From Mammaliicoccus vitulinus (lineage in GTDB: Bacteria > Bacillota > Bacilli > Staphylococcales > Staphylococcaceae): a DNA stretch of 32,000 nt. This document shows, in pieces, positions 1-32,000 of this stretch (position 1 is the stretch's first letter; every line of letters starts with the position of its first letter). The stretch lies in contig NZ_CP118974.1 of the NCBI RefSeq assembly GCF_029024305.1, positions 1,611,069-1,643,068 of the forward strand, given 5' to 3'. The notes beneath the pieces are model-generated. The model was not told where the DNA came from. It did not search any database and worked only from the letters and a program-made list of their open reading frames with translations. Position numbers and translations under genes: made by a program.

Positions 1-2716
1 GCTCTAATTGTTCAATTTCTTTTTGAATCAATTTATACTTATCTTGTTGATCCATCATTTTAGTTTCTATTTCATGCTTATAAACAGTGGACTGTTGAAT
101 TTGATTTTCTACTTTTTCAAACTGTCCGCTACCCGTATATTCATCAGAATTAATCAATTCTATTTGATCTTTAATTTTCGTTAAAGTATGTTCATATTCT
201 TTTAAATCTTCTTTCAGCCTTCTTTTATCTTGCTCTTTCAAGCGATTTCGTTCTTTTTCAACTGCAAGATTTGAACGCTTTTCATTCAATTCGTTCTGGA
301 TTGTCTTTTCACTATCTTTATTGTTAGATAACGAAGCATTTAATTGATTGATTTCTTCATCAATTGTTTCAAGGTCATTCTTAATTGTGACAAGTTTATT
401 TTTCTTTTCTTGTAATGTTTCTTGACCTTTCACGTAATTATATCCATCATTTTTCTCAAATTCAAAAGTCTCGTTCTCATCTTTCAGACGCTTTTCTTTA
501 GCTAATACAGCATCTAGTTGTAAAGTTACTTCATGTTCTCTAGCTCTCAGTTCTGTACCTCTTTCTTGTGTTTTTGAAAGAGATTCTTCCAACTGTTGAA
601 CTTCTGCTTTTAATGATTTTACTTTTGATTCAACTTGAGTCGTTTGTTGCATGAAGTTTTGATATTTATCTTCAGTGGTTTTAAGCTCATCCTTTTGAGA
701 TAACAAACTTGCTTTCTTTTCTTTACCGCCACCAGTCATAGCTCCGCCTGGCGTAATAACATCTCCTTCAAGCGTAACAATTCTATGCTTAAATTGAATG
801 GCTCTTGCAATTTCATTTGCTGTTTCTAAATCTTCAGCAATGATTGTGCTACCAAGTAAATGTTCTATTATATTTCGGTATTTAGGATCAAATTGAACAC
901 TTTCTGAAGCAATAGAAACAAAACCGCGACTGCTACTAATTTGATCGACAATATTTTGAGGCACAAAACGTTTTTTCACAACATTCATTGGTAAAAATGT
1001 TGCTCTACCTAACTTTTTATCTTTTAAATATTTTATAGCTAATCGCGCGTCTTTTTCTTCTTGAACGATAATATGTTGAAGTGAAGCACCTAACGCAATT
1101 TCGATTGCTGTCGTCAGCTTTGATGGTGTATCAATAATTTCTGCTACAGCACCTTCTACACCTTTTAAAGATTTTTCTTTTAAGACATGCTTAACGCCAG
1201 AATAAAAACCAGAGTATTCATCTTGCATACTTTTTAATGTATTAATACGCGTCTTCATTTGTTCTGTATATCGATAGGCTTGATACAGTTTTGACTCATT
1301 ATCTTTATACTCTAACTCTTTATTTTTCAGTAATGTCTGATCTAATTTATACTTTTCAGTCGTACTTTTAAGTTCAGTTTCTACCTCATTCAATCTTTGA
1401 GTATATGTCTCTTTTTCGTCCCAAACTTTTTGAAGTGCATCGTAAACTTCTTTTTGGCGACCATCTAATCTTGATTGTTTTTCTTGATATGATGCTAATT
1501 TATCTTCTAAAAATCGAATATCGTTATTGATATCAGATTGCTCTGTCATCAGTTGATAATAACGATCTTTAAGTTGCTCAATTCGTTCTTCAAATGTTCC
1601 TTCTTGGTTTGTAAGAAGTGCTTCCATTTGATTAATTTCTTGAACCATTGTTTGATAATTATTTTTAAAAGTAGCTAATTCTTTATCGATTTCTTGAATT
1701 TGTTCAGAAATCTTATTAATTCTTAATTGTGAAGCTTGTTTTTCTTCTTCAAGTCTTTCGTTTGTTGCATCACTATTTTTTTGACGTTCTTTTAAGACTT
1801 CAAGTTGACCAGTATAACGTTCTAGAGACTCAGTTGCTTCGACTAATGACTTATTAGATTCTTGAATTTGATAAGAAACATTGTCTCTCGACTTTTTCTT
1901 TTCGCGTAATTCAAAAGTCATAGCATCTAGTTCATTTGTTTTTTGATCTTTTTGATTTTGAAAATGCTCTATATCTTTCTCTAATTGTTTAAAATCTTCA
2001 TTTAAACTTTCAATATCATATACAGTTACCGTAATATCACTTTTTTTCATTTCTTCTTTCAAAGCAATATATTCTTCAGCAATCGCAGCTTCTTCTCTTA
2101 AAGGTTCCACTCGCGCTTCTAAATCAAACACAATATCTTCGACACGATTTAAATTTTGTTCAGTTTGTTCCAATTTATGTGTCGCTTCTTTTTTACGCTT
2201 TTTATATTTTAATACACCAGCAGCTTCTTCTATTAAATACCTTCTATCACTCGGTTTAGCATTTAATACTTCATCAACTTTACCTTGCGAGATGATACTA
2301 AATGCTTCTTTACCCAAACCTGAATCTAAAAATAAATCAAGGACGGACTTTAGACGTGTACGTTCGTTATTCAAATAGTACTCACTATCACCATTTCTAT
2401 AAAGTCTGCGTTCAACAGTGATCGTATCTTCATCTATATTTAATTTTCTAGAATGATTATCTAGTGTTAACTTAACTTCTGCATATTGACATTTCTTGCG
2501 TTCTTTAGATCCATTGAATATAACATCTTCCATCTTTGAACCACGTAAACTTTTAGCAGATTGTTCACCTAGAACCCATTTAATAGCGTCCGTAATGTTA
2601 CTTTTACCACTGCCATTCGGGCCAACAATAGCTGTTACACCATTATCAAAATCTACATGTGTATGTTCAGCAAAAGATTTAAACCCATATGCATCTATTG
2701 ATTTTAAATAAACCAT
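1..2716 (-). CDS. smc: Chromosome partition protein SMC, N-terminal ~905 codons (3' end beyond window start)
   Basis: ATG at 2716-2714 translates to MVYLKSIDAYGFKSFAEHTHVDFDNGVTAIVGPNGSGKSNITDAIKWVLGEQSAKSLRG (Walker A GPNGSGKS). A hinge-like VITPGGAMTGGGK is encoded near 725-765, and the hand-translated first 70 nt read as heptad-rich coiled coil. The track lists no minus-strand ORF here, which fits a frame open to the window edge with no stop in the window. Sits directly downstream of rnc, as in Bacillus and Staphylococcus. Confidence 0.93.
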   Translation of the reverse strand, partial: MVYLKSIDAYGFKSFAEHTHVDFDNGVTAIVGPNGSGKSNITDAIKWVLGEQSAKSLRGSKMEDVIFNGSKERKKCQYAEVKLTLDNHSRKLNIDEDTITVERRLYRNGDSEYYLNNERTRLKSVLDLFLDSGLGKEAFSIISQGKVDEVLNAKPSDRRYLIEEAAGVLKYKKRKKEATHKLEQTEQNLNRVEDIVFDLEARVEPLREEAAIAEEYIALKEEMKKSDITVTVYDIESLNEDFKQLEKDIEHFQNQKDQKTNELDAMTFELREKKKSRDNVSYQIQESNKSLVEATESLERYTGQLEVLKERQKNSDATNERLEEEKQASQLRINKISEQIQEIDKELATFKNNYQTMVQEINQMEALLTNQEGTFEERIEQLKDRYYQLMTEQSDINNDIRFLEDKLASYQEKQSRLDGRQKEVYDALQKVWDEKETYTQRLNEVETELKSTTEKYKLDQTLLKNKELEYKDNESKLYQAYRYTEQMKTRINTLKSMQDEYSGFYSGVKHVLKEKSLKGVEGAVAEIIDTPSKLTTAIEIALGASLQHIIVQEEKDARLAIKYLKDKKLGRATFLPMNVVKKRFVPQNIVDQISSSRGFVSIASESVQFDPKYRNIIEHLLGSTIIAEDLETANEIARAIQFKHRIVTLEGDVITPGGAMTGGGKEKKASLLSQKDELKTTEDKYQNFMQQTTQVESKVKSLKAEVQQLEESLSKTQERGTELRAREHEVTLQLDAVLAKEKRLKDENETFEFEKNDGYNYVKGQETLQEKKNKLVTIKNDLETIDEEINQLNASLSNNKDSEKTIQNELNEKRSNLAVEKERNRLKEQDKRRLKEDLKEYEHTLTKIKDQIELINSDEYTGSGQFEKVENQIQQSTVYKHEIETKMMDQQDKYKLIQKEIEQLE

Positions 2717-2726
2717 AAACTACCCC

Positions 2727-3446
2727 TTATTGACCTTTATTCAGCGCTTTTTTAGCAGCATTTTGCTCAGATTCTTTTTTCGTTCTACCTTGTCCATTTT
2801 CTAAAGGATCACCATTCAATAGAACTTGTGACGTGAACAACTTATGGTGAGCAGGACCACTTTCATCTAACAAATGATACGTTATAGTACCTTTATTGCG
2901 ACGATGCATAAACTCTTGTAATTCCGTTTTATAGTCACGATTAGCAGTATAACTGTCATCTATCACATTAGGATATACAACTTTATTCAAAAATACTTCA
3001 ACAGTATCAAGGCCTTTATCTAAATACAATGCACCTACAAATGATTCAAATGCATCAGCGATTAAAGAAGGTCTTTCACGTCCACCTGTTTTTTCTTCGC
3101 CTTTACCTAATAAAAGTAACTCGTTCATATTTAAACTCATTGCAAATGTTACAAGTGATGGTTCACATACAATTGATGCGCGCAGTTTAGTGAGCTTACC
3201 TTCTGGAAGTAATGGAAATTTCTTATACAAAAACTGTGACACCGTCAATTCTAACACCGCATCTCCTAAAAACTCTAAACGCTCATTGTGACTTAGTTTA
3301 TCAAGTTTAAAATCATTAATAAAACTAGAATGCGAGAACGCCTGGACATATATATCATAATTTTCAAATTCGATATCGACTTCATTCATGAATTCATTGA
3401 ATTTGGCTTTAAACTGGGTTATTATCTGTGATTTATTATTAAACAT
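2727..3446 (-). CDS. rnc: Ribonuclease III
   Basis: RNase III signature [12 protein letters not shown] plus a C-terminal dsRBD (KTELQEF...GPAHHKLF...[16 protein letters not shown]). The track ORF extends to 3464, but AAGGAGGA lies 5 nt upstream of the ATG at 3446 (MFNNKSQ...), so the internal start is preferred. Confidence 0.93.
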
Positions 3447-3631
3447 GCCTTTCCTCCTTAACATTATGTTTCCTATCTATTTTACGTTATATTTCGTAAA
3501 AAAAAAAGAATATTATCATAAACAACAATAACAGTTTAGAATCTATGTACAAATTACAAATAAAGGAGAAAAACTAAACATATAACACATTATTTTTTTG
3601 AAATCGTCTTGCTTTAACGCTACCAAAACAA

Positions 3632-3658
3632 GAAAAAATGGCAGCTCTATGAGCTACC
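3632..3658 (-). terminator. Rho-independent terminator downstream of the CHAP gene
   Basis: On the minus strand: GGTAGCTC-ATA-GAGCTGCC (8-bp stem with one G-U pair) followed by a T-run (plus-strand A-run 3632-3638). Starts 5 nt after the CHAP stop codon. Confidence 0.7.
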
Positions 3659-3662
3659 AAAA

Positions 3663-4277
3663 TTAATTAGGTCTTATAAACCACATTTCTGTTTCGTAAT
3701 TATGTGTAATACGTTGTGCAACTTCAGTTTTATCCGTTCCACCACCGTACCAATTTTGATCTAAGCTTTGAAATTGCATGACGTTTCCATCAGCATTTCC
3801 ATTTAACACAATTGCAGTGTGTCCTGCACCCGAACCAAAATCTCCATTAAATACGACGATATCTCCAGGTTGTGCGACAAATGAAGGTGTGTTTTTATAA
3901 ACAGTTGCTTCACCACTAAAATTATTAGCCGTTGGAATATCTTTTGCATAATCGCCGTGTAAACCGTGACCATATAAATAATTCCAATAGTAGTTTACAA
4001 GGTCAAAACATTGCCACCCGTAATATCCATCGAAGTCCCAACCTTTACCTTCTAACGAATAGACATAACTCATCGCAGCTGTTGAAGTTTTGGCTACTTC
4101 CTTTTGGATATCACTTGATTTCTTATCGTAATTTCTATGATCAACCTCAACGTTCTGTATCTTAGGTGATTTGTCTTTAGATGTATCGTCTTCTTTAGCA
4201 TCCGCTTGCATGCTCAAATTAAGTACGGTCAAACTTGTAAATGCGACTGCTAATATTAATTTAGACTTAATTTTCAT
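3663..4277 (-). CDS. Secreted CHAP-domain peptidoglycan hydrolase (endolysin-type CHAP, no wall-binding domain)
   Basis: Sec signal peptide [27 protein letters not shown]|KEDD. The CHAP core [17 protein letters not shown]...GHTAIVL...SLDQNW...WFIRP has the Cys and His in the expected context and closely resembles the CHAP domain of staphylococcal phage endolysins as I recall it. SD AAGGGGGA precedes the ATG. Confidence 0.85.
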
Positions 4278-4440
4278 ACATCCCCCTTATAATTATGTAT
4301 TTATATATTCTTGTTCAGAATATTAAAATATTTTATCATATATAAAGTATACTGAATAGGTTATAAAGATTAATTCTTGATTACAAATAGATAACATATA
4401 TATATCTTTTCTAAAGCGCTTATAAGATCCATTAAAACAC

Positions 4441-4474
4441 AAAACAAAAAGCCCGTAACCTATAGTTACGAGCT
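4441..4474 (-). terminator. Rho-independent terminator downstream of acpP (bidirectional shape)
   Basis: On the minus strand: AGCTCGTAAC-TATAG-GTTACGGGCT (10-bp stem with one G-U pair) followed by TTTTTGTTTT. A T-run also follows on the plus side. Confidence 0.75.
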
Positions 4475-4487
4475 TTTTAAATCAGAA

Positions 4488-4721
4488 TTATTTATCTAAT
4501 GATTCAATATATTTAACAGCGTCACCAACTGTGTTGATTTTTTCTGCTTCCTCATCAGGGATTTCCATATCAAATTCATCTTCTAATTCCATTACTAATT
4601 CAGCGATATCTAAAGAATCAGCACCTAAATCATCTTTAAATGAAGCTTCAGGCGTTACTTTTTCAGCGTCTACACCTAAACGATCTACAATAATATCTTT
4701 AACTTTATCGAAACTTGCCAT
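4488..4721 (-). CDS. acpP: Acyl carrier protein
   Basis: [19 protein letters not shown] contains the phosphopantetheine attachment motif DSL. The track start at 4730 is a GTG. The ATG at 4721 (MASFDKVK...) sits 6 nt after GGAGGTG, giving 77 aa. Confidence 0.95.
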
Positions 4722-4808
4722 TCCATTCACCTCCTTTAAATAATTGTATTATCTATATAATAAGAAATGCAATTTCTCTTACTATCAATTATGCCTACAA
4801 CACAATTT

Positions 4809-5546
4809 TTATTGCATGTACATGCCACCATTAACATGTAATGTTTGACCAGTAATATAACTTGCTTTATCACTAGCAAGGAAAGCTACTGTATGTGCAA
4901 TATCATCATCTTCTCCAAATCTACCTAATGGAATTTGTGTTTTCATTTGTTCTTTCAATTCATCAGATAGTTGATCTGTCATATCAGAAACAATAAATCC
5001 TGGTGCGACTGCGTTACAAGTTATTCCTCTTGATGCTAACTCTCTCGCGAAAGTTTTTGTCATACCTTCTACTCCAGCTTTAGTAGCAACATAGTTTACT
5101 TGACCAGGATTACCTAAAGCACCTACTACACTAGAAAGATTGATAATGCGGCCTGATTTTTGTTTTAACATTGGTCTTGTAACGGCTTGAACACAATTGA
5201 ATACACCTTTTAGGTTAGTATTAATGACATCATCCCACTCATCTTGTTTCATTCTCATTAATAGATTATCTCTTGTAACACCTGCATTGTTTACAAGTAC
5301 ATCAATTGTTCCATATTGACTTGTCGTTTCTTTAATCATAGCTTTTACTTCATCAATTTCACTAACATTGGCTTGAATAGCAAAAGCATCTACGCCAAAT
5401 TCTTTTATTTCAGCAACGACTTGTTCAGCTTTTTCTTTGTTTCCTGCATAGTTTACAACTACGTTATAGCCTTCTTTACCAAGTTCTAATGCGATTTTTC
5501 TACCTATACCTCTAGAAGCTCCTGTGACGATTGCTGTTTTTGTCAT
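4809..5546 (-). CDS. fabG: 3-oxoacyl-ACP reductase
   Basis: SDR with TGASRGIG cofactor motif and catalytic YVATKAG (YxxxK). Very similar to staphylococcal FabG and positioned in the fab operon. Confidence 0.95.
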
Positions 5547-6466
5547 TATTCATTCCATCCTTTAATATCATCAATTGTTTGAATTGATGTTATTTTAACA
5601 TCTCGGCTAATCTTTTTAACTAAACCAGATAAAACTTTATTAGGACCTACTTCAACAAAATGATCTACACCTTGCTCTATTAAATACTCAATAGATTGAC
5701 TGAATTCAACAGGTGAGAACAATTGTTTTACCATATTTTCTTTAATGATGCGATGATCTGTTTCAGGTTTAGCGTAAACATTTTGTACGATTGGATGTTC
5801 CGCATCTTTCCATTCAAATTGATTAATGTAATTTTCGAAATCTTCGGCAATTGTTTTCATCATTGATGAATGGAATGGACCAGAAACTTTTAATGGCATG
5901 ACACGTTTAGCACCTAATGATTTACCTTCTGCAGCTAATTTGTCTATTAATTCTGAATGTCCAGAAACGACAATTTGACCAGGACAATTAATATTAGCTG
6001 GTTCAATCAATTTATCTTCGGTAGATAATTGATCACAGATAGATTTTACTTCATCGATGTTTAAGCCTAGAACTGCAGCCATAGAACCTACACCTTGTGG
6101 AAAAGCTTCAGACATTAACGTACCACGTTTATGTACGATTTGAACAGCGTCTTCAAATTTTAATACACCTTCTGATACTAAAGCTGAATACTCTCCTAAA
6201 CTATGTCCTAAAGCAAAGTCATAATTTAAATTTTCAAGTGCGTTCATAAGTGCTGAACTATGCGTCAATAAAGCGGGTTGTGTATATTCAGTTAATCCTA
6301 AAACGCCTTCTGAATCTTCAAACATTATTTCAAGTAAATCAAATGATAAAGATTCATTAGCTCTATCTAAAATTGATGTTGACTTAATTTCATGCTGATA
6401 CAAGTCCTGAGCCATACCTACTTTTTGAGAACCTTGACCAGGAAACATAATGGCAACTTTACTCAT
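5546..6466 (-). CDS. fabD: Malonyl CoA-ACP transacylase
   Basis: FPGQGSQ and the active-site GHSLGEYSA motif. The preferred start [14 protein letters not shown] at 6466 overlaps the plsX stop by 8 nt (ATGAGTAA). The stop overlaps the fabG ATG by 1 nt (TAATG). Confidence 0.94.
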
Positions 6467-7445
6467 TAATTTCACCTACTGCTTTCTTCATTTTATCTAC
6501 TAGTTTAGTGTCTGCAGCTAGTTTAGCTTGTTTAATTGCGTTGTAAAATGCGCGTTCATTTGATGAACCATGAGCTTTTACTACGACACCATTTAATCCT
6601 AAAAGAACAGAACCACCGTATTCAGCAGAGTCCATTTTATTATTGATTTGCTTAAGATCTTTTTTCAAAGTAAGTGCAGCTAGTTTATTTTTTGGTGAAG
6701 CAGTCATTGCTTCTTTTAACATTTTGAATATACCAGTTGCTGTACCTTCGATTGTTTTTAATACCATGTTACCGTTATATCCATCAGACACAACTACATC
6801 ACAAGTATCTAACAGTAAAGATTTTGCTTCAATATTACCAATAAAATTATCGAATTTTTCTTCTTTTAATAATTCATACGTCTTTTTAGTTAAAGCATTA
6901 CCTTTCGATTCTTCAGTTCCTATATTTAATAATGCAAGTGAAGGCTTTTCGATACTTCTAATTTGTTTAGCGTATATCTCACCCATCTTTGCATATTGAA
7001 CAAGGTGTTCTGGCTTAGCATCAGAGTTTGCACCGATATCTAAAAACACAAATCCTTTACCTGTTACAGTAGGGAATGTAGCAACTAATGCTGGTCTTTC
7101 AATGCCTTTCATTCTACCTACAATAAATAAACCACTACTCATTAATGCGCCTGTGTTTCCAGCTGATACACATGCTTCAGCAGTGCCTTCTTTAACGGCA
7201 TTTGCCATTAGCACCATAGATGCGTTTTTCTTTTTCTTAATAGACCTAACAGGCTCATCATCCATTGTTATGACTTCATCAGTATGATGGAAAATAACGC
7301 GCTCATGTTGGTAATTATATTGTTTTTCATCACCATACAACAATATTTCTAAATCCGGAAAATCATTAATTGCTTTCTTAATTGCTTCTATTACGATACC
7401 TGGTGCTTCGTCTCCACCCATCATATCTATCGCAATTTTAACCAT
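6459..7445 (-). CDS. plsX: Phosphate acyltransferase PlsX
   Basis: [15 protein letters not shown]... is the typical PlsX N-terminus and gives 328 aa. The 20-codon extension in the track overlaps fapR and is rejected. The ATG at 7445 overlaps the fapR stop by 8 nt. Confidence 0.93.
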
Positions 7446-8022
7446 TATTTTCACCCTCGTCCGAATAATACATTTCAAATTGTCCTTGGAAAACTGGCTC
7501 TCCATGAACAGTACTTGTTACTTCCACTTTAGCTATATGCTTAGATTTACTTTTAACAGTAGCTTTAGCTATAACTCTTTCGTTCAAAATTACAGATTTT
7601 TTGAATTGCACATTACTCTTAGTAGTTAATGCTAATTCGTCATTTATTAATGCTACGCATAATGAATTAGCTTGGGCAAATAAATAGTGACCTCTTGCTA
7701 TCCCATTGCGTGTAAACACATGTTCTTCTTTAATATCTAAAATTGATATAGCTGATTTATCTAACTCAATATCAATAATTTCCCCTATGACATCTTCAAT
7801 GGGTAATGATTTAATTTCATCATGATTTTGTGTTGCTACGTCTTTAATACGGCGTCTTAATTCAGGAATACCTAGCTCCATTCTATCTAGTCTAATAGTT
7901 TGGATGCTTACTTTAAAATATTCACTTAAAGTTTCGTCAGTTATGAAAGGCTCTGCTTTCAAACGATTTGTTAATTCCCTCTGGCGATCTGTTTTTGATA
8001 ATTTCATTTCATCCATATCCAT
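7438..8022 (-). CDS. fapR: Fatty acid/phospholipid synthesis repressor FapR
   Basis: N-terminal HTH ([27 protein letters not shown]) plus a C-terminal hotdog/thioesterase-like domain ([20 protein letters not shown]). Sits at the head of the plsX-fabD-fabG operon. The start is ambiguous among ATGs at 8022, 8016 and 8007, none with a strong SD. Confidence 0.9.
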
Positions 8023-8046
8023 TCTATTATGTACTTATAGCTAAAA

Positions 8047-8062
8047 TTAGCACCTGCTATCA
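8047..8062. promoter_or_regulatory. Possible FapR operator half-palindrome upstream of fapR
   Basis: TTAGCACCTGCTATCA lies 25-40 nt upstream of the fapR ORF. The left half TTAGCACC matches 7 of 8 positions of the FapR box half-site TTAGTACC as I remember it, and the core forms TAGCA-NN-TGCTA. The right half is a weak match. Confidence 0.25.
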
Positions 8063-8120
8063 TGACCTACCTTATTTATACTAACACGGGTATAACACTA
8101 TACTCAACAATTAATACAAT

Positions 8121-8153
8121 AAAAAAGAGTGAAATTTACTTTTTCACTCTTTT
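8121..8153 (-). terminator. Rho-independent terminator downstream of the sortase gene (bidirectional shape)
   Basis: AGAGTGAAA-TTTACTT-TTTCACTCT (9-bp stem), flanked by an A-run on one side and a T-run on the other. Lies 9 nt beyond the sortase stop. Confidence 0.7.
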
Positions 8154-8161
8154 AATGTAAT

Positions 8162-8782
8162 TTATGATGTTTTTACCTCTACAGCAGTATATATCATGCG
8201 CTCTTCAAACAATAACGTTTCAGGGTTATAAGTATCACAAGTAATTAAGGTTAATTGATTAGGCTGGCCCTTATGTTCATTTAACACTTCAACTTGATTA
8301 GGCTTAACATTTTTAATGTTTTTAATTTTGTAAGTTTTAGTACCTTTAATTGTTATGAGCTTTACATCGTCGCCTACTTTAGCTCTATCCAAGTTATTAA
8401 ACCGTATACCAGCACCCTCAACGCGATGACCTGCAATTGCAACATTTTGCTCATTAAGTTGTTCATTTTCATCAACTAATGACAAGCCGTTTTTCAAGTT
8501 TTGCTCAGTTGCTGGCCCTTTGAATATAGGCTCTGATATGTCAGCAGATGGGACTTTTAAATAGCCTACCATATTATCATTAATTTTAAGTTGATCAGTT
8601 TCAGTCTTTGTAATCCATGATTCAACAGGATTGACTTCGACTTTATTATTTTGATTTTCATAAGATTGAATCACTTTATCGTTAACACGTTCCGTAAAGT
8701 AAGTTCTTATATCATTCCAAAAAAATATTGAAATAGCCGCAACGATGAGTATAATTCCGATAATCTTTAAAAACCATCTCAT
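8162..8782 (-). CDS. srtA: Class A sortase
   Basis: N-terminal membrane anchor (WFLKIIGIILIVAAISIFFW). Catalytic His in VAIAGHRV, the TLITC Cys motif (QLTLITCD), and a downstream Arg (EERMIYTAVEV). At 206 aa it is collinear with S. aureus SrtA as I recall it. Confidence 0.9.
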   Translation of the reverse strand: MRWFLKIIGIILIVAAISIFFWNDIRTYFTERVNDKVIQSYENQNNKVEVNPVESWITKTETDQLKINDNMVGYLKVPSADISEPIFKGPATEQNLKNGLSLVDENEQLNEQNVAIAGHRVEGAGIRFNNLDRAKVGDDVKLITIKGTKTYKIKNIKNVKPNQVEVLNEHKGQPNQLTLITCDTYNPETLLFEERMIYTAVEVKTS

Positions 8783-8840
8783 GTATCTTACCTACTCTCA
8801 AATTATGGTAATTCAAATTTATACAATCAATCTATTGATG

Positions 8841-10880
8841 TCAATCAAAATTTTGTTCTTCCATCGATTCTTGTACAAGCATTCTTAATTTATCATATTG
8901 CGGTTTAAAAAACTCACCAGACTGCACTAATTCACTCGCTTCATCTCGAGCAACTTCTAGCATACGATAATCTTCAACGATATTGGCAACTCTAAAATCT
9001 GGCAACCCACTTTGCTTCACACCGAAGAAATCACCAGGACCTCTCATTTCTAAGTCTCTTTCTGATAAATAAAACCCATCCGTTGATTCAGTCATAATGT
9101 GCATGCGTTCTACGCCGCTTTCTGTTTTCGGAGATGCAACTAAAGTACAATAACTTTGATGATGACTACGACCGACTCTCCCTCTTAATTGATGAAGTGT
9201 AGATAAACCAAATCGATCTGCATCATATATAACCATAAATGTTGCGTTAGGGACGTTAACGCCTACTTCAACAACTGTTGTAGATACAAGTATCGCAATT
9301 TCATTGTTGCTAAAACGTTTCATAATGTCATCTTTTTCATCTGCATGCATCTTCCCATGCACGAGGCCCACTTTTTCCGAACCAAATCTTAATTGTAATT
9401 GTTCATATATGGCTACGACATTTTGTACGTCTAACGCTTCACTTTCCTCAATCAATGGGCAAATGACATAAGCTTGTCGGCCTTTTACAATTTCACTATT
9501 AAGTTTGTTTAATACATTATCAATTTCATCGTGTTTAGCCCAAGATGTCATAATTTCTTTACGACCTTTAGGCATTTGCTTGATCGAAGTTACGTCCATT
9601 TCTCCAAATGCGGAAATAGATAATGTTCTTGGAATAGGTGTTGCAGTCATAAACAACACGTTCGTATCGGCACCTTTTTCTCGTAATTTTTTTCGTTGAT
9701 TAACACCGAAACGATGTTGTTCGTCTATAATAACTAAACCTATATTTTGGAAGGCAACATCATCTTGTATTAAAGCATGTGTGCCAACGATAATATCAAT
9801 TTCTCCCGCTTCTAATTGCTCTAATAGTATTTTCCGTTTTTTACCTTTTACTGAACTGGTTAATAAAGCCACGTTCAACTTTCCACCGAATAATTCATCT
9901 AAACTGATAGCATGTTGTTCTGCAAGTATGGCTGTTGGAACCATTAACGCACTTTGTTTTCCTGCATTATACATAGCATATATCGCAATAGCTGCAACGA
10001 CTGTTTTACCTGAACCTACATCACCTTGTAATAATCGATGCATTTTTATAGGCGCTTTTAAATCTCTAAAAATTTCATTCACACTATTTTTTTGAGCATC
10101 TGTCAATTCAAATGGTAATGTATCAATAAAAGATTTGACGTCATTTACATCATATTTAAGTCCTTCGATTTTATTGGATTCTTTTTCTAATTTACTTAAC
10201 CACTTCATTTTCAATTGAAATAAAAATAATTCATTAAATGAAAATGTACGACGAGCTAGTTTTAAATGCTCAAACTTTACTGGTTTATGTAATATAGGAA
10301 TGACATCCTTCAAAGACATTAATTTATATTTTTGCATTAATTCTGGAGATAACCATTCATCTATATCGACTAGATTTAAGGATTGCTCGATATATTTATT
10401 GAGTTGTTTTTGCTTAAGCCCTTCTTTCAGCCTATAGATTGGCGTTAATGCGTTACCTCCGTCTTCTTTTTCAGCCATAACTTTTTGTCCTGTTATAACT
10501 TGTTTCTTCTGTTCCCATTTCCCTTTAACCGTCACTGTTTCACCCATCACAAGTCTTTTTTTCAAATACGGTTGGTTAAAAAAGGTTATTTTCACAGCTA
10601 TATTATCAATCATCATATGACATGTTAATTTAGACTTATTTCTACCGAAAAATGCAACAGTCGGACTAGAATATACTTCTCCAGTTACTGTTACAACATC
10701 ACCATCATTAGCCTCATTTAAATTGACAACGGATTCATCTTCATAACGAGTTGGTAAATACAATACAAGATCTTCTAATGTGTATATATTTAATTCGTTT
10801 AACAACTGAAGACTTTTAGGTCCAACACCTTTAAGCTCTTCCAACGTATGGTCTGTATAGATCAGATGTTGCTTTCTCAT
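8841..10880 (-). CDS. recG: ATP-dependent DNA helicase RecG
   Basis: Walker [16 protein letters not shown] box, TATPIPRT and QLRGRVGR helicase motifs, plus an N-terminal wedge/OB region. The track start at 10889 is a GTG. The ATG at 10880 (MRKQHLIY) lies 5 nt after AGGTGA. Confidence 0.94.
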
Positions 10881-10909
10881 TTTTATCACCTATATTAATT
10901 AATACTCTA

Positions 10910-10939
10910 ATTATAGAACAAATATTTACGATAAACCAA
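10910..10939 (-). promoter_or_regulatory. Putative sigma-A promoter for recG
   Basis: Minus strand reads TTGGTT, an 18-nt spacer, then TATAAT. It lies about 30 nt upstream of the recG start. Confidence 0.35.
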
Positions 10940-10991
10940 TTGAATCTATTAGATCACCATTTGCACTGTAAAAAAACGTTACAAAATTAAA

Positions 10992-11033
10992 GAGACAAAT
11001 CAGAAATGATGTTACACATTTCTGATTTGTCTC
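10992..11033 (-). terminator. Strong hairpin terminator downstream of sdaAA
   Basis: Perfect 17-bp stem GAGACAAATCAGAAATG / CATTTCTGATTTGTCTC with an 8-nt loop and T-rich tracts on both sides. Confidence 0.8.
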
Positions 11034-11068
11034 AATATTTTTAAATGCTATTTATTTTTAAATACGTT

Positions 11069-11938
11069 CTAATTACCAAATATTTCTTGTTTTAATCTTT
11101 CACCAGTTGGCGTACCTGCTAAACCACCACGCCCTGTTTCACGTAGAGCAGATGGCATTGTTTGACCAATTTTATACATTGCTTCTATTACTTCGTCAGT
11201 AGGAATTCTTGATTTTACGCCTGCTAACGCCATATCAGCTGAAATAATTGCATTTGAAGCACCTGCTGCATTTCTTTTCACACATGGTACTTCAACTAAA
11301 CCTGCCACTGGATCACAAACAAGTCCAAGCATATTTTTCAAACTAATTGCAAATGCTTCTGCAGATTGTTGAGGTGATCCTCCTGCCATTTCCACAGTTG
11401 CAGCTGCACTCATAGCTGCCGCAGAACCAACTTCTGCCTGACAACCACCTGCTGCACCTGAAATAGATGCATTATTTGCAACAACAAAGCCAAAAGCGCC
11501 AGTTGTAAATAAGAAATGAATCATATCTTCCCTAGACGGATTCAATCTTTTTTTAAGTGCAAATAATACGCCAGGTGCTACGCCAGCTGAACCTGCTGTT
11601 GGTGTTGCACATATTTTACCCATTGCAGCATTAACCTCGTTCGTCGCTACAGCTTTACTTACAGCATCAATCATTAAATCTCCTGAAAGTGATTGACCAC
11701 TTTCTAAATATTTCTGTAACAATACAGCATCCATACCTGTTAACCCTGTCGTAGATGTAACACCGTTTATGCCACGCTCTATCGCTTTTTCCATTGTATC
11801 TAGATTACGTTCCATATTTTGATAAATTTCTTCTTTGGAGAGCTTAGAAACGCGCATTTCTTGCTCAATCATGACTTCGTAAATTTTTTTGTTCTCTCGT
11901 TCACAAATTTCTATAAGTTCTTTCACACTTTGAAACAT
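11069..11938 (-). CDS. sdaAA: L-serine dehydratase, alpha subunit
   Basis: Typical iron-sulfur L-serine ammonia-lyase alpha chain (GKICATPTAGSAG, SGAAGGCQAEVGSAAAM, CDPVAGLVEVPCVKRN). Paired with the beta subunit immediately upstream. Confidence 0.93.
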   Translation of the reverse strand: MFQSVKELIEICERENKKIYEVMIEQEMRVSKLSKEEIYQNMERNLDTMEKAIERGINGVTSTTGLTGMDAVLLQKYLESGQSLSGDLMIDAVSKAVATNEVNAAMGKICATPTAGSAGVAPGVLFALKKRLNPSREDMIHFLFTTGAFGFVVANNASISGAAGGCQAEVGSAAAMSAAATVEMAGGSPQQSAEAFAISLKNMLGLVCDPVAGLVEVPCVKRNAAGASNAIISADMALAGVKSRIPTDEVIEAMYKIGQTMPSALRETGRGGLAGTPTGERLKQEIFGN

Positions 11939-11954
11939 GATAATCCTCCTTTTA

Positions 11955-12620
11955 TTAGTCCCCCATTAATGACACTGTTTGTACACCATCGATTTCTTTA
12001 ATCTTCCCTAAAACTTCTTGCGGTATATCATCATCTAATTCACAAGTCATCAAAGCAAGTTCACCCTTCTCTTTACGAGCAACTTGCATGCTTCCAACAT
12101 TAATTTGATAATCACCGAAAATATTTGTAACTTTTCCGATTGTGCCAAATGTATCTTTATGAAACACAAGTAACGCAGGATAATTCCCACTAATAGCTAT
12201 TTGGAAACCGTTTATTGCAACGATTTCTACTTTACCGCCACCAATTGATATACCTTCTACGGAAATTTCCATTTCTTTATTTCTCATACTGATAATTGCA
12301 GTATTAGGATGTGATCTTTCCTCGAACATTTCGATAAAGTTTACATCTATGTCTCGTTGTTCTGCCTCTTGTAAGCTCGTCTTAATTCTGTCGTCATCGG
12401 TATCATAACCTAATATGCCACCAACAAGTGCAACATCTGTCCCATGTCCTTTGTATGTTTCCATAAAAGAACCATACAAATAAATATCTATATGATCTGG
12501 TTTTCCATCAAATAGCCCTCTGGCTATCAATCCAATTCTAACTGCTCCAGCAGTATGTGATGAAGATGGTCCAACCATAACTGGACCTATAATGTCAAAG
12601 ACACTTCTATATTTCATCAT
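11955..12620 (-). CDS. sdaAB: L-serine dehydratase, beta subunit
   Basis: MKYRSVFDIIGPVMVGPSSSHTAGA is the typical beta-chain N-terminus, with a C-terminal ACT-like domain. The upstream extension in the track (to 12650) has no support. Tandem ATG ATG at 12620/12617. Confidence 0.9.
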   Translation of the reverse strand: MMKYRSVFDIIGPVMVGPSSSHTAGAVRIGLIARGLFDGKPDHIDIYLYGSFMETYKGHGTDVALVGGILGYDTDDDRIKTSLQEAEQRDIDVNFIEMFEERSHPNTAIISMRNKEMEISVEGISIGGGKVEIVAINGFQIAISGNYPALLVFHKDTFGTIGKVTNIFGDYQINVGSMQVARKEKGELALMTCELDDDIPQEVLGKIKEIDGVQTVSLMGD

Positions 12621-12695
12621 AATCACTCGCTTCTCTTTTAATTTCACCATACTATTATAACAACTATAACAAGTTTTGTAAGCGTTTTAAAATAT

Positions 12696-12730
12696 AAAAA
12701 ACAACAACGTGTTTAACATTGTTGTTTTTT
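12696..12730 (-). terminator. Rho-independent terminator downstream of fakA
   Basis: AAAAAACAACAA...TTGTTGTTTTTT inverted repeat (core ACAACAA/TTGTTGT plus A/T extension) with an 11-nt loop and a T-run on the minus strand. Confidence 0.65.
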
Positions 12731-12741
12731 ATCATATAAGA

Positions 12742-14391
12742 TTATTCTACAGAGAATAGAAATGAATAAATTGGTTGATCTCCTTGATGAACTTCTACTT
12801 CAACTTCTTCATAGTTTTCTTCAACGTATGATGCTAATTGAGCAACTTCTTTATCAGTCGCATCTTCACCTTTTATAATTGTAAGAATCTCACTATCTTC
12901 ATCGATCATTTCATCGATTAATTTTTTGCTTACTGAAAGGTGATCAGCGTCACTTACTTTAATACTACTTTCGTGTATACCCATGAATTCGCCTTTTTTA
13001 ATTGTGATTCCATCAATATTTGTATCTCGGACCGCATAAGTTACAGAACCAGATTTAACAAAACTCATCGCTTCTTCCATTTGAGCTTTATTTTCTTCAA
13101 TAGATTGTTCCAAGTTAAGATTCAGCATAGCTGAAAGTCCTTGTGAAACTGTTTTTGAAGTAACAACAGCTACTGGAATATCAACTAAATGTTCTACTTG
13201 CTCAGCTGCCATAATAATATTTTTATTATTTGGTAATATAATTGCATTTTTACAACCAGATTGTTTAACAACTTTTACAATATCTTCTGTTGATGGGTTC
13301 ATAGTTTGACCACCGCTTATTACATGTGTAGCTCCGAGTGATTTGAATAATTTAGTTATCCCTTCACCCATAGAAATTGTAATAATAGCAGTTTCTATAT
13401 CTTCTTGCTGTTCTTGTTTTATTTTCTTGTCTGCGCTTTTTCTTAGTACTTCTCTATGTTGTTCGCGCATATTTTCAATTTTAATTTTAATAAGTTCACC
13501 GTATTGACTGCCATATGTAAGCACTTCTCCCGGTGTTTCTGAGTGAACATGAATTTTAACGATTTCATCATCTGAAATGACGAGCAATGAATCACCGAAT
13601 TGGCTCATGTCTTCTCTAAATTGATCTTCATCGAAAGGCTTTTTATCTTTACCAAAACGAACCATAATTTCTGTACAATAACCATACACAATATCTTCAG
13701 TATCCATAACGCCACCAAAGTCATGATCATCGTTTATAAATTCGTCTGTATCAACTTTTTCTTTATTTGGTTCGATTTTTTCACCTTTTAAAGCTGCTAG
13801 GAATCCTTCGTATACAAACATCAAGCCTTGACCACCACTGTCAACTACACCTACTTCTTTAAGAACAGGTAATTGATTTGGTGTATTCTCTAATGCTTTT
13901 TGTCCTTGTTCGATAACTGCTTCCATAATTGTCATGATATCATCTGTAGTTTCAGAAGATTTCACTGCTGCTTCCCCAGCAACTCTTGCAACTGTTAAAA
14001 TAGTACCTTCAACTGGTTTCATTACAGCTTTATAAGCAGTGTTTACACCTGATTGAAATGCTTTAGCGAATTGTTTAGCATCTATTTCATGCTCGTTCTC
14101 GATTGATTTTGAGAACCCTCTAAATAATTGAGATAAGATAACACCTGAGTTACCTCTCGCTCCCATTAATAAACCTTTAGAAAATACTTTACCTACTTCA
14201 CCTATATGCGCGCTATTTTGAGATTTAATCTCCGCTGCACCAGATGACATAGATAAATTCATATTTGTTCCTGTATCTCCATCTGGAACTGGAAATACGT
14301 TTAAAGAATCTACAAAATCTGCATTGTTTGATAAACTGTCTGATCCTTGAACGATCATGTCAGCAAACAATTTGCCGTCAATCTTTTTCAT
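12742..14391 (-). CDS. fakA: Fatty acid kinase FakA (DAK2-domain protein, YloV/VfrB family)
   Basis: The Dak2 phosphate-binding motif DGDTGTNM lies near the N-terminus. At 549 aa it is collinear with the YloV/FakA family and follows the Asp23-like gene as in Bacillus and Staphylococcus. Confidence 0.92.
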
Positions 14392-14406
14392 ACTCTAATT
14401 GCCTCC

Positions 14407-14781
14407 CTATGCTTCCTCATCATCATTAATAACTCTAACACCTTGGATATATATGTTTACTGCGTTGACTTTTAAATTTAATGATTGTTCTAAAGTATAT
14501 TTAACAGCAGATTGGACATTGTTTGCTATTTCTGAGATTTTCGTACCATAACTCACAATTATATACATATCTACATCAAGAACACCTTCATTTTGAGATA
14601 CTATAACACCTTTGGCATAATTGTCACGTCCTAGAATTTCAGCTATTCCATCTCTAACTTGGTGTTTACTTGCCATTCCTACGATACCATAACATTCTAC
14701 GGCAGCACCGCCTGCAAGTGTTGCAATAACATCATTCGAAATATCGATACTTCCATACTCATTCGTAATTTCTAAAGTCAT
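14407..14781 (-). CDS. Asp23/Gls24-family alkaline shock protein (YloU-like)
   Basis: Family-typical sequence IDISNDVIATLAGGAAVECYGIVGMAS...VDMYIIVSYGTKISEIANNVQSAVKYTLE. AGGAGGGA lies 7 nt upstream of the ATG at 14781 (MTLEITNE). The track extension to 14802 is rejected. Confidence 0.9.
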   Translation of the reverse strand: MTLEITNEYGSIDISNDVIATLAGGAAVECYGIVGMASKHQVRDGIAEILGRDNYAKGVIVSQNEGVLDVDMYIIVSYGTKISEIANNVQSAVKYTLEQSLNLKVNAVNIYIQGVRVINDDEEA

Positions 14782-15006
14782 GATTACGTCCCTCCTACAC
14801 ATCTAAGTTTATAAATTATTATTTTTACTTTTATATGTTCTGTTTAATTATACTTAATATCACATTCACATCGCAAGAATTCATCATTTTAACCACGTTA
14901 TTTTATATAACGTTTTCACAAGATATTATTATAACAAATAAATCCAACTTTAAAACACTTTTCACGAAATTTGTTATTATTTTTTCTGTTTTTTTAAAAA
15001 TATACG

Positions 15007-15035
15007 TTGAATAAATCATAAGTGCATGGTATATT
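15007..15035 (+). promoter_or_regulatory. Putative sigma-A promoter for rpmB (extended -10)
   Basis: TTGAAT, a 17-nt spacer, then TATATT, with TGG immediately upstream of the -10 element. About 58 nt upstream of the rpmB ATG. Confidence 0.5.
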
Positions 15036-15093
15036 ATTAAAGTGTGTAAACGTAAATAAATGTGTATTTATATTTCATTAAAGGAGGATATTT

Positions 15094-15282
15094 ATGGCTA
15101 AAGAATGTTTCGTTACAGGTCGTAAAGCTAGAACGGGTAATAATCGTTCTCACGCATTAAATGCTAGCAAACGTCGTTGGAACGCTAACTTACAAAAAGT
15201 TAGAATTTTAGTTGACGGTAAGCCTAAACGTGTATGGGTTTCAGCTCGTGCGCTTAAATCAGGTAAAGTTACGCGCGTTTAA
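15094..15282 (+). CDS. rpmB: 50S ribosomal protein L28
   Basis: [59 protein letters not shown] is canonical L28. SD AAAGGAGGA precedes the ATG. Confidence 0.97.
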
Positions 15283-15304
15283 TGAATATAAGTCACATAT
15301 AGTA

Positions 15305-15338
15305 AAGAGAACCTTTGTGTGGAAGGTTCTCTTTTTTT
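15305..15338. terminator. Bidirectional terminator shared by rpmB (+) and thiamine pyrophosphokinase (-)
   Basis: AAGAGAACCTT-TGTGTGG-AAGGTTCTCTT (11-bp stem) followed by T7 on the plus strand. Lies between the convergent rpmB and thiN stops. Confidence 0.85.
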
Positions 15339-15978
15339 ATTTATCTTTACTTTGAATCATCAAAATATTTCCAAGCTCTACCGTTACTAAAGGTTGGTCG
15401 TACCCTTCTTTAAATTCATTACTAATTGTTAAAGTCGAACCTTGTTCCAAAGTAGTATACGGCAATTCATATTTAAATTCATCCAATTTTATACGGATAT
15501 TGGTATTTAAAGGAATAAAAGAAACATATTTCATACCTTCAACTTGCGATATTCTATGACTACCAGGTTTCAACACAGTAATCTCATTTTGAGAATCAAT
15601 CAGCGATATTTTAATATCCTCCGCTAAAAATTCTGGCTTAGTTAATATTTGAACAGCTCCCATAAAATGGTCCAATCGACCACCAGTCGCGCCATATATT
15701 CTAATTTCATCATAACCTAATTCAACTGCAAGATTAACGGCTAATGCTAAGTCTGTATCATCTTTTTCTTTTTTGACTGGGTCAATTTCAATCTGTTTTT
15801 TGATTTGATGCAACTCTTCATTTGTAACTGAGTCAAAATCACCAACTGCCGCTATCGGCATTATTTGATGGTTTAATAGTTCTAATGTACCTCTATCTAC
15901 GCCTATCCAGTCATTTTGTTGTTCTTGAAGAACATCCTTATCTACATTACGTAAACTACATAATAAATTCACTTTCAA
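15337..15978 (-). CDS. thiN: Thiamine pyrophosphokinase
   Basis: DFDS and GATGGRLDH motifs of TPK, plus a C-terminal thiamine-binding beta domain. TTG start at 15978, preceded by AAGGGTGA inside the rpe 3' end. Conserved position after rpe. Confidence 0.88.
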   Translation of the reverse strand: MKVNLLCSLRNVDKDVLQEQQNDWIGVDRGTLELLNHQIMPIAAVGDFDSVTNEELHQIKKQIEIDPVKKEKDDTDLALAVNLAVELGYDEIRIYGATGGRLDHFMGAVQILTKPEFLAEDIKISLIDSQNEITVLKPGSHRISQVEGMKYVSFIPLNTNIRIKLDEFKYELPYTTLEQGSTLTISNEFKEGYDQPLVTVELGNILMIQSKDK

Positions 15979-15980
15979 TA

Positions 15981-16628
15981 TTATTCACCCTTTAATTTAC
16001 GAACTGGTTCATTATAATCATCATGATTGAAATAATATGATCCAGCTACTAAAATATCTGCGCCTTGATCTACGCATAATTTCCCTGTTTGATCGTTTAT
16101 ACCACCATCTACTTCTATTTCAAAGCTTAAGTTGTTATTTTTTCTGAAATGATCTAACCAAGTAATTTTATCTAATGTAGAATCGATAAATCCTTGTCCA
16201 CCAAAGCCAGGATTAACGGTCATAATAAGTACAAAGTCTACATCTTGCAGAATTTGAGATAATGACTCTACTGGAGTACCTGGATTAATAACAACGCCTG
16301 CTAATTTATCGTGAGACTTTATTTGTTGGATTGCTCTATGAATATGGTTTGTTGCTTCATAATGTACTGATACCATATCACTTCCAGCTTCACAGAATAA
16401 ATCTATCATTTGTTCAGGATTTTCAATCATTAGATGCGTATCAATCGTCATGTCTGTTACTTTTCTTAATGATTCTAAAATGGGTAAACCTACAGAAATA
16501 TTAGGGACGAATTGACCGTCCATTACATCAAAGTGTAATAAATCCGCTCCAGATTCACGCACACTCGTAACTTCTTCTTTTAATATTGCAAAATCACACG
16601 CTAAAAGTGAAGGTGCTATTTTTACCAT
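15981..16628 (-). CDS. rpe: Ribulose-phosphate 3-epimerase
   Basis: MVKIAPSLLACDF...LHFDVMDGQFVPN...HLM...MTVNPGFGGQ...VDGGI are the typical RPE TIM-barrel motifs. Confidence 0.95.
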   Translation of the reverse strand: MVKIAPSLLACDFAILKEEVTSVRESGADLLHFDVMDGQFVPNISVGLPILESLRKVTDMTIDTHLMIENPEQMIDLFCEAGSDMVSVHYEATNHIHRAIQQIKSHDKLAGVVINPGTPVESLSQILQDVDFVLIMTVNPGFGGQGFIDSTLDKITWLDHFRKNNNLSFEIEVDGGINDQTGKLCVDQGADILVAGSYYFNHDDYNEPVRKLKGE

Positions 16629-17503
16629 TAATATCTTACCTTTCTATTTTGTATTTCTTCAAACAGTGTTAAATAATGCTTATATCTCAATTTATAAAAT
16701 TCTTTTTCTTCTATTAATGCTTTCACAGCACATTTCGGTTCGTTAATGTGTGTGCAATTTCTAAATTTACATTCTGATTTAATCGATTCAAACTCTGGAA
16801 ATAAATTAGCGAGTTCTTCTTTTTCTATATGAGAAAAATCTAACGCACTAAAACCAGGTGTATCCGCTAAATAACCGTCTTCCATTTCATATAGTTCAAC
16901 ATGCCTTGTCGTATGTTTCCCTCTATTAAGTGCTTTGGAAATTTTATTTGTTTCCAAATTCAAATCTTTAAATAGTCGATTCATAATTGTTGATTTACCG
17001 ACACCAGATTGTCCACTTAATACAATAATGCCTTTAATTAATGGTTTTATAGATTGTGTTAAGTCATCTTCATTTCCAACAAATAATGTCTCATAACCTA
17101 TAGTTTCGTAATCCTTTAATATTTCTTGAACTTTATTAATTTCAGAATCGTTAGCTAAGTCTTTTTTAGTCACACATATTATAGGTGTGATCTTGTATGA
17201 GTGAACGACGACTAAGAAACGATCTAACAATTGTTGACTAAATTCAGGTTCAATAGCACTTATTACGACAATAACTTTATCTATATTAGACACAGGAGGT
17301 CTTAACAACATATTTTCTCTTTCGTGTATATGATGAATGTAGCCTCCAGTTTCATTTTCAACTTGAAAATCTACCATATCTCCCACTACTGGAGATGTTT
17401 TTCTTTTACGAAATAAACCTCTCGCTTTCGTAATATAAACACCATCACTAGTCTGAACTGAGTAATCACCACTAATTGATTTAATTATACGACCAGTTTT
17501 CAA
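16628..17503 (-). CDS. rsgA: Ribosome small-subunit biogenesis GTPase RsgA (YloQ/CpgA)
   Basis: Circularly permuted GTPase: the TKKD G4 motif precedes the P-loop GQSGVGKST. C-terminal zinc knuckle CKFRNCTHINEPKCAV. TTG start preceded by GAGGTAGGTG. Confidence 0.93.
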   Translation of the reverse strand: MKTGRIIKSISGDYSVQTSDGVYITKARGLFRKRKTSPVVGDMVDFQVENETGGYIHHIHERENMLLRPPVSNIDKVIVVISAIEPEFSQQLLDRFLVVVHSYKITPIICVTKKDLANDSEINKVQEILKDYETIGYETLFVGNEDDLTQSIKPLIKGIIVLSGQSGVGKSTIMNRLFKDLNLETNKISKALNRGKHTTRHVELYEMEDGYLADTPGFSALDFSHIEKEELANLFPEFESIKSECKFRNCTHINEPKCAVKALIEEKEFYKLRYKHYLTLFEEIQNRKVRY

Positions 17504-17529
17504 TATAACACCTACCTCACTTTATTTTA

Positions 17530-17538
17530 ATTATACCA
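17530..17538 (-). promoter_or_regulatory. Possible extended -10 promoter element for rsgA
   Basis: Minus strand reads TGGTATAAT (TGn + TATAAT) within the 58-bp gap between the kinase stop and the rsgA start. No convincing -35 element. Confidence 0.3.
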
Positions 17539-17561
17539 AATGACAATCCATTTATACTACT

Positions 17562-18947
17562 TTACTCATCATGTTCGAATAATATTGTAACTTTCGTACC
17601 TTCATCAAGCACGCTTTCAAAGAATATTTGAGCATTATGATGCTCGATAATAGAATCCACTATCGATAGGCCAAGACCATTGCTATCAACATGTACATTA
17701 TGCGATTGATCACCTTTATAAAATCTATCTCTAATTTGGCTTAACTGCTTTTGCGTCATACCATATCCTTCATCTATGAATGATACGTTGATGAATCCAT
17801 CTTGCTTAGAAACGTTAATTTGAATCATGCTATATTCAGGTGAATATTTAATAGCATTATTTAAAATGTTATAAAACGCCTGGTATAACAACTTATTGTT
17901 ACCTTGAATCGTTATTTCTTCCATATCAAAGACGATTGAAATTTCTTTATCATCTAACAAGTAATTTAAATTTCTTACGACTTCTTTTATCACTTTATCC
18001 AACTCGATCGACTCATTAAATGTAAGATGATCACTATTATCTAATTCTGATAATAATAATAACTGTTTCGTCAAATTGCTTAAACGATATGCTCTGCCGT
18101 ATATATCTTCAATAATTTGTACTCTTTTACTTTCGTTCTTTTCGTATTCAAGTTCCCTTAGCAAACTTAAAATCGATTGTAATGGTGATTTTATTTCATG
18201 AGATACATTTTGTACAAAAGATTGTCTCATCGTCTCAAGTTGCTTTAATTCATCTCTCATTTTGATGAATCTATGTTGTAAAATACCAATTTCATCATCT
18301 CTTGTTACTTTAATATCTACATCGAAGTCACCTTTACCTAATGACTCTGTCGTGTTCATCAATCTTCTAATTGGATTAGCAAGTGAATGACTTGAAAACA
18401 TGACTAATACTAAAGATATCACGACTAATAAAACAAGTAGAATCGCTAAAAATATTCTAAATTCACCAAGCATTGAACCTACGCTCGGTCTTAAAAATAA
18501 TGCATATTCAGAACCTTGATGGTTTATTTTCATGCCTACCGTATTTCTCGTTTCATTATCAAAAAAGCCAGTTATAAATATATTAAATGGACGTTCTTTT
18601 ATACCATGATATGTTTTGCCATTAAGTACTTTTTTAACGGACTTTTCATCTAAATTATATTTCCTAAAATGGTCACCATAATACGTTGATTCCATCTTAT
18701 CATCATATATGATTGCTTGATAATGAAGTTCACTCAAATGCTCTAAATATGTATCTAAGTTCATTTCATGATCATGATCTATATACTTCTGAACTTTCTT
18801 TAAAGTTTCCATCACTTTATAGTCATTTTTTTCTTTTAAGTCGATATGATAATAAATATTTGTCAATACAAACCCTAATATAGAACTCACTGTCATAACG
18901 ACAATCGTATATATTGTAATCCTTTGTGCTAAAGATTTAAACTTCAT
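17562..18947 (-). CDS. hssS: Sensor histidine kinase, HssS-like (heme sensor family)
   Basis: Two TM helices flank an extracytoplasmic domain of about 130 aa, followed by HAMP. H-box FVQNVSHEIKSPL, N box NNAIKYS, G boxes DEGYGM and GLGLSIV. Collinear and closely similar throughout to S. aureus HssS as I recall it (VLTN.YYH, YHGIK..PF...TGFFDN, LLLLSELDN). The start overlaps the regulator stop by 11 nt. Confidence 0.8.
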   Translation of the reverse strand: MKFKSLAQRITIYTIVVMTVSSILGFVLTNIYYHIDLKEKNDYKVMETLKKVQKYIDHDHEMNLDTYLEHLSELHYQAIIYDDKMESTYYGDHFRKYNLDEKSVKKVLNGKTYHGIKERPFNIFITGFFDNETRNTVGMKINHQGSEYALFLRPSVGSMLGEFRIFLAILLVLLVVISLVLVMFSSHSLANPIRRLMNTTESLGKGDFDVDIKVTRDDEIGILQHRFIKMRDELKQLETMRQSFVQNVSHEIKSPLQSILSLLRELEYEKNESKRVQIIEDIYGRAYRLSNLTKQLLLLSELDNSDHLTFNESIELDKVIKEVVRNLNYLLDDKEISIVFDMEEITIQGNNKLLYQAFYNILNNAIKYSPEYSMIQINVSKQDGFINVSFIDEGYGMTQKQLSQIRDRFYKGDQSHNVHVDSNGLGLSIVDSIIEHHNAQIFFESVLDEGTKVTILFEHDE

Positions 18948-19617
18948 GCTCTAGCACCGCCTTGTATCCGACACCTCTCACAGTTTTAATCAAGACGTCA
19001 CTTTCTAATTTTTCTAATCGTTTTCTTAAACGCTTTATATGGACATCAAGCGTTCGTTCATCGCCTTCAAAATCTATTCCCCATACAACTTCAATAATTT
19101 TATCTCTTTGCATGACTTTATCTTTGTTTCTCATTAAATAATCCAATAAGGCAAATTCCTTTTTAGGTAAAAGCATTGATTTATTGTTAATCGTAATTTC
19201 CATATCAAATGAATTTACAAGTGTATTGCCTATTTTTAATTCGCTAGAAGAATTAATTTTAAACCTTCTTAAGACCGCTTTAATTCTAAAAATCAGCTCT
19301 TTCATTTCAAACGGTTTCGTGACGTAATCATCTGTCCCAGATAAGAATGCATTTTCTTTATCACTTAGTTCATCTCTAGCAGTTAGCATGATAACAGGTA
19401 TGTCAAAACTATCTTTAAGTGTTTTACACAATTCAAAGCCATTCATGCCAGGCATCATAATATCTACAACAGCAATATCTATATATTTATGTTCGACAAC
19501 TTCCATTGCTTCTTCGCCGCTTAGACTTGTTACAACATGTATATTTTCACGTTCGATTTCTCTTTTTAAATCGTTTAATATAAATCGATCATCATCAACT
19601 ACTAAGCAAGTTACCAT
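18937..19617 (-). CDS. hssR: OmpR-family response regulator, HssR-like
   Basis: Receiver domain (CLVVDDD, DIAVVDIMMPGMNGFELC, phospho-acceptor Asp context) plus a winged-helix domain (ERTLDVHIKRLRKRL...VRGVGYK). The stretch DIPVIMLTARDELSDKENAFLSGTDDYVTKPFEMKELIFRIKAVLRR is nearly identical to S. aureus HssR as I recall it. SD AGAGGTGA. Confidence 0.8.
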   Translation of the reverse strand: MVTCLVVDDDRFILNDLKREIERENIHVVTSLSGEEAMEVVEHKYIDIAVVDIMMPGMNGFELCKTLKDSFDIPVIMLTARDELSDKENAFLSGTDDYVTKPFEMKELIFRIKAVLRRFKINSSSELKIGNTLVNSFDMEITINNKSMLLPKKEFALLDYLMRNKDKVMQRDKIIEVVWGIDFEGDERTLDVHIKRLRKRLEKLESDVLIKTVRGVGYKAVLEHEV

Positions 19618-19695
19618 GTTATCACCTCTTTCTATTATGATACCAAATTAGCGGTATATTTATTACAAAAAACTCAAATCTTCTACTCATCAATA

Positions 19696-19735
19696 TAAAA
19701 AAGGCTGCCAACAAGTTATATTTTTGTTGGCAGCC
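19696..19735 (-). terminator. Strong rho-independent terminator downstream of the P450 gene
   Basis: Perfect 12-bp stem GGCTGCCAACAA / TTGTTGGCAGCC with a 9-nt loop, followed on the minus strand by T6. It separates the P450 operon from the two-component system. Confidence 0.85.
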
Positions 19736-19769
19736 CGTTTCATTTAACTATTAAAATAACATAAAATGA

Positions 19770-21059
19770 TTAAACAGATTCTACGTTACGATTAACTAAT
19801 GCATTAACATTTTCAATGATTGTACCACTTACAACACGACCAGGTAATTTATTCAAGTTAACTGATAAATCTTGGTCTTTTTTAACATCATATGAAATAT
19901 TTCTTGCGAAGTATTTCATTGATTCTTCCATAATAATAAGCGTCATCCATTCACCAGCACAACGGTGGTTTGTATGATAATCTCCTCCACCTTGAGGAAT
20001 TAAATCGAATGGACTACCATCCCAGTCGCTGAAACGGTTAGGATAGAATCTTTCAGGATTTTCCCATAAACCTTCTCTGTGTAATGTTCCGTAAATATCT
20101 AATACTAAGAACGTATCTTTTTCGATTGTATATCCTTCAAATTCGATATCAACCGCCGCTTTACCAGGTAAGAATGGTACGAACGGATAGAATCTTCTTA
20201 TTTCTTGTACAAATTTGTAAGCATAGTCATCTTCGTTGTTGAAGACTTTTTCAGCTTCACCTGGATAATCATGTAGTGCTTTAACACCGAAACTAATAAA
20301 ACGGTTAATCGCTACTAAAGGACGTACAACGTTCATTAAATCAATGGCACATAATCTAGAATCCATTAAGTTACCTTCGAAATCTTCCCAATGACTAAAT
20401 TCATGTAAAGCTGTACCTTGTGGAGGTGTTAATTTACCTTCACGTACTGCAATAATTTGATTTTCAAGGAATGTTTCTACTCTAGCTCTAGCTTGTTTAG
20501 CTTCTCTATAACCTTTAAATACGGTACCGATATTTTTAAATGAATCAATCATTGTATCCATATCTTGCGCACAACTTTCGATTTCTTCTGGAGAAGCGAT
20601 GATACCAGCCCATCTAAATCCTACTTTAGTTAATAGAATGATAGATTCTTTATAAACGTTTACTTCATCCATTCTTTCCATACGTTCAGTATTCATAAAC
20701 CAAGTACTGCGTGTAAGTTCTCTTAAGTAATCTAAGTTTTCTTCAGTCATTAATGACATAAATAACGCTTTACGGTCTATATGTTTTTTACCACCTGTAG
20801 TATGTATAGCACCTTTACCAAATAAAGTGTTTACAACACGTTTAGGTAACGTTCCTTGTCTTTCAGTTAACTCATTGTTATAAAAAAGTTCTGCAGCTTC
20901 TTTACCACTTATAACTACTGTTCTTCTTCCGCCTAAAGCTCTTAATTCAAAAATGTTAGTATCGAATTTTTCTAGTCTATTTGGCACATATTTATAACCT
21001 TCTTTTAAAACCTTTAACGTACTATCAAGCCCACGATCTTTTGGTATTTGCTTACCCAT
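19770..21059 (-). CDS. CYP152-family cytochrome P450 fatty-acid peroxygenase/decarboxylase (OleT-like)
   Basis: Collinear and highly similar to Jeotgalicoccus OleT(JE) as I recall it. Shared stretches are LPKRVVNTLFGKGAIHT, DSRLCAIDLMNVVRPL, YPFVPFLPGK and FDLIPQGGGDYHTNHRCAGEW (heme-thiolate Cys). The preferred start MGKQIPKDRGLD at 21059 follows GGGGG by 10 nt. The 25-codon extension in the track (to 21134) has no homology support. Confidence 0.9.
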   Translation of the reverse strand: MGKQIPKDRGLDSTLKVLKEGYKYVPNRLEKFDTNIFELRALGGRRTVVISGKEAAELFYNNELTERQGTLPKRVVNTLFGKGAIHTTGGKKHIDRKALFMSLMTEENLDYLRELTRSTWFMNTERMERMDEVNVYKESIILLTKVGFRWAGIIASPEEIESCAQDMDTMIDSFKNIGTVFKGYREAKQARARVETFLENQIIAVREGKLTPPQGTALHEFSHWEDFEGNLMDSRLCAIDLMNVVRPLVAINRFISFGVKALHDYPGEAEKVFNNEDDYAYKFVQEIRRFYPFVPFLPGKAAVDIEFEGYTIEKDTFLVLDIYGTLHREGLWENPERFYPNRFSDWDGSPFDLIPQGGGDYHTNHRCAGEWMTLIIMEESMKYFARNISYDVKKDQDLSVNLNKLPGRVVSGTIIENVNALVNRNVESV

Positions 21060-21134
21060 AAAGTCATTGCCCCCTATAATTATTTTAAATTTCATATACT
21101 TATATATTATTTCATTTTCTAAGAAAATAATCAA

Positions 21135-22331
21135 TCAACTACTATTATCAATTGAAAATTTTATATCTTTATCAACAATCGCATGTCTTTTTGACCATTC
21201 TATTAAAACCTCCGGGTATACTACTTCATCTTTAATTACTTTATTCATGTTCGCGATTGGAAACGTTAATACAAATCTCTGGTCAATCACTTCTTCTACT
21301 AAATTAAAAAATGATAGATTACCTTTAGTTGGACGTCCTACAAGATTAACGATTCCCGAATTTGCTACTTTATAAACGAGCCATTCAGCAGCATTTTCAG
21401 TATCTTTATCAATTAATACCGTTATATTTTCAAAGCGACTAAGACCGATAAAATCGATTTTATTTTCATCAAAATATTTCCAGTCGCCATATGGTTGATC
21501 AATTAAATTCTGATAGAATGCTTGCTCATTCATTTCTTCACATTGTTTAAACAAGCGTTCTAATTTATGCTTGTACAATGATTTATGACGCTCATGTTCA
21601 ATTACAACATGCGTATCACGTGTCTGTATACATTCTTGAGTACCGATTTCATAAAAATAAGGCATCAGAAATTCTGCAATACTTAGTTTATCAAATTTTG
21701 CACCTCTAAAATCAAATGTTATTTTCTTTGATTCATGTTGAACTTTAGATAAATGATATAAAGCTTCAACAGCTTGTTCAAACGTAATATTGCCTACGAA
21801 TTCTACAATAGGAACACCATCTCTCGTATATACATTCACAATATGATCAGAATTCAACGGATATTTTTTTAATTCAAAATGGTAATTTTGATTCCCTCTC
21901 TTAACATCTACTTCATTTTGAAAGGTCAAAATATGCCCCCACTCTTCACGATGGTATGGCTCATCTCCTAATAAACGGTTATATCGTTTCCTGCAAAAAG
22001 CAATAGGATCTCCTGATAAAGCTACAATTTCATCACCCACAACAAAACGAATATCATCCAATACTTCCGTTACGACTAAAGCATCTTTAGTCGCTCTTAC
22101 TTTAATACCAACTTGTTGTGCAAGTTCTTTTAAAGATTTTATATTTGTATTTAATAACCCAACTTCATAGAAATAATTGTTCATCACTTCAATAAACACT
22201 TGATCAGTTAATTGGGGTGAGGTAAAGATATTCTTATATTCATTATAGATACGATACTGCTCATCTACATTATCAATAGCATGTTCAATCTGTTTATGGA
22301 CATATTCATATAAAGACACATATGGAAGCAT
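21135..22331 (-). CDS. Cytoplasmic S41 (C-terminal processing peptidase)-like protein with both catalytic residues substituted; function unknown
   Basis: No signal peptide. PDZ-like segment GIKVRATKDALVVTEVLDDIRFVVGDEIVALSGDPI. The S41 core aligns without gaps: ITFDFRGAKFD against the DLRNNxGG motif, and VLIDKDTENAAEWLV...(25 aa)...VGRPTKGN against VLVNEGSASASEVF...GSKTFGKG. The nucleophile Ser position is Asn313 and the general-base Lys position is Asn338. SD GAGGTGA. A 75-nt gap with no hairpin separates it from the P450 gene. Confidence 0.5.
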   Translation of the reverse strand: MLPYVSLYEYVHKQIEHAIDNVDEQYRIYNEYKNIFTSPQLTDQVFIEVMNNYFYEVGLLNTNIKSLKELAQQVGIKVRATKDALVVTEVLDDIRFVVGDEIVALSGDPIAFCRKRYNRLLGDEPYHREEWGHILTFQNEVDVKRGNQNYHFELKKYPLNSDHIVNVYTRDGVPIVEFVGNITFEQAVEALYHLSKVQHESKKITFDFRGAKFDKLSIAEFLMPYFYEIGTQECIQTRDTHVVIEHERHKSLYKHKLERLFKQCEEMNEQAFYQNLIDQPYGDWKYFDENKIDFIGLSRFENITVLIDKDTENAAEWLVYKVANSGIVNLVGRPTKGNLSFFNLVEEVIDQRFVLTFPIANMNKVIKDEVVYPEVLIEWSKRHAIVDKDIKFSIDNSS

Positions 22332-22357
22332 ATACTCACCTCGTATTCATTTCCTAA

Positions 22358-22386
22358 ATTTTACTAATAACAGCCTATTAAATCAA
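22358..22386 (-). promoter_or_regulatory. Putative sigma-A promoter for the S41-like/P450 operon
   Basis: Minus strand reads TTGATT, a 17-nt spacer, then TAAAAT. About 27 nt upstream of the ATG at 22331 and immediately downstream of the pknB terminator. Confidence 0.45.
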
Positions 22387-22404
22387 CAAAAGTTATAAAA
22401 AATA

Positions 22405-22449
22405 TAAAAAAAACACCCAATCCGAAAATGATTCCAACGGATTGGGTGT
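22405..22449 (-). terminator. Strong rho-independent terminator downstream of pknB
   Basis: Perfect 12-bp stem ACACCCAATCCG / CGGATTGGGTGT with a 13-nt loop, followed on the minus strand by T8. Confidence 0.85.
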
Positions 22450-22492
22450 TTTATTTTATATTGGGATTTATGTCGCAAACTCTTTAAATTCA

Positions 22493-24484
22493 TTAAAAAT
22501 CATCGTAATCAATTGTATTACTTTCTATTTCTTTACCGTCTACTTCTACAAGATATTCGGCTGATTTCCCTTTTGGAATCGTGAAATTAATACTTCTTGT
22601 TGTATCTTTTTTAATCGTAAATGAATCTGATACATCTTTAATATCATTAGATTTATCTTTTACGAATATTTCTACTTTTTGACCCTTTTTCTCATCTGAG
22701 CCTGTAAATGGTATATAAACAGATTGTGTGTAAGTTTTATCTCTTATACTATCGTTATCATCGTCGGACTTATCCTTCGATTTATCTTTATCTGTTTTAG
22801 ACGCTTTGCCTTTAGAAACATCAAAATAAATAGTTGATTCTATTGGCAATTGATCATTTTTGTATGACTGTTTCACAATTGTATCTGCTGGTTCGTCACT
22901 ATCGACATCTTTAGTTTCAACTTTAAAGCCTAATGATTCTAGTTCAGAGGTTGCTGTGCTAATGTCCTCACCAGTGTAATCTTTTACATACTCTTGTTGA
23001 ACACCTATTGATTTCGTTAATATAATCATTGTATCTTTAGGTACAACCTTACTGCCGGGCTCTATATTTTGGTTAATAATTGTCCCGTTCTCTGCTTTAT
23101 CATATTGTTCTTTAATACGAACAGCTTCAAAACCTTGATTTTCTAACTGCTTTTTAGTTTTGTCAGCAGTTTTACCTACATAATCTTCTACTGTAAACGT
23201 CTTAACACCTTTAGAAATGACTAAGTCTACTTTAGACATTTCTTTTACTTTCGCACCAACTTTAGGCGTAACTTTCATGACTTCGCCTTCTTTGAAATTA
23301 TTACTAAAAGCTTCGGTGATTTCACCTTTGCGCAATCCTTTTTCATCTAATATTGCGGTTGCTTCACCTCTAGATTTACCTAACAAGTTTGGCACATCTT
23401 CGTATTTTGGTGCAGTTATTGCAAATCCTATTGCACCGACCAACATACACATTAAAAGGATAGGTATAAAGACAATCAACCATTTATTCCTTTTACGCTT
23501 AGGTTTTTCGTTTCCATGCTGTACGTTGCTATTCGTTGCACTTTGACTAGCTACAGCTGCTGCAACTGGTACTGTTTTAGTTTGGTCTTCTGTTTCATTT
23601 GCATTAACAATGGGAATCGCCTTAGTTTCAGAACTTGTATCATATCTCGGCGTTTCATCTTTTCGTTCTTCATCTAACGCAGTTAGAAGATCATAGTACA
23701 TTTCATTTGTATCACGATATCTCAATGTCTTTTCTTTTTGTGTTGCTTTCATGATGACATTTTCTATACTTTGAGGTATAGATGGTCTTTCTTTTCTAAT
23801 AGATGGAAGTTCTTCTTGAATATGTTTAATAGCAACACTAACTGGCGTTTCTCCATTGAATGGTGGATGACCTGTTAACAGCTCAAATAACACAATACCT
23901 ATTGAGTATATATCTGAAGATTCATCTGTAGATTGACCTTTAGCTTGTTCAGGCGACAAATATTGAACTGACCCCATTACATGGTTCGTTTCCGTCAATG
24001 CCGTTTCACTTAAAGCTCTCGCAATACCAAAGTCTAATATTTTTAACGTATCGTTTTTAGTCATTAAAATATTTTGAGGTTTAATATCTCTATGAATAAT
24101 TCTATGATGATGTGCGTGTCCGATGCCTTTTAATATTTGAAGCGTCATTTCAACTGCTTCTTCAGCTGATAATTTACCTTCTTTACATAAATACTCCTTT
24201 AAAGTAGGACCATCTATATATTCCATCACGAGGTAATAACAATTATCATCCTCTTCAACATCTAACACATTTACGATATTGCTATGACTTAAAATAGTTG
24301 TATTTTGAACTTCTCTTTCAAAACGTTCAACTGCTTTTTCTTTTTCATATGGCGGTATATTGATGACTTTAATTGCTACGTCGCGATTTAAGATATTATC
24401 TTTCGCTAAATAGACATTACTCATTCCACCGCCACCTAAATATCTCACAAATTCATAGCGTCCGGCGATTATGCGACCTATCAT
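22493..24484 (-). CDS. pknB: Ser/Thr protein kinase with PASTA domains (PknB/Stk1/PrkC)
   Basis: Hanks kinase motifs (GGGGMSNVY, AIK, HRDIKPQNIL, DFGIA, SPEQ), one TM helix (WLIVFIPILLMCMLVGAIGFAI), three PASTA-like repeats, and a C-terminal beta-rich domain with a low-complexity KDKSKDKSDDDND linker. The start overlaps the stp stop by 4 nt. Confidence 0.95.
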   Translation of the reverse strand: MIGRIIAGRYEFVRYLGGGGMSNVYLAKDNILNRDVAIKVINIPPYEKEKAVERFEREVQNTTILSHSNIVNVLDVEEDDNCYYLVMEYIDGPTLKEYLCKEGKLSAEEAVEMTLQILKGIGHAHHHRIIHRDIKPQNILMTKNDTLKILDFGIARALSETALTETNHVMGSVQYLSPEQAKGQSTDESSDIYSIGIVLFELLTGHPPFNGETPVSVAIKHIQEELPSIRKERPSIPQSIENVIMKATQKEKTLRYRDTNEMYYDLLTALDEERKDETPRYDTSSETKAIPIVNANETEDQTKTVPVAAAVASQSATNSNVQHGNEKPKRKRNKWLIVFIPILLMCMLVGAIGFAITAPKYEDVPNLLGKSRGEATAILDEKGLRKGEITEAFSNNFKEGEVMKVTPKVGAKVKEMSKVDLVISKGVKTFTVEDYVGKTADKTKKQLENQGFEAVRIKEQYDKAENGTIINQNIEPGSKVVPKDTMIILTKSIGVQQEYVKDYTGEDISTATSELESLGFKVETKDVDSDEPADTIVKQSYKNDQLPIESTIYFDVSKGKASKTDKDKSKDKSDDDNDSIRDKTYTQSVYIPFTGSDEKKGQKVEIFVKDKSNDIKDVSDSFTIKKDTTRSINFTIPKGKSAEYLVEVDGKEIESNTIDYDDF

Positions 24485-25224
24485 ATTTTCCCACCTTCAA
24501 ATGGGCATAATACTAACGAAATATTATCTTTACCTTCAGCTTCAATCGTTTCTTCTATAAGCGTTTCACCTATATCATCCGTTGAACCTTTATGTGACAT
24601 AATAATTTGTTGTACATCTTCTTCATGTAAATAGTCTGTTAATCCGTCAGAATTTAATAAAAGATAGTCATAAAATTTAGTATTATAATAAAAAACATCT
24701 GGTTTTACGCGTTTATCTGTACCCATTACTTTCGTTATAATATTTCTTTGAGGATGTGTAAAAGCCTCTTCTTTTGTAATTTCTCCAATCGTAACAAGAT
24801 GATTAACAAATGTATGATCATTTGTTAATTGCATCATTTCACGACTATTAACCAAGTAAGCACGTGAATCACCTATATTAGCCACAACGATATCTTTTTC
24901 GTAAACTAATACACAAACACAAGTTGTGCCCATGCCTTTGTATGCTTCGTTGTCCATAGACTCGTTATATAATTGTCTATTAATATCAGCAAGGTTGGAT
25001 TTTAACCAATTTTCTGCATGATCATATTCAATATAATTTTCCTCTTCGAATCTATCTTTAAGTGAATTATTCACAAATTGACTTGCAACTTCACCTGCAG
25101 CGTGTCCACCCATACCATCACAAATCACTAATAATACTTGTCCAGTTTGGTTAGTATAAATACCACCTGCATCTTCATTTTGTTCTCGAAATTGACCGAC
25201 ATCTGTAAAAAAACGTGCTTCCAT
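24481..25224 (-). CDS. stp: PP2C-family Ser/Thr phosphatase (Stp1/PrpC)
   Basis: PP2C metal-binding motifs EDAGG, CDGMGGHAAGEVAS, GDSRAYL and NSDGLTD. Conserved partner upstream of pknB. Confidence 0.94.
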   Translation of the reverse strand: MEARFFTDVGQFREQNEDAGGIYTNQTGQVLLVICDGMGGHAAGEVASQFVNNSLKDRFEEENYIEYDHAENWLKSNLADINRQLYNESMDNEAYKGMGTTCVCVLVYEKDIVVANIGDSRAYLVNSREMMQLTNDHTFVNHLVTIGEITKEEAFTHPQRNIITKVMGTDKRVKPDVFYYNTKFYDYLLLNSDGLTDYLHEEDVQQIIMSHKGSTDDIGETLIEETIEAEGKDNISLVLCPFEGGKI

Positions 25225-25230
25225 GATTTC

Positions 25231-26322
25231 TTACCTCGTTTCTTCTTTTCGCTCTTTTGCTCTTAGTTGTCCACATGCAGCATCAATATCTGCACCTTGA
25301 TTACGTCTTATTGTAGCATTTATGCCATTTCTTTTTAATTCTTTTTCGAATTTAAAGATATCTTCTTTTGGCGTTTTAACATAGTCACGTTCTGGTACGT
25401 GGTTAACTGGAATTAAGTTAACGTGACAATTTAAATGTTTGATTAATTTAGCTAATGCTTTCGCGTGATGCACTTGGTCGTTCACGCCACCAAATAAACC
25501 ATATTCAAAAGTGATTCTTCTGTTAGTTTTGTTGACATAATATTCTATAGCTTCCATTAATTTATCTAAATCATACGCTCTATTAATTGGCATTAATCTT
25601 GAACGTGTTTCATTATCTGCAGCATGTAAGCTCAATGCAAAATTAATCTGAAGTGATTCATCAGCGAAATCGTAAATTTTAGGAATAATACCTGATGTAG
25701 ATACTGTAATATGACGTGCGCCAATATTCAACCCTTTATCATGATTGATAATCTTTAAGAAGCCCATCATTTCGTCATAATTTTCAAATGGCTCACCAAT
25801 ACCCATAATAACTACTTGACTTACACGTTCATCTGTTTCATCTAAAGCTTTTTGAACCGTTAATACTTGTGCAACAATTTCTCCTGCTTCAAGGTTACGT
25901 TTCAATCCTCCAATAGAAGATGCACAGAATGTACATCCAATTCTACAGCCTACTTGTGTTGTAACACATACTGAATTTCCGTATTCATGTCTCATTAAAA
26001 CAGTTTCAATTGTATATCCATCTTGTAGTTCAAATAAGAATTTAATTGTACCGTCTTTACTTTCTTGTTTAACTGCTACTTCTAACGTCGTAATTTCAAA
26101 TGAATTAACGAGTTTATCTCTTAATTCTTTTGATAAGTTAGTCATCTCACTAAAAGCATTTACTCTTTTAACGTATAACCAATCAAAAATTTGTTTAGCT
26201 CTAAATTTCGGTTCTAATTGTTCAATTAACCAATCTTCTAATTCTCCTAATTCTAAAGAGTATATAGAAGGTCTTTCGAAGTTTGGCATAAACTTATTGC
26301 GTTTTTTCTGTATCGCTGGCAT
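25231..26322 (-). CDS. rlmN: 23S rRNA/tRNA adenine-C2 methyltransferase RlmN (radical SAM)
   Basis: Radical [13 protein letters not shown] cluster motif plus the C-terminal catalytic Cys in DIDAACGQL. Preferred start [15 protein letters not shown] at 26322 gives 363 aa (S. aureus RlmN is about 364 aa). The 41-codon extension in the track overlaps rsmB and is rejected. Confidence 0.93.
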
Positions 26323-26323
26323 A

Positions 26324-27634
26324 TTATCTTTCCTTTCGCTTAATTTTAGTAATAAAGAAACCGTCTGAATTATAATCTTGTGGTAATAATTGTAATGTTT
26401 TTGTCTCTTGATTGGTTCTTGGATCATTAAATAGAGCAAACTCAAATTCCGGATTTGCTTTTAAGAATGAGTAAACGACATTTTCATTTTCCATTTGTTC
26501 AATCGTACATGTTGAGTAAACAAGCTCGCCACCCGGTGCTACCGATTTACTTGCATTTTCCAAAATTTTCAATTGTAAATGCCATAAAGATTCTACGTCT
26601 TTAGCCGTTTTGTCGTATTTTATTTCTGGCTTTCTTCTCATAACACCGAATCCACTACAAGGCGCATCAACAAGTACATAATCATATGTTTTATCAAAAG
26701 GTTGTGTTGCGTCATGAACATCTGTTGTAACATTATTCAATCTTAATTTTTTTATATTAAAATCAATTAAATCAATTTTATGTGGGTAAATATCATAAGC
26801 ATCAACTTGACCAGTTTGATTCATCATTTCTGCTATATGACAAGTCTTCCCACCTGGAGCACTACATGTATCTAATACAGTACTGTTTTCTTTCGGATTT
26901 AAAATTTCTGCTACAAACATTGAACTCTTATCTTGGACGGATAATAATCCATCTTTGAATAATCGATCATTGACGATTGGTTCACCTTTAATGTGTAAAC
27001 ATCTTTCGATATCTTTATCCATTTGGACAGTATAACCATTACTTTCTAATCTTTCAACTGCATCGTCAATCGATATTCTTGTCGTGTTCACTCTAACAGT
27101 CGTATCAGGTGGTGTTAAGCTTAATAAACACATTTCTCTCGTTTTCTCATAACCAAAGTGTGTAATCCAATGTTTTGTTAACCATAATGGTACACTTCCT
27201 TCGATAGATAATTTTTTATCATCGTGCTTAATCTCATCTAAAGTTCTGAGTGGAGATGACATGAAGTTTCTAAGTATTGCATTAATTGCTTTACTGTTAT
27301 GCAAGTCACCACGGTCTTTTGCAATATTAACCGCTTCGTTAATGATTGCATGATTAGGTACTTTATCTAAATACACAAATTGGTATGCGCTCATAATTAA
27401 TAAACGTTTCATCCAACCTTTTAACTGTGTTTGAATAAAAGGTTCTATTAAGTATTCTAAAGTGATTTTTCTTTGTAACGTACCATATACTAGTTCAGTT
27501 AATAACCCAACATCTTTTTTAGAAATAGCTTCATTTTTAATCGCTTCATTAAGTTGTAGATTACTATATGCCTCGCCTGTCAGCACATCATCTAGTATCG
27601 TTAATGCAACATATCTTACATTAAATTTCATCAT
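26324..27634 (-). CDS. rsmB: 16S rRNA m5C967 methyltransferase RsmB (Sun)
   Basis: N-terminal NusB-like domain, SAM-binding [10 protein letters not shown], and catalytic [11 protein letters not shown] and YSTCT motifs. The start overlaps the fmt stop by 4 nt. Confidence 0.93.
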
Positions 27635-28563
27635 ATTAATTTAGTCCCATCAATTTTTGATTGCAATCCGCTTAAATAATCACGTGATTTAACACGTTTT
27701 TTACCAGCTAATTGTATTTCAGTTAAAGCAACGCCATCTTCAGATCCAGTCGCAACAATAATCAATTCTTTTGTCGTTTCTACAATTTCTCCAGGTTCGC
27801 CTTTAACATTTTCAACGATTTCGCTTCTCCACAATTTCAAGTTCTTATCATTCATTGTTGTATAAGCAACCGGCCATGGAGATAATCCTCTTATATGATT
27901 GTGAATAGATTGTGCATCTTTAGTCCAATCAATTCTTTCATCTTCTCTTGAAATATTAGAAGCAAAACTTACTAAAGATTCATCTTGAGGTATGCTTTCG
28001 TTTGTTCCATTAAAAATAGTAGGTAAAGTTCGTTTCAATAACTCTGTACCAAGTACTGCTAGTTGATCATGAACATCTCCTACTGTATCGTTCTCTTTAA
28101 TATCAATCTCGTCTTGACTAATAATGTTACCGGCATCTAACTTTTCTGCCATATACATAATTGTGACACCTGTTTTCTTTTCGCCATTCATCACTGCATA
28201 ATGAATCGGTGCACCACCTCTATATCGAGGTAGTAAAGAAGCATGTACGTTGACCGCTTTATATTTCGGCGCATCAAGTAATGACTTAGGCAACAATTGG
28301 CCAAACGCAGCAGTTACAATTAAATCAGGTTTCAAATTAATAATTTCTTCTAATTCAGAAGAGTGATTTAATTTTTCAGGTTGATAAACTGGGATATCAT
28401 GTTTAATCGCTACTTCTTTTACAGGAGGAGGCGTCAAGACTTTCTTTCTGCCTACAGGACGATCTGGTTGAGTAACAACAGCAATGACATCATGCTCTTC
28501 GATAAGCATTTCTAAAACACCTGTAGAAAAATCAGGCGTACCCATAAATACAATCTTACTCAT
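27631..28563 (-). CDS. fmt: Methionyl-tRNA formyltransferase
   Basis: [14 protein letters not shown]-terminus and the [15 protein letters not shown] formyltransferase motif. The start overlaps the def stop by 8 nt (ATGAGTAA). Confidence 0.95.
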
Positions 28564-29044
28564 CCTTATACATCTCCTCTAGTTCGTCTTCACTAATTTC
28601 TCTCGTCATTTTGTCAGTAAACAACTCACCGTATAGATGATCAACCTCATGTAAAATGATTCTAGCAACGTCATCATATGCCGTTAGTTCAACTTCATTA
28701 CCATTTAAATCGTTACTACTCACAACAATCATCTTACTTCTATTAACTTCTCCAAATACACCCGGAACACTCAAGCAACCCTCAACGTCCGCTTCAATTT
28801 CCTCAGATTGGGAAACAATCGTTGGATTGATAAGCTGCAAAATACCCTCTTGCTCCATATCAACAATCGCAACTTTAAGATCAACACCAATTTGAGGTGC
28901 TGCAATGCCGACACCATCATTTTCATACATTGTGTCTTCTAAATCAGAAATCAACGCTTTCAGTGATTCATCAAAAGTAACAACATCTTTAACTTCTCTA
29001 TTTAACATTGGATTTGGTACCGTAACAAGTGGTTTTACAGCCAT
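28556..29044 (-). CDS. def: Peptide deformylase (fmt-linked 162-aa form, catalytic motifs intact)
   Basis: All three PDF motifs are present: [18 protein letters not shown] and [17 protein letters not shown] lies 8 nt upstream of the ATG. Confidence 0.92.
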
Positions 29045-29097
29045 ATCTATCGCTCCTTTTTAAAAACTCATCGTATAATTATAACGTAAATCAATAT

Positions 29098-29135
29098 AAA
29101 AAGCGACAGAGAATATTTATCATCCGTCGCTTTTT
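29098..29135. terminator. Hairpin with flanking A5/T5 runs upstream of def (bidirectional terminator-like)
   Basis: GCGACAGA-(12 nt)-TCCGTCGC (8-bp stem with one mismatch), flanked by AAAAA and TTTTT. It is the first terminator-like structure on the minus strand after the priA stop. Confidence 0.5.
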
Positions 29136-29151
29136 ATATAAGGTTAATTTT

Positions 29152-29195
29152 TAGTTCTATATAATAATGCATTTGCTCATATATTAATAACCTTC
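29152..29195 (+). repeat. Possible degenerate solo copy of the 40-bp repeat, on the def-proximal side of the NERD gene
   Basis: TGCATTTGCTC (29168-29178) is an exact 11-mer match to the B-type core of array units at 30491-30730. TAATAACC (29185-29192) matches the terminal-unit tail CTAATAACC. The order is the same but the spacing is 4 nt shorter. Confidence 0.35.
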
Positions 29196-29353
29196 ATTTT
29201 TTCAATGAACATCACACCTTTGACGTGAGGCCTATCTATAAATAAAAATTCCTAATTCAAAATGGTGATTCATTCTAGAAATAGATTATTGAATATTATA
29301 AAATCTATTTAGAATTACATATCATTCAAAACCAACATAGAAAGGACCACCAT

Positions 29354-30241
29354 ATGAAATCAAATGAATATATTGATTATATAACTGCTCTTGAAGGAAG
29401 AAGAATATTAAGTAAAGATGAAAGAACTGACTTGATGACTCACTATAATGGCAAGGAAGGTGAAGCGTATTTCAAGGCATTTTTAAATACTTTAGAAAAC
29501 ATATCATATATACATTCATTCGAGTTTGGTACAACGAACCATGTACAAATTGACTTTTTAGTTGCCACTCCTCATAAACTTTTTATTTTCGAAGTCAAAC
29601 ATTATAGAGATGAGTGGTACTTTGAAAATGGCACTTTAAAAAATAATTACGGTATAGTTACGAAATCTCCAATAACTCAAGTACAATATATGAAAAATGA
29701 GCTTCACAAATTATTACACGACTATGGCATCTTTTTAGAAATCGAATCCTTTATAGTTTTTACAAATCCCCAATTCATACCTGCTGGTAATTGGCCTCAT
29801 GATCAAAACATCCTATTCTTAAATCAGCTTAATAAAATAGTGGCAATATTATCATCTGAACTCCCTAATAATAACCACCAAATTTTAAACTTACTTTTAG
29901 AACATGAATCAAAGCATTCCACATATTATCAAAAAGACTTTTTAACTTACTATAATTTGAATTTAGCCGGATTAAAATGTCCTTGCTGTAGAAAAATGCA
30001 TACAATAAAAGTATTAGAACAAAAAGTACATTATAATTGCACATACTGTCATACAAGCATGACATGCGAAAAAATTGTATTATTCAATTTGAAAGAACTA
30101 TATATTTTGAAAAGAGATAGTTTCACTTTAGAAGAAGCAATAACATGGTGTAGCCCAATCAGTAAATACAGAATCGCTCGTGTTTGCAACAAGCACTTTA
30201 CATCTGGGACACGTAGAAATAGAAAGTTTTATTTAAAATAA
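29354..30241 (+). CDS. NERD-domain protein with C-terminal CxxC...CxxC zinc ribbon
   Basis: NERD pattern GKEGEAYF...VQIDFLVATPHKLFIFEVKHY...SPITQVQYM...IVFTN (a PD-(D/E)xK-like D...EVK core). C-terminal segment CPCCRKMHTIKVLEQKVHYNCTYC plus a basic tail. SD GAAAGGA lies 7 nt upstream of the ATG. It is one of only two plus-strand genes in the window. Confidence 0.8.
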   Translation: MKSNEYIDYITALEGRRILSKDERTDLMTHYNGKEGEAYFKAFLNTLENISYIHSFEFGTTNHVQIDFLVATPHKLFIFEVKHYRDEWYFENGTLKNNYGIVTKSPITQVQYMKNELHKLLHDYGIFLEIESFIVFTNPQFIPAGNWPHDQNILFLNQLNKIVAILSSELPNNNHQILNLLLEHESKHSTYYQKDFLTYYNLNLAGLKCPCCRKMHTIKVLEQKVHYNCTYCHTSMTCEKIVLFNLKELYILKRDSFTLEEAITWCSPISKYRIARVCNKHFTSGTRRNRKFYLK

Positions 30242-30270
30242 CAGATACGACTTTTTCATAAGTATTTCGA

Positions 30271-30797
30271 GTCACTCCTGCTAATAACTGTAGCCTTATT
30301 TGCATTTGTTCCACTTTTTGCTAATAACCGCTGCCTTATTTGCACTTCTTCCTATTTTTGCTTCTAACGATAGCCTTATTTGCACTTCTTCCTATTTTTG
30401 CTTCTAACGATAGCCTTATTTGCACTTCTTCCAACTTTTGCTTCTAACACTAGCCTTATTTGCACTTCTTCCACATTTTGCTTCTAACGATAGCCTTATT
30501 TGCATTTGCTCCAACTTTTGCTTCTAACACTAGCCTTGTTTGCATTTGCTCTACTTTTTGCTTCTAACTGTAGCCTTATTTGCATTTGCTCCTACTTTTG
30601 CTTCTAACACTAGCCTTATTTGCACTTCTTCCACTTTCTGCTTCTAACGTTAGCCTTATTTGCATTTGCTCTACTTTTTGCTTCTAACTGTAGCCTTATT
30701 TGCATTTGCTCTACCTTTTGCTTCTAACGCTAGCCTTATTTGCACTTTTTCCTACTTTTGCTAATAACCGAATCCTTATTTGCACTTCTTTCCTACA
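30271..30797 (+). repeat. Tandem array of about 13 copies of a 40-bp non-coding direct repeat
   Basis: Units start exactly every 40 bp from 30291 to 30771, with a partial leading unit from 30271 and no indels. Consensus TAGCCTTATTTGCACTTCTTCCTATTTTTGCTTCTAACGA. Two core variants alternate (TGCACTTCTT and TGCATTTGCT). Unit positions 21-30 vary, the last two bases vary (GA, AC, TG, GT, GC), and the edge units carry a distinct tail CTAATAACYG. The last unit runs directly into the priA stop codon. Confidence 0.95.
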
Positions 30798-32000
30798 TTA
30801 CATCAACATTTGTGGATTGATATCAATCTCCAATGATAATTTGTCCTTCAAATATTGCTCATGGTAATAATCGTCTAGATATCTCAATGCTGTTAATAAG
30901 TCTGGTTCGTTTTTGAACTTTATAAGAATTTGGAATCTATGTTGATTGTTTATTCTTGATAACGGGCTTGGTGACGGTCCTAATACAAAGGATTGTGTTG
31001 TGACGTGTTGTACAAGTATTCCGTGAATATGCTTGGATGCTTGTAATACTTTTCTTTTATCGAAATGACTAATTGTTAAATTTACAAGATAGTAATATGG
31101 TGGATATTTACCGACTTGTCTAAATTTCATCTCTTTTTGATAAAATGATAAGAAGTCATTTTTCGTAACGTCTAGAATTGCGTAATGATCAGGGTTATAC
31201 GTTTGAATCATTACTTCTCCTTGTTTTTCGTGTCTGCCTGCTCTACCTGCTACTTGTGTTAACAATTGGAATGTCTTCTCACTTGATCTAAAGTCTGGCA
31301 AGTTTAGCATCGTATCTGCATTAAGCACGCCTACTAAAGTGATGTTTTCAAAGTCTAAACCTTTCGCAATCATTTGTGTACCTAATAAAATATTGGCTTC
31401 TTGATTACCAAAAGCTGTTAGCAGTCTTTCATGTGCACCCTTTTTAGAAGTTGTATCGACATCCATTCTAATCACTTTAGCACGGTCAAAAGTTTCATAA
31501 ATAATTTCTTCGACTTTTTGAGTACCTACACCCATTTGTCGAATATGTTCACTTTCACAACTCGGACATTTTTGTGGCATTGCTTCACTATATCCACAAT
31601 AATGGCATTTCAAGTCATCATGAGTCTTATGATATGTTAAAGAAATATCGCAGTTTGGACATTGTGGCACGTGTCCACAATCTCTACATAATACGAATGA
31701 CGAATGTCCTCTTCTATTTAAAAAGAGAACAATTTGCTCACCTTTATCAATTCTCTCTTGGATTGCTTCAGTTAAATCCTTCGAGAACATTGATCTATTG
31801 CCTTCTTGCAATTCTTCTCTCATATCGATCAATTCAATTTCCGGCATTTTTTGTTGATTTACGCGATCTGGCAATCCTAGATATTGATATACATTTCTTT
31901 CAGCTCGAGCAAAAGTTTCTAAACTAGGTGTCGCTGATCCTAATACTACTGGACAATTATGGTATTCACTTCGCCATATAGCGATTTCTCTAGCATGGTA
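30798..32000 (-). CDS. priA: Primosomal replication restart helicase PriA, C-terminal 400 codons (5' end beyond window end)
   Basis: Cys-rich zinc-binding insert CRDCGHVPQCPNCDISLTYHKTHDDLKCHYCGYSEAMPQKCPSCES plus helicase motifs (LLGTQMIAKGLDF, QVAGRAGR). The TTG at 31874 in the track is an artefact. Hand translation of 31875-32000 stays open and reads ...YHAREIAIWRSEYHNCPVVLGSATPSLETFARAERNVYQYLGL, typical PriA. Confidence 0.93.
   Translation of the reverse strand, partial: YHAREIAIWRSEYHNCPVVLGSATPSLETFARAERNVYQYLGLPDRVNQQKMPEIELIDMREELQEGNRSMFSKDLTEAIQERIDKGEQIVLFLNRRGHSSFVLCRDCGHVPQCPNCDISLTYHKTHDDLKCHYCGYSEAMPQKCPSCESEHIRQMGVGTQKVEEIIYETFDRAKVIRMDVDTTSKKGAHERLLTAFGNQEANILLGTQMIAKGLDFENITLVGVLNADTMLNLPDFRSSEKTFQLLTQVAGRAGRHEKQGEVMIQTYNPDHYAILDVTKNDFLSFYQKEMKFRQVGKYPPYYYLVNLTISHFDKRKVLQASKHIHGILVQHVTTQSFVLGPSPSPLSRINNQHRFQILIKFKNEPDLLTALRYLDDYYHEQYLKDKLSLEIDINPQMLM

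Follow-up and report, generated by a model that had tools for sequence, protein, structure and literature searches.

The 32-kb Mammaliicoccus vitulinus window, by which we mean the whole 32,000-nt stretch of DNA analysed, contains a gene for a NERD/Zn-ribbon protein and a convergent priA gene, and almost all of the gap between them is occupied by head-to-tail 40-bp units (Table 1). TRF reports this as the single tandem array in the window (30291-30787; period 40, 12.4 copies, 85% matches, score 589), and slicing from position 30291 yields 12 full 40-mers with zero indels, each having 32-37/40 identity to the consensus. A phased 40-bp array free of indels had been predicted originally from the letters of the window, and the nearly invariant head of the unit, its two alternative cores and the CTAATAACCG tails on units 1 and 12 are also as that prediction described them. 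The accompanying statement that about 13 units fill the whole gap is right in that the 12 full units have partial units at both ends, but the first 29 nt are non-repeat sequence; approximately 5 nt separate the end of the last unit from the priA stop codon (30798-30800, minus strand). The motif TGCTnnTAAC-N8-TATnnGCA occurs 13 times compared with an expected 0.03 occurrences, and the array is not due to chance. It is also non-coding, as had been proposed, all six frames being closed by 8-16 stop codons each, so that open stretches reach 39 codons at most. The GC content of the array is 37% versus 33% for the window, and its plus strand has a GC skew of -0.43 and is 71.5% pyrimidine, very close to the 72% given before. 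This composition does not, however, define the repeats, since the sense strand is pyrimidine-rich in only 13 of 21 NERD-adjacent arrays; as a family trait it fails in the other 8/21.

Table 1. Features of the NERD-priA region of the window and layout of the repeat unit.
Feature	Position	Strand	Remarks
NERD/Zn-ribbon nuclease gene (predicted)	29354..30241	+	295 aa; Pfam NERD; proposed array partner
NERD-priA gap	30242-30797		
Junction, NERD stop codon to first repeat-derived sequence	30242..30270	+	29 nt, versus 8-90 nt in homologues; non-repeat, without terminator
Leading partial unit, degenerate	30271..30290	+	TGCTAATAACTG at 30279-30290; motif match starts at 30279
Twelve full 40-bp units, exact register	30291..30770	+	TRF, slicing, motif counts
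Layout of the 40-bp unit			TTAnnnGCA arm, 14-nt pyrimidine-rich stretch, TGCnnnTAA arm, 8-nt variable linker
Last unit, truncated	30771..30792	+	AATCCTTATTTGCACTTCTTTC; terminal unit kept in other strains
priA, 3' part, convergent neighbour	30798..32000	-	Outside the proposed gene-array module

Several familiar identities were considered and rejected for the array. A CRISPR array is not present, as the units are contiguous, differ at few positions and have no unique spacers, and there is no cas gene among the neighbours. An intrinsic terminator, a coding repeat and the iterons of a replicon were rejected as well; the scan of positions 30242-30797 returned zero terminator-like sites (no GC-rich hairpin followed by a T run). 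On CRISPR and terminators, we therefore reach the same verdict as the original prediction. The suggestion that each unit is made up of two diverged 20-bp halves proved weak, because the TRF signal at periods 22 and 24 reaches only 60-62% over three units and is not seen in relatives. Rfam covariance models gave zero matches on the window and zero on eight related arrays; the sole Rfam match, a weak one to tsr24, adjoins a dru array and lies outside dru itself. Flank duplication of the kind left as an insertion footprint is absent at the window array (scores of 15 for direct and 12 for inverted copies, within the null), and neither the repeat pattern nor relatives of the NERD protein were found in the viral contigs that were searched.

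Contrary to the earlier statement that the units have no self-complementarity, every one of them carries the inverted repeat TTAnnnGCA-N14-TGCnnnTAA, for which there are 12 matches in the array and one elsewhere compared with 0.94 expected in the whole window. The stem of the window array pairs at 6/9 positions, these being the outer three and the inner three, and the form of the inverted repeat that describes the family is TTAnnnRCA-N14-TGYnnnTAA. We examined arm pairing in 42 array consensus sequences aligned in register, taking columns 1-9 and 24-32 as the arms, and found that 77.8% of arm cells pair, compared with 21-50% after a shift of the partner by 1-3 columns. At the pair formed by columns 7 and 26, moreover, G-C is present in 26 rows, A-U in 15 and G-U in 1, with no row unpaired. 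Three of the arm pairs are invariant. In units of the dru and window types, the central three are not paired. Stems in other clades are unrelated to this one and have lengths of 6-11 bp. Predicted folding of the window array is weak (z = -1.9 for the plus strand and +0.1 for the minus strand). Mismatches on the sense strand comprise 16 G-T versus 8 A-C, an asymmetry that is not significant.

M. vitulinus contigs that encode an identical NERD or Def protein have the same array type in the same place, with 5.3, 7.5, 7.6, 12.4, 15.4, 18.7 or 21.5 copies. Typing of the units in the manner used for dru distinguished 50 variants in nine arrays, one of which is 41 bp long. The strains have their flanks in common and sometimes the end units, including the terminal truncated unit (typed as units 13, 23 and 50), whereas the interior unit strings are almost entirely different. 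The array is thus a hypervariable VNTR, and the recombining VNTR suspected from the shuffled variants in a single strain is supported by this range of copy numbers, from 5.3 to 21.5, behind identical genes.

In every Mammaliicoccus lineage examined (M. vitulinus, M. fleurettii-like, M. sciuri-like and two further lineages), the NERD orthologue is followed by a 40-bp array that begins 8-38 nt past the stop codon, and this position is held where YrhK or a glycosyltransferase island replaces priA. The array goes with the NERD gene and not with priA, and its original framing as the filler of a NERD-priA gap is incidental to one arrangement, other genes having taken the place of priA in several other strains and species. 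An old NERD paralogue with 30-34% identity, situated at a different locus, has a 41-bp array in the same position, which has 1, 6.9 or 12.9 copies, a single unit being kept in one strain (L051), and which possesses its own stem, for example TTTATCA-N14-TGATAAA. Searching metagenomes with a NERD alignment gave 37 loci. At 22 of the 30 metagenomic and genomic homologue loci with enough 3' sequence, the metagenome loci among these not all being independent, an array starts no more than 450 nt past the stop codon, mostly at 0-90 nt with two further out; six further contigs that end at most 70 nt past the NERD stop lie outside this count. Expressed as density, there are 23 arrays in the 13.0 kb behind NERD stops versus 2 in 129.7 kb elsewhere (Poisson P ~3e-39). 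Judged from these counts, the linkage of arrays to NERD genes is statistically strong. Of the original suggestions, the one directed at the adjacent NERD protein thus proved the most useful, arrays accompanying NERD genes in different species, paralogues and genera. The other 8/30 loci, mostly the most distant homologues, have no tandem array, although two of them hold 1-2 units and one has ~2.3 units missed by TRF. The former belong to a clade of 40% identity (L060, L061) for which the TRF output is blank and inspection reveals one or two units of the B type described below; the latter is L067.

Array period also tracks the protein, being 40 bp where identity of the NERD protein to that of the window is 57-99%, 41 bp where it is 31-35%, and 51-53 bp where it is 24-28%. 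All seven of the Bacillaceae loci, from four named species or isolates (Neobacillus, Metabacillus, a Bacillus sp. and four strains of Oceanobacillus caeni), have a 52-bp array 59-90 nt past the stop codon, and the four O. caeni strains differ in copy number (6.2, 7.2, 7.2 and 17.2). Several paralogues are present on contigs of similar read coverage in one metagenome assembly (L058, L061, L066, L072), two having different unit types and one being cut at the contig end, and each of the three M. sciuri unit types A, B and C is found behind a different NERD clade. Arrays lie on the 3' side of the NERD gene, L075 being the exception to this 3'-side-only placement. In L001, L009 and L053, the array has a strong terminator after it, and orthologous loci keep a normal bidirectional terminator together with the array. 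In the literature outside subscription journals, we found no paper linking NERD genes to repeats.

The protein encoded upstream of the array matches the Pfam NERD model at residues 33-137 (E 4e-15) and has no other Pfam match. Its sequence is identical to that of proteins assigned by name to M. vitulinus. Residues D67, E80-x-K82 and four cysteines are invariant among homologues, down to ~20% identity. An AF2 model of the protein (pLDDT 79.6) gave only weak restriction-endonuclease-like matches when compared with the PDB using Foldseek (E of at least 1.5e-3), among which are BspD6I nickase, Bax1, R2 RLE and Can2. Such generic matches say nothing about the substrate of the NERD protein. On this model, the fold of the predicted PD-(D/E)xK nuclease is nickase- or restriction-enzyme-like, though the resemblance is weak. 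PADLOC contains no system that matches the NERD protein, PADLOC and NCBIfam giving NERD-domain-level noise only, and no ParA- or ParB-like genes were found among the neighbours of the loci. The NERD genes beside some arrays (L004, L043, L059, L085) are truncated or frameshifted.

Forty base pairs is also the period of the dru repeats, the mec-associated direct repeat units of the SCCmec hypervariable region, which have been used in typing MRSA since the 1990s and for which we know of no origin or function. For comparison, we took real dru arrays from SCCmec copies in plasmid records; at two such loci (L005, L006), the period is 40 with 9.2 or 10.2 copies, and the dru consensus is TACCTCTTATCTGCAATTTTACTTAGAACTGCTTTTAACA. 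After rotation, the dru unit reads TGCTTTTAAC-ATACCTCT-TATCTGCA-ATTTTACTTAGAAC and the window unit reads TGCTTCTAAC-GGTAGCCT-TATTTGCA-TTTGTTCCACTTTT. The window and dru consensus sequences are 22/40 identical in register, a value reached by 79/5000 shuffles, and the NERD-adjacent unit of the M. fleurettii type (L001) has 26/40 identity both to the window unit and to dru, which 0/5000 shuffles reach in either case. Because blastn in distant mode returned no match to the array in a plasmid collection that included three dru-bearing records, the argument for a relationship relies on register and on intermediates of this kind. Resemblance to dru extends to in-register variation in copy number, to the presence of TGCTnnTAAC-N8-TATnnGCA at the same spacing, and to the genus of origin, Mammaliicoccus being the genus from which mecA came. 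On the other hand, dru occupies the ugpQ-mvaS'/IS257 setting in SCCmec, as opposed to the chromosomal def-NERD-priA locus of the window array, and lacks a NERD neighbour; the genome in which dru-type units dominate is that of M. fleurettii and not that of M. vitulinus, and the window units are not near-identical to catalogued dru repeats.

Scanning 185,579 species genomes with a pattern of one and a quarter units gave 28 stretches, 15 of them in M. fleurettii DSM 13212 and 13 in M. sciuri NCTC 12103, this count of two species being a lower bound because the scan omitted M. vitulinus, for which GCA_002902265 matches the pattern 11 times. The M. fleurettii arrays from the scan have 32-38/40 identity to dru and are at different loci. 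In the native mec locus of M. fleurettii (L026, L033), moreover, dru has ugpQ on one side and an mvaS of full length on the other, and its right flank is the one found in SCCmec. M. sciuri has three 40-bp unit types, often joined in the fixed order C-B-A, and around some of its composite arrays the hairpin of the local terminator is present on both sides in direct copies. Where a locus of M. sciuri has an orthologue in M. fleurettii, arrays are found in both, each with the unit type of its own species. Dispersal has been to terminator-proximal sites. Both neighbours are known for 27 arrays, every one of which lies between genes, 14 in convergent, 13 in tandem and 0 in divergent contexts, and the tandem contexts comprise 5 arrays sense and 8 antisense to local transcription. 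The strand homologous to NERD sense is on the negative-GC-skew side in 27/31 loci and opposite most genes in 22/31, a bias relative to replication that could reflect selection instead of the mode of spread. Across five Mammaliicoccus lineages the period is 40 bp throughout while units are 55-65% identical between lineages. These comparisons indicate that dru and, more distantly, the window array belong to a repeat family dispersed in Mammaliicoccus. The relationship to dru raised in the original prediction therefore holds at the level of the family (period, register and conserved blocks), which occupies many loci and includes dru, but the array itself is not dru. We found no account of dru-like arrays dispersed in Mammaliicoccus in the literature outside subscription journals.

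The longer period found in Bacillaceae has a precedent in the 52-nt repeats described by Subirana and Messeguer in 2021 for Bacillus and other Firmicutes, which have a constant size and a variable, species-specific sequence (PMC8161180). Units of this class carry short motifs together with their reverse complements, and the authors report that the 52-nt arrays of B. coagulans are transcribed and that no Cas-like partner protein is known for the class (PMC8161180). Identity between the 52-bp NERD-adjacent unit of L085 and B. coagulans family 2_52_35 is 34/52, as it is between the unit of L094 and published family 8_52_18, and 0/1000 shuffles reach these values; the NERD protein of L085 has 91% identity to a Heyndrickxia coagulans protein. 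The Mammaliicoccus repeats are similar to the published ones in that their period is fixed and not divisible by three, their sequence is specific to the species, each unit has short motifs with their reverse complement, and strains vary. Many arrays per genome are likewise present in M. sciuri (at least 13) and M. fleurettii (at least 15), whereas the 32-kb M. vitulinus window has one. They differ in that the published repeats are 52 or 20-21 nt long, whereas those of Mammaliicoccus are 40 bp, or 41 bp in the paralogue clade; repeats of 40-41 nt are mentioned solely as relatives of the 20-21-nt class (PMC8161180).

Our preferred reading, which we hold tentatively and at slightly less than even odds, is that the array and the gene immediately upstream, for the predicted NERD/Zn-ribbon nuclease of the PD-(D/E)xK type, together make up a two-part module. 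We favor it because the array is linked to the NERD gene and its period tracks the protein clade, because the arms covary, the repeats are dispersed in a REP-like manner and the D-E-K motif and Zn ribbon are invariant, and because there is no terminator between gene and array and the 52-nt class lacked a partner protein. In such a module, the inverted repeat of each unit, acting as a hairpin or palindrome, would be the recognition site for the NERD nuclease, and the constant period would correspond to the space needed by one protein unit. The gene-proximal array would be kept linked to the gene and probably co-transcribed with it. Nicking or binding at the units, most likely while the replication fork exposes them as single strands, would lead to gain, loss and conversion in register, and such turnover would explain the VNTR behavior. 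Over evolution, the same activity might seed copies of the unit at other terminator-proximal intergenic sites, as REP elements are seeded with RAYT, and dru in SCCmec would be one such dispersed copy, carried out of M. fleurettii together with mecA. Contact between protein and repeat, DNA rather than RNA as the substrate, and turnover and spread driven by the nuclease are all inferred from comparisons of this kind, and action of the NERD protein in trans must be assumed because most dispersed arrays have no NERD neighbour. Counting against the module are the homologue loci that have no tandem array, the unpaired central three stem positions and weak folding in the window, the weakness of the structural matches of the protein, and the fact that the NERD-adjacent array of M. 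fleurettii has only 27/40 identity to the dominant dru type of its own genome. For the broader proposition that NERD/Zn-ribbon nucleases and constant-period hairpin arrays (40-41 bp in Mammaliicoccus and 52 bp in Bacillaceae) constitute a previously unrecognised Bacillales system, resembling either REP/RAYT or type III toxin-antitoxins, we put the chances at about even.

REP/BIME elements and their RAYT proteins offer one model for such a system. Like the repeats as seen in relatives of the window array, they are short imperfect palindromes, clustered and sometimes composite, that are located outside genes at 3' ends and form species-specific families, and a single-copy nuclease gene lies beside repeats of its own family. 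RAYT, however, is an HUH/Y1 transposase, whereas the protein here has the PD-(D/E)xK NERD domain and matches only NERD in Pfam. Moreover, the repeats here are direct, head-to-tail and of fixed period, with the array on the 3' side only (except in L075), and any mobility of NERD-linked repeats is putative.

The main rival reading places the function in RNA: the array would be the 3' part of the NERD mRNA, and its hairpin units would be processed by the nuclease, bind it or inhibit it, on the model of type III toxin-antitoxin systems or Cas6-like processing. We consider this doubtful. ToxI-type antitoxins have a similar repeat length and copy number, and the type III systems (ToxIN, CptIN, TenpIN, AbiQ/antiQ) likewise combine a nuclease gene with tandem non-coding repeats of ~35-45 nt whose sequence co-varies with the protein. 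Fixed position and orientation of the array 3' of the gene, with no terminator between them and, in three loci (L001, L009, L053), a terminator past the array, speak for this reading. The 52-nt arrays of B. coagulans are reported to be transcribed (PMC8161180), and G-T mismatches exceed A-C mismatches on the sense strand (16 vs 8). Additional support comes from a NERD domain reported to act on RNA in T. brucei (PMC12702573). In the type III systems, however, the repeats are upstream of the gene with a terminator between, whereas NERD arrays are downstream with none. The NERD protein is also no RNase of the ToxN/AbiQ type, differs in fold and family from ToxN, AbiQ, CptN and TenpN and is matched by nothing in PADLOC, and copies rise to ~22. 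Dozens of orphan arrays in either orientation (5 sense and 8 antisense in tandem contexts) are a further difficulty, as are the weak folding of the window array as RNA and the lack of significance of the mismatch asymmetry.

Rather unlikely, in our estimation, is a neutral or selfish minisatellite, that is, functionless DNA evolving by slippage and recombination, with the position behind NERD genes due to shared ancestry or an insertion preference. Such an origin would accommodate the extreme extent to which strains sharing the same flanks differ in copy number and unit strings, the single unit remaining in L051 and the truncated or frameshifted NERD genes of L004, L043, L059 and L085; the hairpin is, in addition, degenerate in the window, and dru is without known function. 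It leaves unexplained, however, why three periods and many unrelated sequences should all be found 0-90 nt behind one protein family across genera, why period should track protein clade and why the arms covary, and it does not account for a period held almost without indels while sequence diverges to 55%. Neutrality may nevertheless describe the present-day state of the window array, in which the stems are degenerate.

Improbable, though not without parallels, is an array that loads protein without being cleaved, its units serving as phased sites for a polymerising NERD or other protein in nucleoid organisation or a segregation-type role. The architecture of sopC on the F plasmid, in which 12 repeats of 43 bp lie just downstream of sopB, resembles that of the array in having units of ~40 bp, an inverted repeat in each and a location directly after the gene for the binding protein. 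Conservation of the outer TGC/TAA triplets with a free centre is also what might be seen in a bipartite site for a dimer, and Subirana and Messeguer interpreted the constant period in this way (PMC8161180). Here, however, the setting is chromosomal and multi-locus with no ParA or ParB homologue nearby, and the protein beside the array has retained the active site of a nuclease, its D-E-K motif being invariant in all homologues, which favors an active nuclease. Stems that differ completely between clades and the coexistence of several types in one genome are also at odds with simple loading. Finally, although neither side of the M. vitulinus array has an intrinsic terminator, the array abuts the priA stop codon, and its plus strand is pyrimidine-rich (72%) with strongly negative GC skew, it is very improbable that the array stands in for missing NERD and priA terminators by loading Rho onto a C-rich, unstructured plus-strand RNA or stalling polymerase, because orthologous loci have a normal bidirectional terminator besides the array, pyrimidine richness is absent in 8/21 NERD-adjacent arrays, and conservation of period and dispersal would be left unexplained.

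Dru-like and constant-size tandem repeats were already known, and the unexpected element is their linkage to NERD genes. This clade-specific linkage provides a candidate partner, testable at the bench, for the constant-size repeats of Bacillus and Paenibacillus, and dru now looks like a single copy from a family of repeats to which Mammaliicoccus is the native host and within which they are dispersed. Were the proposed gene-array module correct, the "enigmatic" 52-nt repeats of Bacillus would gain the partner protein that they have lacked, and the origin of the MRSA typing locus dru would be explained; an RNA-level function might instead mean a novel type of toxin-antitoxin or defence system. 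The module would also be a new case of a host-encoded nuclease that maintains its own repeat family, with a bearing on genome plasticity, strain typing and assembly breaks; in M. vitulinus, short-read contigs break ~120 nt into the array.

In the window, approximately 5 nt separate the last array unit from the priA stop codon (30798-30800). Three other lineages have a bidirectional terminator between the array and priA (see table below), which is missing in M. vitulinus. In some M. vitulinus strains (loci L044-L046 and L048), a glycosyltransferase/acyltransferase island separates the array from priA. In L048 the final 20 nt or so of priA are retained beside the array, which places the breakpoint within priA rather than at the repeat.

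Three composite arrays of M. sciuri NCTC 12103 (L024, L025 and L030) have an invariable succession of unit types, C-B-A, and both sides of each array carry direct copies of a terminator hairpin specific to that locus. These flanking copies score 47 and 44 in alignment compared to a null 99th percentile of 35, and they look like the trace of an insertion.

In the draft assembly of M. fleurettii DSM 13212, the break falls within the dru repeat, and the native array is divided over two contigs, one carrying mecA-maoC-ugpQ-dru and the other dru-mvaS at its end. Homologues of an element of about 200 bp that adjoins dru are found next to dru-type arrays at M. fleurettii loci, of which there are at least six. 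The element gives a weak Rfam match to the S. aureus sRNA tsr24, at 27 bits relative to a gathering score of 50.

Four additional arrays in M. sciuri and M. fleurettii repeat every 39-41 bp but are unrelated in sequence. At least two of the four possess an inverted repeat of their own, such as TTAGGGACA...TGTCCCTTA, which means that there are more unit families than our search pattern was able to detect. The scan of species genomes with the repeat pattern returned zero M. vitulinus loci, but a public M. vitulinus assembly (L037) contains 11 matches to this pattern; the array stretch is probably masked in, or missing from, the scanned collection. As a result, the taxonomic range obtained from the scan is a lower bound.

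Several of the NERD genes adjoining arrays are shortened or frameshifted (268, 219, 207 and 128 aa), which shows that an array can be kept next to a gene in decay. Locus L075 is the only case seen in which arrays flank a NERD homologue on both sides. In Neobacillus sp. PS3-40, an IS element has apparently inserted into the 52-bp array.

Coordinates of arrays and associated features in the retrieved loci
Feature	Locus	Coordinates	Remark
Bidirectional terminator	L001	5090-5180	
Bidirectional terminator	L009	4715-4800	
Bidirectional terminator	L053	5060-5115	
Composite array	L024	3166-4045	M. sciuri NCTC 12103
Composite array	L030	3650-4324	M. sciuri NCTC 12103
Composite array	L025	2984-3739	M. 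sciuri NCTC 12103
Native dru array	L033	2668-2759	contig end
Native dru array	L026	91-217	contig end
dru-adjoining element	L005	10783-10996	SCCmec, right of dru
dru-adjoining element	L026	230-337	
dru-adjoining element	L034	250-361	
Additional array	L012	2436-2836	
Additional array	L017	1557-1947	
Additional array	L019	886-1068	
Additional array	L029	6411-6818	
Shortened/frameshifted NERD gene	L004	4001-4807	
Shortened/frameshifted NERD gene	L043	2880-3686	
Shortened/frameshifted NERD gene	L059		
Shortened/frameshifted NERD gene	L085		
Shortened/frameshifted NERD gene	L087		
Arrays flanking NERD homologue	L075	1-208; 1362-1513	52-bp, one common unit
52-bp blocks	L092	3480-3644; 5156-5346	Neobacillus sp. 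PS3-40, common unit
IS element	L092	3740-4921	coordinates of its Transposase_mut family gene; the element lies between the two blocks
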